A DNA stretch of 64,000 nucleotides from Myxococcota bacterium (lineage in GTDB: Bacteria; Myxococcota_A; UBA796; UBA2385). Positions 1-64,000 of the stretch are shown here, piece by piece; position 1 is the first letter of the stretch; each line of letters begins with the position of its first letter. The DNA is taken from assembly GCA_044344255.1 (NCBI GenBank), contig JBIJDH010000002.1, positions 96,001 to 160,000 on the forward strand, read 5' to 3'. The translations under genes and the position numbers were made by a program. The notes under the pieces are model-generated. The model did not search any database. It was not told the origin of the DNA and worked only from the letters and a program-made list of their open reading frames with translations.

Positions 1-2
1 GG

Positions 3-1190
3 CGTGAGTACCCGGAGGCCCTCGGTGCCTTCGCGGCGGCGGCGCCGACGGGCCGAGCTCTGGCCCGGATGCATGTCGAGCACGCGGCCCTCTACCGGCA
101 GGCCGCCCTGCTCGCGGCCAACAGCGTGAGACAGGTATACGGCGCAGACCGGCAAGACGTCGATCCGGTCGAGGTGGACTACCTGCTGGCCGCCTCCGCA
201 GGGGTGATGGGCGACTGCGCGGGCGCGCGGGAGGCGCTCCGTCGGCTCCAGGGTGCGAACGCCGCGCTGTTGGGGCCCCAGACGGCCTTCCTGCAGGCTT
301 GGGCGGACGCCCCGGATTGCCCTCGTGTTCCGGGCGGCGCCGATGTTGGGGTGGGGGCCTTTCCGGGGCAGTGGACCGCCGCGAAGGCGGGCACGATCCC
401 CAACGTGGAGGCGCTCCCTCACTACCGCTTTACCGAGAAGGTGGAGGGAGGCGGCGAGCTCTCGGCGACCGACCCCACGAGCTTGCTGCTCCTGTCTCGC
501 TGGCATGAAGCCGCAGCCCTCGCGGCGGCGCCCGCCGAGGACGCGTCCGTGGTCGCCCTCGTCCTCGATCCCTGGCGCCTGCCGGGTGAGGCCAAGGACC
601 CACTCACGTCTTCCACGCCCGCCGTGGCCGATGACTGGCTCTTCGCGGGCTTCCTGCTCATGCCTGCTGACGCCGCGTTTCTCTCCGCCGCACGCCAAGG
701 GGGTGTGGCGGCCGTCGAGGCCTGGAAGGGTAAGAGCGCGCTCGCCGCGGTCGTCGCCCCAGCCATCGTGGACGGCAAGGTGGACCCCGATCGGATGCTC
801 GATCAGGCTGTCGGGTTGGGTGATCAGATGAGCGCCGCGATGGTCGCCAAGGCTGGCTCCGAGCAAGGTTATCAGCGGCCCTTCGTGGACATCAGCCGTG
901 TCGCTGCGCTGAGGGCCGGGATGGTCGTCGCGGACGCCACGGGTGAGGCCCGGGACGCAGGGATCTTGCGCATCAACGCGCTCGAACGGTCCACTGGGCC
1001 GGCCTCTGATCCCGTGTTCTCCATCTCCGTGGCTGCCTGGGACGCGGGAAACCGAAACCCTCAGCGGGCGCAGGACCTCTTGCACGGGCTCTCGATGAGC
1101 TTCCCCGCCGTGGAGGCGGCGCGTTACCCCCTGGACGCCATGCACATCCGCCTCGCGCGGAACGCGGGGCCCTCTTCGCCGGTACATTAG
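3..1190 (+). CDS. Hypothetical Ala-rich alpha-helical protein, 5' truncated by the window edge
   Basis: The frame of ORF 69..1190 stays open back to position 3 (REYPEALGAF...). Codon usage is GC3-rich. No recognisable motif. Confidence 0.7.
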   Translation, partial: REYPEALGAFAAAAPTGRALARMHVEHAALYRQAALLAANSVRQVYGADRQDVDPVEVDYLLAASAGVMGDCAGAREALRRLQGANAALLGPQTAFLQAWADAPDCPRVPGGADVGVGAFPGQWTAAKAGTIPNVEALPHYRFTEKVEGGGELSATDPTSLLLLSRWHEAAALAAAPAEDASVVALVLDPWRLPGEAKDPLTSSTPAVADDWLFAGFLLMPADAAFLSAARQGGVAAVEAWKGKSALAAVVAPAIVDGKVDPDRMLDQAVGLGDQMSAAMVAKAGSEQGYQRPFVDISRVAALRAGMVVADATGEARDAGILRINALERSTGPASDPVFSISVAAWDAGNRNPQRAQDLLHGLSMSFPAVEAARYPLDAMHIRLARNAGPSSPVH

Positions 1191-1367
1191 TCTCCCCTCG
1201 GGTACCCTTCGGGCTTCCCTGCCTGAAGGAGCGCCCCTTCCTCTGCTCCCCGTCTCTCCCGTCCCTGTAGCGCCCCGAAATCGAAGAGAGATCGCGGGTG
1301 CTTTGCGCTCCAAGGCTGAATCGATGAACCTGCCGTCGCTGTCCCGAAGCACCCAGGAGACCCAACC

Positions 1368-2939
1368 ATGGCGCTGAAGCACGCCCTCTTGGCCGCTGGG
1401 GCGGCAGCCCTCGCGCTGTTCGCCACCGGCCCCACGCTGGCCTACTTCGAGGAGAGCCTCCCAACGACCCTGAACCCGCTGTACGCCTCCACGATGGTAG
1501 ACGTTCGAGCGCAGGATCTGGTCTTCGATCGGCTTTGGTACCACGACGCGATCACGAACGAGCTGAAGAGCCGCGTGGTGGAGAAGTGGGAGCTCGTTGA
1601 GAATGGGACGGCCATCAAGATCACGCTCAAGAGCGGGCTCAAGTGGCACAATGGCAAGGCGATGGGCGCGGACGACGTCTGCTTCACCGTCGCGGCGATG
1701 CTGGACAAGGGCACGCCGAGCCCCGTGGCGGAGGGCTACCGGGACGTCCTGAAGGACTGCAAGGCCCAGGGAAACCAGGTCGCGGTCATCAGCTTCACCA
1801 AGGTCTTCCACAACCCGCGTGAACGCCTCGGCTTCGCCGTGCTCCCGAAGTCGAGCTTCGAGTCCACGGCCATCACGCCGGACCTCCGCTTCAGCGCGCA
1901 GCCCGACGGCTCCGGCCCTTTCAAGGGCGGGCGTGGGCGCCGCAGCGTCACCTTCGACGCCTTTGGGAATGTGCACCACAGCCCGGCGATCGCGCAGCTC
2001 CAGCTCCAGGAGGGCGGTGATCCGATCGTCCAGGTCAAGACGATCATCAACAACGGCGTGCAAGGCATCATCGCCGTGCCTCCGCAGTACCGTCCCGAGG
2101 TCTCCGCCTCGGACGAGGTGGCGCTGAAGTCCTACGACCTACGCTCGTGGTGGTTCATCGCGGTCAACCCGAACAGCGCGGCGCTCTCCGACAAGCGCGT
2201 CCGGCAGGCCCTCAACCTGCTCCTCGATCGTACCGAGCTCCGGCAGCTGGCGATCGGCGTGAAGCCCGGCGAGCAGAATAGCCCCTGCGAGTTCATCTCG
2301 GGGCCCTTCGTTCAGTCGAGCCCCTATTACAACCGGTCGATCCCGGTCGCGGAGCGCTCGGATCGAGCCAAGGCGGACGCCCTCCTCAAGGAGGCGGGCC
2401 TCGCGCAAGTGGGCGGTCGGTGGCACCTCAAGGGTCAGCCGGTCGATCTGCGCATCGGAATGCTCGCGCCCCTCAACAATGAGGCGCCCGACCTCCTCTC
2501 GCAGATCGGCAATCAGCTCGGCGCTGGGGGCTTCGCCCGCGAGGAGGCGCGGATCAGCGTGGACGACTGGAACCGCAAGGCGGTGACGGGTCAGCTCACG
2601 CAGGAGTACGACCTCTTGATCGGAAAGTGGTCGTTCGGCATCGTCGAGGACGTCAACGACCTCTTCCATTCTCGCGCCGGCAAGGATGGAAAGAAGAACA
2701 TCTTCAACTATTCGAACGCCGAAGTGGACGGGATCCTCGACACCTTCGCGAAGGCTCGGACGGACACCCAGGCCCAGGACGCCTACCACAACCTCCATGA
2801 GAGGCTGTCCAAGGAGCTGCCGTACCTCTTCTTGTGGAAGCTGGACACGCGGTCGGCCTGGCGCACTGAGGTTCGGGGCAACATCATCACGCCGTACCAC
2901 TACTTCACCGAGATCGACTCCTGGCGCTACGAGAAGTAG
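1368..2939 (+). CDS. ABC transporter substrate-binding protein, family 5 (OppA/DppA-like)
   Basis: Signal peptide; TLNPL, LKSGLKWHNG, GSGPFK, LSDKRVRQAL and NYSNAEVD motifs; AGGAG RBS upstream. Confidence 0.92.
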   Translation: MALKHALLAAGAAALALFATGPTLAYFEESLPTTLNPLYASTMVDVRAQDLVFDRLWYHDAITNELKSRVVEKWELVENGTAIKITLKSGLKWHNGKAMGADDVCFTVAAMLDKGTPSPVAEGYRDVLKDCKAQGNQVAVISFTKVFHNPRERLGFAVLPKSSFESTAITPDLRFSAQPDGSGPFKGGRGRRSVTFDAFGNVHHSPAIAQLQLQEGGDPIVQVKTIINNGVQGIIAVPPQYRPEVSASDEVALKSYDLRSWWFIAVNPNSAALSDKRVRQALNLLLDRTELRQLAIGVKPGEQNSPCEFISGPFVQSSPYYNRSIPVAERSDRAKADALLKEAGLAQVGGRWHLKGQPVDLRIGMLAPLNNEAPDLLSQIGNQLGAGGFAREEARISVDDWNRKAVTGQLTQEYDLLIGKWSFGIVEDVNDLFHSRAGKDGKKNIFNYSNAEVDGILDTFAKARTDTQAQDAYHNLHERLSKELPYLFLWKLDTRSAWRTEVRGNIITPYHYFTEIDSWRYEK

Positions 2940-2963
2940 CCCCGGTCGGCTCTGGAGCCTCGT

Positions 2964-3887
2964 GTGAAGCGATGGTGGTTGAGACCGGCGGTGCGGCTGC
3001 TGGCGGCGGTGGTCCTGCCTCTGGCGGTGCCCGCGATCATCACCCTGTTGATCTGGGCTTTGCCCGGTGATCCCGCGAGCATCATCTGCCCGCCGGAGAG
3101 CTGCGGCGGCACCGAGGCCTTGGCCGAGCGCTGGCACCTCGACGGCGGACCTTGGGCCTTCTTCAGCTCATGGCTCGGTGGGGCGATCCAAGGGGACTTC
3201 GGGAACTCCTGGCGTGTGATGCAGGGCGGGCCGGTCTCCGAGCTCCTCCTGGAGGCGGCGCCGACGACCGTCGCCCTCATCAGCGCGGCGCTGCTGCCCG
3301 TGATCTTCGGCGTCGTGGGCGCGGCCGCAGGCTGGATCCCTCGAAAGCTCGACGGGCCGCTCAACGTCATCGGCCTCGTCCCAGCGCTCGTCTTTGCGCT
3401 CGTGGTGGCCGCGGTGATCCAGCTCAAGTGGGGGGCAGGATCGTCTGACCCCGAGCAGCTCGCGCGCCTCCTTGGGGGTGCGCTGGTGCTCGGCCTCTCC
3501 GACGGGGCGTTCTCGGGCGCGGTCGCGGGGATGCGGGGCATCTTCGACGCCGAGAACCGGCAGCGCTACGTCGCCATCGCGATTCTGCGCGGAGAGCGAC
3601 CGCTGTGGAACACGCTGCCAAATGTCGCGCCTGCGATGGTCGGTCAGCTTCGGGCCCGCACGCTCCACTTGTTGTCTGGGGCGGTCGTCGTCGAGGTCGT
3701 GCTCCGGATCAACGGCCTGGGAGATCTCCTGTGGGGCGGCGCGCTCCGGCAGGACTTCGCGGTGGTGCTCCCTGTGGCGACCGGCTTCGCCTTGCTCTCG
3801 GCGCTCCTCCTGCTCATTCAAGCGCTGGTCGAGATCCTGGTCGCCGTGCACGTTCGTCGTTCGCCGGCGCTCGGGAGCGCCGCATGA
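2964..3887 (+). CDS. Oligopeptide ABC permease (OppB/DppB-like)
   Basis: LPGDPA, GDFGNSW and GAVVVEVV..INGLG motifs; multiple TM segments. Confidence 0.88.
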   Translation: MKRWWLRPAVRLLAAVVLPLAVPAIITLLIWALPGDPASIICPPESCGGTEALAERWHLDGGPWAFFSSWLGGAIQGDFGNSWRVMQGGPVSELLLEAAPTTVALISAALLPVIFGVVGAAAGWIPRKLDGPLNVIGLVPALVFALVVAAVIQLKWGAGSSDPEQLARLLGGALVLGLSDGAFSGAVAGMRGIFDAENRQRYVAIAILRGERPLWNTLPNVAPAMVGQLRARTLHLLSGAVVVEVVLRINGLGDLLWGGALRQDFAVVLPVATGFALLSALLLLIQALVEILVAVHVRRSPALGSAA

Positions 3888-4708
3888 GCGGACGCTGGCT
3901 CTCGGGGACCGTGGCTGCGATCGGGCTGATCCTCCTCCTCTTCGCGGCGCTCATGGCGCCCGAGCACCTGCCCTCGCCCGCGCTCGAGCTCGCTAACGCT
4001 GGCTTCTTGGACATGCCCCCCTTCGGGGCGGACGGCCGGGGGCGTCCGCTCTTGGCCTATGCACAGCAGGGGGCTCGCGTGGCGGTCCTCCCCGCGGTGT
4101 TCGCGGGCCTGCTGGTCTCCTCGCTCGCGGTGATGGGCGGCCTCCTCCGCGCGATGGGCTTCACCGGCCTCGACTCTTGGATTCAAGGGGTCGGTGAGGT
4201 CGTCGGCGCGCTCCCGCGCATGGTCGTGCTGCTGGTGGTGGCGCTCATCCTGCCGCGCGACGCGCGGGGGCTGTTGCCGATCGCGCTTTGCTGGGCGCTG
4301 CTCGCCGCTCCCGGGGCGATGGACGAGGCGGCGGCGGTCTCCGAGCGTCTGGGCGGCGCGCGCTTCGTCGAGGCGCTGCGGGCCCACGGCTACTCGGCCA
4401 CCCGGATCTTCCTGTACCACGTCGTCGCCCTCAACCTTCGCCCTGTGGTGGTGCGCCAGGGGGTGGAAGTGGTGATGCAGGTTGTCTTCTTGGAGATCGC
4501 CTTCTCTTACCTCTCGGTGGTCGAGAGCTACCCGAGCTTCACGCACTCCGACAGCGTGGTGAGCTGGGCCGACATCCTCTACATGGGCTACCCGGCGCTC
4601 GCCTTTGGTGACCCCACCGCGGCCCACGCCCTGTTGCTCGGCCTCGGTCTCATCAGCTTCATCGCCGTGGTGACCCTCGCCACCAGCCACGCCGCGAGGG
4701 CCCGTTGA
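3884..4708 (+). CDS. Oligopeptide ABC permease (OppC/DppC-like)
   Basis: ATGA overlap with the previous gene; PFGADGRGR motif; EAA-like loop FVEALRAHG; LEIAFSYL. Confidence 0.88.
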   Translation: MSGRWLSGTVAAIGLILLLFAALMAPEHLPSPALELANAGFLDMPPFGADGRGRPLLAYAQQGARVAVLPAVFAGLLVSSLAVMGGLLRAMGFTGLDSWIQGVGEVVGALPRMVVLLVVALILPRDARGLLPIALCWALLAAPGAMDEAAAVSERLGGARFVEALRAHGYSATRIFLYHVVALNLRPVVVRQGVEVVMQVVFLEIAFSYLSVVESYPSFTHSDSVVSWADILYMGYPALAFGDPTAAHALLLGLGLISFIAVVTLATSHAARAR

Positions 4709-5472
4709 CCCCCCTCATCGAGCTGCGCGGGATGGCGATCCGCGCCGCGGAGCGCCGCCTCGTGGCGGACGTCAACGTCACCGTCTACGGCGGGCGGGTG
4801 ACCGCGCTGGTCGGCCCCTCGGGGGCTGGGAAGTCGCTCACCGCGCGGGCCTGCATGGGCGTGCTCGACGTCGAGCCGGGGCTCGAGGCGGGGACGCTGC
4901 GATACCCGGAGATCGACGCCGAGCGAGACTGGTTCGCCGGGGTGCGCGGCGGCGGTCCTGCGGCGCAGCGGGCTCTGCTCGAGCGGACACGCCACCTCCG
5001 CGGTGCCTTCTTCAGCTACTCGCCCCAAGCGGCCGCCTCAGCCCTGAACCCGGGCCGCACGATCGGCCGGCAGCTCGAGCTCGCGATCGCCCGTCGGAGC
5101 CAAGCCCCCGCCTCGCTCGGCGCAGAGGTCCGAAAGCTGCTCCGCGAGGTAGGCCTCGGCCCGGAGGCCAGCGCGGCGCTCCCCGGCGAGCTCTCCGGGG
5201 GCATGTGCCAGCGGGCGGCACTGGCGATCGCCGTCGCGCCGGCGCCCCGCCTCGTGATCGCCGACGAGCCCGAGACCGGCCTCGATCCGGTGCTGCGGCG
5301 AGCGGTCATCGAGCTCCTCGTCAAGGTGTGCAAGGACAACGGCGCCGGGCTCCTCCTCATCAGCCACCACGCTGACACCATCGATCGGATCGCCGACGAC
5401 ATCGTTCGCCTGCCGGGCCCGCCAAGCTCGGTCGCACAGGACGGCCCGCCGGTCGCTGCGGTGCACGGATGA
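4705..5472 (+). CDS. ABC transporter ATP-binding protein (OppD-like)
   Basis: Walker A GPSGAGKS, signature LSGGMCQR, Walker B VIADEP. Confidence 0.92.
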   Translation: MTPLIELRGMAIRAAERRLVADVNVTVYGGRVTALVGPSGAGKSLTARACMGVLDVEPGLEAGTLRYPEIDAERDWFAGVRGGGPAAQRALLERTRHLRGAFFSYSPQAAASALNPGRTIGRQLELAIARRSQAPASLGAEVRKLLREVGLGPEASAALPGELSGGMCQRAALAIAVAPAPRLVIADEPETGLDPVLRRAVIELLVKVCKDNGAGLLLISHHADTIDRIADDIVRLPGPPSSVAQDGPPVAAVHG

Positions 5473-6410
5473 GCGGGCCCGTCGTTCAGGTCAAGCGGCT
5501 GGGAAAGACCTTCACCCAGGGCGGCGCTTGGCCGTGGAGCCCGGTGCGCCACATCCCTGCGGTGCAGGGGGTGGACTTCGAGGTCGGGGCCGGTGAGGTC
5601 GTGGCGCTGGTCGGGCAGTCGGGATCGGGCAAGACGACGGTGTCTCGCATCGTGCTCGGCCTCGAGGAGCCCACCTCCGGCGAGGTCTGGCTCGACGGGC
5701 AGCGCTGGGACGGCCTGACCGAGGCGGAGCGACGCCCCAAGCGGGTCCGCTATCAATATGTGCCGCAGGACGCCCTCGGGGCCCTTGACCCCCAGCAGAC
5801 CGCCCTTGACCACGTGATCGAGACGCTGATCGCCCTCGGCGGCTGCGATCGACGGGAGGCCCGCGATCGGGGGCGCGACATCCTCGACCGCCTCGGCCTC
5901 GGCGCGCGCACCGCCGCGCTGCCGCGGGAGATGTCGGGCGGGGAGCAGCGGCGCGTGACCTTGGCGCGGGTGTTGGCCCTCGAGCCGCGCCTCGTGGTGG
6001 CCGATGAGCCGACGAGCGGCCTCGACGTCGATCGGCGGGCCTCCGTCCTCGAGGCCCTGGTCGGAAACCTGCCGAAGGGCGCCGGCTGCATCCTGGTGAC
6101 CCACGACATGGCCGAGGCGCGGGGATGGTGCAACCGGGTGCTGACGATGCTCGCGGGGAGGGTCATCGAGGAGGTCGACCTCTCCCAGGACGAGCCTCTT
6201 CACCCGTACGCACGCCTGCTCTTCGATCCCTGGTCCGGTCCCTTGCCGGCCGGTCCGCTGGCCCAGGTGGGCTGCCCCTTCCGTCCGGACTGTCCGCTGG
6301 CTACCGGAGAGGCGGCGGCGCGCTGCGCGGCTGAGGTTCCTTCGTTGCAGCTGCTCCGCGAGCCCGCGCATCGGGTAGCCTGTCATGCACTGAGGGGAGT
6401 GCGCCCATGA
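5469..6410 (+). CDS. ABC transporter ATP-binding protein (OppF-like, with oligo-HPY C-terminus)
   Basis: GQSGSGKT, MSGGEQRR, VVADEP and HPY motifs; GCPFRPDC...C...VACH cysteine cluster. Confidence 0.92.
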   Translation: MSGPVVQVKRLGKTFTQGGAWPWSPVRHIPAVQGVDFEVGAGEVVALVGQSGSGKTTVSRIVLGLEEPTSGEVWLDGQRWDGLTEAERRPKRVRYQYVPQDALGALDPQQTALDHVIETLIALGGCDRREARDRGRDILDRLGLGARTAALPREMSGGEQRRVTLARVLALEPRLVVADEPTSGLDVDRRASVLEALVGNLPKGAGCILVTHDMAEARGWCNRVLTMLAGRVIEEVDLSQDEPLHPYARLLFDPWSGPLPAGPLAQVGCPFRPDCPLATGEAAARCAAEVPSLQLLREPAHRVACHALRGVRP

Positions 6411-7624
6411 CCCTGTTTCAAAGACTCTCGCCTGCCGCGGTCCTCGTGGTCGCCGCTGGGGTCCTGCTCGCCGCTCCCCGCGCCGCCGAGGCGGCAGACG
6501 CCGCGGCCGCCCAGGCCGAGCACACCCGTCTGTCGGAGGAGATGCGCAAGCTGGCCTCTCGAAACGCCTGGATGGGTGTGGAGAAGGGCTACCTCAACAT
6601 GCTGAACGTCGAGAAGCAGGGCGCGGTGCTCACCTACGACGATCACATGTTGGGCGCCCAGGCTGCTCGCGCCCTCGGTGACACCACCGCGGTCTATGAT
6701 CGGCTGCTTCGCGCGCGATCCAAGAAGAAGACGGACGAGGTCGCGGCCTGGATCGCCGACATCGAGGGCAGCTACGGCCGGGTCGAGCTCTTGAAGGACG
6801 TCAAGTGGGCGGGCACGCTCACCCTCACCCCCGACGAGATGCCCTTCGCCCCCGACCAGCGCGCCGTCATCGCCGTCGCCTTTGAGGCGATCAAGACCAA
6901 GGGCGAGTACAAGGGGCTGCTACCCTTCGGCGGGTACTCCCTCGCCGGGCAACACTTCGAGGTGAAGCCGGGCGGAGAGCTCGCCGTCGCCGCCCTCAAG
7001 GCCGAGGGGAAGAGCGGGAACAAGGTGCAGACGCACGAGCGTCGAGACGGCCTCCGCTTTGATCTGGGGCCCCTGTACAGCGTCGTCGGTGACCCCAAGA
7101 CCGACGAGGGGCCGGAGGGCTTCTCGGGTTACGGGGTCCGGGCGGGGCTCGGCTGGGAGGTTGAGCTGGCCCGCCCCGTCGGGCTCGTGCTCCAGGCGGG
7201 ATACCAGGGCACGCTGGCCGGCTCGGCCAACGAGCCCGCAGAGCTCTATGGCACGACCGTCAACGCGAACGCCAAGGGGGACTCGCTGCACCTCTTCTTC
7301 GTCAGCGGCGGAGTGGCTGTGTGGCCGACGAAGAACCTCTCCATTTCGGTGGGTCCGAGCTGGTCTATCGGCGGCGCCCACATCACGGGGGCGCCCGCCG
7401 GGGGCTGCCTCGAAGGTCAATCCGCGGTCGCATGCGAGAATGCGACCGCGGAGGCCACCGTCATGCCGGTGGGAGGTTCGGCGGGGCTGTTCTACGGCTT
7501 CGCGGGCTTCCCTGGAATGAAGCGCTCCCGCAGCGGTGTCAGCTTGAACGGCGGTGCCGTCGCTGACTCCACCCGACTGTACCCGTGGGCCCAGCTCGCG
7601 TTCACCATCGCCCCGTCGAGTTGA
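6407..7624 (+). CDS. Secreted hypothetical protein: helical N-domain plus probable C-terminal outer-membrane beta-barrel
   Basis: ATGA overlap; signal peptide; C-terminal half has alternating Gly/aromatic strands (GVRAGLGWEV, SAGLFYGF, WAQLAFT). Confidence 0.65.
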   Translation: MTLFQRLSPAAVLVVAAGVLLAAPRAAEAADAAAAQAEHTRLSEEMRKLASRNAWMGVEKGYLNMLNVEKQGAVLTYDDHMLGAQAARALGDTTAVYDRLLRARSKKKTDEVAAWIADIEGSYGRVELLKDVKWAGTLTLTPDEMPFAPDQRAVIAVAFEAIKTKGEYKGLLPFGGYSLAGQHFEVKPGGELAVAALKAEGKSGNKVQTHERRDGLRFDLGPLYSVVGDPKTDEGPEGFSGYGVRAGLGWEVELARPVGLVLQAGYQGTLAGSANEPAELYGTTVNANAKGDSLHLFFVSGGVAVWPTKNLSISVGPSWSIGGAHITGAPAGGCLEGQSAVACENATAEATVMPVGGSAGLFYGFAGFPGMKRSRSGVSLNGGAVADSTRLYPWAQLAFTIAPSS

Positions 7625-7635
7625 AGGAGAGAGGG

Positions 7636-8697
7636 ATGTTCGGAACGGTCCGCCTCGCGCTCGTCGCGTTGGCTTCCACTTGGGTGGCCTCCGCAGAGGC
7701 CGTTGAGGTGAACATCACGGCGAAGGGCCATGCCTTCAACCCGTCCTGGTCACCGGACGGTCAATGGCTGGCATTTGAGTTGAACAAATACGAGGGAGCC
7801 ATCGAGCTCTACGTCGTCAAGATCGCCAACGGCAACCCGGTCGGCGCGCCCTTGAAGGTCGACGTGCCGGGGGCGACCTCGAGCTTCGCGACCGGGGGCA
7901 GCGTCGCTCAGGCGCCGAACTGGCACCCCAAGGGCATGCTCATCTTCGAGGGGAGCAATTCCGGCGGCACAAACCGGCTCTACTATTGGGCGCCGAGCGG
8001 CCAGAAGGCGTCGGAGCTGCTCAACGTGGGGCAGATCAAGGGCGATCTCTCTTGGCCGAGCGTCTCGCCGGACGGCAAGACGGTCGCCTTCGTGAGCGAC
8101 GCCACGGGCCTCGGTGACCTGTACACCTGGAACCGCGACACCAACGCGGTCACGATGGCCTTGACGTCACCCTTCTCCGAGATGGCGCCGCGCTACTCCG
8201 CAGACAGCACCTCGATCGCCTACTCTCGCAAGAACCAGGGCGGCGAGGATCTCTTCGTCTTCACGGGTGGTCAGTCGGTGCCCCGAATCGGCGGCAATGG
8301 TGACCAGAGCCGACCGATCTGGTCAGGGGGGACGTTGGTGTTCTTCTCCAACGAGCGCGGGGATGACCGTTGGGACATCGCGAACTCGGCCGCGGTGGGT
8401 GACAAGAAGACGATCGCCAAGGACATCCGCCTACCGCTGCGGGCCTCTCCCTCGCTGTCCCCCGACGGCAAGTGGGTGGCCTACGGGGTGGTGACCCCGG
8501 AGAAGGCCGACGCCATCTTCCTCACGACCGTGGACGGCAGCCGCACCGTTGAGATCAACACCGGCCTCGTCGCGACAGGTGAGCCGGCGATGATCAGCAC
8601 GGGTGGGCGGACCTGGCTCGCCTTCACTGCGCTGCCGAGCAACTCGGCCGACTGGCGGAGCCTGCAGATCATCGACGTGACCGACAAGCTCCAGTAG
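7636..8697 (+). CDS. TolB-like PD40/WD40 beta-propeller protein
   Basis: Repeated PSWSPDG, PSVSPDGKTVAF and PSLSPDGKWVAY motifs; signal peptide; AAGGAG RBS. Confidence 0.88.
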   Translation: MFGTVRLALVALASTWVASAEAVEVNITAKGHAFNPSWSPDGQWLAFELNKYEGAIELYVVKIANGNPVGAPLKVDVPGATSSFATGGSVAQAPNWHPKGMLIFEGSNSGGTNRLYYWAPSGQKASELLNVGQIKGDLSWPSVSPDGKTVAFVSDATGLGDLYTWNRDTNAVTMALTSPFSEMAPRYSADSTSIAYSRKNQGGEDLFVFTGGQSVPRIGGNGDQSRPIWSGGTLVFFSNERGDDRWDIANSAAVGDKKTIAKDIRLPLRASPSLSPDGKWVAYGVVTPEKADAIFLTTVDGSRTVEINTGLVATGEPAMISTGGRTWLAFTALPSNSADWRSLQIIDVTDKLQ

Positions 8698-8793
8698 TCG
8701 GTCGTCCTCGGCGCGGCGGTGGGCCTGCTCGTCAGCGGGCCCCCCCCTGAGTGTGTTTGCGGCGCGCCGTGCGTCAGGGCCGGTGGGGTGGGA

Positions 8794-9525
8794 TCAGAAC
8801 CACTTGCAGGCCTTCTCGCTCAAGTAGTTGAGCGCCGTGTCGTTGATCTGGCCCGTGGCGTATGGGGTGCCCGACTCTGCGTAATAGAGGAGCGTGGTGC
8901 CGTCGCCCTTGTCGAGGACCGCGTAGGCTGTGGACCAGCTCTCTTCGCCCTCGAAGAGGCCCTCCGGGCAGTCGGTCTGGGTGATGTCGATCGAGGCGCT
9001 GACCTGGAGCCCGAAGTCGCAGGCCGCGCAGGCGCCGGTGCTCGTCTCCGTTGCGCTCGTGAGCCAGGTGATCACACAGTCGTCCTCCCCGGTTGCCTGC
9101 CAGGCCGCGTTGGAGAAGAGGATCCACTGCTCGAAGCCGCTCCAGCCACCCGCGCCGTCGGAGCGGAGCTCGCCGTACCAGTAGCTGGCGGCGCCGGGGA
9201 TCGGGGTGCCGTCGTAGTCCTCACAGCCACCCTGATCGAGGCCGACGCGGAGGTCGTCGAGGCCGGTGCCGTCGCCGCCGTCGCCGCCGTCGCTGCCGTC
9301 GCCGCCATCCGAGCCGTCTGCGCCGTCGCCGCCGCCGTCATTGCCGCCGTCACCGCCATCTGCCCCGTCGGTGCCATCTGTAGAGGAGGTCCCCGTCTCG
9401 CTGGCGGTGGGCTTGCCACTACAGGCGCCGAGCGCGGTGAGCGCGGCGAGCAGGCTGAGCGGCCAAGCCCTGCGAGATCGCGGGGTGCAGGCAAGGGGGA
9501 CCACCAGTTCAAGGCGCGTCGTCAT
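8794..9525 (-). CDS. Hypothetical lipoprotein with Gly/Asp linker and six-Cys C-terminal domain
   Basis: Lipobox LGAC; DGGDG repeats; paralogue of the adjacent gene. Start codon uncertain. Confidence 0.75.
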   Translation of the reverse strand: MTTRLELVVPLACTPRSRRAWPLSLLAALTALGACSGKPTASETGTSSTDGTDGADGGDGGNDGGGDGADGSDGGDGSDGGDGGDGTGLDDLRVGLDQGGCEDYDGTPIPGAASYWYGELRSDGAGGWSGFEQWILFSNAAWQATGEDDCVITWLTSATETSTGACAACDFGLQVSASIDITQTDCPEGLFEGEESWSTAYAVLDKGDGTTLLYYAESGTPYATGQINDTALNYLSEKACKWF

Positions 9526-9527
9526 GG

Positions 9528-10184
9528 TCAGAACCAGTTGCACTTGTGGTTGGAGACGTAGTTGAGCTTACCGCCAGAGTGGTAGCCCTGCCCCAGCATC
9601 TTCCCGCTCTTGTGGAAGAAGACGGTCGTGGTGCCGTCGGACAGCCGCTTGATGTCGTACTGCTCGTCCCAAGGTTTGGCCTCCTTCTTGACGAGGCCCT
9701 CCACGCACTTGCTGGCGTTGATGTTCGGCTCGCCGTGCACCTTCACGGAGAGGTCACAGTCGCCGCAGGCGCCCACCGTGCTCGTGAAGCCCGTGACCTT
9801 CCAGGTGATGTCGCAGTCGCCGCCCCCGCGGGCCACCCACTTCGGGTTGGCGAAGAGGATCCAGCTCTCGGAGCCGCTCACGGCGTTACCGTTGATGGTG
9901 AGCTCCCCCGAGAAGTAGCCGTCAGCGCCTTCGTTTCCGGGGCCGTTGTCACAGAGGCCGCGCTGGAGGGTGGCCTTGAGGTCGGGCAGGGCGCCCTCGG
10001 CGATGGGGGAGGGGGGAGCGGCAGGAGCGCCGGCCTGGGCGGTCCCCACCTCGGCGGAGGGCGCCGCGGGGGCGGCGAGCGGGGTGGCCTCCGCGCCTTC
10101 GGGTTGGTCGCCGCCCGCGCAGGCGAGGGCCGAGAGGGCCAGGAGGGCGACCGTCGTGGGGAGGAGCCAGCGCACCCGTTCCAT
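9528..10184 (-). CDS. Hypothetical lipoprotein with Ala/Pro linker and six-Cys C-terminal domain
   Basis: Lipobox ALAC; shares WILFxN, DCxITW, CxxCD and LNYxS..CxWF with 8794..9525. Confidence 0.8.
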   Translation of the reverse strand: MERVRWLLPTTVALLALSALACAGGDQPEGAEATPLAAPAAPSAEVGTAQAGAPAAPPSPIAEGALPDLKATLQRGLCDNGPGNEGADGYFSGELTINGNAVSGSESWILFANPKWVARGGGDCDITWKVTGFTSTVGACGDCDLSVKVHGEPNINASKCVEGLVKKEAKPWDEQYDIKRLSDGTTTVFFHKSGKMLGQGYHSGGKLNYVSNHKCNWF

Positions 10185-10276
10185 GTGTACTCCGTGCCCT
10201 CGATGATAGCGCGAAGCCGAGGGACGCGCCCCGCTGACAGCCCCGAAGTGGACAGGGTAAGGAGGGCCTCCAGGAG

Positions 10277-11344
10277 GTGCTCATGGCCGCTCGACCCTCG
10301 CTCCCTCGCCGCGTCGCGTCCGCGCTCGGTCGGTCGCTCTCCGCCGCGCTGCTGCTCGGCGCCCTCAGCCTCGCCCCCCGGGTCGCGGTGGCGCAAGATC
10401 TCGGCTTCGGCTTCGTGCCCTCCCCTGCCGCCGGAGAGAAGCCCGCCCTGCTCATCACGCCCGAGCGGGCCGTGAAGGAGCTCCACGTCGAGATCACCGC
10501 CGGCGGCAAGAGCTGGACCTTCGACAAGGTCAACCAGGCGGCTGGAAAGCAGATCCGCCTCTCTTGGGATCGAGACACGTCGGTCACGGAGGCGGAGGCC
10601 TTCGTCCGCGCCGTCTTTCCGGACGGCTTCGTGGGCGAGTACAACGTGCCCATCCGCTACTCGTACGGCGAGCGACTCTCGGTCGACCTCAGCCGCGCCA
10701 CCGCCGACGTGAGCAAGCGGACCCTGAAGGTGAAGGTCACCGCCAAGGTCGACACCGCCGACATCACCGCCTACGGCGCCAAGAAGGTGGTGGTTGATCA
10801 GAGCTCGGTGAGCGTGGGCAGCGGCCCGGGTGAGATCACGCTGCCCTGGGTGGGCGATCCCGCTGACGTCGTGCTGCTCGACGTCACCCTCCATGGCGGC
10901 TCGGCCTACACTGGCTTCACCTACTCCCCCTGGTTCCTCAACATCCCGCACGACGACGTGCTCTTCGACTCAGACTCGGCCAACGTCCCGCCCACCGAGT
11001 CCTTCAAGCTCGAGGCCACGCTGCGCGATCTCACCGACGTGCTCGACAAGTACGGCGACATCGTGCCGGTGAAGCTCTACATCGCCGGCTGCACCGACAC
11101 GGTGGGCGACGGCGCCCACAATAAGGACCTCTCCACCCGTCGGGCCAAGGCCATCGCCGTGTGGTTGAGGGCGCACGGCTACGACAAGCCCATCTTCTAC
11201 CATGGGTATGGCGAGGGTTTCCTCGCGGTCCCCACCGGAGACGGCGTGGACGAGGCGCGCAACCGCCGCGTGCTCTACATGGTGGGAGCGAACCCACCGC
11301 CCCCCGGCTCCGGCGTGCCGGGCGGGAGCTGGGTCGCCCTCTGA
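10277..11344 (+). CDS. OmpA-family peptidoglycan-binding domain protein
   Basis: C-terminal VLFDSDS...IAGCTDTVG..NKDLSTRRAKAI...GYGE...RNRRV; signal peptide. Confidence 0.85.
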   Translation: MLMAARPSLPRRVASALGRSLSAALLLGALSLAPRVAVAQDLGFGFVPSPAAGEKPALLITPERAVKELHVEITAGGKSWTFDKVNQAAGKQIRLSWDRDTSVTEAEAFVRAVFPDGFVGEYNVPIRYSYGERLSVDLSRATADVSKRTLKVKVTAKVDTADITAYGAKKVVVDQSSVSVGSGPGEITLPWVGDPADVVLLDVTLHGGSAYTGFTYSPWFLNIPHDDVLFDSDSANVPPTESFKLEATLRDLTDVLDKYGDIVPVKLYIAGCTDTVGDGAHNKDLSTRRAKAIAVWLRAHGYDKPIFYHGYGEGFLAVPTGDGVDEARNRRVLYMVGANPPPPGSGVPGGSWVAL

Positions 11345-11378
11345 GCCACCCCCTTCGAGACCCATCGAGGCCCCCGCC

Positions 11379-12584
11379 ATGCGCCTTCGTCGTGACGCCG
11401 TTGCCCTGATCCTCGGGACCTCCGCCGTGGTCATCGGCGGGATGGCCTTCAGCGCGAACCGCCTCTTCTCCAGCCAGATGGCCGAGATCGAAGCGGGCCA
11501 GTTCAAGTTGCTGCGGACGATCGTCGACTTCAACCTGCAAGGCGGGCAGGAGCGAGCGCTCTCTCGGGCCGAGCTCCTCGCGGCCACCCCGGCGATCCGG
11601 GAAGCCTTCGCGTCCGGCGACCGCGATCGCCTGCTCTCGGACACTCAGGCCCTCTTCGAGATCCAACGAGACAAGTACGGCCTCGATCAGCTCCAATTTG
11701 TCACCGCAGACAACGTCTCCTTCCTCCGCGTACACAAGCCGGAGAAGTTCGGAGACGACCTCTCTTCCTTCCGGCCCATCGTGGTGGCGGTCAACCAGGA
11801 CCACGTGGCACGTCGGGGCATCTCGCTCAGCCGCACCGGCCCTGCGCTGATGGGCGTGGTGCCGATGCTCACCCCTGCGGGAGAGCCCGCAGGCCTCGTC
11901 GAGATGGGCCTCGACTTCGGGCCGGTCCTCGACCGCTTGAAGGCGACCTACGGCTTTGACCTCACCTTCTTTGTTCAGGAGGAGCCTCTTCGCGCCGTCG
12001 CGACCAGCGTCGATCCCGCCGTGCTGGACGAGACGAACCGCGTGGGGGCCTACCTCAAGTACCACTCCACCAACTGGGAGCGGATGCGGGGCCTCGTGTC
12101 GAGCGAAGACCTCGCCGCCGTCTCGGGCGACAGCGTCGAGTACACCCGCGAGAACCTCGGCGTCCCCTACGGCGTCGTGATGGTCTCCCTCAAGAACGCC
12201 GCGGGCGACCCCATCGGGGTCGTGGCGAGCGCGAAGGACTTTAGTGACACCCGCGCGGCCGGCGGTCGGGTGGCGGTCGTGCAGGCCGCCTCCTCGATCT
12301 TCGGGCTGATCGTGTTGGCGGGGGCCGTCGCCGTCGCGATCAACGGCTTCCTGCTCCGACCGCTGCGCGCGCTCTCCGACGCGATGGCGGCGCTCGCGGC
12401 GGGAGATGCCGGCCGGGTCGTCGATCTGACCGGCTCCTGTGAGGAGCTGGCCGTCGCCGCCGACCGCTACGAAGCGCTCCGCGCCTCGGCCGCTCGACCG
12501 CTCGGCCGGTCGCAGGCCATCGAGGAAGGGTCGGTGACCGACGAGGTGCCCCGGCCCGGCCCGAACACGGCACGCGGAGCATGA
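11379..12584 (+). CDS. Membrane sensor: TM, dCache_3-like domain, TM, HAMP-like segment; no output domain
   Basis: FLRVHKPEKFGDDLSSFRP Cache motif between two TM helices; LLRPLRALSDAMAALAAGD HAMP start; short tail. Confidence 0.8.
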   Translation: MRLRRDAVALILGTSAVVIGGMAFSANRLFSSQMAEIEAGQFKLLRTIVDFNLQGGQERALSRAELLAATPAIREAFASGDRDRLLSDTQALFEIQRDKYGLDQLQFVTADNVSFLRVHKPEKFGDDLSSFRPIVVAVNQDHVARRGISLSRTGPALMGVVPMLTPAGEPAGLVEMGLDFGPVLDRLKATYGFDLTFFVQEEPLRAVATSVDPAVLDETNRVGAYLKYHSTNWERMRGLVSSEDLAAVSGDSVEYTRENLGVPYGVVMVSLKNAAGDPIGVVASAKDFSDTRAAGGRVAVVQAASSIFGLIVLAGAVAVAINGFLLRPLRALSDAMAALAAGDAGRVVDLTGSCEELAVAADRYEALRASAARPLGRSQAIEEGSVTDEVPRPGPNTARGA

Positions 12585-13672
12585 GCGTGAGTCCCCGCTG
12601 TCGCGCGCCCGCGCTCGCGGCCCTCGCGCTGCTCCTCTCCCTCGTCGGGCGTGACGCGGCGGCCAGTGACCGCTCGATCCCCATGGGCAAGGGGCTCCCC
12701 GTGGTGGTGCGCACGGGCGCCTACTTCCTTGACGTCGAGCAGGTCGACGACGCCACCGGCACCTTTGATGCCACCCTTGACCTCCGGATGACCTGGGACG
12801 ACCCCCGGCTGCGCTTCTCCGCCCGCGAGGCTCCCGCGGGCTTCCTGGACCTTCGTGACGCCGATGTCGAAGCCCGCCTGAGCGAGATCTGGTCCCCGCA
12901 GCTCGTGCTTCGAAACCTCGTGGGCGATCCGGCCTTCGTGACCGAGCGCCTCCGCGTCTACCCCTCCGGGCGGGTGGAGTGGATGCGGCGCACGAAGGGG
13001 CAGTTCCGGACCGACTTCGACGTCACCCGATTCCCCTTCGACCGGCAACGCCTGTCCGTCGACATCCTCTCCCGACAGGAGCCCACCTCCCGGTTGATCC
13101 TCGCCTATCAGCAGGCAGAGGTGGACTTCAGCCGGCACGCGAAGGAGCTGGCGGTTGTGGGCTGGCAGATCGGGGCGGTGGACCTTGTCCCGTCGACGGA
13201 GGTCGGCTGGGACGGGGACCGCCACTCCACCCTCAGCGCCACCTTGACGGTGGCGCGTGAACCCCTCCGCTCGATCCCGCCGATCTTCGTCCCGCTCCTG
13301 GCCTCTCTGATCATCCCCTTGATCGCGCTGTGGCTCAATCAGTGTGATGAGGAGGGTGAATTCAAGGTGGAGGCTTTCGAGTTGACGAATGTGTTGATCG
13401 GAGGGCTGTTCGCGTTGATCGCGCTCAACTTCACGATCAACTCCTCCTACCCGATGCTCGCGGAGGGCAACCCCGTCGCGACGCTCTTTGGCCTCAACTA
13501 CCTGCTCCTGGCCGTGAGCTTCGCCATCAACATCGGCGTGATGCGCTTCGGCGTCGTCAAGCGCCTGTTCGGCCCGCACGTCCAGGCTGCGGTCTTCGCG
13601 TACTGCGTTTGGGCCCTGCCAGCCGCGGTCCTCGTCTGCGGCGCCGCGATCGTCCTCCACGCGATGGCCTGA
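12581..13672 (+). CDS. Prokaryotic pentameric ligand-gated ion channel (ELIC/GLIC-like)
   Basis: Signal peptide; WDDPRL and IWSPQL; Pro-loop FPFDRQ; four C-terminal TM helices. Confidence 0.88.
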   Translation: MSVSPRCRAPALAALALLLSLVGRDAAASDRSIPMGKGLPVVVRTGAYFLDVEQVDDATGTFDATLDLRMTWDDPRLRFSAREAPAGFLDLRDADVEARLSEIWSPQLVLRNLVGDPAFVTERLRVYPSGRVEWMRRTKGQFRTDFDVTRFPFDRQRLSVDILSRQEPTSRLILAYQQAEVDFSRHAKELAVVGWQIGAVDLVPSTEVGWDGDRHSTLSATLTVAREPLRSIPPIFVPLLASLIIPLIALWLNQCDEEGEFKVEAFELTNVLIGGLFALIALNFTINSSYPMLAEGNPVATLFGLNYLLLAVSFAINIGVMRFGVVKRLFGPHVQAAVFAYCVWALPAAVLVCGAAIVLHAMA

Positions 13673-13733
13673 GGCCACGCCCCGAACGGGGCCCCCAGGG
13701 CGCCGCGCCTTCCGGGTGGCTAAGGCCTGTCCC

Positions 13734-14087
13734 ATGACGCCCGTGAAGCCCCCGTGCACCCATCGCCACCTCCTCGTCTGCACCAACGTCCGGCCGGACG
13801 GCTCCCCGAAGCCGAGCTGCGGTCGACAGGGAGGGGTCGAGCTCCGGGAGGCCCTGAAGATCCGGGTCAAGGACGCGGGGCTGAAGGGCGTCGTCAAGGT
13901 CACGGCGGCGGGCTGCCTCGACTACTGCCCCGCCGAGGGCGTGGTGGTCGGCTTCTACCCAGACGGTGACTACCTCATCGCCGACGCCGCCACCGAGGCG
14001 GACGCCCTCTGGACCCGGCTCCTCGAGGGGCTGCCGGCGGCGGATGCGCGCGGAGCGGCGGCCCTCCCCCGCGGCCCGTCAGCGTAG
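13734..14087 (+). CDS. Thioredoxin-like [2Fe-2S] ferredoxin
   Basis: HLLVCTNxR...SC...GCLDYC...YPDG four-Cys pattern. Confidence 0.85.
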   Translation: MTPVKPPCTHRHLLVCTNVRPDGSPKPSCGRQGGVELREALKIRVKDAGLKGVVKVTAAGCLDYCPAEGVVVGFYPDGDYLIADAATEADALWTRLLEGLPAADARGAAALPRGPSA

Positions 14088-16700
14088 GAGCAGGTCGACG
14101 CCGAGGCCGATCCGCAGCTCCTTGTCGGAGACGGCGACCTCGTCCTTCTTCTGCGCGAGCGTGACCGACGTGCGGTCGAGCCCGACGTCGAGGACCGCGG
14201 CGAGGCGCTCCTTCACGGCGAAGGACAGATCGAGGCTGGCCTGGGTCTCGACCGGCCAGGGCACGATGAGCTCGCCGAGCCGTAGATCGGCCCCGAGGCG
14301 CCCGTGCTCGAGGAGGAAGCCGCCGCCCACGACTCCGCCCTGGAGCGTGTAGAGCGAGGGGGAGAGGGCTTCTTCGCCGTAGAGGAAGAGCGGCGCCGAG
14401 CCGCGACCGAGGCCAGCGAGGACGTAGAGCGCGGCCTCGTCGCCGAGGTCAAAGCGGCGCCGGGCCGCGGCGCGGGCGCTCCAGCGTTGGAGGTCGAATT
14501 CGTTGAAGGGGCCGGGCTTCCCCGTCGTGCGCCAGGCCTGCGCGGAGAGCTCGACCCCCCAGTCGCCACCCCGGGGCCAGAGCACCGCCTCGAGGCCGGC
14601 GCCGAGGCCGTCCTGTACGGCGCCCTCGCTGAGCTGACCGGCGGTGAAGGAGAGCGACTTGGGGCCGAGGTTGGCGGCGCCTTCGCTCGTGTAGGTCATG
14701 CCGACAGAGCCAGCTCGGAGGCCGATCCGGCCCCAGGGAGCCTCATTCGCGCTCGCTGAGCGGGCGGCGCGGGCGGCGCGGGCGGCGCGGGCGGAGGGCG
14801 CTTCGTCGTCGGCGTCGGCGTCGGCGGGGATGGGCTCAGCGGTGATGGGCTCGGCGGGCGCGGGGGTGGACCACGGAGAGGCGGCGCTCCCGGCCGCGGG
14901 AGCCGCGGACCGCGCCTTGGCGACGACCGGGGGAGGTCGATCGTAGCTGAGCCAGCCCGCGGTCTCGGCCCAGCGGCGGCTGGCCTCGAGGGCCAACGGG
15001 CCGCCGAGGGCGACGGCGGCCCAGGGCGCGCTGCCCTGGCGGAGGCTGCGCTCGACCTCGAGGCCCGCGCCCTCTGCCCGCAGCCGGACGAGGCCGACAC
15101 CGGCCCCCGCCTTGTAGCTGATGACCGCCACGCCACGCTCATTGGTGATCGCGGTGGGCGGTACGGTGCCATCTCCCTGGGGGACGCTGAGGCGGAGCGT
15201 GACCTTGGGGACCGGGAGACCGAGCGCGTCTACGGCGACGATCCGCATCGGGAGCACCTCACCGGGGCGGAGGGCCTCAGCGGAGGGGTCGATGAGCAGC
15301 GCAGCAGGGGGCAGGCCGGAGGCCTTGAGCGCCGAGCTCTCGGCGCGGAGGCGGAGCGCAGGCGAGCGGGGGGCGAGGGTGAAGGTCGCCTGAAAGCGGC
15401 CCGGCGCGGTCTCCTTCGGGGCGCCGGCCCGGGTGCCGCCGGTCCCCTCGAGCAGCGGCGCCTTGCCCTTGACCGGGCGCCCGTCTGTGCCGGTGACGGT
15501 GGCGGTGACGACGTAGCTGTCCCGCGCCTTGCCGGCGGCGCCGGTGGCGGAGATGCGCAGGGGCGCCGCGACCAGCGGGCGCTCGACCGTGACCGATCGC
15601 CCCCCGACCTCGGCGGTGAACTGGACCTTCGTGCCCTCGGCCGTGGGGGTCCACTCCACGGCGAAGAGGCCGTCCTGATCGGTCTCCTCGACGGAACCAA
15701 GGCTGCCAGAGCTCGCGCTCAGCCTCGGGGCCTCCTCGCCGGGATCCCCGTTTGGTTGGGCCACGGCGATCAGGAGCCGGTAGGGGCGCCTGGGGTCGGC
15801 GAGCAGGGCGGGGGGCAGGGCGACGAAGGCGTGGGTGGGCGAATCGGCCACGCTCAGGCGCACGCGCTGCTCGACGGGCTTCCCCACCTTCGGGGTGGAC
15901 TGGACCGTGGCCTCGACGGAGCGCGGGTCGATCGCCACCTCGAGGGCGAAGGTGCCGGCTGGCGAGGCGGTGACGGGGCCGAGGCGCTGGTCGCCGTGGA
16001 GCACGACGTTGTCGCTGCCCGGGGGGCCCGCGAAGGTGACGCTCTGGCGCAGTCGCAGCGGCAGGCCCGCCCAGCCGGCCACCTGCTCGGGGGAGGACGC
16101 CCGCGCCGCAGTGAAGACCACGATGGTGGAGCCCTTGATTGCGGCAGGGGGGGTCCAGCGGGCCAGCCATTCGCCGCCCGAGCCTTGAACAGGCGCCTCG
16201 AGCGTGCCCAGGCTGGCGTGGACGAGCAGGCGCTCCTCGGCGTCCGACACCGGGCCCGGGGGCGGCAAGATGCGCACCAACACCGAGCCTTCGCCGAGCG
16301 TGATCGCGGGAGGATCAAAACGGAGGCTCACGGGGCCGGCGTCGGCGGGGCGCACGGGCACGGTGGCTCGGCTCTCGGTCGTGCCGCCCGCGCCCTTGAT
16401 GCGGATGACGAGCGGGACTTCGCCTGCGGCCTCGAGGCGGTCTGGGATGAGGCGGAAGGTGCCCGTCCCGTCGGTCCCGATCGTCAGGTCCTCGACGCTC
16501 CCGCCGTCGGCCTTTATCTTCACGGAGTCAGCCGGGCTCAGGCCATCCGCTTGAAAGCGGAGCACCGAGGCGGTCTCTCCGTCCGCGGGGATCGGCGCGA
16601 CCCCCAGGAGCTCGGCGTCCGCGGCCCAGGCAGGGGCCCCGACCAGCAGGGCCCACCCGAGGGTGAGCGGAGGGAGCGCTCTCGAGACCATCGACCCCAC
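14079..16700 (-). CDS. Large secreted protein with Ig-like (Big_1/invasin-like) repeats and a probable C-terminal beta-barrel
   Basis: Signal peptide; IPADG, VTATVTGTDGRPV and AVDALGLPV...TNERGVAVISY repeats; Ala-rich linker; amphipathic C-terminal strands. Confidence 0.65.
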   Translation of the reverse strand: MGSMVSRALPPLTLGWALLVGAPAWAADAELLGVAPIPADGETASVLRFQADGLSPADSVKIKADGGSVEDLTIGTDGTGTFRLIPDRLEAAGEVPLVIRIKGAGGTTESRATVPVRPADAGPVSLRFDPPAITLGEGSVLVRILPPPGPVSDAEERLLVHASLGTLEAPVQGSGGEWLARWTPPAAIKGSTIVVFTAARASSPEQVAGWAGLPLRLRQSVTFAGPPGSDNVVLHGDQRLGPVTASPAGTFALEVAIDPRSVEATVQSTPKVGKPVEQRVRLSVADSPTHAFVALPPALLADPRRPYRLLIAVAQPNGDPGEEAPRLSASSGSLGSVEETDQDGLFAVEWTPTAEGTKVQFTAEVGGRSVTVERPLVAAPLRISATGAAGKARDSYVVTATVTGTDGRPVKGKAPLLEGTGGTRAGAPKETAPGRFQATFTLAPRSPALRLRAESSALKASGLPPAALLIDPSAEALRPGEVLPMRIVAVDALGLPVPKVTLRLSVPQGDGTVPPTAITNERGVAVISYKAGAGVGLVRLRAEGAGLEVERSLRQGSAPWAAVALGGPLALEASRRWAETAGWLSYDRPPPVVAKARSAAPAAGSAASPWSTPAPAEPITAEPIPADADADDEAPSARAARAARAARSASANEAPWGRIGLRAGSVGMTYTSEGAANLGPKSLSFTAGQLSEGAVQDGLGAGLEAVLWPRGGDWGVELSAQAWRTTGKPGPFNEFDLQRWSARAAARRRFDLGDEAALYVLAGLGRGSAPLFLYGEEALSPSLYTLQGGVVGGGFLLEHGRLGADLRLGELIVPWPVETQASLDLSFAVKERLAAVLDVGLDRTSVTLAQKKDEVAVSDKELRIGLGVDLLLR

Positions 16701-16703
16701 CTT

Positions 16704-16727
16704 CGACTCCTGTCACGACTCCTGTCA
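16704..16727. repeat. 12-bp perfect direct repeat x2 (cgactcctgtca) in a divergent intergenic region
   Basis: Read directly from the sequence. Confidence 0.85.
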
Positions 16728-16875
16728 CCGGCGCGTGCACGACTTCGCGACGCGCGCGCAGTGTAGCGCCCTGCCCTCGGCGCGGATGTCAACAGCCCGT
16801 GCAGGCTCCCGGGCGGCCGAACGACCGCCTCGGGTTAGCAAGCCCCTTCGCCCACTGGCGCAGGGAGCGAGCTCG

Positions 16876-17358
16876 ATGCTGGAACAACCGGATGATGTTG
16901 GGGCTGGAGATGTTTGGGACGACGCCGCGCTGCTCCGCGCCTTCGCCCTCGGGCTCCCCGGCGCCTGGGAGGACTTTCCCTGGGGCGACCGCGTCATCAA
17001 GGTGGGGAAGAAGATCTTTGTCTTCCTCAGCGGCGGGGAAGACCTCTCTCGCCCCTTCGGCTTGGGCGTCAAGCTGCCGAGCTCCGGCGAAGCGGCGTTG
17101 CAGATGCCCAACGTCAAGCCCACGGCGTACAACCTCGGTAAGAGCGGCTGGATCTCCGCGCGCTTCGGCCCGGAAGGACGGCTCCCGACGGCGCTCGTCC
17201 AGGGTTGGGTCGAGGAGAGCTACCGCGCCGTCGCGCCCAAGAAGCTCATCCGTGAGCTCGACCTGCGGCCGCCTTCGCCCCTCCTCGTCGCCGAGGGCGG
17301 GGCCCGAGACGGGGCGGTGGACCGGGCTGGGGACAGGGCTGGGGACCGCGCGCCTTAA
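16876..17358 (+). CDS. MmcQ/YjbR family protein
   Basis: LPGAWEDFPWG..VIKVGKKIF; YNLGKSGW; WVEESYRAVAPKKL. Confidence 0.88.
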   Translation: MLEQPDDVGAGDVWDDAALLRAFALGLPGAWEDFPWGDRVIKVGKKIFVFLSGGEDLSRPFGLGVKLPSSGEAALQMPNVKPTAYNLGKSGWISARFGPEGRLPTALVQGWVEESYRAVAPKKLIRELDLRPPSPLLVAEGGARDGAVDRAGDRAGDRAP

Positions 17359-19091
17359 TCGAGGCCGAATTCCTCGGCGGCGGTCTTGAGCGCGATGGCC
17401 GGCTGATCCTCTTTGAGGAGGATGAACGGTCCGGCGACGAGGGCGTCCATCTCGGTGCGCATGAAGCAACGGTAGGCGTCGGCGGGCGTGTTCACGATCG
17501 GCTCCCCGCGCACGTTCATGCTGGTGTTGATGATCACGCTACAGCCGGTCTTCTCGCGGAAGCGGTGGATGAGATCGTAGTACATCTCGTCCTGGGTGCG
17601 GCTGATCGTCTGGATTCGCGCTGAATTGTCCACATGCGTGATCGCGGGGAGGTTTCGGTGCTCGGCCCGAACCTGCGCCACGAGCAACATGTAGGGGCTC
17701 GGCCGATCGAGCTCGAAGTATTTGCCCACGTCCTCCTCGAGTACGGTGGGGGCGAAGGGGCGGAAACCCTCTCGCATCTTGATCTTCCGGTTGATGATCT
17801 CCCGCATCTCCGGGTGTCGCGCGTCGCCCAGGATGCTGCGATGGCCGAGCGCCCGCGGCCCCCACTCGAGGCGACCCTGGTACCAGCCGACGACGTTGGC
17901 CTGATCGATCAGATCGGCGGTCTGGTCGAGCAGGGCCTCGCGCTCGTAACGCTTGTAGACGGCGCCGTACTTGTCGAGGGTCTCCTGGATCTGCTCGTCG
18001 GTGTAGCCGGGGCCGAGGTAGGCGCTCTCGAGCTTCCACAGTCGCGGCTGGTTCATCTGGTCATGCCAGGCCCAGAGCGCCGCGCCCATCGCGCCGCCTG
18101 CGTCGCCGGCCGAGGGCTGGATGAAGATGTCTTCCACCGGGGCGCGGCGGAGGATGTGCCCGTTGGCCACGCAGTTGAGCGCCACGCCGCCCGCTAAGGC
18201 GATCTTGCCCTGCCCCGTCTCCTCGACCACGCGGGTGGCCAGCTTGACCATCACTTCGTCCACCACCTCCTGAAGCGAGCGCGCCACGTTCTTGTGGAAC
18301 TGTGTCATCTCGCCTTTCTCGAGCTCGCGGGTCGGTTGACCCATGATCTTCTCGAAGCCCTCATTGTACATGCGCATGCCATGATCGAAGTCGAAGTAGC
18401 GCATGTCGAGGCGGAAGGTGCCGTCATCCTTGATGTGAATGAGCTGCTTGATGCGGTCGACCTCGGTGGGCTCGCCGTAGGGGGCCAGGCCCATGACCTT
18501 GTACTCGGCGGAATTCACCTTGAAGCCGAGGTAGTAGGTCATCGCGGAGTAGAGCAGGCCGAGGGAGTGGGGGAAGTGGATCTCGCCCTTGAGCTCGAGC
18601 TTCGTGCCCTTCCCGACGCCCCAGGAGGCCGTGGACCACTCCCCCACGCCGTCTACGGTGAGCACGGCGGCCTCGTCCCAGCCTGAACAATAAAACGCGC
18701 TGGCGGCGTGGGAGAGGTGATGCTGACCGTAGAGGATGGGGCCGGTGTAGTCGAATTCGCTCTTCAGCAGCTTGTCGAGGCGCAGCTTGGTGCCGAACCA
18801 GCTCGGCATCCCCTTGACGAACTGCGGGAAGCTCTTGGGGAAGTTGGCCACGTGGCTCATGAGCATGCGCTCGAACTTCCAGAGCGGCTTGTCGTAGAAG
18901 GCGACCGCCTGGACCCGGCTCATGTCGATGCCCGCGTGCGACAAGCAATAGCGGATCGCCTGGACGGGGAAGTCGGAGTCGTGCTTCTTTCTGGTGAAGG
19001 CCTGCTCGTCGACCGCCGCGACCGGCACTCCGTCTGCGAGGAGGCAGGCCGCAGAGTCGTGGTAGAAGCAGGAAAGACCCAGGATGTACAT
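17355..19091 (-). CDS. Carbamoyltransferase, NodU/CmcH family
   Basis: HDSAA, HHLSHAASAF, DGVGE, EYKVMGLA, GGVALNC, EWGPRALGHRS, FRPFAP, THVDNSAR and NTSMN motifs. Confidence 0.95.
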   Translation of the reverse strand: MYILGLSCFYHDSAACLLADGVPVAAVDEQAFTRKKHDSDFPVQAIRYCLSHAGIDMSRVQAVAFYDKPLWKFERMLMSHVANFPKSFPQFVKGMPSWFGTKLRLDKLLKSEFDYTGPILYGQHHLSHAASAFYCSGWDEAAVLTVDGVGEWSTASWGVGKGTKLELKGEIHFPHSLGLLYSAMTYYLGFKVNSAEYKVMGLAPYGEPTEVDRIKQLIHIKDDGTFRLDMRYFDFDHGMRMYNEGFEKIMGQPTRELEKGEMTQFHKNVARSLQEVVDEVMVKLATRVVEETGQGKIALAGGVALNCVANGHILRRAPVEDIFIQPSAGDAGGAMGAALWAWHDQMNQPRLWKLESAYLGPGYTDEQIQETLDKYGAVYKRYEREALLDQTADLIDQANVVGWYQGRLEWGPRALGHRSILGDARHPEMREIINRKIKMREGFRPFAPTVLEEDVGKYFELDRPSPYMLLVAQVRAEHRNLPAITHVDNSARIQTISRTQDEMYYDLIHRFREKTGCSVIINTSMNVRGEPIVNTPADAYRCFMRTEMDALVAGPFILLKEDQPAIALKTAAEEFGLD

Positions 19092-19201
19092 GAGCTCGGA
19101 CTCCCGGTGGGGGCTGGGCGCACGGCCGAGGCAGCCCGGATGCGGACGGTCGGGTAACTTACCTCAGGCGAGGGCCTCGGACACGCGAGCGCGTCGGGGT
19201 G

Positions 19202-20773
19202 TCAAGGCGATCGGAGGGCGCCGCGGATGAGCGCCGCGCGGCGGTGAAGGTCTGCGGAGAGCTCGGCGGTGGGGGCCCCCCCGTCGCGGAGGCCCGCTGC
19301 CGCGGGCTCGAGGGTGGCCTCAAGGGCAGCCACCGCCTCGGCCAGCGCGGAGGTGGGGGGCTCCCCCTCGTCGAGCTGGGTGTCGATCTCGTCGGCGGCC
19401 CCGAGGAGATCGAGGCGGATGGGATCGGGGAGGCCCCGCAGCAGGGCCTGTCGCCGGAGGTCCTGGAGGGCCCCGCGCAGGCCCTGAAGTGCGGGATCGA
19501 CGGCTTGGGCCGAGGGACGGAGGCGGATCGCGTCTCGGAGCTCGGCGTCGACGCGCCCGGCGGCCAGCAGGCGCTGGGTGAGCAAGGCCGCCCCGGCGAG
19601 GCCGCCGAGGAGGCCGCCGAGGGCCAGCGCCGCCAGGAGCCCGAGCGCGAGGCTCAACAGCAGGGTGCCCGCGAGGCCGCCGGCGAGCGCGAGGGCCAGG
19701 GCGGGGAGGATGGCTCCGCCCCTGCGGGAGACAATCTCAAGGGGCACCCCCGCCCGATCGAGGTCGACGCGCAGGCGGTCGAGCTCGGCCGCGTCCCGCC
19801 CTCCAGCGAGGAAGACCGGGAGCCCGCGCCGCGCCGCCTCGTCGAGGAGGTCGCGGTCGAGCCCAGCGAGCGCGGCGAGGCGGCGACGGAGGCTCTGCGG
19901 TTGGAGGGCGACCCTCGCCACGAGGGCGAGCTCGGGCAGGGCGACGTCGAGCTGCGCAGAGGGGGGGGAGGGGACCGACACGCGGGGCGGGCGCGCCTGC
20001 GACGCGGCGGAGGGGACCGGGCCTGAGAGCGAGAGGGGGAGCGAGAGGGGGAGCGAGAGGGGGAGCGAGAGGGGGAGCGAGAGGGGGAGCGGGGAGGGGA
20101 GGGTGGGAGAGAGGGCCGCGATGGCGGTCAAGCGGGCGGCGGCGTCGAGGCCGAGCAGCGCCCGCAGCGCGCTGTCCAGCGCGTCGGGCGCGTCGGGGCG
20201 GGCGTCCCGTACCTTCCGGGGGCTGGCCTGGGCGCGGCGGAGGGCATCGACAGCGCCCCCTTCGACGGGCGCCAGGCCGGTGACCGCCTCGAAGACCACG
20301 ACCCCGAGCCCATAGAGGGCTCGCGCGGCGGGAGCGCCCGACGACTCCGGGGCGGAGTAGCGCGAAGGGCGCAGGCCCTCGTCACCGCGGTGCAGGCCGG
20401 AGGGGGCGAAGACGGGCCGCCCATCGGCGTCGAGGGCCAGGTCAACGGGCTCGAGGATGCCCCCGGTGGCCTCTCCGGCCTCGATGATCCGCGCCCCGAG
20501 CGTGGAGAGGATCGCCAGCGCCTCCGCCGGCTCGACGCGAAGGTCGGAGCCCCACGGGCGGCCGATCGGCGCGCGGACGGCGATGGGGCGGCCGCCCTCG
20601 ACGCCGACCGCGAGGACGGCGAGCCGGCCGCCCTCGGCGGGGGTCACCTGCTGGGCGCGCTCGAAGCGCCCACGGGCGTCGGGCCGCAGCAGGACGGCCC
20701 CCTGGGGGCTGAGGAGCTCGACGGCGGCGCCGCTGTGGAGGTCGGTCGCGGCTTGCCGGCGAAGCTCACCCAC
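19202..20773 (-). CDS. Membrane protein with a degenerate Ser/Thr kinase-like N-terminal domain
   Basis: YSAPE and LYGLGVVVFEAVTG (kinase subdomains VIII and IX); no HRD or DFG; TM hairpin in the C-terminal half. Start codon uncertain. Confidence 0.55.
   Translation of the reverse strand: MGELRRQAATDLHSGAAVELLSPQGAVLLRPDARGRFERAQQVTPAEGGRLAVLAVGVEGGRPIAVRAPIGRPWGSDLRVEPAEALAILSTLGARIIEAGEATGGILEPVDLALDADGRPVFAPSGLHRGDEGLRPSRYSAPESSGAPAARALYGLGVVVFEAVTGLAPVEGGAVDALRRAQASPRKVRDARPDAPDALDSALRALLGLDAAARLTAIAALSPTLPSPLPLSLPLSLPLSLPLSLPLSLSGPVPSAASQARPPRVSVPSPPSAQLDVALPELALVARVALQPQSLRRRLAALAGLDRDLLDEAARRGLPVFLAGGRDAAELDRLRVDLDRAGVPLEIVSRRGGAILPALALALAGGLAGTLLLSLALGLLAALALGGLLGGLAGAALLTQRLLAAGRVDAELRDAIRLRPSAQAVDPALQGLRGALQDLRRQALLRGLPDPIRLDLLGAADEIDTQLDEGEPPTSALAEAVAALEATLEPAAAGLRDGGAPTAELSADLHRRAALIRGALRSP
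20027..20086. repeat. 12-bp tandem repeat x5 (gagcgagagggg), encoding (PLSL)n on the minus strand
   Basis: Five perfect copies read directly. Confidence 0.95.
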
Positions 20774-20921
20774 GTCCGGCAGCGGGGAGCCGGCTTCGAA
20801 TCGACCGAAGAGGGGGGTGCCTGGGCGGACGATCTCGGACAGGTTTGGCTCCTCTCCGAACGTCGTATCGCGGCCTGCCGAGGCGGGCAGCCGCTACACT
20901 GGACACCGATAAGGGGTGTGG

Positions 20922-21569
20922 ATGGAGCGTGAGGAGGCCGAGGCGGGCTGGTTCTGGGGGCGGCTGTTGCCCGCGGTGATCACCGCGGCCTACCGTCTCC
21001 TCGCCGCCACCTGGCGGGTGGAGCGACGTGGGGAGCCCCTGCTCGCCGAGGCGCTCGCAGAGGGCCCCGTCATCTTCTGCTTCTGGCACGGTGAGCAGCT
21101 CCCCCTCATCCAGGCCCACGCCCACCAGGGTATTCACGGCGTCGTCTCGCGCAGCCGAGACGGGGCGCTGCTCGCTCGGGTCCTGGCGCGGCTCGGGTAC
21201 GGGCTCATCCGTGGGAGCTCCAGCCGGGGAGGCGCCGTCGCGCTGCTCGGGGCCGTCCGCGGCTTGCGGCAGGGGCGCTCCATCGCCGTCGCCGTGGACG
21301 GGCCGCGTGGTCCGCGACACGTCGTCAAGCCGGGCGCGCTCCAGCTCTCCGCCCTTGGGCGCCGCCCCATCCTGTTCGCGGTCAGCCACTGCCCGACGGC
21401 CAAGGCGCTCGGCAGCTGGGACCGGTTCGTGGTGCCCGCGCCCTTCTCCCGCGTCTTCATCGCTTACGGGCGCATGGAGCCTCCCGAGGACGTAGAGGCC
21501 GGACGAGCTGGCCTCGCCGAGGCGATGGAGGCGCTCGGCCAGCGCTTGTCTGCCGACGGGCTGGGTTGA
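20922..21569 (+). CDS. DUF374 / lysophospholipid acyltransferase family protein
   Basis: FWHG, SRSRDG, RGSSSRGG, DGPRGP and SWDRFVVPAPFSR motifs. Confidence 0.9.
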   Translation: MEREEAEAGWFWGRLLPAVITAAYRLLAATWRVERRGEPLLAEALAEGPVIFCFWHGEQLPLIQAHAHQGIHGVVSRSRDGALLARVLARLGYGLIRGSSSRGGAVALLGAVRGLRQGRSIAVAVDGPRGPRHVVKPGALQLSALGRRPILFAVSHCPTAKALGSWDRFVVPAPFSRVFIAYGRMEPPEDVEAGRAGLAEAMEALGQRLSADGLG

Positions 21570-21593
21570 CGACCGCCGACACCCGCGGCGCGC

Positions 21594-21890
21594 TCAGGCC
21601 TTCCAGTGGATCCGCATTCGAAACTGGCCGTCCGAAGGGGACTTCGACACGGAGACCATCGAGGCGCTGTCGACCTTGACGCCGAATTCGAGCTCGACGG
21701 CGGCGTGCTTCGGGGCGCCCTCCATGATCAGGGCGAGCTGGTTCGCCATCGTCCCGGAGAGGCTGATCACGTTGCGGATGACATCGTCGGGGTGGAACTC
21801 CACCGCCGAGGCCGCCTTGGCGAAGCCACCGACCTGCTCGCACTCGAGGTAGACGATCGTGTTGCTGTCAATTCGAGACTCGAGGAGCAC
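21594..21890 (-). CDS. Trypsin-co-occurring domain (Trypco1 / CU044_2847-like) small protein
   Basis: 98 aa; helix followed by P..VELEFGVKV...VSKS...QFRMRIHW, matching the Trypco1 pattern as I recall it. Confidence 0.6.
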   Translation of the reverse strand: MLLESRIDSNTIVYLECEQVGGFAKAASAVEFHPDDVIRNVISLSGTMANQLALIMEGAPKHAAVELEFGVKVDSASMVSVSKSPSDGQFRMRIHWKA

Positions 21891-21905
21891 GGGGGCCGCC
21901 CTGGT

Positions 21906-22112
21906 TCAGGTTTCGTCTGCTTCCTTCTTCGCCTTCGCGCCCTTCGGTGGGGGCGGGCGGTTGAGGCGGGCCATCACCACCTGGGCGTCGTCGTTGGGGA
22001 CGCCCGGCTTCTCGTAGGCCACGATGGTCTCGGGGGCCTCGGCGGAGTAGTCCCCGGAGAAGCGCTGCACGACACCCTTCAAGCGACTCAGCACCTTGTC
22101 GCGCAAGCCCAT
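21906..22112 (-). CDS. Small hypothetical protein
   Basis: GGAGG RBS upstream; good codon bias; co-oriented with its neighbours. Confidence 0.65.
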   Translation of the reverse strand: MGLRDKVLSRLKGVVQRFSGDYSAEAPETIVAYEKPGVPNDDAQVVMARLNRPPPPKGAKAKKEADET

Positions 22113-22220
22113 GATCACCTCCCTCGTGCCCTCCTAAGTCGTTTCACGGCCACCGTCAGGGCAGGTCGCCCCAGGGGGGCAATCGGGGAGGGCGACGGAG
22201 GAGGACGTTCGGAGAGGGTG

Positions 22221-23075
22221 TCAGGGTGTCGCGCCGCGGCCATCGCTCGCGCGGCGATCGGCCACCTGCAGGAGGAGCTCGGTCTCTTGCACGGGCACCC
22301 GCTCGGACAGGGCCTGAAAGAGGGCCTCGGCGCCGCTGACGGAGTATCGCGCGCCGGCGGCCTCCGTGGGCACGAAGACGTCTCGCTCCGGTCGGGAGCT
22401 CTCCACGTAGAAGCTCCGATCTCGCGGGCGCAAGTGGAGCCGGACGATGGCGGAGATCGGGAGGGCCGAGCCTTCCCCGTGGGGGGTGCTCAGTCGGAGG
22501 GCGTCCCCTTCGAGCGCCATCCAGGAACCCCAGAGGGGATCGGCCTGCGTGCGGCGGGCGAAGAGGGTCGCGAAGAGGCCCGTGGGCAGCGCCGCGAGGG
22601 AGCCCCAGTCGAGGGCGCCCCGTTGGGCGGCCCAGAGGGACCACAGCACACAAGCGGTCCCCGCGGCGGCGAGCAGCAGCGGGACCTGAGGGCGCCGCGG
22701 TAGCACCCGATGACGGCCTGGGGCGGGCGGCGCGATCGGGATCCGGAAGAGGATGGCGAGGACACGAGCCGCGATCAGGGCGAGCGCGGTGGCCGCGCCC
22801 AGGTGCAGCGCCTGCTCTCCGTCGGCGCCGATCGGGGAGAGCGTGGTCAGCCAGAGCAGGAGCGGCGGCCACAGGAGGGCGGCCGCGCCGATGCCCGCGC
22901 CACCGTGCGACGCCCAGCGGTAGGCGCGGGCCCCCTCGGTGGGCCCGGACGCGGCCTCCCCGGGGGGAGGCGGGTTGGAGCTGCTCTCTTTGGCCGTCAT
23001 CCCCGCGCGGTCCTCCTCCGGCCTGGCGTCCCGGGCGAGGTCCGGCCGCAGGTCGGTCTCCGCGTGTGGTATCAC
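22221..23075 (-). CDS. Hypothetical membrane protein (about 4 TM, soluble C-terminal domain)
   Basis: Hydrophobic segments; fills the gap between confident genes. Start codon uncertain. Confidence 0.6.
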   Translation of the reverse strand: MIPHAETDLRPDLARDARPEEDRAGMTAKESSSNPPPPGEAASGPTEGARAYRWASHGGAGIGAAALLWPPLLLWLTTLSPIGADGEQALHLGAATALALIAARVLAILFRIPIAPPAPGRHRVLPRRPQVPLLLAAAGTACVLWSLWAAQRGALDWGSLAALPTGLFATLFARRTQADPLWGSWMALEGDALRLSTPHGEGSALPISAIVRLHLRPRDRSFYVESSRPERDVFVPTEAAGARYSVSGAEALFQALSERVPVQETELLLQVADRRASDGRGATP

Positions 23076-23110
23076 GGACCGGTCGGCGCCTGACGCGCCC
23101 GGGAGGCCCC

Positions 23111-23650
23111 ATGGAAGGTCAACTGACCTTGGAGGGAGTCATAAATTTCTTGTTGGAGACTCCGCTCTTCGCGGATCTCGACCCCACCGAGCTCGCTGAG
23201 ATCGTGCGCATCATGCAGGTCCAGCGGCTGCGCCCGGGTCAGTCGGTGTTTCGAGAAGGTGAGGTCGGAGACGCCTGGTTCGTGATCTACGAGGGCCGCG
23301 CTTCCGTCTCCAAGGACAATGGATTCGGTCCCGCGCGCAACATCGCGAACCTCGAGCCCCATGCTTGTTTCGGAGAGATGGCGGTGCTCGATGGTTCGGA
23401 GCGCTCGGCCACCGTGAAGGCGGAGACCGAGCTCACGCTGTTCCGCTTCCGTCGCGCTCCCTTCCAGGACCTGATGGAGGAGGGCAGCCTCGCGGCCTTC
23501 AAGTTGGTGACCGCGATGGCGCGGGTGCTCTGCGCGCGGCAACGAAGCTTGAACCGTCAGATCGCCGACCTGCTGGAGCGGGAGGCGGATCACGGTCCGG
23601 TCAAGCAGGGCCTCGGGCCGATCATCGACAATTACTCGGTCTCCGAGTAG
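23111..23650 (+). CDS. Stand-alone cyclic nucleotide-binding domain protein
   Basis: VFREGEVGD.WFVIYEG, CFGEMAVLDG and RSATVKA motifs; GGAGG RBS; no HTH. Confidence 0.9.
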   Translation: MEGQLTLEGVINFLLETPLFADLDPTELAEIVRIMQVQRLRPGQSVFREGEVGDAWFVIYEGRASVSKDNGFGPARNIANLEPHACFGEMAVLDGSERSATVKAETELTLFRFRRAPFQDLMEEGSLAAFKLVTAMARVLCARQRSLNRQIADLLEREADHGPVKQGLGPIIDNYSVSE

Positions 23651-24321
23651 TGCGGCGGGCAGCGGGCCTCGGCCCCCTGCTCTGGTTCGTCGGCGCAGGC
23701 CTGTGCTGGCCCGCCGAGGTCGCTGGGGGAACCCCGAGCGGCCCGCCAGCGCTGCTGCTGTCGGTGGAGGCCGAGTCGGTCTTCGCGGCTCGGCTCCCCG
23801 GGTTGGTGGGCCTCGCCGCGGAGCCCGCTTGCCGGAGCGTGGGAGACGGGCTCGCGCTCTGCCTCGTCATCCGCGAGGGAGCGGGCGGTCGGCGGCTGAG
23901 CCTCGCGGACCTCGCGGGCTGGGGGCTGACCCTGTTCGAGGCGGAGCGCGCGGCGCGGGCGTCGGCTGAGCTGGCCTGGGAGGCCCACCCCGCCGAGGTG
24001 AGCTCGGTGGAAGGTATGAAGGGGCGCTATTGGCTGCGCATGGAGGGAGATGGCGCTGATGGCGCGGCGCCCCTGCTCCCGGAGCGCCTCGCCACGGCGG
24101 CAGGGGGATCGCCGGTGGTCGCCTTCCCCCAACACGGCGTGGTGCTCTTCTGGCTCCCCGGGGATGCGGACTTTGACCGCGTGATGGCCGTCGGGGTCAA
24201 GCGCATGGCCGAGGCGGCCGCGGAGCCGGTGAGCGGCCGGGTCTATCGTTGGTCGGGCGGTCGCTGGGAGGTCTGGGGGGAGGCTCGGCCGCCGGCTGGT
24301 GGGGGGAGCCCGCCGGGTTAG
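23650..24321 (+). CDS. Hypothetical exported protein
   Basis: GTG overlaps the upstream TAG; N-terminal hydrophobic stretch; 3' part of ORF 23365..24321. Confidence 0.55.
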   Translation: MRRAAGLGPLLWFVGAGLCWPAEVAGGTPSGPPALLLSVEAESVFAARLPGLVGLAAEPACRSVGDGLALCLVIREGAGGRRLSLADLAGWGLTLFEAERAARASAELAWEAHPAEVSSVEGMKGRYWLRMEGDGADGAAPLLPERLATAAGGSPVVAFPQHGVVLFWLPGDADFDRVMAVGVKRMAEAAAEPVSGRVYRWSGGRWEVWGEARPPAGGGSPPG

Positions 24322-24345
24322 GGCCGCCCGCAACGCGGAGGGCAG

Positions 24346-25104
24346 ATGGGAATCATCCGAAGCTGGGTGGGGCGCGCCGGACGACGGGCGGCCTCGGTCG
24401 TGGCGGGCCTGGTGGGGGAGGATGAGCTCTTCGAGAAGGTGGGTGAGCGGCCGAAGCAGGCCCCCCTGCCCCCTGCGCCGTCGGCGCCTCTGTCCCCGGC
24501 GCCTCTGTCCCCGGCGCCTCTGTCCCCGGCGCCTGTGTCGCCGGCGCCTGTGCCGCGCTCCGCCACACCCCCGCGGGCCCCCGCGCCCCACCCCGCCGCG
24601 CCCCGGTCGTCGTCGTCGGTGTCTTCGCCTCGGGTGCCTTCGACCCGGCCTGCGCAGGCGACCTGGGCCACGCTCGATCAGCTCCGTGCGGCGGTCGGCC
24701 CCGGTGGTCGGTGGAGGGTGGTCAATCATTGGGCCACCTGGTGCATCCCCTGCGTCGAGGAGTTCCCCGCCCTCCGCGCCCTCCACGCCGCCTTGGGCCA
24801 AGAGGTCGACATGTTCGGGATCTCCTGGGACATGTTTGATCCGCGCGGCGACGAGGACGACATCCAGGAGCACGTCGAGAACTTCGCCGTCGGCCACTCG
24901 GTCGGCTGGCCCTCGCTGATCATCGAGGGGCGGATCAAGCCGGAGTCCTTCTTCGCCGCCTTCGAGCTGTCCTACGACAAGATCCCCCAGACGTGGGTGG
25001 TCTCCCCCGAGGGGTTGGTGGTGCGGCGCGTGAACGGCGCGCTCGACGCCGCTGGCGGCCAGGAGCTGCGCGCCTTCATCGAACAGCAGCTCAAAGGCGC
25101 ATGA
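24346..25104 (+). CDS. TlpA/ResA-like thiol-disulfide oxidoreductase with Pro-rich N-terminus
   Basis: VVNHWATWCIPCVEEFP; IPQTWVVSPEG. Confidence 0.88.
   Translation: MGIIRSWVGRAGRRAASVVAGLVGEDELFEKVGERPKQAPLPPAPSAPLSPAPLSPAPLSPAPVSPAPVPRSATPPRAPAPHPAAPRSSSSVSSPRVPSTRPAQATWATLDQLRAAVGPGGRWRVVNHWATWCIPCVEEFPALRALHAALGQEVDMFGISWDMFDPRGDEDDIQEHVENFAVGHSVGWPSLIIEGRIKPESFFAAFELSYDKIPQTWVVSPEGLVVRRVNGALDAAGGQELRAFIEQQLKGA
24483..24552. repeat. 15-bp tandem repeat (ggcgcctctgtcccc) x3 plus degenerate copies, encoding APLSP
   Basis: Read directly from the sequence. Confidence 0.9.
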
Positions 25105-26666
25105 GCCCCGCGCCGAAGGTCGGGCGACGCCGCACCCTCGCCGCCCTCTCGCTGATCCTGGTGTTCGCGTGCCGACCCCCGCCGCCGCCGCCGCTGCCGA
25201 CCGGTGACCCGCCGGGGCACTTCGTCCTCGCCCACACCAACGACCTCCACGCCCACTTCTTGCCGAACCGCGCCGAGTGGCTGGATGGGGGGCCGAAGCT
25301 CGGCGGCTTTGATGCCATCGGCTCCGAGCTCCGCGCGCTCCGGGCGACCCACGGCGAGTCGGCGGTGCTCTACCTCGACTCCGGTGACATCCTCTCCGGG
25401 ACGCCCTTGATGGAATTCCCCGTACACGGCGTCGCGGGGGGCGCGATGCTCGACCTGCTCGACGCTGCAGGCTGCGGCGCCTGGGCCATCGGTAACCACG
25501 AGCTCGATCGGGGGTGGGAGAACCTCGCGGCCATGGTCAAGGCGAGCCCGATGCCTGCGCTCTCGGCCAACCTGCACCGCGCCGGGCACAAGGGCGAGCC
25601 GGCCTTCCCCGGCCAGAAGACACACGAGATCTTCGAGGTGAACGGGCTCCGGGTGGGGGTGTTCGGCCTCACCACCACATCGCTCGCCCGCCTCGCCAGC
25701 AAGGACGCGATGGATCGCATCCTGGTCGAGGACCTCGCGCCCGCGGCCCGTCGGGAGGTCGCGCTGCTCGAGCCGGAGGTCGACCTCGTCGTCGCGCTCA
25801 CGCACGTCGGCCTCGACGACGATCGCCGCCTCGCGGCGGAGGTGGATGGGATCGACCTCATCGTCGGCGGGCACACGCACACGCGCCTCGTGCCGCCGGT
25901 CCGGGTGAAGGACACCTGGATCGTGCAGGCAGGGTCCTACGCGCGCCAGCTCGGCGTGGCGGAGCTGCAGGTGGAGGGCGGTCGCATCGTCTCCTTCCAG
26001 GACGAGCTGCGCGACCTTTGGCCCGACCGGGCCCCGATGGCCCCGCCGGACGACCTCCATCGTGTGGTGCGAGAGTGGCAGGGCGTCGTGGCGGAGCGCT
26101 TCGACGTGCCCATCGGCAGCGTCGAGGTCGATCTCACCCGGGACGGTCGGCGAGAGAGCCCGATCGGGCGCTTCGCCGCGGCGGTCTGCCGGAGCGCGCT
26201 GTCCGCTGATCTAGGCCTCTACAACGGGAGCGGGGTGCGGGGAGATCTGGTGGCGGGGCCGATCACCCTCGCCGACCTCTACGAGGTCTTCCCTTTCCCG
26301 AACGAGATCGTGAGCTTTCACCTCACCGGCAGCGAGCTTGTTCAGCTGCTGCTCAGCGGGCTCCAGGGTGAGCTCTCGGGGAGGAAAGCGCCGCTCCAGT
26401 GGTCGGGCCTCAGCTACTCGTGGCGGGAGCGGCTGGGGTCCCCAGAGCTCGTCACCGTGGAGATCGGCGGCAAGGCCCTCCAAGTCGATGCGACCTACTC
26501 CGTCGCCACCAACAGCTTCGTCGCCGAACAATGGGCCTCCCAGCTCGGGATGGACCCCGGCCCCCTGCGCTCCTCCGGGGTGCTCGTACTCGACGCCGCC
26601 GAGCGGCTGGTGCGTCAGGGACCGCTGAGCGCCTCGCTTCGGCCCTCCGGCTTCAAGGTCCAGTAG
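25101..26666 (+). CDS. Bifunctional metallophosphatase / 5'-nucleotidase (lipoprotein)
   Basis: HTNDLH, DSGD, GNHE, LTHVG, GGHTH, YNGSGVRG and FPFPN motifs; lipobox VFAC. Confidence 0.92.
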   Translation: MSPAPKVGRRRTLAALSLILVFACRPPPPPPLPTGDPPGHFVLAHTNDLHAHFLPNRAEWLDGGPKLGGFDAIGSELRALRATHGESAVLYLDSGDILSGTPLMEFPVHGVAGGAMLDLLDAAGCGAWAIGNHELDRGWENLAAMVKASPMPALSANLHRAGHKGEPAFPGQKTHEIFEVNGLRVGVFGLTTTSLARLASKDAMDRILVEDLAPAARREVALLEPEVDLVVALTHVGLDDDRRLAAEVDGIDLIVGGHTHTRLVPPVRVKDTWIVQAGSYARQLGVAELQVEGGRIVSFQDELRDLWPDRAPMAPPDDLHRVVREWQGVVAERFDVPIGSVEVDLTRDGRRESPIGRFAAAVCRSALSADLGLYNGSGVRGDLVAGPITLADLYEVFPFPNEIVSFHLTGSELVQLLLSGLQGELSGRKAPLQWSGLSYSWRERLGSPELVTVEIGGKALQVDATYSVATNSFVAEQWASQLGMDPGPLRSSGVLVLDAAERLVRQGPLSASLRPSGFKVQ

Positions 26667-26703
26667 GCGCGGCCCGGTCGGGCGCCCCTCGGGCCCGAAG
26701 CGC

Positions 26704-28101
26704 TCAGTGTGCGGCGGAGTTGGACTTCGGTCGGGCGTTCCAGATCGGGATGCAGAGGCCGAGGCCGATGAGGGCCATCACGATCATCGGCGCAGGCCAG
26801 ACTGTCCAGTTCGCGGGGTCCTTCGCGGCCTCTCCCTTGGGGAGGATGCTGCCGTACAGGAAGGCCTGGGTCCCGGTGCCGAGGTAGACGAAGCCGTCGA
26901 TGATGCCGGTGACCGCGCCCGCGTTCTTCGAGCCGCCGAAGTCCATCGAGGCCGTGCCGCTCAGCATCCCGTGGACGCCGATCACGCAGAGCGACATGAA
27001 CACCATCGCCCATCCGAGGGCGGGGCTCCCCACCGCGAAGAAGGCCACCACGGCGCCGAAGAGGAGGCCCGCGTAGAGCACGCTGGCCACCGGGCCGCGG
27101 CGGCTGCCGAAGACGTGGTCGGAGATCAGCCCCGCGAAGACCCCGCCGAGGATGCCGGCCACACAGAGCAGCATGCCCCAGTTGGTGTAGACGAAGCTGT
27201 CTCCTTCGCCGACCAGCTTCGCGAAGGAGCGGTACTGCTTCATCACGGCCTGGCGGAGAAAGCCAGAGCAGAACTCGATCGCGATGATCAGCCAGATGAC
27301 CCTGTTCGAGAACATCCGTCGAAGCACGGTGCCGAGGGGGGCGGAGCCTCCTTCGCCCGAGGAGGCGTCGCCGGTGTTGAAGTCCAGAAAGCCGGCGGTC
27401 GATGGACTGTCCCTCACAAAGAACGCGGTGACGGCGACGCAGGCGGCCAGCACGCCGGCCGGCACCCAAAAGGCGAAGGCGAAGCCGAAGGCCTTGGCGA
27501 GGGCGAGGCTCCAGTCGTAGGAGAAGTAGAGCCCGAGGGAGATGAGGATGCCGAAGAGGGCGCCGAGGACGCCCCGCTCACGCACGTGGAACCAGGGGGC
27601 GTTGACCTTGACGATGCTCACCGCGCCGAAGCTCTGAAAGTACATGTTGACCGCGTTGAGGATGAGCAGGCGCTCCCGGAGGGTCTCGGCGTCAGCCGCG
27701 CCCGAGACGGTCTGCTGCATCGTGATCGCCATCCCGACGTTGACGATCGCGGAAGCGGCGGTGGCGACGAGCATCGTGGCGCGCCCCCCGAAGCGGTCGG
27801 TGAGCGGGCCGTTGATCAGGAAGGCGATGCCGTAGGTCCAGGCGCCCACGCCGTCGATCTCGTTGAAGGCCTCCTTGGTGAGGATGCCGGCCTTGTCGAG
27901 CTCGCCGACGATCGCGGAGAGGTTGTAGCGCCCGAAATATAGGAAGGCGTAGGCGAAGCCCAGCGGCACCCAGTTTTGGACGCGTCGCCGCTTGAAGGCC
28001 TCGCTGTGACCGAGCTCCACCTTGGGCAGCCGAGCGACCACAACCCCCACCGCGATCAGCAAGAGGAGGATGGGGAGGAGCTTCTCAAGCCAGACGGGCA
28101 T
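26704..28101 (-). CDS. MFS transporter, GlpT/UhpC (organophosphate:Pi antiporter) family
   Basis: YFGRYN, GPLTDRFGGR, WFHVRERG and GIIDGFVYLG motifs; about 12 TM. Confidence 0.88.
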   Translation of the reverse strand: MPVWLEKLLPILLLLIAVGVVVARLPKVELGHSEAFKRRRVQNWVPLGFAYAFLYFGRYNLSAIVGELDKAGILTKEAFNEIDGVGAWTYGIAFLINGPLTDRFGGRATMLVATAASAIVNVGMAITMQQTVSGAADAETLRERLLILNAVNMYFQSFGAVSIVKVNAPWFHVRERGVLGALFGILISLGLYFSYDWSLALAKAFGFAFAFWVPAGVLAACVAVTAFFVRDSPSTAGFLDFNTGDASSGEGGSAPLGTVLRRMFSNRVIWLIIAIEFCSGFLRQAVMKQYRSFAKLVGEGDSFVYTNWGMLLCVAGILGGVFAGLISDHVFGSRRGPVASVLYAGLLFGAVVAFFAVGSPALGWAMVFMSLCVIGVHGMLSGTASMDFGGSKNAGAVTGIIDGFVYLGTGTQAFLYGSILPKGEAAKDPANWTVWPAPMIVMALIGLGLCIPIWNARPKSNSAAH

Positions 28102-28169
28102 CGTTTACCTCGGGGAGCGGCTGGTTCGCCGGAGCGCCCGAGGGCACCGTCGGCGTTGGGTCGGGTATC

Positions 28170-29174
28170 TTAACTGCGGCGCTGCGGTGGGCCCGCGGGC
28201 AGATCGGCGAGGCGGGCCTCCCCGGGCTGATAGACCGTCGCGTAGAATTGAGGGTGAACCATACGCTTCTCGCGAAGCTCCGGATCGGACAGCTCCACTC
28301 GGGCCTGGAAGCCTGCGGCCATCGCCTCCTCCAGGGGGGTGAAGCTTCCGCCGAGCAGATCGCGGGTGGCGGCGGGGTCTGCCAGCAGCTCGCGGCTGAA
28401 CCAGGCGTGGTCGGCCGCGAGGCGGTGCGCGAAGCGGCGAAGGGGCCGGCCGAAGTGGGTCACGAGCGTGACCAAGGCCTGGGGGAGCACCGTGGCCTTG
28501 GCGGGGACGCCGGCCACCCGGGCGGCGAGCTCGTAGGCGGCCCGCGCGGTGATCGGCGCCTCTCCGGCGAGATCGACGGTCGCACCGATGAGGTCGTCGC
28601 GATCGACGGCGGCGGCCATCGCCCGTCCGACATCGTCAGCGGGCAACAGGCTGAGGAGGTTCTCGCCCCGAGCGGGGAGCTGGGCCCGCCCCGCGCGCTT
28701 CGCGGCCCAGGCCAGATCGATGAAGGTGTGCTCGTGGGCGGGCGCGCGGAGGATCGTCGTCGGGATCCCGGAGTCACGCGCGAGGCCCTCGAGGGCGGCT
28801 CGCTGTGCGGCGCCGTACACGTCCGGCCAAGCGGGGGCGGAGAGGCAGGAGAGGAGGAGCAGGCGCTCCACGCCCCGGGCGCGGGCGGTCTCGAAGAGCG
28901 CGCGGTGCCCCTCGATGGTCACGTTGCCGTGGTGGTTGTTGCGCTCCTCCAGGCGGACACCCGAGCAGACGACGAGGACCCGCGCTCCCTCCATCGCGCG
29001 GCCGAGGCTCTCGGGGTCGCGCAGATCGCCGAAGAAGTAACGACACGACGTGTCATTCAGCCAGTAGTACTCGCTGCCCTTGCGGACCAGGGCGCGCACG
29101 TCCCGGCCCTGGCTGCGGAGGGCGCGGACGACCGCCCCTCCGAGGCGGCCGGTCGCTCCGGTGACGAGGAACAT
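28170..29174 (-). CDS. NAD(P)-binding atypical SDR / NmrA-like oxidoreductase
   Basis: LVTGATGRLG Rossmann motif; VRALVR; GDLRDPESL. Confidence 0.88.
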   Translation of the reverse strand: MFLVTGATGRLGGAVVRALRSQGRDVRALVRKGSEYYWLNDTSCRYFFGDLRDPESLGRAMEGARVLVVCSGVRLEERNNHHGNVTIEGHRALFETARARGVERLLLLSCLSAPAWPDVYGAAQRAALEGLARDSGIPTTILRAPAHEHTFIDLAWAAKRAGRAQLPARGENLLSLLPADDVGRAMAAAVDRDDLIGATVDLAGEAPITARAAYELAARVAGVPAKATVLPQALVTLVTHFGRPLRRFAHRLAADHAWFSRELLADPAATRDLLGGSFTPLEEAMAAGFQARVELSDPELREKRMVHPQFYATVYQPGEARLADLPAGPPQRRS

Positions 29175-29366
29175 GCGTGGGCTCCCAGGCTCAGGGTTGG
29201 ACGGAGAGGGGGGCAGTGTCTGGGAGGGGGCGGCGACGCCGGGGAGGGCGCACAGCAGGGCAGGGCAGGGCAGGGCAGGTTGGCTCCGCGCTTGCGGCGC
29301 CGGAGGGCCAAGGGTAGCTGCGGAGCGCCGGTTTGTCCCGTGATCACGGGCCCGCGCGAGAGGTCC

Positions 29367-29867
29367 ATGCCGATGGCCGCTGAATCCCCCCCCTCCATTC
29401 TCGCGGCAGATGCCTCTGCTGTTCCCGTGGACTCCGCGAGCGCTGACGCGGCCGGCGCCTCCGGCGCTCCGGGGGCCCCCGACCTCCGCGCCCCTTCGGA
29501 TCAGGGCTCAACCGGTGACTCCCTCGGCAGCGCGGGGGGGGCCCTCGGGGAGGCCCTCGGCAGCGTGCTCCGCCTGCTCCTGAAGCGAGGTCGGGTCGAG
29601 GTGGAGCGGGTCGCCCAGGATGGGCGTCAGCGCCTGGAGCTGCGCCAGCTCCACCGGGACCGAGACGCGATGTACATGAAGATCGGCCGCGAAGTACGAA
29701 ACCTCGTTGAGGGCCGCGAGCTCGTCCACCCCGGTCTGGTGAAGGGGGTGGAGCGGATCCGGGAGCTCGATCAACGGATCGCCGAGGCTGAGGATCGTGC
29801 GAAGGCTCAGCGCAACGCGGGGAGTTCAGCGGCCTCGGTGCCGGACTCAGAGGATCAGCGCAGCTGA
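29367..29867 (+). CDS. Hypothetical coiled-coil protein
   Basis: 3' part of ORF 28248..29867 with good codon bias; helical LRQLHRDRDAMYMKIG segment. Confidence 0.6.
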   Translation: MPMAAESPPSILAADASAVPVDSASADAAGASGAPGAPDLRAPSDQGSTGDSLGSAGGALGEALGSVLRLLLKRGRVEVERVAQDGRQRLELRQLHRDRDAMYMKIGREVRNLVEGRELVHPGLVKGVERIRELDQRIAEAEDRAKAQRNAGSSAASVPDSEDQRS

Positions 29868-30133
29868 CCCTTGCCAGCGCGGCAGACCATATATAAAAGG
29901 GGAGCACCTTGAAGGGGGGGCACCAAAGAGTCCACCTCCTACCCGGCCACTCCGAGTTGTGATTCGACTTAGGTCGTTCGCTTTTTGGGTGCTTGTTAAT
30001 TCTCTCGTGTTTCTCTGTCACTGAATCTCGGGTTGCCGATTTTCGGTGAGTAGATTAAACATCCAGAGTCTGAATGAGGGTGACCGAATAAGGACGGAGT
30101 CAAGCGCGGCATGTTCGCGCTGACCGAAAAAAT

Positions 30134-30209
30134 GGGGTTGTAGCTCAGTTGGGAGAGCACCAGAATGGCATTCTGGGGGTCAGGGGTTCAAATCCCCTCA
30201 GCTCCACCA
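30134..30209 (+). tRNA. tRNA-Ala(GGC)
   Basis: Cloverleaf: acceptor GGGGTTG/CAGCTCC with G3:U70, anticodon arm CCAGA-ATGGCAT-TCTGG, T-loop TTCAAAT, encoded CCA. Confidence 0.97.
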
Positions 30210-30216
30210 TTTTGAG

Positions 30217-30249
30217 GGCCACCGAGACAGTAGTCTCGGTGGCCTTTTT
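30217..30249 (+). terminator. Rho-independent terminator after tRNA-Ala(GGC)
   Basis: Hairpin ggccaccgagac-agta-gtctcggtggcc followed by a T-tract. Confidence 0.9.
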
Positions 30250-30481
30250 CGTTTCGGTTGTCTGGTGCCCCCGCCGAGCGCCGCCTCCGCCCACGGTTCG
30301 GCCTGCGCCGTGCGGGAAGGTCACCGGCTGGCTCCGGGTCTTGCGGGAAGCGCTGTCTCGGCGTGCCCGTTTACAGCGTGGACCGATGCTGGCACCCCCT
30401 TCTCCACCGCCTTAAAGCGCACCTCCACCGGTGCCGTTCTGCGGCAACCCTTCGGACCTGCCCTCACTGCCTGGAGCCCTC

Positions 30482-33469
30482 ATGATCACCCCGTGGTCCC
30501 TCCTCACGGCCCTCGCCATCCTGCCGGCGCCGGCGCACGCCAGCGGGATCCCGAAGGCGGATTATAAGTTGAAGCTGGATAAGTACGACGTTCAGATCCG
30601 GGACTATACATTCCCGTCTGGCCTTCGGATCCTCTTCGAGGAAGACCACAGTCAGCCCATCGTCGCCGTCACCTCCGTGACCGACCACGGCAGCGGCGCG
30701 GACTACAAGGGCATGGAGGGCATGGCCCACGTCATCGAGCACCTCGCCTTTCGGGCGAAGCACGGCGACCTCCCGAAGAACATGGACCTCATCAAGCAGC
30801 TCGGCGGCAATTTCAACGCCTTCACCGCCGACGACATCACCGCCTATATGACGGTCGCCCCGAAGGACGCGCTCGTCCCGCTGATGAAGCTCGAGGCCAA
30901 GCGTTACGGCGGCTTCGCGGTCGCAGGCGTGACGCAGAACGAGCTCGACCTCGAGCGCGACATCTGTCGAAATGAGCTGCGCCAGAACTACGAGAACGGG
31001 ATCGGCGACGCCTGGACTTCGCTGCACAAGCTGCTCTTCCCCGAAGGCCACCCCTACCGGAGCCTCGGCATCGGCGGGCATGAGTCCCTCGACGCCATCA
31101 CCCTGGAGGCGGTCAACCGCTTCACGAAGGAGTTCTACACTCCTCAGTACACCACGATGGTGGTCGTGGGCGACTTCAAGCTCGATGAGACCAGCGCCAT
31201 CATTCAGCAGGTCTTCGGTGACATGCCCGAGCTGCTGCGCGACCCCAAGAACCCCACGGCTCCGCTCGCCCTGGTCGAGCCGAAGCCGCGCCTCCCTCCG
31301 AAGCAGATCGAGCCGCCTCCGCCGGTGAGCCGGGAGACGGTTCGGGTGCAGGGCGCCGTCGACCGCACCACGGTCGTTATCGGGTGGTCGATGCCCTCCG
31401 GCTACTTCGACAACCAGATCTCGATGAACGTTGCTGCGAACATGATCTCCAGCTCGATCACCCAGGCGATCGATCCGGAGTACGACCCCTACGGACCGGC
31501 CGATGAGCAGCCCTCTGCGGGCTGTGGTGCCCAGCCCAGCCGTGAAGCGACCATCGCGTACTGCTTCATCGAGCCCCCCGGCGATTGGACGCCGGAGAAG
31601 ACCATCAAGAAGGCCGCGGACGCCCTGGTCGGCACCTGGGACACCGAGATGCTCAAGATCGAGCAGTATCGGCAGATGAACAACTGGGCCTTCAACAACA
31701 GCAAGGCGACCTTTCAGTCCTCGGTTCTCCGCACCGTTGACACCGTCGCCGACATCGGGGCCGGCCGCGCCACCGACCTCGCGCTCTTCGTGCACTTCAC
31801 GGCGAATCCGGCCTACTTCTCGGGCTCCTTCGAGCAGATCTACAAGGCCGACATGGGGGAGGCGCGGGAGATGGCCCGCAAGTACCTCAACCGCGAGCGG
31901 ATGGTCTCGGTGATCGTGGAGCCCTTCTCGGACGAGGAGAAGGCACGTCGAACCGCCGCCGTCACCAACGGTCAGGAGAAGGCGGCCTACCACGGCACCC
32001 AGGCTGCCGATGACTTCGAGTTTGCCTTCGACGTCCAACAGATCACGCCGGAGACCATCAAGCGCGTCTTCGTCCCGCCCGATCTCACGAAGGTGAAGAA
32101 GCTCGACCTCCCGAACGGCGTGCGCGTGGTCCTGCTCCCGTATGGCGAGGCGCCCATCGTCCGCGCCAGCCTCTACTTGAACGGAAACGGTGAGACGAAC
32201 CCGGAGCGGGGCCTGAACGCCTTCGCCGAGGCGCTGACCTGGCGTGGCGCCGGCATGCGAGAGGCCGACGACATCTCCCAGGTGGCCGGCGACGAGTACC
32301 AGAGCGCCCTCGCGCTCGGCACGGCGATCACGGCGGAGGGTTCGTCCGGCAACCTCGACGCCGTATTGCGCACCGTACGCACCCGCGCCTCGACCTTCGA
32401 TTGGCAGATGGCGGACAAGGGGCAGCAGATCAAGTCCTGGCGCAATGGCATGAAGGCGGATGGGAAGGAGCCCGAGGTCTGGGCGGGCCGCCTCATCGAC
32501 GGCGCGGTCTTCGGCGAGCATCCCCTGGGCTGGTGGAACGGAAACGCGGTCTACGACAAGATGGAGACCTGGGGCGCCGCCGAGGTGAAGGGCTGGATGT
32601 ACAAGAAGTACCAGCCGAAGAACGCCACGCTCGTCGTGGTGGGCAAGGTGGACCCTGCGGCGGCCGAGAAGTCGATCCGCGCCTTCTTCGAAGGTTGGAA
32701 GGCCGAAGACGGCGCCGGTGAGCCGCCGGCGGGGACCTTGCCGGTCCCCTCCGTGTCCACCTCCCGAAAGGTGCTGATCTTCGACAAGGATGAGGCCACC
32801 CAGTCCGAGATCAACACCGCCTGCCTGCTCAAGCCGGTCCAAGGCGCAGAGAAGGCCAAGCTCGACATCCTCGGCGACGCCATCTCGGAAGAGTACTGGC
32901 GCATCCTCCGCGAGAAGAGCGCGGTGACCTACGGCGCCTACGCCTACGGTGAGTGGACGCCGGGCGGAACCGCCGCGCTCCGTGGCTACACGCTGGTCCA
33001 GAACAGCGCCGTGGGCCAGGGCGTGAGCTCGATGATCAAGCTCATCGAGAACACGGCCCAGGGCAAGGTCGATGAGAAGCGCATCGCCTCCGCAAAGTGG
33101 ACCCGCGCCCGGAAGTATGTGCAAGGCCAGCAGTCGGGCGGGCAGATGATGAACCGCCTCCAGAGCCAGCTCGCGACGGGCCTGGGCTTCGAGTACTTCC
33201 AGACCTATCCGGAGGCCCTCGGCGCCGTGAAGGCCTCGGACATCGCCGATCTGCTCAGCCCCTGCGTGGGCCATGAGGTGATCACGGTGGTCGGGCCCAA
33301 GGTGTTCGCGGAGGAGCAGCTCAAGGCCGCCAACATCCCCTACGAGGTGGTGGATTGGAAGGGCCTGTACCGCGCCCAGCTCACGCCCAAGGAGCAGGAG
33401 AAGTACGACGAGTCGGAGAAGAAGAAGGCTGAGGAGAAGGCCAAGAAGGCCTCGGAAGGCAAGAAGTAG
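30482..33469 (+). CDS. Secreted M16 family (insulinase/pitrilysin-like) zinc peptidase
   Basis: Signal peptide; inverted zincin motif HVIEH; NAFT; HPY; duplicated second half (LPNGVRV, LREK..TYGAY). Confidence 0.92.
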   Translation: MITPWSLLTALAILPAPAHASGIPKADYKLKLDKYDVQIRDYTFPSGLRILFEEDHSQPIVAVTSVTDHGSGADYKGMEGMAHVIEHLAFRAKHGDLPKNMDLIKQLGGNFNAFTADDITAYMTVAPKDALVPLMKLEAKRYGGFAVAGVTQNELDLERDICRNELRQNYENGIGDAWTSLHKLLFPEGHPYRSLGIGGHESLDAITLEAVNRFTKEFYTPQYTTMVVVGDFKLDETSAIIQQVFGDMPELLRDPKNPTAPLALVEPKPRLPPKQIEPPPPVSRETVRVQGAVDRTTVVIGWSMPSGYFDNQISMNVAANMISSSITQAIDPEYDPYGPADEQPSAGCGAQPSREATIAYCFIEPPGDWTPEKTIKKAADALVGTWDTEMLKIEQYRQMNNWAFNNSKATFQSSVLRTVDTVADIGAGRATDLALFVHFTANPAYFSGSFEQIYKADMGEAREMARKYLNRERMVSVIVEPFSDEEKARRTAAVTNGQEKAAYHGTQAADDFEFAFDVQQITPETIKRVFVPPDLTKVKKLDLPNGVRVVLLPYGEAPIVRASLYLNGNGETNPERGLNAFAEALTWRGAGMREADDISQVAGDEYQSALALGTAITAEGSSGNLDAVLRTVRTRASTFDWQMADKGQQIKSWRNGMKADGKEPEVWAGRLIDGAVFGEHPLGWWNGNAVYDKMETWGAAEVKGWMYKKYQPKNATLVVVGKVDPAAAEKSIRAFFEGWKAEDGAGEPPAGTLPVPSVSTSRKVLIFDKDEATQSEINTACLLKPVQGAEKAKLDILGDAISEEYWRILREKSAVTYGAYAYGEWTPGGTAALRGYTLVQNSAVGQGVSSMIKLIENTAQGKVDEKRIASAKWTRARKYVQGQQSGGQMMNRLQSQLATGLGFEYFQTYPEALGAVKASDIADLLSPCVGHEVITVVGPKVFAEEQLKAANIPYEVVDWKGLYRAQLTPKEQEKYDESEKKKAEEKAKKASEGKK

Positions 33470-33473
33470 CCTC

Positions 33474-33497
33474 GGCCCCCTGGGTCAGCAGGGGGCC
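33474..33497. terminator. GC-rich hairpin between convergent genes
   Basis: ggccccctg...cagggggcc inverted repeat; no clear T-tract. Confidence 0.45.
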
Positions 33498-33575
33498 CAG
33501 GTGTCTCGCGGCGAGTGAGCCCATGGGCTCCCTCGCCGCGCTTCGTTTGGGGGGTGCCGCTGCGCGCGGCCCCGG

Positions 33576-35402
33576 TCAGTGGACCTGGGTGCCCCGGCCG
33601 CCCTGGTTGGCCTTGCCGGCGATGTGCTGCTGGAAGCGCTGGAGGTAGAGCTGGAGGTCGCCGAGGTTTCTCCGGTCGGCCGACTTCAAGAGGGCCATGC
33701 GCCCGCGCTTCAGCGCGGCCTCCAAGCCCGAGATGTCCTGCTTGTGCAGGTGGCCTTGGTTCTCCCGGAGGAAGCGCTCGAGCGCGACGAGCTGCTGCTC
33801 GATCTGCTCCCGCAGGGCCTTGAGCTCACGGTCGCCTTCATCTTCGGGCGCCGCAGCCGCCGTCGCCACGCCGGCCTTCATTCGCTCGAGCTCTTGCTTG
33901 CTGAGGCCGGTCGGGGAGTCGATCGTGATCTTCTCGGAGACGCCGGTGCGGAGGTCGCGCGCTGAGACGGCGACGATGCCGTTGGCGTCAATGGCGAACT
34001 TGACCTCAATGCGAGGCACGTTGCGGGGCGCCGGCTGAATGTTGCGGAGCTCGAAGTCGCCGAGGCTCACGTTGTCTCGGGCGAGCGTGTTCTCCCCCTG
34101 CAGGACGTGGATCTTCACCGTTCGCTGGTTGTCTACCACGGTGCTGACGAGCTGTGTCTTTTGCGCGGGGATGGTGGTGTTCTTGTCGATGAGGGGCGCA
34201 AAGCGCCCGCCCTGTGTCTCGATGCCGAGGGAGAAGTTGGTCACGTCGAGGAGGGTGACGCTCTTCACGTCGCCCTCGAGGATGCCGGCCTGGATGGCGG
34301 CGCCGATGGCCACCACCTCGTCGGGGTTGAAGCCCTTGTTGAGCGGGCGGCCGAAGAGCTTCTTCACCGCCTCTTGTACGAGGGGGATGCGGCTCGACCC
34401 ACCGACCAGGATGACCTCGTCGATGCGCCCGACCTCGATGCGCGACTCCGTGATGGCCCGTTGGCACTCTGAGATCGTGAGCTCGACCAGCGGGCGGATC
34501 AAGCCTTCGAATTGGCTGCGGGAGAGCGTACACTGGAGGTGCTTTGGCCCGCTGGCGTCGGCGACGAGGAAGGGCAGGTGGATGTCGGTGGAGGTCGAGG
34601 TGGAGAGCTCCAGCTTGGAGCGCTCCGCGGCGTCTCGCATCCGCTGCATCGCCACCCGGTCGCCGCTGATGTCCATGGAGTGCTGCGTCTGAAACTGCTG
34701 GAGCAGCCACTCGACGATCTTGCGATCGAGGTCAGCTCCGCCGAGGGCGTTGTTGCCGCGGGTGGCTCGCACTTCCGCAACATCTCGATCCACATCGAGG
34801 ATCGAGATGTCGAAGGTGCCCCCCCCGAAGTCATAGACCGCGATGGTGCTCGCCTTCTTTCGATCGTGAACGTATGCGAGCGCGGCGGCGGTGGGCTCGT
34901 TGATGATGCGCAAGACGTCCAGGCCGGCGATGGTGCCCGCATCGCGGGTCGCCTGACGTTGACGGTCGGTGAAGTAGGCGGGGACCGTGATGACCGCCTC
35001 GGTGACGGTGGCGCCCAAGGAGTCCTCGGCCGCTTTCTTCATCTTTTGGAGCACCATCGCCGACAGCTCTTGGGGTGAGTATTGACGCTCACCGATCTCG
35101 ACCAGACAATCACCGTTTCGGGCCTCGCTGACGCGGAAGTTCACCATCTCGACGTCGTGGCGGGCCTCCTTGAAGCGCCGGCCCATGAAGCGCTTGATGG
35201 TATAGACCGTCGCGTCCGGGTTGATCAGCATCTGGCGTTTGGCGATGTCCCCCACAAATCGTTCCCCGTCTTTCGCGAAGCCAACGACCGAAGGTGTGAC
35301 CCTCCCGCCTTCTTCGTTGATGATCACGCGCGGCTCACCGCGATCCATGTAGGCGCAGACCGAGTTGGTGGTTCCAAGATCGATGCCGATGATCGTGCCC
35401 AT
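33576..35402 (-). CDS. dnaK: Hsp70/DnaK paralogue
   Basis: GIDLGTTNS, TVPAYF, INEPTAAALAY, DFGGGTFDIS, VGGSSRIP, linker VTLLDV, complete SBD-beta, divergent lid. Confidence 0.9.
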   Translation of the reverse strand: MGTIIGIDLGTTNSVCAYMDRGEPRVIINEEGGRVTPSVVGFAKDGERFVGDIAKRQMLINPDATVYTIKRFMGRRFKEARHDVEMVNFRVSEARNGDCLVEIGERQYSPQELSAMVLQKMKKAAEDSLGATVTEAVITVPAYFTDRQRQATRDAGTIAGLDVLRIINEPTAAALAYVHDRKKASTIAVYDFGGGTFDISILDVDRDVAEVRATRGNNALGGADLDRKIVEWLLQQFQTQHSMDISGDRVAMQRMRDAAERSKLELSTSTSTDIHLPFLVADASGPKHLQCTLSRSQFEGLIRPLVELTISECQRAITESRIEVGRIDEVILVGGSSRIPLVQEAVKKLFGRPLNKGFNPDEVVAIGAAIQAGILEGDVKSVTLLDVTNFSLGIETQGGRFAPLIDKNTTIPAQKTQLVSTVVDNQRTVKIHVLQGENTLARDNVSLGDFELRNIQPAPRNVPRIEVKFAIDANGIVAVSARDLRTGVSEKITIDSPTGLSKQELERMKAGVATAAAAPEDEGDRELKALREQIEQQLVALERFLRENQGHLHKQDISGLEAALKRGRMALLKSADRRNLGDLQLYLQRFQQHIAGKANQGGRGTQVH

Positions 35403-35633
35403 GGGGAGCGCCTCGTGGGGCCAGCGGGTCAGACGGAGGGAGCGTAGGGAGGGCGTCGGCGGGGACGTGACCTTGGCGGCCACGACGCCCCGTCAGCGGC
35501 GGCCGAGGCAGACCCACCGAAGCGCAGCTTATCACCCGGGAGGTCGTGGGCCTCGGCGGGAGGGCGAGTCTCGTCGGCGCCACGGAGTTAACCACTCGCG
35601 GGGCCGCTCGTGGCTGCGACGGGGGAGCGACGG

Positions 35634-36488
35634 ATGCAGCCGACACGTTGGTTCATTACCTTGTCCCTGCTGCTCATCGCCTGCGCCCATCGGTCGGGGC
35701 GGGACCCTGTGTCCCGTCAGCTCCGCAAGGCCGACGCGGAGCTCGCCGCCGCGCGGGACCCTGTGGCCCTCGACGCCGTGATCGACAGCTACCTCCTGAT
35801 CCACAGCGCGGCGGCGGGCGACCCGCGGGTGTTGGACCGCCTCAGCCGCGTCATCGCGCTTCGGGGCTACTGGCGTGGCGGGGTCTCCGGCGCCAGCGAC
35901 CTCGCCACAGCGCGCGACTTCGGCCTGCAGTGCCTCAAGCGGCAGCCTGCGTTCGCTGCTCGGACATTGGCGGCGGGAGAGCGCATCACCGCTCCGGCGG
36001 CGCGGGAGCTCGGCCCGGGTGCGCAGCCCTGCTTGGAGGAGACCGCCAGCGCCTGGGTCCGCTGGATGCACCTCCAGGGTGCGGGTGGGGCCTCACTCGA
36101 CCTCGCTCCGCTCGACCTCCTCACCGCCCGCTCCGTCCAGCTCGGCCAGCCGGGGCGCCCTGGCGCTCCGGAGGCCACGCGTGGCTTGCTTCTGAGCCTG
36201 TGGCCAAGCGTCCTGCCGGGGGGAGAGCCCGACCGGCACCTCGCGGGGGAGTCTGCCCTCCGCGACGCGCTCCAGAAGGCGCCTGGCCGGCGGACCATCT
36301 CCGTCGATCTGGTCGAGCTCGTCCTGCTCCCAGATGACCGTCAGGCGGAGGCGGCGACGTTGCTCGAGGCGGTGCTCATGGAGCCCCTCGATCAGGATGA
36401 TCCCGAGTGGATCGAGGACAGCGCGGCGATCGCCAGAGCCCAGCGCTTGCAGGACGCGATTCAGAGTCCGGACGCCGCTGCGCCCTGA
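35634..36488 (+). CDS. Lipoprotein, possibly TRAP-T (TatT)-like helical repeat protein
   Basis: Lipobox LIAC; helical; ARDFGLQCL..PAF and ETASAWVRW..DL resemble TatT-family proteins (from memory). Confidence 0.5.
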   Translation: MQPTRWFITLSLLLIACAHRSGRDPVSRQLRKADAELAAARDPVALDAVIDSYLLIHSAAAGDPRVLDRLSRVIALRGYWRGGVSGASDLATARDFGLQCLKRQPAFAARTLAAGERITAPAARELGPGAQPCLEETASAWVRWMHLQGAGGASLDLAPLDLLTARSVQLGQPGRPGAPEATRGLLLSLWPSVLPGGEPDRHLAGESALRDALQKAPGRRTISVDLVELVLLPDDRQAEAATLLEAVLMEPLDQDDPEWIEDSAAIARAQRLQDAIQSPDAAAP

Positions 36489-36528
36489 GAGGATCGTGTG
36501 GCACCACCGGCGACAGGCCGGGGCGTCC

Positions 36529-36589
36529 GCAAGACACCGAGGCTGCAAGACACCGAGGCTGCAAGACACCGAGGCTGCAAGACAACGAG
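36529..36589. repeat. 16-bp tandem repeat (gcaagacaccgaggct) x3 plus a partial fourth copy
   Basis: Read directly; the fourth copy runs into the adjacent hairpin. Confidence 0.92.
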
Positions 36590-36618
36590 GGCCCGCCCGA
36601 TCGTCGGGGGGCCCTCGT
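36585..36618 (-). terminator. Probable terminator hairpin downstream of rpsU
   Basis: acgagggccc...gggccctcgt inverted repeat; T-rich tail (ttgtctt) on the minus strand. Confidence 0.65.
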
Positions 36619-36664
36619 CGTGTCTCTCGCGGCGAGCGAGCGCTCGCTGCGAAGCGCCCTTCGC

Positions 36665-36877
36665 TCAGTGCGTGGTGGCCTTGCGGATCGCGCGGCGCAT
36701 CGCCTTCCGGCGGCGCTTCTCGGCGAGGCGCTGCTTGAGGCGGCGCTTCTCGCCCGGCTTCAGGTAGAAGCTGTTCTTCTTGATGTCCTTGCGAATGCCT
36801 TCGCGCTCGACCTTGCGACGGAAGCGGCGAAGGGCCTTCTCGAAGGGCTCGTTCTCTCGGACGGTGACCAGGATCAA
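36665..36877 (-). CDS. rpsU: 30S ribosomal protein S21
   Basis: VRENEPFEKALRRFRRKVEREGI...FYLKPGEKRR; TTG start with GGAG RBS. Confidence 0.93.
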   Translation of the reverse strand: MILVTVRENEPFEKALRRFRRKVEREGIRKDIKKNSFYLKPGEKRRLKQRLAEKRRRKAMRRAIRKATTH

Positions 36878-36959
36878 GGCTAACTCCGGTAGGGGAAGAA
36901 TTCGGCTCGGCCGCTTAGCGCGCCATGCGCCAAGCGGCAATGTCTCGACGGGCCTGGTC

Positions 36960-37772
36960 TCAGAAGACCCCGCCCATCGCGCCGCCCACGTAGAACATGT
37001 CATGCACGCCGAAGTCCACCCGGACGTTCGCCTTGTCGGCGAAGTTGACCCGGGCGCTGCCGGTCAGGTCGACGATGGGGAGCACGGTGGGGAAGCGCTT
37101 CTCCCCGTCCGGCGCGCATTGGTCCTTGCGCTCGTAGGACGGCGCGTCGGGGAGGCAGTCCAGCTCTGTGTTGTCGGGGTTGGACCCCGGGTGCCACTGC
37201 TCGAGCTCACCGGTGACGAAGCCGATGCCCAGGCCGCCGCCGAAGAGCAGGCTGAGCCAGACGTCGTTGGTGACCGGCGTGACCGGAATCTCGGTGGCGT
37301 AGTTCACGCCGAGCGAGTGCATCCCGAAATTCTTGGGGTTGATCCAGTCCCCGTCGTCATGCTCCGCCGGCTCTTCGACGTCGTCCCAGTAGCCCTCGCC
37401 CATCAGGCTGCCGGTGTATTCATAGTAGAAGATCCAGTTTGAGGGACGAGGCTTGAGGACATACTCGATCCCCACCGAGTAGAGTCGGATCTTCGGCCGC
37501 TCGTAAGGGTAGTTGACCCCCTCGTCGCCCTTGTCGAAGTACCAAGTGTCCATGATCCCGTTCGGGATGTTCAGGTACCGGGATCGGAGGTTGATCTCCA
37601 TCAGGGGGCGTGTGGTGGTGGTGGTGGTGGCCGTGGTGGCCGCGTCCGGATCGCCCAGGCCTTGGAGCAGCAGGTCGGTCGGCTCCGGCGCAGGCTCAGT
37701 CGCCGCGGTCGCCGTCGCGCTGAACAGGGAGAGCGAGGCGGTGAGGAGCAGCGAGGTCAGGGGAAGCGGCAT
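36960..37772 (-). CDS. Hypothetical outer-membrane beta-barrel protein
   Basis: Signal peptide; Thr-rich linker; aromatic beta-strands; C-terminal Phe (GGVF). Confidence 0.7.
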   Translation of the reverse strand: MPLPLTSLLLTASLSLFSATATAATEPAPEPTDLLLQGLGDPDAATTATTTTTTRPLMEINLRSRYLNIPNGIMDTWYFDKGDEGVNYPYERPKIRLYSVGIEYVLKPRPSNWIFYYEYTGSLMGEGYWDDVEEPAEHDDGDWINPKNFGMHSLGVNYATEIPVTPVTNDVWLSLLFGGGLGIGFVTGELEQWHPGSNPDNTELDCLPDAPSYERKDQCAPDGEKRFPTVLPIVDLTGSARVNFADKANVRVDFGVHDMFYVGGAMGGVF

Positions 37773-37819
37773 GGCGGGTCCTGTCGGCAGGTCGTTATGG
37801 CGAATGGGAGGATATTCCC

Positions 37820-38380
37820 ATGGGCGGGTCGGCTGTCAACCGGTGGGCGGTGAGCCTTTTGTGCATGGCCGCCGTGGCGGGGTGCCACCTCGGACGTCCC
37901 GGGCCGACTTACTCCTACCACCTCGGGCACGTCGAGGTACCCGAGGTGGAGCCAGGGCTCAGCGATGCCCTCTCCCGGAGCGTCTCAGCCGCGCTGTCGG
38001 CGCGCTCGGCCCTCGGTGGGGGAGTGGCCCTGGACGTACGCATCCTCGAGGCGGTGGAGTCCGTGATCGCGGTCGATGGCGCTGGCGCGCGGGTGCACCG
38101 GGTCGGGCTGGTCCTCCGCTTGGAGGCCGCTGGCCCGGCGCCGCGGTCGCTGGTGGTGCGTGGTGAGCGGGGCTATGCGGTCTCCTCGGCGGACCCTACC
38201 GCCGCCGAGGCAGCGCGGTCGGCGGCCTTCGCGGCGCTCACGGTCGAGCTCAGCGAGGACGCTGTCACCTGGCTCGTCACGGGGCCGAGCGGTGGAGCGG
38301 CCGCGGTCAGGGGCGGCGCGAGAGCAGAGGAGCCAGGACGGAGCCATGACGGAGACAGCGGTTCGGATGATCCTCGGTGA
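37820..38380 (+). CDS. LptE-like LPS assembly lipoprotein
   Basis: Lipobox VAGC; appropriate size; sits immediately upstream of holA, the usual lptE position. Confidence 0.6.
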   Translation: MGGSAVNRWAVSLLCMAAVAGCHLGRPGPTYSYHLGHVEVPEVEPGLSDALSRSVSAALSARSALGGGVALDVRILEAVESVIAVDGAGARVHRVGLVLRLEAAGPAPRSLVVRGERGYAVSSADPTAAEAARSAAFAALTVELSEDAVTWLVTGPSGGAAAVRGGARAEEPGRSHDGDSGSDDPR

Positions 38381-39320
38381 CGAGGGCCTCCTCGTTCAGG
38401 AGGCGGAGCAACGGGCGGTCTCCGAGGCCTTTGGCGGCGCGGCTCCCGGCTTCAACCACGCCGTCTTCTCTGCGGCGGGAGGGGCGGAGGCGGCCCTCGA
38501 TCTCGCGCGCACTCAGCCGATGATGGCCCGCCGTCGCGTGGTGGTCATCCGAGATCTCGAGAAGGCCTCGGTCGAGCTCCTCGACGTCCTGGCGGCCTAC
38601 GTAGAGAGCCCGAACCCAAGCACGCTCCTCTTGCTGGTCGGCTCCAAGCTGCCCGAGGCGACCGGCGGGGTCGATCGGGGGCGGCGGCTCGAGAACCGCC
38701 TGAAGAAGACCGACGCGGTCCTGAGATTTCAGGCGAAGGACCAGCACCCGATCGCCTTCGCCACCGAGCAGGCCGCCCTGCTGGGCTGCAAGCTCGATCG
38801 TCGGGCGGCGGAGCTGTTGGTGGAGCTGGTGGGCTCCGACCTCGGCCGACTTCGCATGGAGGTCGCCAAGGCGGCCGCGTGGCTCGGCGGTGCCGGCCTG
38901 ATCGACGTCGTGGCGGTGGAGGCGGTGTCGAGCCCGGTCGCGGAGGCGGTGGTCTGGGACCTCACCGACGCCATCCTCGTAGGCGACATCAACCGCGCGC
39001 TCACCACCACCCACCGCATGCTCGAGGACGCTGGGCCGGGGGACGGCGCCAGCCACCGCCTGCTCGCGCTGGTCACCTGGCAGGTGCGGCGCGTGCTCGA
39101 GCTGCAGTCCGGCCTCCGCTCGGGCGCGGGCGTCCCGGAGTCGTGGCAGCGGATGCCCGCGAACAAGCTCCGCCAGGCCCAGGACACCCTGCGCCGTCGC
39201 CCGATCGATCCTGCAGCCATCCTCGAGACCCTCAGCCGAGCGAACCGAGACTTCAACCGCTCCCCGGCGGGCGATCGGAGGATCTTCGAGGCGTTGGTGC
39301 TCGAGCTCTGCGCGCGGTGA
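38346..39320 (+). CDS. holA: DNA polymerase III subunit delta
   Basis: ILGDEGLL, PMMARRRVVVIRD, LVELVGSDLGRLRMEVAK and VWDLTDAI motifs; convergent with rpsT. Confidence 0.9.
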   Translation: MTETAVRMILGDEGLLVQEAEQRAVSEAFGGAAPGFNHAVFSAAGGAEAALDLARTQPMMARRRVVVIRDLEKASVELLDVLAAYVESPNPSTLLLLVGSKLPEATGGVDRGRRLENRLKKTDAVLRFQAKDQHPIAFATEQAALLGCKLDRRAAELLVELVGSDLGRLRMEVAKAAAWLGGAGLIDVVAVEAVSSPVAEAVVWDLTDAILVGDINRALTTTHRMLEDAGPGDGASHRLLALVTWQVRRVLELQSGLRSGAGVPESWQRMPANKLRQAQDTLRRRPIDPAAILETLSRANRDFNRSPAGDRRIFEALVLELCAR

Positions 39321-39358
39321 AGCGGAGCGGGGGTCGCTCGGGCAGGCTCCCCAAACGG

Positions 39359-39394
39359 CGAAGCGGGCGCATCCCGGAGGAGGCGCCCGCTTCG
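39359..39394 (-). terminator. Hairpin terminator between holA and rpsT
   Basis: cgaagcgggcgc...gcgcccgcttcg 12-bp stem. Confidence 0.7.
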
Positions 39395-39425
39395 GGCCGC
39401 GATCGCCCCCGTGGGGGCGAGGAGG

Positions 39426-39749
39426 CTAACGACCCTTGCCGGAGACCACGGGGGCCTTGGGCTTGGCGGCGGCGACGGCCTTGGCGAGGCGGCTCACCCG
39501 GCGGGCGGCCTGGCTCTTGTGGATGATGCCCTTCTGAGCGACCTTCTGGATGGTGCTCACGGTGTTGCTGAGCTCGGCCTTGGCCTCATCGACCTTGCCG
39601 GCCTCGATCAGCGCCCGGAGCTTCTTGATGCCGGTGCGGAGCGTGCTCTTGTAGTGACGGTTCCGCGCGCGGTTCTCGAGGCTCTGACGATGGCGCTTGA
39701 CGGTGTCCTGGACCTTGACGGGGCCCTTCTTGCTGTCCTTGGATGCCAC
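39426..39749 (-). CDS. rpsT: 30S ribosomal protein S20
   Basis: KRHRQSLENRARNRHYKSTLRT...KGIIHKSQAARRVSRL. Confidence 0.95.
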   Translation of the reverse strand: MASKDSKKGPVKVQDTVKRHRQSLENRARNRHYKSTLRTGIKKLRALIEAGKVDEAKAELSNTVSTIQKVAQKGIIHKSQAARRVSRLAKAVAAAKPKAPVVSGKGR

Positions 39750-39890
39750 GGGATTCTCACCTTGGGCGACCCAAATTGGGCCGCGTCGTAGAGTGCTGAA
39801 TGGAGAGGATGGAGCGCGGGGGACTCTCTCTGGACCGCCGGACCTGAGCGTTCAGGTTCGGAAGGACAGCCAGAGGCCGCGAGACGGCCG

Positions 39891-39920
39891 GCTCTATCGC
39901 GACCCTCGGCGACATGTCAA
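39891..39920 (-). promoter_or_regulatory. Putative sigma70 promoter for rpsT
   Basis: Minus strand TTGACA-N18-TAGAGC; the -10 match is weak. Confidence 0.45.
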
Positions 39921-40105
39921 GCGTCGAGCCCGCCGTCTTCGCCTTGTTTGACTGGACCCGGGGTGAGCGCTATCGGAGCCCGGCGCGACCGCGCGGGTGG
40001 AGATCCGCGCCCGTCGCGTACACTGGGCGCTCCCGCGAGCGCCGGGTCACGAGCGCTTCGACACGAGAGGTCCCCGGCCGCGGCGTCGGGAGAGGCAGCC
40101 GGCAC

Positions 40106-41407
40106 ATGGACATCTGCGTCATCGGTACAGGCTACGTCGGGCTGGTGGTCGGCACCTGCATGGCTGACCTCGGCTTCCACATCTCCTGTGTGGACCACGA
40201 TCGGAGCAAGATCGAGCAACTGCGACGCGGTGAGGTGCCCATCTACGAGCCTGGGCTCGACGCCATCTTACGCCGCAACATCCGAGAGGGCCGAATCACC
40301 TTCACCGATCAGGCCGCCCCGGCCATCGCCTCCGCCGAGGTGGTCTACATCGCGGTGGGCACGCCGGGGCTGGCGGATGGTTCGGCTGACCTCTCCGGGG
40401 TCTTTGCCGTCGCCGCATTGGTGGGCGAGCACATGTCCCGCTCGACGGTGGTGATCATCAAGTCCACCGTGCCGGTGGGGACAGCGGATCGGGTGAGGGA
40501 GGTGGTCGCCGCTTCGGCCCGCTTCCCCTTCGACGTGGTCTCGAACCCCGAGTTCCTCAAGGAGGGCGCGGCGATCGAGGACTTTACTCACCCCGATCGC
40601 ATCGTGATCGGCTGCCGCACCGAGCGGGCCCGGGAGGTGATGAGCCACCTGTACGCGGGCCTCGTCCGCTCCGGAAAGCCCATCTTCTTCATGGACAACC
40701 GCAGCGCCGAGCTCACGAAGTACGCGTCGAACGCCATGCTCGCCACCAAGATCTCCTTCATGAACGAGCTCGCCCGCCTCTGCGAGGTGGTGGGGGCCGA
40801 CATCGAGATGGTGCGTAAGGGCACCGGCAGCGACTCCCGCATCGGCCCTCGCTTCCTCTTCCCGGGTGTCGGCTACGGCGGTTCTTGCTTCCCGAAGGAC
40901 GTCAAGGCCCTCATCGACACCGCGGAGAAGGTCGGCGTCACCCTCAAGGTCGCCAACGCCGTCGAAGAGGTGAACGCCGAGCAGAAGCACGTCCTCGCCG
41001 ACAAGGTGCTGGCTCGTTTCGGCGACGACCTCTCCGGGCGCCGCTTCGCCGTCTGGGGGCTCGCCTTCAAGCCCGAGACCGACGACATGCGCGAGGCGCC
41101 CTCCCTCGTGATCATCGAGCGCCTGCTGGCCCGTGGCGCAGAGATCCGGGCCTACGACCCCGAGGCGGTGCACACCGCGCGCCAGGCCTTGGGCGACCGG
41201 GTCACCTTCGCCAGCTCCTCGATGGACGCCGCCGAGGGGGCTCACGCGGTCCTGCTCGTGACGGAGTGGAATGAGTTCCGGAACCCAGACCTCGCTGACC
41301 TCCGGGACCGCATGGCCAGCCCCGTGATCTTCGACGGGCGCAACATCTACGACCCCGCCGAGCTCCGTCGAGCCGGCTTCGAGTACGTCGGCATCGGCCG
41401 GCCCTGA
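40106..41407 (+). CDS. ugd: UDP-glucose 6-dehydrogenase
   Basis: VIGTGYVGL, KSTVPVGT, SNPEFLKEG, GYGGSCFPKD and GLAFKPETDDMRE motifs. Confidence 0.95.
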   Translation: MDICVIGTGYVGLVVGTCMADLGFHISCVDHDRSKIEQLRRGEVPIYEPGLDAILRRNIREGRITFTDQAAPAIASAEVVYIAVGTPGLADGSADLSGVFAVAALVGEHMSRSTVVIIKSTVPVGTADRVREVVAASARFPFDVVSNPEFLKEGAAIEDFTHPDRIVIGCRTERAREVMSHLYAGLVRSGKPIFFMDNRSAELTKYASNAMLATKISFMNELARLCEVVGADIEMVRKGTGSDSRIGPRFLFPGVGYGGSCFPKDVKALIDTAEKVGVTLKVANAVEEVNAEQKHVLADKVLARFGDDLSGRRFAVWGLAFKPETDDMREAPSLVIIERLLARGAEIRAYDPEAVHTARQALGDRVTFASSSMDAAEGAHAVLLVTEWNEFRNPDLADLRDRMASPVIFDGRNIYDPAELRRAGFEYVGIGRP

Positions 41408-41417
41408 ACCGCGCGCC

Positions 41418-41453
41418 GCAGGGTTCGCCGTAGGGTTCGCGGCAGGGTTCGCC
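41418..41453. repeat. 12-bp tandem repeat x3 (gyagggttcgcs), intergenic
   Basis: gcagggttcgcc / gtagggttcgcg / gcagggttcgcc. Confidence 0.85.
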
Positions 41454-41551
41454 GGGGGGCGCTGCTGGGGTTAGCCGGGTCGGCCTCTCGGGTCACCGGG
41501 GGCGTGGAGCCCATCGTGAGCGTGTCAGCCCTGTCCCTCCTCTCTACGTCC

Positions 41552-43354
<1,803 letters not shown>

Positions 43355-43444
43355 GCCGCGGGCTGTGCCGGGGCTGTGCAGGTGCGGAGGCTCAGCGGCG
43401 CCGCCCTCTGGTACACTCCGGGTGGGCCGTACGAGAGGAGTCCC

Positions 43445-43885
43445 ATGGAAACCACAGCCTCGCATGTCAGCAGGAAGGGGGCAGCGCTCACCCATCGTCG
43501 GCGCCGCATGCGCGGGGGGCGTGTCAACGTCCTCGGCGTGCTCTTGGTGCTGCTCTTTATCGGCGGCGCAGGCTGGGCTTGGATCTTCGGGCCTTACTTC
43601 TGGGACTATCAGGTCATGCGCGAGGCTACGGCCGCCGCGGCGCGGGAGTGGCGCACGGCCGAGAGCAAGGACAAGGGCGTCATCAAGCTGTGGCGCCGCG
43701 TCGAGAAGGAGGAGATGACCTACATCCCCGAGACGGCCTGCTCCTTCCAGGAGGAGGGCACCAATCGGATGATCTTCTGCGCCTGGGACGTCAACGTCTA
43801 CTATCCGGGCACCGAGTATTACCGGACGCTCAGCTTCTCCCTCGACACCACCTGTGACGCCGAGGGAGACATCGAGCAGGGTTAA
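43445..43885 (+). CDS. Single-TM hypothetical protein, DUF4845/pilin-like N-terminus
   Basis: Basic leader plus G, then a hydrophobic helix and PYFWDYQVM; located after lepA. Start may be 43508. Confidence 0.55.
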   Translation: METTASHVSRKGAALTHRRRRMRGGRVNVLGVLLVLLFIGGAGWAWIFGPYFWDYQVMREATAAAAREWRTAESKDKGVIKLWRRVEKEEMTYIPETACSFQEEGTNRMIFCAWDVNVYYPGTEYYRTLSFSLDTTCDAEGDIEQG

Positions 43886-43945
43886 GGGGCCGCGGGGGCG
43901 TGGGGCCCGGTCAAGGGGGCGCGGCTCCCCCGAAGGAGACGAGCC

Positions 43946-44563
43946 ATGGACGGTGAGATGGGGGCGCTCGAGCTTCGGCGGACCCTCGGGCGGCTGGCCA
44001 GCGAGCTCTCGGAGCGCTTGGGGGATCCGAGCCAGTACGTGTTGGTGGGCATCGTCACGGGCGGGCGCTTCGTCGCCGAGCGGCTGGCCGAGATCGTCAC
44101 GGCCAACGAGGGCAAGGCGCCCCAGGTCGGCTGGCTCGACATCACGCTCTACCGCGATGACCTCTACACCGGCATCGAGAAGCCCGTCCTCGGTGAGACC
44201 CGGCTCCCCGTCGAGGATCTCGAGGGTCGCGGGGTCGTGCTCGTCGATGACGTGCTCTTCACCGGACGCACCGTGCGGGCCGCCCTCGACGAGCTGATGG
44301 ACTACGGGCGGCCCCGCTTCATCAAGCTCCTCGTGCTCGTAGACCGTGGCCACCGGGAGCTGCCGATCTCCGCTGACTTCGTCGGCCGCACCTTGGCGAC
44401 CTCGAAGGCCGACCGCGTGCGGGTCGACCTCGTGGAAGACGGATCGGCCGAGGACGCCGTCCGGGTCATCCGGGCCCGGCCCTCGGGGGAGCCCGCGCCG
44501 CCGGACTCGATGATCGAGCCGGTGGGGACCCGCCAGCAGGGGGGGAGAGCCGATGAAACGTGA
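43946..44563 (+). CDS. pyrR: Pyrimidine operon regulator / UPRTase
   Basis: LDITLYRDD, VLVDDVLFTGRTVRAA and DRGHRELPI motifs. Confidence 0.95.
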   Translation: MDGEMGALELRRTLGRLASELSERLGDPSQYVLVGIVTGGRFVAERLAEIVTANEGKAPQVGWLDITLYRDDLYTGIEKPVLGETRLPVEDLEGRGVVLVDDVLFTGRTVRAALDELMDYGRPRFIKLLVLVDRGHRELPISADFVGRTLATSKADRVRVDLVEDGSAEDAVRVIRARPSGEPAPPDSMIEPVGTRQQGGRADET

Positions 44564-45494
44564 GCCCAAGAAGGACCTCCTCGGACTCCGCGACATGCCA
44601 AAGGAGGAGATCGTGCGGGTGCTCGACACCGCAGCCCGCTTTCGGATGGTGAACGAGCGGCGCATCAAAAAGGTGCCGACCCTGCGCGGGCGCACGGTGG
44701 TGACGGCCTTCTTCGAGGACTCGACCCGCACCCGCATCAGCTTCGATCTCGCCGCCAAGCGCCTCAGCGCCGACACCGTGGCCTTCTCGTCCTCCGGCAG
44801 CTCGACCACCAAGGGCGAGAGCCTGATGGACACGGCGCGGAACCTCGACGCGATGCGCCCGGACTGCATGATCATCCGGCACCCGGCGAGCGGCGCCCCC
44901 CATATGCTCGCCCGCGCCTTTCCCTGGCCGGTGATCAACGCAGGGGATGGGATCAACGAGCACCCCACGCAGGGGCTGCTTGATCTCCTCACCATGCGGG
45001 ATCACCTCGGCCAGCTCGAAGGCAAGACCGTCGCCATCGTGGGGGACGTCTACCACTCGCGCGTGGCCCGCTCGAACATCTTCGGCCTGCGCACCATGGG
45101 GGCGCGGGTGCTCGTCGCCGGTCCCGGCACCATCTGCCCACCGGAGATGGCCGAGCTCGGCGTGGAGCTGCGGCACCGCATCGACGACGTGGTCGAAGAG
45201 GCCGACGTCGTGATGATGCTCCGCATCCAGCGGGAGCGCCTCGGGCGGGCGATGGTCACCTCGGTGCGGGAGTATGCCCACCTCTACGGGCTCGACCTCG
45301 ACCGCCTCAAGAAGGCGCGCGCGGACGTGCTGGTGATGCACCCAGGCCCGATCAACCGTGGGGTCGAGATGAGCCCCGAGGTCGCGGACGGCGAGCGCTC
45401 CGTCATCCTCGAGCAGGTCACCAACGGGCTGGCCGTCCGGATGGCCCTGCTCTACCTCTTGCTCGGCGGAGAGAGCCCAGATGCTGCTGCTTGA
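44553..45494 (+). CDS. pyrB: Aspartate carbamoyltransferase catalytic subunit
   Basis: FFEDSTRTR, INAGDG, HPTQ, HSRVARS and MHPGPINRG motifs. Confidence 0.96.
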   Translation: MKREPKKDLLGLRDMPKEEIVRVLDTAARFRMVNERRIKKVPTLRGRTVVTAFFEDSTRTRISFDLAAKRLSADTVAFSSSGSSTTKGESLMDTARNLDAMRPDCMIIRHPASGAPHMLARAFPWPVINAGDGINEHPTQGLLDLLTMRDHLGQLEGKTVAIVGDVYHSRVARSNIFGLRTMGARVLVAGPGTICPPEMAELGVELRHRIDDVVEEADVVMMLRIQRERLGRAMVTSVREYAHLYGLDLDRLKKARADVLVMHPGPINRGVEMSPEVADGERSVILEQVTNGLAVRMALLYLLLGGESPDAAA

Positions 45495-46755
45495 GGGTGG
45501 GAGGGTGGTCTGCCCGGCGTCGGGCAAGGACGTCGTGGAGGACGTGCTCATCGACGGCGGGCACATCGTCGCCGTGGGCCCCGGGCTGCGCGCCGCGGCG
45601 GGGGAGGGCGTGCGGGTGATCGACTGCGAAGGCGTCGTCGTGGCGCCTGGCTTCGTGGAGCTGGGGGCCGAGCTGGCGGATCCCGGGCACCCGGAACGGG
45701 AGACGCTCTGCTCGGGGAGCGAGGCCGCGGCGGCCGGCGGCTACACCACGGTGGTCGCGTCGCCGAACACCGATCCTTGCGTAGACGGTCCCTCGGTCGC
45801 CCGGGACATCCTCGGCCGGGCCGCGGCCCTGACCGGCGCCCGGGTGTTGCAGGCGGGCGCGCTCACGATGGGCCTGCGCGGGGAGGAGCCGGCGGAGCTC
45901 GGGCTGCTCGTGCTCGCCGGCTGCGTGGCCCTCTCCGACGGCCGGGCCCTGGTGGCCGACACCGAGGTGCTGCGCCGCTGCCTCGAGTATGCGCGTCCCT
46001 TCGATGTCCCCGTGATGCTGCGCCCCGGCGAGGCCGCCCTGGAGCGCGCCGGCGTGATGCACGAGGGCAGCGTTTCCCTGCGCATCGGGCTCCGAGGCAT
46101 CCCCGCCGAGTCCGAAGAGATCGGCCTCCATCGCCTGATCGCCTTGGCCCGCCGCACCGGGGCCCGCGTCCACATCAGCCACCTCAGCACGGGTCGAAGC
46201 CTCGCCGCCTTCCGCGCGGCGGTGGCCGACGGCCTCTCGATCACCGCCACCGTTCCTGCGCGGTCCCTCGTCCTCACCGACGTCGCGGTCGAACGGTCCG
46301 GCTATGACCCCCTGCTGCGCCTGGTGCCGCCCCTCCGCCCCGAGGCTGACCGCCTCGCCTTGGTGGGTGCGGTACGGGCCGGCGAGGTCGGCGTGTGTGC
46401 CGATCATGTGCCTTGCTCGATCGTAGACAAGGAGGTGGAGCTCGTCCGCGCCCGACCCGGCGCGGTCGGCCTCGAGACGGCCCTCGGCGCGACCCTCGCC
46501 GCCCTGGGCGGAGACGTGGTGGCGGCGGTTCGTGCCCTGTCCATCCTGCCCGGTCGGGTTATCGGTCTCCACCCACGCGTCGTCGTCGGGTCTCCAGCCG
46601 ACCTCGTCCTCTTTGATCCGGTCCGGCACCGGGACCTCTCCCGCTCCCCCCGGAGCCGGGGTCGAAACGAGCCGCTGCGCGGTCACGTCCTACCGGGGCG
46701 AGTCCGGGCGACGGTGGTGGCTGGCCACGTGGTCTTCGGGCCGATACCCGACTGA
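45481..46755 (+). CDS. pyrC: Dihydroorotase-like protein, probably inactive PyrC'
   Basis: Type I DHOase fold motifs (AAAGGYTTV..PNT.P, PPLR, DH.P, GLET) are present, but the HxH motif is replaced (PGFVELGAE). Confidence 0.85.
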   Translation: MLLLEGGRVVCPASGKDVVEDVLIDGGHIVAVGPGLRAAAGEGVRVIDCEGVVVAPGFVELGAELADPGHPERETLCSGSEAAAAGGYTTVVASPNTDPCVDGPSVARDILGRAAALTGARVLQAGALTMGLRGEEPAELGLLVLAGCVALSDGRALVADTEVLRRCLEYARPFDVPVMLRPGEAALERAGVMHEGSVSLRIGLRGIPAESEEIGLHRLIALARRTGARVHISHLSTGRSLAAFRAAVADGLSITATVPARSLVLTDVAVERSGYDPLLRLVPPLRPEADRLALVGAVRAGEVGVCADHVPCSIVDKEVELVRARPGAVGLETALGATLAALGGDVVAAVRALSILPGRVIGLHPRVVVGSPADLVLFDPVRHRDLSRSPRSRGRNEPLRGHVLPGRVRATVVAGHVVFGPIPD

Positions 46756-46807
46756 TCCTTCTCCCTTCTCGCGCCCCCAGCACGGCGCTCACTTCGAGGA
46801 TTTTTTC

Positions 46808-47284
46808 ATGAAGCGCATCCCGATGACGCCGGCGGGCTTCGCGCGGCTCTCGGCCGAGCTGAAGGTGCTCAAGGAGCACACCCGACTCAAGATCGTGCGT
46901 GACATCGAAGAGGCCCGGGAGCACGGCGACATCTCCGAAAACTCGGAGTTCGAAGACGCCAAGCACCGCCAGTCGCTCTGTGAGGGCCGCATCCAGGAGC
47001 TCGAGAGTAAGCTCGGCGCCTCTGAGGTCATCGACGTCCGGACGCTCAAGCCGTCGGATCGCGTGGTCTTTGGCACCACCGTGGTCCTCCAAGACCTCGA
47101 GACCGAGGAGGAGGTCCGCTACACCATCGTCGGCACAGACGAGGCCGACGTGAAGGCGGGCCTCATCTCGATGAGCGCGCCGATCGGCCGCGCCATCGTG
47201 GGACGCAGCACCGGCGACGAGGTCGCGGTGGAGACACCCCGTGGCCAGCGCCGCTTCAGCATCGCGGACGTGTTGTACCGCTAG
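46808..47284 (+). CDS. greA: Transcription elongation factor GreA
   Basis: EAREHGDISENSEF, VVFGTTV and ISMSAPIGRAIVG motifs. Confidence 0.95.
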   Translation: MKRIPMTPAGFARLSAELKVLKEHTRLKIVRDIEEAREHGDISENSEFEDAKHRQSLCEGRIQELESKLGASEVIDVRTLKPSDRVVFGTTVVLQDLETEEEVRYTIVGTDEADVKAGLISMSAPIGRAIVGRSTGDEVAVETPRGQRRFSIADVLYR

Positions 47285-47292
47285 GGGTCCCT

Positions 47293-50200
47293 GTGGAAGT
47301 CGCTGTGGAAGGCACTGTGGAAGGCACTGAAGCTCAGACCGACGCCCCGATCGACGGCCGGCCGCTCGCGCAGATCGACGCGGTCCGCCGCACGATGCGC
47401 TGGGCGGCCGCCGGCGGTGCCGCCCGGTACCTCGGCGTCAACTGCGCCCGTCTGGTCACGGCGAGCCTCGATGCGCTGCCCCGGGAGGGCGAAGGTGCGG
47501 AGCGCGTCCGAGACGAGCTGTCCCACCTGGTCGGCCTGCTGGGCGACCTCGACTCGCTACCGTCCGGGGAGCGGGCCGAGCGGCTGGGGGCCCTGCTGGG
47601 GGTCCTCGAGCGGGTCCCCGCGGGGCCGGCCCCACGTCTCCCCACGCGCGCTCCCGCACCGGTCGAGCCCGCCCTCCTCGCGGAGGATGGGGGCGCGCCG
47701 GTCGAAGGGGAGGCCGCCCCAGCCCAGCGCGGGGGCGACGACCCCAGCGGCGAGGCCCGCGAGCGCGACGGTCGGGATCGTGATCGGCGTGGCCGCCGCC
47801 GGGAGCGCGGCGACCGCGCCGAGCGGCCAGAGGGCGTCGAGCCCCGAGGGCCCCGACCGGAGCGAAACGAGCGCGCCGAGGGTGTCGAGGCTCGTGGTCC
47901 CCGACCCGAGCGAGGCCAACGCCCCGAGCGCGGGGAGCGCGTCGACCGCCCCGAAGGCGCCGAGGGCTCGGAGGCCCGTGGATCGCGCCCAGAGCGCGCT
48001 CCTCGCGGAGAGCGCAACGAGCGGGGCGAGCGCAACGAGCGGGGCGAGCGCAACGAGCGCAACGAGCGTGGAGAGCGCAACGAGCGCGCCACTTCGGTCG
48101 AGAAGCCCGAAGGAGAGGAGCCCACCCCGGAGCGGTCCGCCCGCGCGGAGGGTTCGGGGCGACGGGAGCGCGGACGTGGCGATCGACCCGGCCGCGGAGA
48201 GCGTAACGACCGCGGAGAGCGCAACGAGCGCGGAGAGCGCAACGAGCGCGGAGAGCGCAACGAGCGCGGAGAGAAGCCCGAGAGGGCGGAGAAGGCCGAG
48301 CGTCCGGTGGAGGTGCCTGCGGCGGATGTGCGGAGGCTCCCGCTGGGCCATCCGGAGGGCACCGGGGCCCCGCTGAGCTCGCTCGGGGTGTTCACCGATG
48401 AGCTGCTGGAGCGGCTGGGTGACGAGGGCATCAGCACGGTCGCCGAGCTCCTCCTCCTGCCTCCGACCAGCTACGATCGGCCGCCGCTGGTGCCGATCGC
48501 CGCCTCGATGCCAGAGGGCCCGGCGGTGGTGCGGGGGTCTGTGGTCAGCCGCAGCGTGCGCTTCGTGCCGGGCGGGCAGCGGGTGGAGGTCGTGCTCGCA
48601 GGGCCAGACGGCCACAGCCTCCGGCTCCGCTGGCCGGGGAGGGGCCCGCGGGGGTGGGAGCGCTGGAGCGTCGGCTCGGAGCTGGGCTTCATCGGGCGTA
48701 TCTCCGAGATTGAAGAGGGCACCTTCGCCTTCTACGAGGGTGAGCCCGTCGGACTGGACGGTCGCGGCAGCGGCATCGTCCCCCTGTACAGCGTCGAGGG
48801 CGTCGAAGATCGGCTGATCCGGGAGGCTGTGGCCCTCTCCCTCGGCCTCATCCAAGGCGCGCTGAAGGACACCGTCAGCGCCGAGCTCATCGAGCAGCAC
48901 CGCCTGCTCCCCCTCGACGAGGCCCTCCGCGACGCGCACTTCCCCGCCAACGCGGCCGGCCGGGGTCGCATCCGCATGGCCTTTGAGGAGCTCTTCCTCC
49001 TCCAGCTCGGCATCGCCTGGCGGGCCGGGCGTGGGCAGGCGGAGCGCGGCTTCGCGCACACCATTGTGCACGGCGCGGTGGGGCAGCTCGCGGTGCAGCA
49101 CCAGATCACGTTGTCCGACGGCCAGGAGTCGGCCTTCTGCGACATCCGGCGAGACCTCCTCAAGCCCAACCCCATGACCCGCCTCCTCCAGGGTGACGTC
49201 GGGGCGGGCAAGGGCCTCGTGGCGCTGCTCACCGCGGTGGTGGTCGCCGAGAGCGGGCACCAGGTGGCGATGATCGCGCCCGATCCGCTCACGGCCGAGC
49301 GACGCTTCCTTCACGCGGAGGCCGTCCTTCGCTCGGTCGGTCTCGTGCCGCTGCTGGTCGGCGACACGGTGAACCACGCGATGACCGACGCCATCCGGCG
49401 CGGCGAGGTCCACGTCGTCTTCGGCACCCGCAGGATCCTCGAGGAGCAGGTCCATTGGAAGCGGCTCGGGCTCGTCATCGTCGAGGAGCGCGGTCCCTAC
49501 GGCACGGTCAGCCCGCAGAGCCTCAGCAGCCGCAGCGTGGTCCCCGATCTCCTCGTGGTCACCAAGGCGCCCATCCCTTCAAGCCTCTCGCTGACGGTCT
49601 TCGGGGACTTTGACCTCTCCATCGTGCCCTCGGTCGAGCGCCCGCGGGTGACGGTCAAGGTCTTTGGCGCCGACGCCCGCGCCGAAGCCTACGCACGCGC
49701 CTGGGAGGAGGTCGAGAAGGGCCGCCAGGCCTTCGTCGTCTTCCCGGTCCGTGACGGCCGAGACCTGCTCGGCGTCGAGGACGCCCAGCGCATGGCCAAG
49801 GCCCTCCAGGCCGAGGGGCTCCCCGGAGCGCGCATCGGCACCTACTGCTCGGCGATGAGCCGCGAGGAGCGCTTCCGCGTCTTCGACGACTTCCAGCACC
49901 GCCGCGTAGACGTGCTCGTCTGCACGACCTACATCGAAGACGCGCCGCCGGTCGACAACGCCAGCGTCGTGGTCGTCGAGTACGCCGACATGCACGACCT
50001 CGTCCGCCTGCACCGCCTCCGCGGCCACGTGGCCCAGGGGCGCCACCCCGGCACCTGCCTGTTCGTGCTGTCGAACAACGCCGCCGAGGGGGCGAGCCAG
50101 GTCGTGAGCACGGTCATCAACGAGCGGGACGGCTTCCGCCTCGCCGAGGTTGACCTGCAGGTGCGGGGCGCCGAGGCCCTCCTCGGAGACCGCGCCACCG

Positions 50201-50439
50201 AGATGCCCGAGTTCCGCTGGGCCGATCCGCCGCGCGACCGAGACCTCCTCCTGCGGGCCCGCGCCGAGGCCTTCCAGCTCGTGGCCGCGGATCCCGGCCT
50301 CCGAAAGAGCCCCGACCTCGCCCGCGCGGTCTCGCTGCGGTGGGGAGACTGGCTCGGTCAGGCCAGCGCCACGCCGGAGTCCGCCAAGGCCGCCGACAAT
50401 CGCAGCCGCAAGGGCCGTCGCCGTCGTCGGCGGCGGTAG
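47293..50439 (+). CDS. RecG-like protein with long Arg/Glu/Gly-rich N-terminal extension and degenerate helicase motifs
   Basis: RMAFEELF, PMTRLLQGDVG and DGFRLAEVDLQVRG identify the RecG family; Walker B reads VEER. Start codon uncertain. Confidence 0.85.
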   Translation: MEVAVEGTVEGTEAQTDAPIDGRPLAQIDAVRRTMRWAAAGGAARYLGVNCARLVTASLDALPREGEGAERVRDELSHLVGLLGDLDSLPSGERAERLGALLGVLERVPAGPAPRLPTRAPAPVEPALLAEDGGAPVEGEAAPAQRGGDDPSGEARERDGRDRDRRGRRRERGDRAERPEGVEPRGPRPERNERAEGVEARGPRPERGQRPERGERVDRPEGAEGSEARGSRPERAPRGERNERGERNERGERNERNERGERNERATSVEKPEGEEPTPERSARAEGSGRRERGRGDRPGRGERNDRGERNERGERNERGERNERGEKPERAEKAERPVEVPAADVRRLPLGHPEGTGAPLSSLGVFTDELLERLGDEGISTVAELLLLPPTSYDRPPLVPIAASMPEGPAVVRGSVVSRSVRFVPGGQRVEVVLAGPDGHSLRLRWPGRGPRGWERWSVGSELGFIGRISEIEEGTFAFYEGEPVGLDGRGSGIVPLYSVEGVEDRLIREAVALSLGLIQGALKDTVSAELIEQHRLLPLDEALRDAHFPANAAGRGRIRMAFEELFLLQLGIAWRAGRGQAERGFAHTIVHGAVGQLAVQHQITLSDGQESAFCDIRRDLLKPNPMTRLLQGDVGAGKGLVALLTAVVVAESGHQVAMIAPDPLTAERRFLHAEAVLRSVGLVPLLVGDTVNHAMTDAIRRGEVHVVFGTRRILEEQVHWKRLGLVIVEERGPYGTVSPQSLSSRSVVPDLLVVTKAPIPSSLSLTVFGDFDLSIVPSVERPRVTVKVFGADARAEAYARAWEEVEKGRQAFVVFPVRDGRDLLGVEDAQRMAKALQAEGLPGARIGTYCSAMSREERFRVFDDFQHRRVDVLVCTTYIEDAPPVDNASVVVVEYADMHDLVRLHRLRGHVAQGRHPGTCLFVLSNNAAEGASQVVSTVINERDGFRLAEVDLQVRGAEALLGDRATEMPEFRWADPPRDRDLLLRARAEAFQLVAADPGLRKSPDLARAVSLRWGDWLGQASATPESAKAADNRSRKGRRRRRRR
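48005..48270. repeat. Two blocks of 9/18-bp repeats encoding (ERGERN)n
   Basis: gagcgcaacgagcgsggm units at about 48005-48087 and 48193-48270. Confidence 0.9.
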
Positions 50440-50448
50440 GAGTCGTCG

Positions 50449-51261
50449 ATGCCAGCCGCCACGCGCCGGGCCCTGCTCCCCGCGAGCCAAGAGGCCGTGA
50501 TGGCGGTGCTCACCGACTTCGGGGCCTACCCTCGGATCTTTCCGATCCTGGAGGCCGTGGAGGTCAGCCGCGCGAGCGCTCGCGAGTGGGAGGTGCGCTT
50601 CACCCTCTTCTACCTGCGGCGCCTCCGCTACGCGCTGCTGATCCAGCGCCCCGAGCCCGGCCGGCTCCTCTGGTCGCTGATCGAGGGTGACCTCAAGGCC
50701 GCCGAGGGCAGCTGGCAGGTCGAGCCGAGGCCCGGCGGGCAGGTCGAGGTGGAGCTCCGGCTCGACGTACAGACGACGATGCGCCTCCCCGGCCCCTTCC
50801 TCCGGTCGCTGGAGGAGGTGGAGCTGCCGCGCGTGCTCATGGGCCTGCGCGCCGAGCTCGAGCGTCGGGCGGCCCTCGCCGTCACTGCCTCAAATGGCGC
50901 GGAGGCGCTCGCGGAAGAAGCGGTCCATCCGGTGGTGGATCGTCTCGGGCTGCTCGACGAGGGCGGCGTGGGTGGCGTCGGCGAGCTCGAAGAGCTCCGC
51001 CCCGGGGATGAGGCGGGCGATCTTCCGCGAGCACCACATCGGCGTGAAGAGGTCGCGCTCCGCGGCGATGATCAGCACGGGCACGCCGATCCCGGGCAGG
51101 ACGTCCCAGGCGTCGTGCGCGTCGGTGGCGAGCACGGCGGTGAGGAAGAGGCGCAGATCGAGGGTGGAGAGGTGGGCGGAGTAGGACGCGAGGTCCTCCT
51201 CGCGGGTGTAGTGCCGATCGACCCAGTCGAGGGCGGTGGCGGTCGGGAAGGCGAGGGGTGA
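50449..51261 (+). CDS. SRPBCC / polyketide cyclase (CoQ10-like) protein; the domain covers only about the first 140 aa
   Basis: VMAVLTDFGAYPRIFP and WSLIEGDLKAAEGSW motifs; the frame runs 372 nt into the antisense gene, so the 3' end is uncertain. Confidence 0.7.
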   Translation: MPAATRRALLPASQEAVMAVLTDFGAYPRIFPILEAVEVSRASAREWEVRFTLFYLRRLRYALLIQRPEPGRLLWSLIEGDLKAAEGSWQVEPRPGGQVEVELRLDVQTTMRLPGPFLRSLEEVELPRVLMGLRAELERRAALAVTASNGAEALAEEAVHPVVDRLGLLDEGGVGGVGELEELRPGDEAGDLPRAPHRREEVALRGDDQHGHADPGQDVPGVVRVGGEHGGEEEAQIEGGEVGGVGREVLLAGVVPIDPVEGGGGREGEG

Positions 51262-51837
51262 CTCGAGCAGCGGTCGGACGAGGTTGTTGATCCGCGGCCC
51301 GATCGCGTGCACCACCCGGTGGAGGCCGCGGAACATCGCCGCCGACCCGCTCCAGTCGTAGAAGGTGTGGAGGGCCTTGCCGGCGGTGCCGAGCATGAGG
51401 ACCGCGGCTCGGGCCCGCTGCGGGTAGAGGCGGATGGCCTCCAACACCACCTGGCAGCCCATGCTGTGGCCGACCAGCACGGCGGGCTCGGTGACGCCGG
51501 CCGCCGTAAGCACGATCGCGAGATCGAGGGCGTGGCGACGGATGGAGAGGTCGGCGGTGAGGGGGTCGAGGCGGCGGTCGCTGCGACCATGGCCTCTGTA
51601 GTCCCACAGCAGGACGGTGAACTGCCCCTTGAAGTGCTCAGCGAGGTACTTCCAGAAGAAGAGGCTGACTCCAACGCCGTTGTTGCAGACGATGGCCGGA
51701 CCTTGGCCGATCGCCCGCCAATACAGAGAGACGCCGTCTTCGGCGCGGGCGAAGCCGCTCCGGACCTCGGGCTCCACGTTGGCCCCGTCGGTCGCCCGTG
51801 TCGCCGCGCCCCCTGGCTTGCCCGCTGTGACCTCCAC
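50890..51837 (-). CDS. Alpha/beta-fold hydrolase
   Basis: WDYRGHGRS; nucleophile elbow GHSMG; acid D in ERDLFTP; His in ATHAALVE. Confidence 0.92.
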   Translation of the reverse strand: MEVTAGKPGGAATRATDGANVEPEVRSGFARAEDGVSLYWRAIGQGPAIVCNNGVGVSLFFWKYLAEHFKGQFTVLLWDYRGHGRSDRRLDPLTADLSIRRHALDLAIVLTAAGVTEPAVLVGHSMGCQVVLEAIRLYPQRARAAVLMLGTAGKALHTFYDWSGSAAMFRGLHRVVHAIGPRINNLVRPLLESPLAFPTATALDWVDRHYTREEDLASYSAHLSTLDLRLFLTAVLATDAHDAWDVLPGIGVPVLIIAAERDLFTPMWCSRKIARLIPGAELFELADATHAALVEQPETIHHRMDRFFRERLRAI

Positions 51838-51917
51838 GCTGCCTCCTCGCCGGGTCCTCGCCGCAGGCCCGGCTCCCCGGATTAACGATGGGGCGCAGCC
51901 TGTGCGAGAATCGAGGG

Positions 51918-53417
51918 ATGCAGATGCAGCGATGGCGGGCGATCCTCGGGACCCGGGCCCTCCTCGTCGGGGTCACCGTCGGCGTCGCGGGGGCGTGGCG
52001 CATCTGGCTGGCCGGGCACTACGCCGGCTGGGAGGAGAGCGACTACGGCAACCTCGCGATGATCCGCGGTGTGCTCGACGGTGGCTTCCGGCACTACGAC
52101 ATGAACCACATGCCCGGCTACTACGCGCTGGGCGCCGCGGTCCTGGCCGTGGTGGGCGACACCGTGCTGGCGGCGCGGGGCACAGCGGTGGTCATGGGGC
52201 TGCTGGCCTACATCCTGGCCGTGCTCCTGGCCGACCGCCTGGCCGGGCGGCGGGTGGCCTGGCTCACCGGCCTGCTGCTCGCCTTCCAGCCAGAGCTCGC
52301 GCTCTACTCCTCGACCTCTCTGCGGGAGCCCATCTACGCCGGGTGGGTGCTGGCTGCGCTGTTCTCGCTGGTCTCCGAGCGGCTCCTGCTGGCCGGCGTC
52401 TTCGCGGCCCTGGCCTTCTCCGTGCGCATGGACGGTGCCCTCGCCCTCGCCCCAGCGCTGCTCGTCCACGCCCTCGGCCGAGGCGACCGTGTGCGGCGCC
52501 TCCTCTCCGCCTTCCTGCCCCTCTTGTTGGCGATGGGGGCGTGGTCCGCCTACTGCGCGGCGGAGCACGGCACGGCCCTCTTCTGGTCGCACTCGGTGGA
52601 GGTCAACATCGAGACTGGCCTGGGCGCGGAGGCGGTCGATCGTTGGAGCTGGGTGGAGAACGGGCTGTCGGTCGTCTTCGGCTTGGCCGCGGGGCTCCTC
52701 CCGTCGCGGATCGGCTGGGCGGTGTGGGCGGGGGTCTTCTATGCGGTGGTCCACACCCCCTGGCTCCGCCACGATCCGCGCCGCACCTGGGCGATCCAGG
52801 GCATCGTGATGGCGGGGGTCTGGTGCGGCATCGGCTTCGTCGGCCAGCACGCCCCCGACCACAACCTCTATTGGAAGTGGATGTCTCCCTTCGTGCCGCT
52901 GCTGGTGCCGATCGGGCTCAGCGGGCTGCTCGGCGCCCTCGATCGCCTCCGCGCGCGGCTGCCGGCGGCGCCGCCGCTCCTGCTCGGCCTCGCGCTCGCG
53001 CAGGCCCTCGTCGGCTACGGCTTCGAGACGCACCGCCAGTTCTGGCTCTCCGAGGCCCTGTATCGACCGCAAGAGGAGCTCGCGCAGTGGGTCGAGGCGA
53101 ACGTGCCCGAGTCCGTGCCGATGCTCTTTGACGACATCCCCGCCTGCTACATCAACCGGAACCCGCACGAGCGCCGCATGGTGAGCTGGTTCGACGTGCC
53201 GAGCGAGCCCGGCGACCCGGAGTCTTTCGCGGCCTTCCTCCAAGCGGAGCACATCGGCTGGGTGTTGTGGTTCGCCGAGGATTGGACGCAGGCCCCGCGC
53301 TTCGCGCCCTTCCTTCGGGAGGGGGGCACCTGGGAGTCGGGAGGCGTGCGGCTGGTCGAGGTGCGCCGGGAAGACCAATACGGCTGGATCTTCTTCGAGG
53401 CGCAAGGCACCGACTGA
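51918..53417 (+). CDS. GT-C fold (ArnT/PMT-like) integral membrane glycosyltransferase
   Basis: First TM followed by the acidic loop EESDYG; HMPGY; LREP; SVRMDG; more than 10 TM; soluble C-terminal domain. Confidence 0.7.
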   Translation: MQMQRWRAILGTRALLVGVTVGVAGAWRIWLAGHYAGWEESDYGNLAMIRGVLDGGFRHYDMNHMPGYYALGAAVLAVVGDTVLAARGTAVVMGLLAYILAVLLADRLAGRRVAWLTGLLLAFQPELALYSSTSLREPIYAGWVLAALFSLVSERLLLAGVFAALAFSVRMDGALALAPALLVHALGRGDRVRRLLSAFLPLLLAMGAWSAYCAAEHGTALFWSHSVEVNIETGLGAEAVDRWSWVENGLSVVFGLAAGLLPSRIGWAVWAGVFYAVVHTPWLRHDPRRTWAIQGIVMAGVWCGIGFVGQHAPDHNLYWKWMSPFVPLLVPIGLSGLLGALDRLRARLPAAPPLLLGLALAQALVGYGFETHRQFWLSEALYRPQEELAQWVEANVPESVPMLFDDIPACYINRNPHERRMVSWFDVPSEPGDPESFAAFLQAEHIGWVLWFAEDWTQAPRFAPFLREGGTWESGGVRLVEVRREDQYGWIFFEAQGTD

Positions 53418-53430
53418 GGCGGCCGCGGCC

Positions 53431-53460
53431 AAAAAAAAGACCCCGCCTTTCGGCGGGGCC
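53431..53460 (-). terminator. Rho-independent terminator after tRNA-Ala(CGC)
   Basis: Hairpin ccccgcc-tttc-ggcgggg with A8 on the plus strand (U-tract on minus). Confidence 0.9.
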
Positions 53461-53465
53461 CTATC

Positions 53466-53540
53466 TGGTGGAGGAAAGGGGAGTTGAACCCCCGACCCCT
53501 GGAGTGCGATTCCAGTGCTCTCCCACTGAGCTATTCCCCC
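53466..53540 (-). tRNA. tRNA-Ala(CGC)
   Basis: Reverse complement folds as a cloverleaf: acceptor GGGGGAA/TTCCTCC with G3:U70, anticodon arm CTGGA-ATCGCAC-TCCAG, T-loop TTCAACT, CCA end. Confidence 0.96.
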
Positions 53541-53566
53541 GATTGGGGCTGCCCCAGACGGGGCTG

Positions 53567-53595
53567 CGTTTATGGTGTGGGGCCTCCGCTGTCAA
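53567..53595 (-). promoter_or_regulatory. Putative sigma70 promoter for tRNA-Ala(CGC)
   Basis: Minus strand TTGACA-N17-TAAACG, ending 26 nt upstream of the tRNA. Confidence 0.55.
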
Positions 53596-53627
53596 GGCGC
53601 CTGACGCCTCTCCGGCGCGCCCATGGC

Positions 53628-54458
53628 TCAGTCGAGGCCGCGCTCCGCGAGGTCTTCTTCGTCGAGGCCGAGGAAGTGCCCGATCTCGTGAAAGAGCGTG
53701 ATGCGCAGCTCCTCGATGATCTGCTCCCGATCGGCCGCCATCCGCTCCAGGTTGTTGCGGAAGAGCGTGATGGTGGGCGGCAGGTTGCTCCAGGGGTTGT
53801 CCATCGACCGATCGACGAGGGAGTGACCGCTGAAGTAGCCGAGGAGGTCTAGGGGCGAGGCCGGCGGGTCATAGCTGCGGAGGATCTCCTCGCGGGGGAG
53901 GTCTTCAAGGAGGATCGCCACGTTGGCCAGCCAGGCCTGCAGATCGGGGTGGAGCGAGCCGACAGCCTCCTCGACGATGTCCTCGACGACCTCATCGCTC
54001 AGCGAGTGTGGCACGAGGAAGCTGTCGGGCTCCAGCCAGCGGGCCCGGGTCAGCGCGCGGCGTCGGCCGGCCTTGTCGCCCTTCCACTCGAGCAGCAGCG
54101 AGCGGGCCCACCATGCTTCGGGGTTCCGCGGGTCCTCCCGGAGGGCGCGGGCGGCCGCACGGGAGGCCTCGTCGAAGCGGAGGAGGTCGAAGCAGGTCGT
54201 CGACAGGGCCGCCCAGGAGGAGGAGTGGCCGGGGTCGGCGAGGGCTGCGCTGCGGTAGGCCTCGGCGGCCTCGCTGTCCCGCGAGAGGGCCCGCAGCGCG
54301 TCGCCGCGCACGAACCAGGCGCCCGGGTGCGTCGAGTTGAAGGTCAGGGCGCGGTCCGCGAAGCGCAGCGCCTCCTCCGGCGCGGCCCGATCGAGGGCCT
54401 CTTCCGCTTGATCCAGCAGCTCTTCAATCGCCACCACGGAGGCACCCACGTTCGTCAC
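53628..54458 (-). CDS. TPR-repeat plus Zincin_1 (minimal gluzincin-like) metallopeptidase
   Basis: About three TPRs (AWFVRGDAL, AWWARS); LLGYFSG; P.TITLFRNN; HEIGHFLG; GTGA overlap with the upstream gene. Confidence 0.88.
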   Translation of the reverse strand: MTNVGASVVAIEELLDQAEEALDRAAPEEALRFADRALTFNSTHPGAWFVRGDALRALSRDSEAAEAYRSAALADPGHSSSWAALSTTCFDLLRFDEASRAAARALREDPRNPEAWWARSLLLEWKGDKAGRRRALTRARWLEPDSFLVPHSLSDEVVEDIVEEAVGSLHPDLQAWLANVAILLEDLPREEILRSYDPPASPLDLLGYFSGHSLVDRSMDNPWSNLPPTITLFRNNLERMAADREQIIEELRITLFHEIGHFLGLDEEDLAERGLD

Positions 54459-56347
54459 CCCTTCTTCGGCTCACGTACGACGTAACGAAGGCTGGTCCGG
54501 AAGGTCGCGTAGTCCCCCTGGACCAGCGAGAACTTGATCGCGCGGAGCTCCCGCTTGATGCACCGCTGGACCTCGCCGCCGAGGAGCGTCGCCTTCTCGA
54601 AGTTGACGCCCATGACGTAGCCACGAGGCGACACGTAGGCGGTGAGCTCGGTGGAGGCGACGCTGCCGGGCTCGGCGGTCAGGTGCTGGGCGAAGCAGGC
54701 GTCGAGGCGGTCCGCGCGCCGCTGGACGAGCGCTCGGGCCCCCTCGTCATCGAAGGGGGCGGGCGTCTGCTCGGCGGTGGGCGTGAAGCCCATGGGATCG
54801 GTGAGCTTGAGGACGGGCTCGACGGTCTCGGTGGCGCCGTCCTCGATCGTCACCTCGCGGGTGAAGGGCTCGAAGCCGTCGAGCTCCACCTTGATGGCGA
54901 CGGGCTGGCCGGGGGGGACCCGATGCTCGCGGAGCACGCCCTCGGAGGTCGCGAACGTACCGGCCACGGTGACCTCGCCGGCGGGGGGATCGCAGATCAC
55001 GTTAAGGATCCCGTGCGGAGGGTCCACGACGGGAGGGTCGCCCCACTCGATCCGAGAGGCGACGAAGGCGGAGACGCCGACGATCATCAGCGCCGCGAGG
55101 CCGATCAGCCAGGGCAAGGGGTTGGGCCGCTCGGCCTCGATGGTGATGGCCTTACGCTCCTGGTCATCGGTGGCGACCGTGACCAGCGCTACGGCCTTGT
55201 TGCGGGGCATCTTCCGCGGATCGATGGTGACCTGGATGATCTGCTCGGCCGCGCCGGGATCCAGGCGGGAGGGGTTTACCTCCACCCAGTCGCGGTCGAC
55301 GAAGACCCTCCCGGGCATTCGGCCCGAGCCGCCATTGCGGATGGTGAGCCGGAGCTGGACCGGCGCCTTCCGCGCCTTGATCGAGATGACCTCGGGGCCA
55401 TCGACGTGGAGGCGGGCGGCGCGCTCGGGGCGGGCCGGCTGCGCGGTGCCGCCGAGGTTGAGCGTGCGGCTTGGGTTGGTGAGCGCGTCGGGGACCCGAG
55501 GGGGAGGGGAACCTCGGGAGTGGCCCCCGGCCGTCGAGTGGGTGGTAGGGGCGTCCGAGACGTCCTCGGTGTCCTCCCCGGCCAGCGCGAGCCGGCGCAC
55601 ACGGAGCGGCTCCGGCTCCTTTTTGGGGGCCGCGGGCGGGACGATGCTGGTGCCAAGCACTTCTCGGCGCTTCTCGTCGTACCGGGCGCGGGTGATGGGG
55701 TCCTTCAGGATGTCCCAGGCCTGATCGAGGCGCCCGTAGATCTCGCCGGCTCGGCGGGTGTCTTGGAGCTGTCGGGCCCAATGGTACCGATCTCGGTGCG
55801 CCTGCTCGAGGACCTCGACCGAGGAGTGCGCGGGGACACCGAGTACGGCGTAGTGATCGATGAAGGAGGGGCGACCGGGAGGACCGGGATCCTCTGGGCC
55901 CGGGCTGCGGGCGGCGTGGCTCTCGCTCAACAGCTCCGCCACCTGGGCATCGACCGTCTCAACGTCGAGGCCGAGCTTCGCGCCCTGCTCTCGGATCGCC
56001 TCTTCGCCCTTGGGGGTCAGCACGCCGTCGGCGAGGGTGCCGAGCACGAAGAGGCGGAGCACCTGCAGCTTCCGGTCGCGATCCCGACCCTCGACCTCCG
56101 CTTGGTACTGCGCGCGCTCCTCGATGAGGGCGCGCCGGCAGAGCGTCACGCTCTTGATGACCCAGAGCGCCTCTTGCCGGTACTTGGGGTTGTTCTGCTG
56201 GCCCTGCGCCCAGGCGCGCCGCTGGCGGATCGCAGCCTCGGCCTCGTCGGAGGTCGCCTCCGTGGCGATCCCCAGGTACTCGAACAGCGTTGCCTTGCCG
56301 ACCGTGGCCAGGAATCGGTTGATTTCTTCGAAATCCCGCTGTTCCAT
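54455..56347 (-). CDS. Bitopic membrane protein: two J-like domains, Ig-like domain, TM, PEGA, AgmX/PglI (TonB-C-like) C-terminal domain
   Basis: TLFEYLGI...; DHYAVLGV...AWDILKDPITRARYD; TM LPWLIGLAALMIVGV; PEGA LNVICDPPAGEV..VELDGFEPF; LDACF...VSPRG.V...VQRCI. Confidence 0.8.
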   Translation of the reverse strand: MEQRDFEEINRFLATVGKATLFEYLGIATEATSDEAEAAIRQRRAWAQGQQNNPKYRQEALWVIKSVTLCRRALIEERAQYQAEVEGRDRDRKLQVLRLFVLGTLADGVLTPKGEEAIREQGAKLGLDVETVDAQVAELLSESHAARSPGPEDPGPPGRPSFIDHYAVLGVPAHSSVEVLEQAHRDRYHWARQLQDTRRAGEIYGRLDQAWDILKDPITRARYDEKRREVLGTSIVPPAAPKKEPEPLRVRRLALAGEDTEDVSDAPTTHSTAGGHSRGSPPPRVPDALTNPSRTLNLGGTAQPARPERAARLHVDGPEVISIKARKAPVQLRLTIRNGGSGRMPGRVFVDRDWVEVNPSRLDPGAAEQIIQVTIDPRKMPRNKAVALVTVATDDQERKAITIEAERPNPLPWLIGLAALMIVGVSAFVASRIEWGDPPVVDPPHGILNVICDPPAGEVTVAGTFATSEGVLREHRVPPGQPVAIKVELDGFEPFTREVTIEDGATETVEPVLKLTDPMGFTPTAEQTPAPFDDEGARALVQRRADRLDACFAQHLTAEPGSVASTELTAYVSPRGYVMGVNFEKATLLGGEVQRCIKRELRAIKFSLVQGDYATFRTSLRYVVREPKKG

Positions 56348-56534
56348 TTACCGCCAGGGGGGTCCTCGTTGGGGGACCGAGCGCCGTTCGAGAGGAGGAA
56401 GGGGGGGGGCGATGTGCGTCGCCGGGGGGCGTGACGTTTGTACCGCCGAAGGATCTGAGGGTCAATGCCCGGCGACCGGGTGCGGTTGGTCTCGCCGGGG
56501 AGGCGAGGCACGACCGCTCACCCTACACGGTCCT

Positions 56535-58295
56535 TCAATGCACCTGAAACAGCGCCACCGTCTTCTGAGCCTGGCTCATGCGACCGGCGTCGAGGCCGCC
56601 TTTGAGGTCCATCCGGGCGCGCCGTACCCGCCGGGTCTCCACGTCGACGATGTCGATCTCCAGGATTTGGTTGAGCCCGTAGCGGTAGACCACCTCGATC
56701 GGGGTGCCCTTGGGACGCGGGGGGAGGTCGTCCAGCACCACCTCGCCGATCACCTTGACCTCGTCCCGGCGGGTGCCGGTCCCCTCGGTCACCTCGACCC
56801 GAACGGCGGTCATGTTGTCATAGGCATAGGCGAAGCGGCTCTTCTTCTCGCAGGGCACCGCCGTGGCCTCGGGGATCACAACGACCACGCGCTCGTTCAG
56901 GCTGCGGTCGAGGACCACGATGCCCAAGGGGTGACTGGTGACGTCGGTGATCTTGACCGGCGGCAGCCCGATGTAGCCGAAGACCTCACCGGCGGTGCCG
57001 ACGTCGGCCGGGGCCTCAGTCGCCTCCACCTGCGGGAGACGCGCGCCATCGGTGACCCCCTCGGGCGCCGTCGGGCCGGACAGCGGGCCTCGGCTCCCGC
57101 GTGGGAGCTCCCCGGGTCGCGGCGCGGCGCGCAGGGGAGCGAGGGCGGGGTGGTCCTGCTGCGGCTGCAGGGCGACCTCTCGGGCGCGGCGCGCGAGGGC
57201 CTGCCGGTGCGGCACGAGCGCGGGGTGGTTGGCGCGGTGGCGAAGCACGCCCGCGAGCGCCGCGCCCATCGCGACACACTCGTCGGGGTTGACGGTGGTC
57301 GCGGGCGTCTTCCCGGTGAGGGTGGCGAGCATCTCTCGCACCATCGGCATGCGGGTCGATCCTCCGACCAGCAGCACCTCGTCGAGGTCTTCCCACTTCA
57401 TCCCGGCCTTGTCGAGGACGAGGCGGGTGGTATCGGCGCACTGGTCGACGAGGTCGGCGGTCATCCGCTCGAACTCCTCTCGGGTGACGGTGACCACCAT
57501 GCGGTGGCCCCGGAAGTTCACCGGGATCACGGCCTTCGGCTTCGTGGAGAGCGAGATCTTGGCGTGCAGGCAGCGCTCGTACAGCTCCTGGTAGGGCTGT
57601 GGATCGTCGCGGGGGTCGAGGCCGAAGCGGTCCATGAACTGGTCGGCCACCGAATTCAGCAGGCGGTCGTCCCAGTCCTTTCCGCCGAGCTCGGCGTTTC
57701 CGTCGCTGGCGATGGTCTTGAAGGAGATCCCGCGGATCTCCATCAGCGTGACGTCGAAGGTGCCGCCGCCGAGGTCGAAGACCAGGAGGCGGCGATTGCC
57801 CCCCAGGCGCTCGATGCCGTAGGCGATGGCCGCCGTGGTGGGCTCGTTGATGATCGACAGCACGTTGAGGCCGGCGATGGTGCCCGCCTCGGCGGTGGCT
57901 TGGCGCTGCGAAGAGTTGAAGTAGGCGGGGACCGTGATCACCGCGTCCTTGATCGGGAAGCCGAGGGCCTCTTGGGCGTCCTCCTTGAGCTTCTTCAGGA
58001 TGATCGCCGAGAGCTCTTGTGGCGTGTAGCTGCGGCCGAAGAACTCGAGGGTGAAGTCTGGCTCGCCCATCGAGCGCTTGATGAAGCGGACGATGTTGGT
58101 GGGATCGACCACCACCATCTTGACGGCCTCATCACCCACCACGCAAGCGTCGCGGTCGTAGAAGTGGATCACGGAGGGGGTGGTCGGCTGCCCCTCGGAA
58201 TTGGGCACGATCACCGGCTTGCCGAAACGATCCACGATGGCCATCGCGGAGAAGGTCGTACCGAGGTCGATGCCGAGGACGGACTCGTCACTCAT
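56535..58295 (-). CDS. Atypical Hsp70 (no lid, long NBD-SBD linker insertion)
   Basis: GIDLGTTFS, TVPAYF, INEPTTAAIAYG, DLGGGTFDV, VGGSTRMP and NPDECVA motifs; SBD-beta present. Confidence 0.92.
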   Translation of the reverse strand: MSDESVLGIDLGTTFSAMAIVDRFGKPVIVPNSEGQPTTPSVIHFYDRDACVVGDEAVKMVVVDPTNIVRFIKRSMGEPDFTLEFFGRSYTPQELSAIILKKLKEDAQEALGFPIKDAVITVPAYFNSSQRQATAEAGTIAGLNVLSIINEPTTAAIAYGIERLGGNRRLLVFDLGGGTFDVTLMEIRGISFKTIASDGNAELGGKDWDDRLLNSVADQFMDRFGLDPRDDPQPYQELYERCLHAKISLSTKPKAVIPVNFRGHRMVVTVTREEFERMTADLVDQCADTTRLVLDKAGMKWEDLDEVLLVGGSTRMPMVREMLATLTGKTPATTVNPDECVAMGAALAGVLRHRANHPALVPHRQALARRAREVALQPQQDHPALAPLRAAPRPGELPRGSRGPLSGPTAPEGVTDGARLPQVEATEAPADVGTAGEVFGYIGLPPVKITDVTSHPLGIVVLDRSLNERVVVVIPEATAVPCEKKSRFAYAYDNMTAVRVEVTEGTGTRRDEVKVIGEVVLDDLPPRPKGTPIEVVYRYGLNQILEIDIVDVETRRVRRARMDLKGGLDAGRMSQAQKTVALFQVH

Positions 58296-58303
58296 GGCCA
58301 GCT

Positions 58304-58840
58304 CTACCGGGAGTCGTTGTTGGAGTCGGTCGGACGCTCGTGGCGCAGGAGCACCACCTCTTCCGCCCGGAGCAGTCGCCCGGCGCGGGTGAAGCCGCGC
58401 TTGACCACCTGCTGCACCTTGTAGTCGAGACCGGGGTCGGAGGTGGTGGTCACCTTGACGACCTTCTGGGTCTCGCGATCGAATTCATCCCGCGGGTCGA
58501 GGGGGAGCACGTCCCGGCGGTACAGCAGCTCCTGGAATTCGTCGAGCAGATACTGGAAGCTGTCGGCGATGACCTCGGCGCTCATCTCCTGGTTCACGAG
58601 GCTCTGCTTGAACCAGGAGAGGCTGTCGTGAAACAGCAGCAGATCGAGGAGCAGTGGCTTCTCGGTCTGAAAGATGAAGTCGTCCTTGTACTGTCGGAGC
58701 TCGGTGTAGAGCTGGTCAAAGGCCCGCTGTTGCAGGGCGTCCCGTGTGGACTGTTGATGCACGAAGTCCTTGAGGGTCCCCACCGACTCGGCGAGCCCAT
58801 CGAGGGTGATCTCTTCGTTCCGCGAGTCGGATGTTGCCAC
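58304..58840 (-). CDS. GrpE-like nucleotide exchange factor
   Basis: N-terminal coiled coil; LLLDLLLFHD; FDRETQKVV; VKRGF..GRLLRAEEVV C-terminal GrpE pattern; lies between two Hsp70 genes. Confidence 0.8.
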   Translation of the reverse strand: MATSDSRNEEITLDGLAESVGTLKDFVHQQSTRDALQQRAFDQLYTELRQYKDDFIFQTEKPLLLDLLLFHDSLSWFKQSLVNQEMSAEVIADSFQYLLDEFQELLYRRDVLPLDPRDEFDRETQKVVKVTTTSDPGLDYKVQQVVKRGFTRAGRLLRAEEVVLLRHERPTDSNNDSR

Positions 58841-58848
58841 TGACCCTC

Positions 58849-60849
58849 CTACCGACCGCTACCGAGCTCGGTGGCCAGGTTGATGAACGTGCCTTCCAAC
58901 TCGATGCTCTCGTTACAGTGGTGGTAGTCGGTCGGCAAGGAGCAGAGCGCCTCGAGGAAGTCGCGCTGCACCTGTCGGCCGACGCCCACGGTGATGACCC
59001 GCCCGCCCAGGCGCTTGATTCGCGTGGCCTCGGCGACGGTGGCGGCGGGGTCGTCGGGGTGGCCGTCGGTGAGCAGCAGGTAGACGCGCTGCACGCCCGC
59101 CTTGCCCTTGAGCGCGTCTCGCGCGGTGGCCAAGCCCTGGTGCATCGGCGTCGAGCCGATCGGCGTGAGGGAGTCGATCGCCGCCTCGATGCGGAGGCGC
59201 TCGTCGGTCAGCCCGCTCTTCAGCCCGCCGGGGAAGGCGACCACCGCCAGGCTCCGCTGCGCCGCGAGCGTGCGCCCGACAAAGGCGCGCGCCGCCTTTC
59301 GGGCCTCGATGATGTTCGTGCCGTACATCGAGCCGGAGCAGTCCATGATCAACGCGAGGTGCATCGGGACGCGGTTCAGCGCGATGTCCTCGAGGCTGGT
59401 CTGGGCGGTGGCGAGCCGGTGGGCGAGGGTCTGGCCGGTGGTGACGTCCATCGCCTCCACCTCCACGATCCCGTTGCTGTTGTACCGGAAGGTGACCGCC
59501 AGCCGAGAGTCTCCCGCGGCGCGGGGGTGGATGCCGTAGAACTCGAAGTGCCCGAGGACGCTGCACTGGAGCGGATCGGTCTCCTCGCCCTGCACCAGCC
59601 AGAGGTCCATCGAGGTCTGGCTGTTGTGGGTGGTGACGTAGTCGTCTCGGGTGCGCTCACAGGGGATGCGGCTGTTTCGGCGGATGATCGGGCTGTTGTG
59701 CAGCGCGCCATCCTTGTAGACCACCATCCCGAGCGAGTGGCTCGTCACGTCGTGGGTGCGCAGGTCGGTGGGGGGCTTTTGGCCGCTCAGCCTCGCCGAC
59801 TCGAGGGCCGCGGTGAGGGCGGCGCCGAGGGCCACGCACTCGTCGGGGTTGATGTCGGTGGAGGGGTCGCGCTGGAAGACATCGGTGATCAGCCGGCGCA
59901 CCATCGGCATGCGCGTCGAGCCGCCGGAGAGGAGGACGGTGTCGACCTCGTCGGGGCGCGACCTCGACTCTTCGAGCACCTCTCGGACCTTGGCCTCGCA
60001 GCGCTGCACGAGGGTCTTCGTGAGGTCCTCGAAGCGCTCCCGGGGGACCTCGAGGCGGAGGATCCGGCCCTGGTAGTCATAGAAGAGGTTGACCTTGGGC
60101 CGGCGGGAGAGCGAGAGCTTGGCGCTCACACACTTCTGTCGGAGGTCATGCGCGGCGGCGGGGTCCTCCAAGGGATCGATGCCGTGCTTCTTCTTGAACT
60201 CGTCTGCCGCGTAGGAGATGAGGGCGTCGTCGAAGTCCTTGCCGCCGAGCATGGAGTCGCCGGCGGTGGCGGACACGGTGATGTCTCGCCCCTCGATGTT
60301 GACGACCGTGACGTCGAAGGTCCCGCCGCCGAGGTCGAAGACCATGCAGCGCATGCTGCGACCGGCGTTCGCGAGTCCGTAGGCGAAGGCGGCGGCGGTG
60401 GGCTCGTTGATGAGCTTGAGGACGCGGAGACCGGCGAGCTCACCCGCCCGCATCGTCGCGCGGCGGTGCTTGTCGGCGAAGTAGGCAGGGACGGTGATGA
60501 CCGCCTCTTCGATCTTCTCACCGAGGCGCAGCTCGGCGTCGTGCTTGAGCTTAGCGAGGATGTAGCTGGAGAGCTGCTCGGGGCTGTATTCCTGGTTCCG
60601 GTACTTGAAGGAGTAGTTGTCGTCGCCCATGTGGCGCTTGACGAACTCCACCACCTGGTTGGGGAAGGCCACGGCCGCCTGCTTGGCGTAGTTTCCGACA
60701 ATGATCTCGTCGCCGTCAAAGAGGACGACGGAGGGGGTGATCCGGTCGCCTTCGGCGTTGTGCAGGATCTCGGGCACGCCGTGCTTGTTCACATAGGCGA
60801 TGGCGGAGAAGGTTGTTCCGAGGTCGATCCCGACTGCGGTCGTTGACAT
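58849..60849 (-). CDS. Hsp70-vWA fusion protein
   Basis: Full Hsp70 NBD and SBD-beta, then a vWA domain with MIDAS DCSGS, GSTPM and LLTDG, plus VITVGVG. Confidence 0.92.
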   Translation of the reverse strand: MSTTAVGIDLGTTFSAIAYVNKHGVPEILHNAEGDRITPSVVLFDGDEIIVGNYAKQAAVAFPNQVVEFVKRHMGDDNYSFKYRNQEYSPEQLSSYILAKLKHDAELRLGEKIEEAVITVPAYFADKHRRATMRAGELAGLRVLKLINEPTAAAFAYGLANAGRSMRCMVFDLGGGTFDVTVVNIEGRDITVSATAGDSMLGGKDFDDALISYAADEFKKKHGIDPLEDPAAAHDLRQKCVSAKLSLSRRPKVNLFYDYQGRILRLEVPRERFEDLTKTLVQRCEAKVREVLEESRSRPDEVDTVLLSGGSTRMPMVRRLITDVFQRDPSTDINPDECVALGAALTAALESARLSGQKPPTDLRTHDVTSHSLGMVVYKDGALHNSPIIRRNSRIPCERTRDDYVTTHNSQTSMDLWLVQGEETDPLQCSVLGHFEFYGIHPRAAGDSRLAVTFRYNSNGIVEVEAMDVTTGQTLAHRLATAQTSLEDIALNRVPMHLALIMDCSGSMYGTNIIEARKAARAFVGRTLAAQRSLAVVAFPGGLKSGLTDERLRIEAAIDSLTPIGSTPMHQGLATARDALKGKAGVQRVYLLLTDGHPDDPAATVAEATRIKRLGGRVITVGVGRQVQRDFLEALCSLPTDYHHCNESIELEGTFINLATELGSGR

Positions 60850-61043
60850 CTTTGTCCAATCCCGTCCATCGGCGCGGGCGCCGCTCCAGGAGTCGATTCT
60901 GAGCGTCGCTCGCGTGCCAGCGAGCGAGCGGGCGAGGTATAGCCCCACCGGTAGTGCAAAGACCGTACTATACCGTGGCCCTCGCCGCCAGCTCCCGACA
61001 CTCGGAAGCGTTGTTAGCTGCGGTGGGGCACAGCGGAGCAGCC

Positions 61044-61652
61044 ATGAGCAGCCCTCGCCTCATCCTCGCCTCCACGAGCCCTTACCGCCAGGGTCTGCTC
61101 GCGGAGCTGGGCCTCGCCTGCCTCGCGGTCGCCCCGCCCGTCGATGAGGCCTCGGTCACCGCGGATGACCCCGTCGAGCTGGCGCGCGCCCGCGCGCTCG
61201 CGAAGGCCCGCAGCGTGGCCGCGGGGGCTCCGGACGCGCTCGTCATCGGCAGCGACCAGGTCGTTCACCTCCGAAGCGCGCCCTTCGGCAAGCCGCATTC
61301 GGACGAGTCGTGGCTTCAGACGCTCCGCTTGTTCCGGGGTGAGTGGCACACCCTCAGCACCGCCGTGGCGTTGGTGGGCCCGGGCGCGGAAGAGGAGGTC
61401 TTTGTCGAGCACAGCCGGGTGCGACTCCGCGCCGACCTCGAAGACGCCGAGCTGCTCGCCTACGTGCGCCTGGGCGAGGCTCGCGGCTGCGCCGGGGGCT
61501 ACATGGTGGAGCGCCGCGGTGCTTGGCTCATCGAAGACGTCGAGGGCGACTGGCAGAACGTGATCGGCCTGCCGATCTTTCCGTTGGTGACCCGCCTGCG
61601 CGCCCGCGGCTGGCGCCTCGGCCCGACCGGCCCGACCCGGGAGCACCCATGA
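61044..61652 (+). CDS. maf: Maf family nucleoside triphosphate pyrophosphatase
   Basis: LILASTSPYR, AKARSV, IGSDQ, GKP, CAGGY and NVIGLP motifs. Confidence 0.92.
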   Translation: MSSPRLILASTSPYRQGLLAELGLACLAVAPPVDEASVTADDPVELARARALAKARSVAAGAPDALVIGSDQVVHLRSAPFGKPHSDESWLQTLRLFRGEWHTLSTAVALVGPGAEEEVFVEHSRVRLRADLEDAELLAYVRLGEARGCAGGYMVERRGAWLIEDVEGDWQNVIGLPIFPLVTRLRARGWRLGPTGPTREHP

Positions 61653-62719
61653 GCGCCTCCCTGGCCGAGCGCCCGGGCCCGGGGGGGCCTGATGACCCGC
61701 CCGACCTGGAGGAGCTGGCCGCGCTGGTGATAGAGCTCGGCGCGTACGCGGACTGGGAGCGGATGACCGGAGCTCGGCTCATCCCCTGGGAGCCGCCGCT
61801 GCCGCCGAGCGCGCTGCCGGCGAGCGCGCAGCGTCCAATCGCGCCGCCGCCGAGCGCGCAGCGGCCGGTCGCGCCGCCTCCCCCTCGGGCGGCCGCTCCG
61901 CCCGTCGTGCCTCGCCCCGCGCCGCCCCGCGCCGCCCCGCCTGCCCCCCCGCCCCGGCCCGTCGGCCTCGCGGTCCCTCCGCCCCCTCCGCCTCGGCCCC
62001 CCCCCGTCACGGCCGCGCTCGCCCCTTTGGCGCCTGCTCCGTCCCCGCCGGCGCCGGCGGGGCAGCTCACGCTTGGGGCCTGGGGTCAATTTTTGGCGCC
62101 GGTGGCTCCCCGCCCTGAGGCCAGTGAGGCCGACAGCGCCCGCCTGGCTGCCGCCACCTCGCTCGCAGAGGTGAGGGAGATCCTCGGGACTTGTCAGCGC
62201 TGCGGGCTCTGCCAGGGGCGCACCAACATCGTCTACGGGGTCGGCGACCCCGCCGCTTCGCTCTTCGTGATCGGGGAGGGGCCCGGCCAACAGGAGGACC
62301 AGCTCGGGGAGCCCTTTGTCGGGCCGGCTGGTCAAATGCTCGACCGGATGCTCTCCGCGGTGCTGGGGCTGCCGCGCGAGCGGGTTTACATCGCCAACGT
62401 CGTGAAGTGCCGCCCGCCCAACAACCGCAACCCCGAGCCGGAGGAGGTGGCGGCCTGCCTCCCCTTCCTGCACGCTCAGCTGGCGCGGGTCCGGCCCCGC
62501 GTCGTGCTCGTGCTGGGCTCGGTGGCGGTGAAGGCCGTCTTTGAGACGAAGCAAGGGGTGACCGGCCTGCGCGGGGCCTGGCGCACGCTGACCTTCCCCG
62601 GGGGCGAGGCCCGCGCGATGGCCACCTTCCATCCTGCGTACTTGCTCCGGAAGCCCGAAGACAAGCCGCTCACCTTCGCAGACCTCAAGCTGGTCCGAGC
62701 GGCCCTCGACGCCCCTTGA
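61649..62719 (+). CDS. Uracil-DNA glycosylase family 4 ([4Fe-4S]) with Pro-rich N-terminus
   Basis: CQRCGLC, IGEGPG.QED, PFVG.AG, NVVKCRPPNNRNP and TFHPAYLLR motifs; ATGA overlap with maf. Confidence 0.93.
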   Translation: MSASLAERPGPGGPDDPPDLEELAALVIELGAYADWERMTGARLIPWEPPLPPSALPASAQRPIAPPPSAQRPVAPPPPRAAAPPVVPRPAPPRAAPPAPPPRPVGLAVPPPPPPRPPPVTAALAPLAPAPSPPAPAGQLTLGAWGQFLAPVAPRPEASEADSARLAAATSLAEVREILGTCQRCGLCQGRTNIVYGVGDPAASLFVIGEGPGQQEDQLGEPFVGPAGQMLDRMLSAVLGLPRERVYIANVVKCRPPNNRNPEPEEVAACLPFLHAQLARVRPRVVLVLGSVAVKAVFETKQGVTGLRGAWRTLTFPGGEARAMATFHPAYLLRKPEDKPLTFADLKLVRAALDAP

Positions 62720-62737
62720 CGGGGCCCCGTCGGACGC

Positions 62738-63964
62738 TCAGCGGCGAGCCTTGGGCCCGGGGGCCGGCGGCGCGGTCTTGCTGGGGGCGGCCTTTGCCGG
62801 TGCCGGCTTCGGGCTCGAGACCTTCACGCCGCCCAGCAGATCGGCGAAGGTGCCGAGGCTCTCCTTGGCGCGGGGGGCCGGCGCGGCGCCGCGGGGCGCG
62901 GCGGGCTCCCAGTCTTCTGCGACCTGCTTGATCCCGAGCTCAAGGCGCTGGCGCTCGGGGTCCGCCGACAGGATGCGCACCGACACCTTCTGAGAGACGC
63001 TCAGCACCTCGGAGACCGAGCTGATGCGGCGGGGGGCGATGTTCGAGAGGTGGACGAGGCCCTCGAGCCCCGGCGCGAGGCGCACGAAGGCACCAAACTC
63101 GGAGATGCGCACCACGGTGCCCTCGTAGACCTCGCCGGGCAGGAAGTCCTGACCCACCCGGCTCCAGGGCCCGACCGCGTGGTCCTTTAGCGAGAGCGTG
63201 AGCTTGCGGTTGGTGGTGTCGACGTCGAGCACACGAACGACCACCCGGGTTCCGACCGGGGGGGCCTCGACCTGGTCGTCCCAGCCGACCTCGCGCTTGG
63301 GCACGAGGCCGCGGAGGCCGCCGACGTCGACGAAGAGGCCGAAGTCCTTGACCCCGGTGACGACGCCGTCCTTGGCGTCCCCCGGCTTGATCTCTGACCA
63401 GAGGCGCTCGGCGTCCTCCTGGGCCTGCTCGTTGACGATCGCGCGGTGGGACACCACCACGTCTCGATCGCGGACCTCCATCACGCGGAAGGCCAGGGTG
63501 CGGCCGACGTAGGCGTCGAGATCGGCCTCTGGGGCGCGATCGATCTGGGAGACCGGGCAGAAGGCTCGCACCGTGCCGATGCGGACCGTGAAGCCGCCGG
63601 AGTTACGAGACTCCACCCGCCCCTCGATGGGGACGCCGGTCTCCTGGGCCTGATCGAGCACGTCGCGGGCGGCGTTCCCGGTGAGGCGGCGGGCGAGGCG
63701 AATGCCCCGCTCGTCTACGCTCAGCACATAGCTTTGAATGAGGGAGCCGACCTCGGGGAGCTCGTCGACCATCTCGGCGGGATCGATGATCCCCTCCGCC
63801 TTGGCGCCGAGATCGACGAAGATGCCGTCGGTGCCGACTCGGACGACGCGCCCCTCGATGCGGTCGCCCTGTTGGGGGCGGTTGGGCGTCCCGGCGCGGA
63901 GCAGGGCGGCGAAGTCGTCCTCGCTGAGCTGGTCGAGCTCGGCCATCAAGGCGTCGGCGTCCAT
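62738..63964 (-). CDS. S1 RNA-binding domain protein (RpsA-like, four S1 repeats)
   Basis: FVDLGAKAEG, RAFCPVSQI, KDFGLFVDVGG and EFGAFVRL..GLEGLVHLS motifs. Confidence 0.88.
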   Translation of the reverse strand: MDADALMAELDQLSEDDFAALLRAGTPNRPQQGDRIEGRVVRVGTDGIFVDLGAKAEGIIDPAEMVDELPEVGSLIQSYVLSVDERGIRLARRLTGNAARDVLDQAQETGVPIEGRVESRNSGGFTVRIGTVRAFCPVSQIDRAPEADLDAYVGRTLAFRVMEVRDRDVVVSHRAIVNEQAQEDAERLWSEIKPGDAKDGVVTGVKDFGLFVDVGGLRGLVPKREVGWDDQVEAPPVGTRVVVRVLDVDTTNRKLTLSLKDHAVGPWSRVGQDFLPGEVYEGTVVRISEFGAFVRLAPGLEGLVHLSNIAPRRISSVSEVLSVSQKVSVRILSADPERQRLELGIKQVAEDWEPAAPRGAAPAPRAKESLGTFADLLGGVKVSSPKPAPAKAAPSKTAPPAPGPKARR

Positions 63965-64000
63965 GCGGGGGCCGGGCGGCGGGCGCACGGCGGGGCGTGC

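Follow-up and report, generated by a model that had tools for sequence, protein, structure and literature searches.

Bacterial Hsp70 biology rests on three types of protein, DnaK, HscA and HscC, and the prevailing rule is that J domains act on their Hsp70 through an HPD motif at the linker site. Among the more specialized systems, the account given by Mayer (2021, PMC8215388) describes HscC of Escherichia coli with the membrane-anchored class C J proteins DjlB and DjlC, and HscA–HscB, a single-client Hsp70 system for IscU. HSP70 and GrpE have also been placed in GAP1-N2 GTPase conflict systems of actinobacteria and firmicutes (Kaur et al. 2020, PMC7159879), and a cyanobacterial DnaK1–DnaJ3–GrpE system is described as acting on type IV pilus motors (McDonald et al. 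2022, PMC9239167). Here we analyzed a 64,000-nt window from a Myxococcota bacterium, in which a first-pass annotation had proposed an operon for a private, membrane-tied Hsp70 system with its own protease. The mostly open-access literature searched yielded no paper describing this operon and no characterized operon of matching architecture, in agreement with that annotation.

Organization, distribution and joint decay of the operon

Direct reading of the sequence revealed five minus-strand ORFs in the order A-B-C-D-E, with gaps of 8, 8 and 187 nt followed by a 4-nt GTGA overlap, as had been claimed. The genes and the signals around them are as follows.

58849..60849, minus strand: gene A, lid-less Hsp70 (NBD plus SBDβ) with a C-terminal vWA fusion, 666 aa from ATG
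58304..58840, minus strand: gene B, GrpE-like protein of a distinct subfamily, 178 aa
56535..58295, minus strand: gene C, second lid-less Hsp70, ending after helix A, 586 aa
54455..56347, minus strand: gene D, bitopic membrane protein, 630 aa
53628..54458, minus strand: gene E, TPR plus Zincin_1 (minimal zincin), 276 aa, overlapping D by 4 nt
53466..53540, minus strand: tRNA-Ala(CGC), directly downstream of E on the same strand
53437..53462, minus strand: intrinsic-terminator-like hairpin with U tract from a pattern scan, probable 3′ end of the unit
60967..60972, minus strand: TATAGT, a σ70-type −10-like hexamer ∼120 nt upstream of A

Pfam recovered the domains that had been named (Hsp70-vWA, GrpE-like, Hsp70, J-like and TPR-zincin), the DnaJ match of D being subthreshold (26.3 bits at residues 164 to 224, just below the cut-off of 27.8). 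The terminator-like pattern is weak evidence alone, with 3 in the region against 3.2 expected by chance. Of 52 upstream regions, 22 contain a hexamer resembling a −10 box, compared to 10.1 ± 2.7 (maximum 17) in shuffles, and a scan for full two-box σ70 promoters upstream of the operon found 0. The two heat-shock operator types scanned, CIRCE and HAIR, were found in 0 of 52 upstream regions when their consensus motifs were used. Freshwater metatranscriptome contigs from run X1 (≥99% alike) join A to B, B to C, and C to the spacer. However, a 20-kb control stretch was likewise covered in 25 of 30 bins of this run, so that RNA is indistinguishable from DNA and the contigs are no proof of cotranscription; runs X2 and X4 gave short pieces only.

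Gene A is present as a single copy in 58 of 59 genomes of the same order and in 1 of 341 other genomes of the phylum; the corresponding numbers for B are 56 of 59 and 0 of 341. The order ABCDE was found in 44 of the 54 loci long enough to judge, an arrangement far beyond chance; the expected co-occurrence of the five genes across genomes held within one order. The operon occupies the same chromosomal site across seven families, with 62 to 81% identity of A in intact loci. Its neighbors within the window are maf, UDG, S1, the tRNA, a membrane protein, a hydrolase and RecG, and because synteny of the flanking maf, S1 and hydrolase genes is almost as strong as that of the operon itself, gene order alone proves little.

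The pattern of decay bears on this point. HExxH is kept in 43 of 48 full-length E orthologs, and all 5 that lack it sit in loci with a drifted C, where NBD identity is 27 to 56% vs. 68 to 75%. The J1 domain of D (described below) is lost or degenerate in 4 of these 5 loci, and flanking maf/hydrolase identity is normal in decayed loci (48/46% vs. 47/48%). Two further genomes retain A-B, with no D match covering J1. Thus C, J1 and HExxH decay jointly in at least three lineages without decay of the flanks, indicating that the five genes form one functional unit; the decay events are few (∼3 to 4), and one grouping of decayed loci may reflect long-branch attraction. We conclude that the system has two parts: a core that is nearly universal, with A usually accompanied by B, and a C-D-E arm whose genes are lost or decay together. 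Synteny, joint decay and the predicted C-D complex described below together support the proposal of a private Hsp70 system that is tied to the membrane and has the protease gene as a member.

Outside the phylum, searches at E ≤ 1e-28 in 301, 301 and 251 sampled genomes found no Hsp70-vWA bar one lone vWA gene, a result that means not found rather than absent since the search scored 7 to 9 candidates per genome without a positive control. Among viral contigs, the best 80 of 582 matches were generic DnaK-like proteins (34 to 42% identity), none of which spans the vWA domain.

The two Hsp70s and the GrpE-like protein

In A, Pfam HSP70 covers residues 5 to 484 and VWA residues 498 to 643; C matches Pfam HSP70. 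Two regions set within these proteins are as follows.

58921..59358, minus strand: vWA domain of A, residues 498 to 643, with intact MIDAS (DxSxS...T/S...D), from Pfam and the ortholog alignment
56964..57239, minus strand: insertion of low complexity in C, separating NBD from linker, residues 353 to 444, 18% median identity

The DxSGS of the MIDAS is present in 52 of 52 full-length A orthologs; the middle position is T in 45 of 52, and the D is invariant. The ATPase residues D8, T11-T12, K70, E171, D194, T199 and K270 are likewise kept (A, 53 of 53; C, 43 to 45 of 45). The helical lid (SBDα) is missing from both proteins, A running from SBDβ directly into vWA and C stopping after helix A. The linkers are altered to IRTH and VxIT where DnaK has VLLL, and R167 is replaced by K or S. 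Neither protein reached the DnaK equivalog cut-off of 648 bits (A, 440.4; C, 422.3), and the HscA score of 375.5 bits was below its cut-off of 708.6. In quick trees, in which HscC sits on a long branch, A and C fall outside the DnaK/HscA/HscC group (SH-aLRT 98 to 100). The description of the pair as atypical Hsp70s therefore stands. The operon defines a fourth, lid-less Hsp70 clade with its own GrpE subfamily, which occurs in several phyla and has become fixed in a single order.

HscC–DjlB/DjlC, as described in PMC8215388, resembles the operon in having a specialized Hsp70 and an adjoining gene for a membrane-bound J partner, and our alignment shows the same three NBD deletions (the 76-101 segment, the D211 loop and the GrpE-signature loop). 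However, that account gives HscC a shortened lid and independence from GrpE, whereas the operon encodes two lid-less Hsp70s and a GrpE-like protein; it further differs in its vWA fusion, HPD-less J domains and putative protease, and A and C do not group with HscC (SH-aLRT 98 in a quick tree with HscC on a long branch). HscA likeness is seen in A, where DnaK position 436 is Met in 43 of 53 orthologs, a change described as making the HscA pocket shallow (PMC8215388), and in the loss of the K55-E267 salt bridge and the GrpE-signature loop. By analogy with HscA–HscB as described there, the system may work like a narrow-client Hsp70. In contrast to that system, no isc genes were found among the operon neighbors, the HscA cut-offs are missed and the lid is absent.

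B scores 37.6 bits on Pfam GrpE (cut-off 25.8). It consists of a coiled coil, a four-helix bundle and a beta domain, and its profile matches three solved GrpEs. A classical Hsp70–GrpE–J triad, as first suggested, does not fit the operon, since the J-like domains lack HPD, the Hsp70 residues that read HPD are changed, and B is absent between A and C in 2 loci.

Twin lid-less Hsp70 operons also occur in other phyla (loci L079 to L090 and L203); no paper on them was found in the literature searched. With the operon described here they share the GrpE subfamily, a pair of lid-less Hsp70s from one broad clade, and an HPD-less J-like protein with a W..R.N.P loop that hhalign matches to the J2 domain of D (97.2%, E 3.4e-11). 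Unlike it, they are patchy, mostly lack vWA or zincin, and frequently include TPR/Zn-ribbon J proteins together with a HerA/DUF87 ATPase. The Hsp70/vWA associations of CoCoNuT systems were considered and set aside as unrelated, being described as degenerate Hsp70-like domains in McrBC systems (PMC11090510).

The host genome has at least 11 Hsp70 genes, including a grpE-dnaK-dnaJ locus and a gene grouping with HscA, both separate from the operon. It also carries a recent copy of A, fused to a protein adjoining a MoxR-type ATPase.

The membrane J-like protein, its predicted contact with C, and the TPR-zincin

D is laid out as J1, helical part, J2, Pro-rich linker, Ig, TM, PEGA-like and AgmX/PglI-C-like segments. 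Its mapped domains, and the motif of E, are as follows.

56078..56347, minus strand: J1 of D, J-like without HPD, from pattern and helices only
55652..55870, minus strand: J2 of D, a J-fold domain lacking HPD that some orthologs do without, Z ∼10 to solved J domains
55124..55429, minus strand: PapD/ASH/BACON-type Ig of D, residues 307 to 408, cytoplasmic side (Z 12.8, rmsd 2.0, 98 aligned)
55055..55120, minus strand: TM helix of D, residues 410 to 431, N terminus in by K/R bias
54473..55030, minus strand: periplasmic part of D (PEGA-like plus TonB-C-like), variable and dispensable, from profiles and orthologs
53676..53690, minus strand: HEIGH (HExxH) motif of E, from sequence

Pfam DnaJ matches 28 of 31 D members. 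HPD is absent from both J-like domains of the window's D, and 1 of 38 orthologs has HPD at the J2 loop. Where HPD would stand in J1, the loop instead carries invariant R44, Q48, Q51, N53 and K55. Two observations are leads only: half of the helical part is TerB-like, and a search of the ESM Atlas with residues 1 to 150 gave a best feature score of 0.89 in unnamed clusters, pointing to TerB and Fn3_SaeA; the literature searched yielded nothing relevant on SaeA. There was no FNIII Pfam match among 31 D members. The PEGA/TonB-C-like end attributed to D was borne out in part: against the AgmX/PglI C-terminal (TonB-C-like) model, the C terminus reached 36.9 bits, below the cut-off of 40, which one ortholog passes. 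PEGA was not found in the window's D; it is seen in relatives (13 of 31 aligned members at E ≤ 0.05).

Modeling of C with residues 1 to 235 of D gave a complex score of 0.70, compared to 0.00 for the best control; 116 of 157 solved complexes reach the mark used for complex models, as do 2 of 215 mismatched pairs. The runs agree in 100% of contacts, partner pLDDT is ≥79, and the contact residues of D are the invariant J1 loop. This loop is thus predicted to dock lobes IB/IIB of C, away from the known J site. Residues conserved specifically in C are not enriched at the predicted interface (4 of 24 vs. 31 of 323, p = 0.28). C rather than A was chosen as the J1 partner from co-loss only.

E matches Pfam TPR and Zincin_1 (83.1 bits, cut-off 22.4) and is a likely metalloprotease. 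For Zincin_1 proteins such activity is predicted; 3e11, for example, bears the name "predicted zincin-like metalloprotease".

Candidate roles of the system

The first-pass annotation had suggested that the periplasmic end of D senses an outer-membrane or contact cue and switches on the Hsp70s and protease. Such a trans-envelope relay would fit the N-in topology (K/R commoner before the TM than after it in 52 of 55 D orthologs), a periplasmic part of at least 130 residues in 43 of 55, and the resemblance of that part to the AgmX/PglI C-terminal domain of gliding proteins. However, it is the least conserved folded part of D (24 to 27% median identity vs. 48% for J1), and 6 of 55 orthologs from otherwise intact operons stop no more than 11 residues from the TM helix, a form seen in at least two lineages whose C is intact; D orthologs of 330 to 340 aa consist of J1, helical part, linker, Ig and TM only. 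The AgmX/PglI-C domain, moreover, is found on 5 to 21 proteins per genome in 21 of 21 genomes. We consider signaling through this end rather unlikely. A somewhat different proposal, that the operon is a still active conflict module against phages or competitors resembling those of Kaur et al. (2020), draws on likenesses in the published description (PMC7159879): HSP70 with GrpE, sometimes a second HSP70, a DnaJ/TPR partner, and membrane and PEGA/vWA context. The patchy relatives in other phyla, adjoining HerA/DUF87 ATPases in 5 of the loci scanned, and the recent A copy beside a MoxR-type ATPase gene would also agree with it. In contrast to the described systems, the operon has no GAP1, TRAFAC GTPase or FNIII protein, and C retains the peptide-binding domain that their second HSP70 is described as lacking. 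No GTPase, nuclease or toxin gene adjoins the operon within the window, PADLOC gave two weak partial matches only, and the fixed, single-copy, order-wide distribution is not that of a patchy defense system. An active conflict role is thus unlikely.

That the operon supplies an additional DnaK system for general folding under stress, comparable to the DnaK2/GrpE duplication in Myxococcus xanthus, could be argued from the clustering of Hsp70, GrpE and J-like genes and from the richness of myxobacteria in Hsp70s (described in PMC11019930). Both Hsp70s, however, are lid-less, fall short of the DnaK cut-off and its group, and have altered linkers and R167, and the upstream regions lack CIRCE and HAIR, making this reading very improbable. 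Motility through the type IV pilus is also disfavored. The DnaK1–DnaJ3–GrpE system, as described, is similar in being a lineage-wide, dedicated Hsp70 system for one envelope machine, but PilT does not track the operon: of 13 genomes of one family, 12 gave no PilT match, and these include 6 of the 7 genomes with intact operons (90 to 98% complete). It is quite improbable, finally, that only A-B(-C-D) is the system and the TPR-zincin gene an older neighbor caught in a slowly rearranging region. Same-class genomes from other orders do contain homologs of E (5 of 5), the two best having no A-D genes within 13 to 15 kb of context; E is absent next to D in one genus and in locus L027, and the query used did not recover it from 2 genomes of one genus in which A-D are intact. 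Against this, the 4-nt D-E overlap recurs in 18 of 34 loci, the two genes were relocated together in one genus, and HExxH is lost only where C and D decay.

We favor, at slightly better than even odds, an order-wide, single-copy specialized Hsp70 system that likely builds, holds or trims a single defined client complex on the cytoplasmic side of the inner membrane. General heat stress is an unlikely role, and one specific client protein the likely alternative. The J1 loop of D, docked on C at lobes IB/IIB as predicted, would tether C to the membrane; A would likely grip the client through its shallow pocket and metal-dependent vWA site, B would likely reset the nucleotide, and E would cut the client or one subunit. 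Here we infer the narrow client range, a tether rather than an ATPase trigger, the roles of B and E, and the membrane location. Gene profiles did not point to a client: a GltG-like gene is present in 21 of 21 genomes, with intact or decayed operon alike, and is uninformative, and PilT does not follow the operon.

More tentatively, we raise the possibility that an HPD-less J-like domain clamps the IB/IIB lobes of a lid-less Hsp70, on the face opposite the J site, which would be a new form of Hsp70 control. This domain might serve as a portable docking tag, put to use on methyltransferases as well, and so assemble a membrane machine of two Hsp70s that is guided by vWA and coupled to a protease; the module, which is mobile and ATPase-linked in other phyla, would have been domesticated by one order as a defining core function. 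The operon yields a cheaply testable prediction, a J-like domain binding a surface other than the J site, and it marks a core process of an uncultured order, in which the client would need a vWA-capped Hsp70 and a coupled protease.

Operon organization and inheritance

The five co-oriented genes described in the first-pass annotation are indeed present on the minus strand, encoding A (Hsp70-vWA), B (GrpE-like), C (a second Hsp70), D (a membrane J-like protein) and E (a TPR-zincin), with gaps of 8, 8 and 187 nt and a GTGA overlap. Pfam and NCBIfam searches confirmed its domain calls, the DnaJ and AgmX/PglI-C scores of D falling slightly below the cut-offs. The flanking features are:

upstream of the operon, divergent orientation: maf
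3′ of E, same strand as E: tRNA-Ala
3′ of E, same strand as E: terminator-like hairpin

The co-occurrence of the five genes, proposed earlier as a check, was evident across genomes: the A-B-C-D-E order was kept in 44 of 73 tallied loci (L022 among them), while 19 others end at a contig or stretch boundary and 10 are exceptions. Specifically, E is missing from L052, L055 and L027; D-E is relocated as a pair in L058 and L060 (the pair was recovered in L099 and L100); L076 and L077 hold A-B only; L101 and L102 lack B, and L110 lacks D. This synteny should not be over-read, because nearly the same degree of synteny holds for maf, S1 and the hydrolase gene across the compared loci.

B was matched in 56 of 60 relatives. 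Homologues bear NCBI labels such as Myxococcota, Deltaproteobacteria and Alphaproteobacteria bacterium; together with the GltG-like genes of all 21 genomes tested, this points to a probable uncultured order of Myxococcota. In the phylum sample, B was found at E ≤ 1e-15 in 56/59 genomes of the same order versus 0/341 others, and the SBD-vWA half of A at E ≤ 1e-32 in 58/59 versus 1/341, with five candidates scored for each genome. This half is single-copy per genome, the window's own genome excepted; one other Myxococcota genome encodes an Hsp70, an Hsp70-vWA and a J-like protein consecutively. Such fixed, single-copy inheritance is unlike that of a defense island, and the conflict role suggested earlier is thus not favored.

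The second Hsp70-vWA copy lies on two contigs of the window's genome (C12, L121:125-2830, minus strand; C68, L122:128-1648, plus strand) and is 78% identical in DNA. It is fused in frame at the C-terminus of a Pro-rich protein whose gene lies 3′ of one for a MoxR-type AAA_5 ATPase, close to a NACHT/STAND-like gene, and is interrupted by an IS-like repeat found at several contig ends. The arrangement suggests that a MoxR-type conflict locus has captured the copy, perhaps as a decoy. Elsewhere in the window, a RecG-like protein (47293-50439, plus strand) carries a long E/R/G-rich repeat extension at its N-terminus, and 12581-13672 (plus strand) matches models of bacterial pentameric ligand-gated ion channels in part and below cut-off.

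Lid-less Hsp70s and a membrane-anchored J-like protein

When aligned to E. coli DnaK, both Hsp70s keep the catalytic residues (A, 53/53; C, 43-45/45). Neither has a lid: A passes from SBD-β into the vWA domain, whose DxSGS is present in 52/52 orthologues, and C ends after helix A. The positions that read HPD are altered: R167 is replaced by K in 40/53 A and by S in 42/45 C, Q378 by T or A, and IRTH or VxIT takes the place of the VLLL linker. Met occupies position 436 in 43/53 A; in the available text of PMC8215388 this residue makes the pocket of HscA shallow. Like HscC as the same text describes it, A and C have also lost segment 76-101 together with the D211 and GrpE-signature loops. In quick trees, in which HscC is a long branch, A, C and lid-less Hsp70s of other phyla separate from DnaK, HscA and HscC (SH-aLRT 100 and 98). 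Ahead of its linker C bears a poorly conserved insertion, which in f4, one family within the order, contains a short GLA(D/Y)GG motif (L072, L075, L101, L111, L113, L118) that persists even in loci with decayed ATPase motifs. The window's genome has at least 11 Hsp70 genes, including a DnaK paralogue (window 33576-35483, minus strand) that exceeds the PRK00290 cut-off, with no grpE/dnaJ match adjoining.

In the structure model of D (mean pLDDT 86), J1 and J2 are separated by a helical unit; a disordered linker then leads to an Ig domain of PapD/ASH type (Z 12.8, rmsd 2.0, 98 aligned), followed by a single TM helix and a pair of periplasmic domains. The positive-inside rule places the N-terminus in the cytoplasm in 52/55 orthologues. 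The bitopic, J-like character claimed earlier stands, but the HPD of a classical J protein was not found in the window's D and occurs, at the J2 loop, in only 1 of 38 orthologues. Where HPD would stand, J1 has invariant R44, Q48, Q51, N53 and K55. J1 is the best conserved region (median identity 48% versus 24-27% in the periplasmic domains); 6/55 orthologues terminate ≤11 residues from the TM helix, and the shortest also lack J2. J1-helical-Ig-TM is therefore the constant core, which, judged from sequence, argues for an anchor over the periplasmic sensor originally proposed. In 7/90 hits (P0367, P0369, P0371, P0374-P0377), all outside the window's genome, J1 and the helical unit, the QxNPK loop being preserved, are fused to SAM-dependent methyltransferase domains, possibly as a portable tag recruiting C.

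Predicted C–D complex and joint decay

The model of C with the N-terminal fragment D(1-235) scored 0.70, compared to 0.00 for the best of three controls; this mark is reached by 116/157 solved complexes and 2/215 mismatched pairs, counts that are only approximate with the alignments used here. The runs agree on all contacts, with partner pLDDT ≥ 79. On D, the predicted contact is made by the invariant loop (residues 41-56 and 64-68); on C, it corresponds to DnaK 62-68, 98-104, 230-241 and 251-263, which we take, from subdomain limits, to be lobes IB and IIB. The docking is a model prediction for the C–D pair, and it is a point against it that the interface shows no enrichment in C-specific conserved residues (4/24 versus 31/323, p=0.28). 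Mere recall of DnaK–DnaJ is an unlikely source of the score, because the predicted site lies away from the known J site of DnaK (L391, P419, R167 and Q378 in the available text of PMC8215388).

HExxH is kept in 43/48 full-length E and absent in L072, L075, L101, L108 and L110. In all five loci C has drifted (NBD identity 27-56% versus 68-75% in 12 intact f4 loci); C catalytic residues are lost in three and J1 is lost or eroded in four. The catalytic residues of A are retained wherever readable, and the neighboring maf and hydrolase genes show normal identity. In L076/L077, C-D-E is lost outright. The tree of A clusters L101, L075 and L109, possibly through long-branch attraction, and places L110 as sister to intact L111; L108 belongs to another family. 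Together these amount to at least three events. That HExxH loss tracks C drift and J1 loss is the best evidence that E is part of the system; against this, TPR-zincin homologues occur in 5/5 genomes of other orders, and E was not found in two genomes with intact A-D.

Function and wider family

A general heat-stress role, as raised in the first-pass annotation, is unlikely because CIRCE or HAIR was found in 0/52 upstream regions, σ70-type −10 hexamers are over-represented (22/52 versus 10.1 ± 2.7), and grpE-dnaK-dnaJ stand at a locus of their own elsewhere in the genome. The suggested motility role fared no better: a role of the cyanobacterial DnaK1–DnaJ3 type (the comparison model, from the available text of PMC9239167) was rejected since PilT was not found in 12/13 f4 genomes (G024, G030, G036, G046, G051, G056, G175, G185, G190, G345, G411, G416), of which six have intact operons and one is a single-contig genome. 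GltG-like genes are present in 21/21 genomes tested, including f4 genomes without PilT. We consider it slightly better than an even chance that the operon encodes a machine dedicated to a single client complex located at the inner membrane. In such a machine, D is predicted by the model to tether C, A would grip the client through its pocket and MIDAS, B, by its family, would exchange nucleotide, and E may clip.

A profile search with B matched 1402 representatives at E ≤ 1e-10, and a scan with 17 distant members gave 12 loci in seven named phyla-level groups. Two Hsp70s come after the GrpE-like gene in 9/12 and one in 2/12, and next there is usually an HPD-less J-like protein, whose profile aligns to J2 of D (97.2%); a HerA/DUF87 ATPase occurs in 5 of the loci scanned. 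L079-L086 and L090 (Acidobacteriota, Calditrichota, Bacillota, Verrucomicrobiota, Binatota, Actinomycetota) encode a GrpE-like protein, two lid-less Hsp70s, one to three HPD-less J-like proteins and often a 1000-aa HerA/DUF87 ATPase, an operon type for which no description was found in the literature searched. At L088:546-4627 the GrpE-like gene precedes vWA, unannotated and kinase-PEGA genes, resembling a TerY-P triad; Hsp70 is absent from this 4.8-kb contig.

The window's operon works like the HscA/HscC-type specialist systems, yet membership tests placed it outside both, as well as outside DnaK-DnaJ-GrpE and, judged by the available published description, the GAP1-N2 HSP70-GrpE theme (Kaur et al., PMC7159879). 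No description of the A-E operon was found in the literature searched; new here are the docking predicted at IB/IIB, the finding that C, J1 and HExxH decay jointly, and the dispensable periplasmic part of D. Because related twin-Hsp70 loci are spread patchily through other phyla, the operon is a fixed variant within a patchy family.
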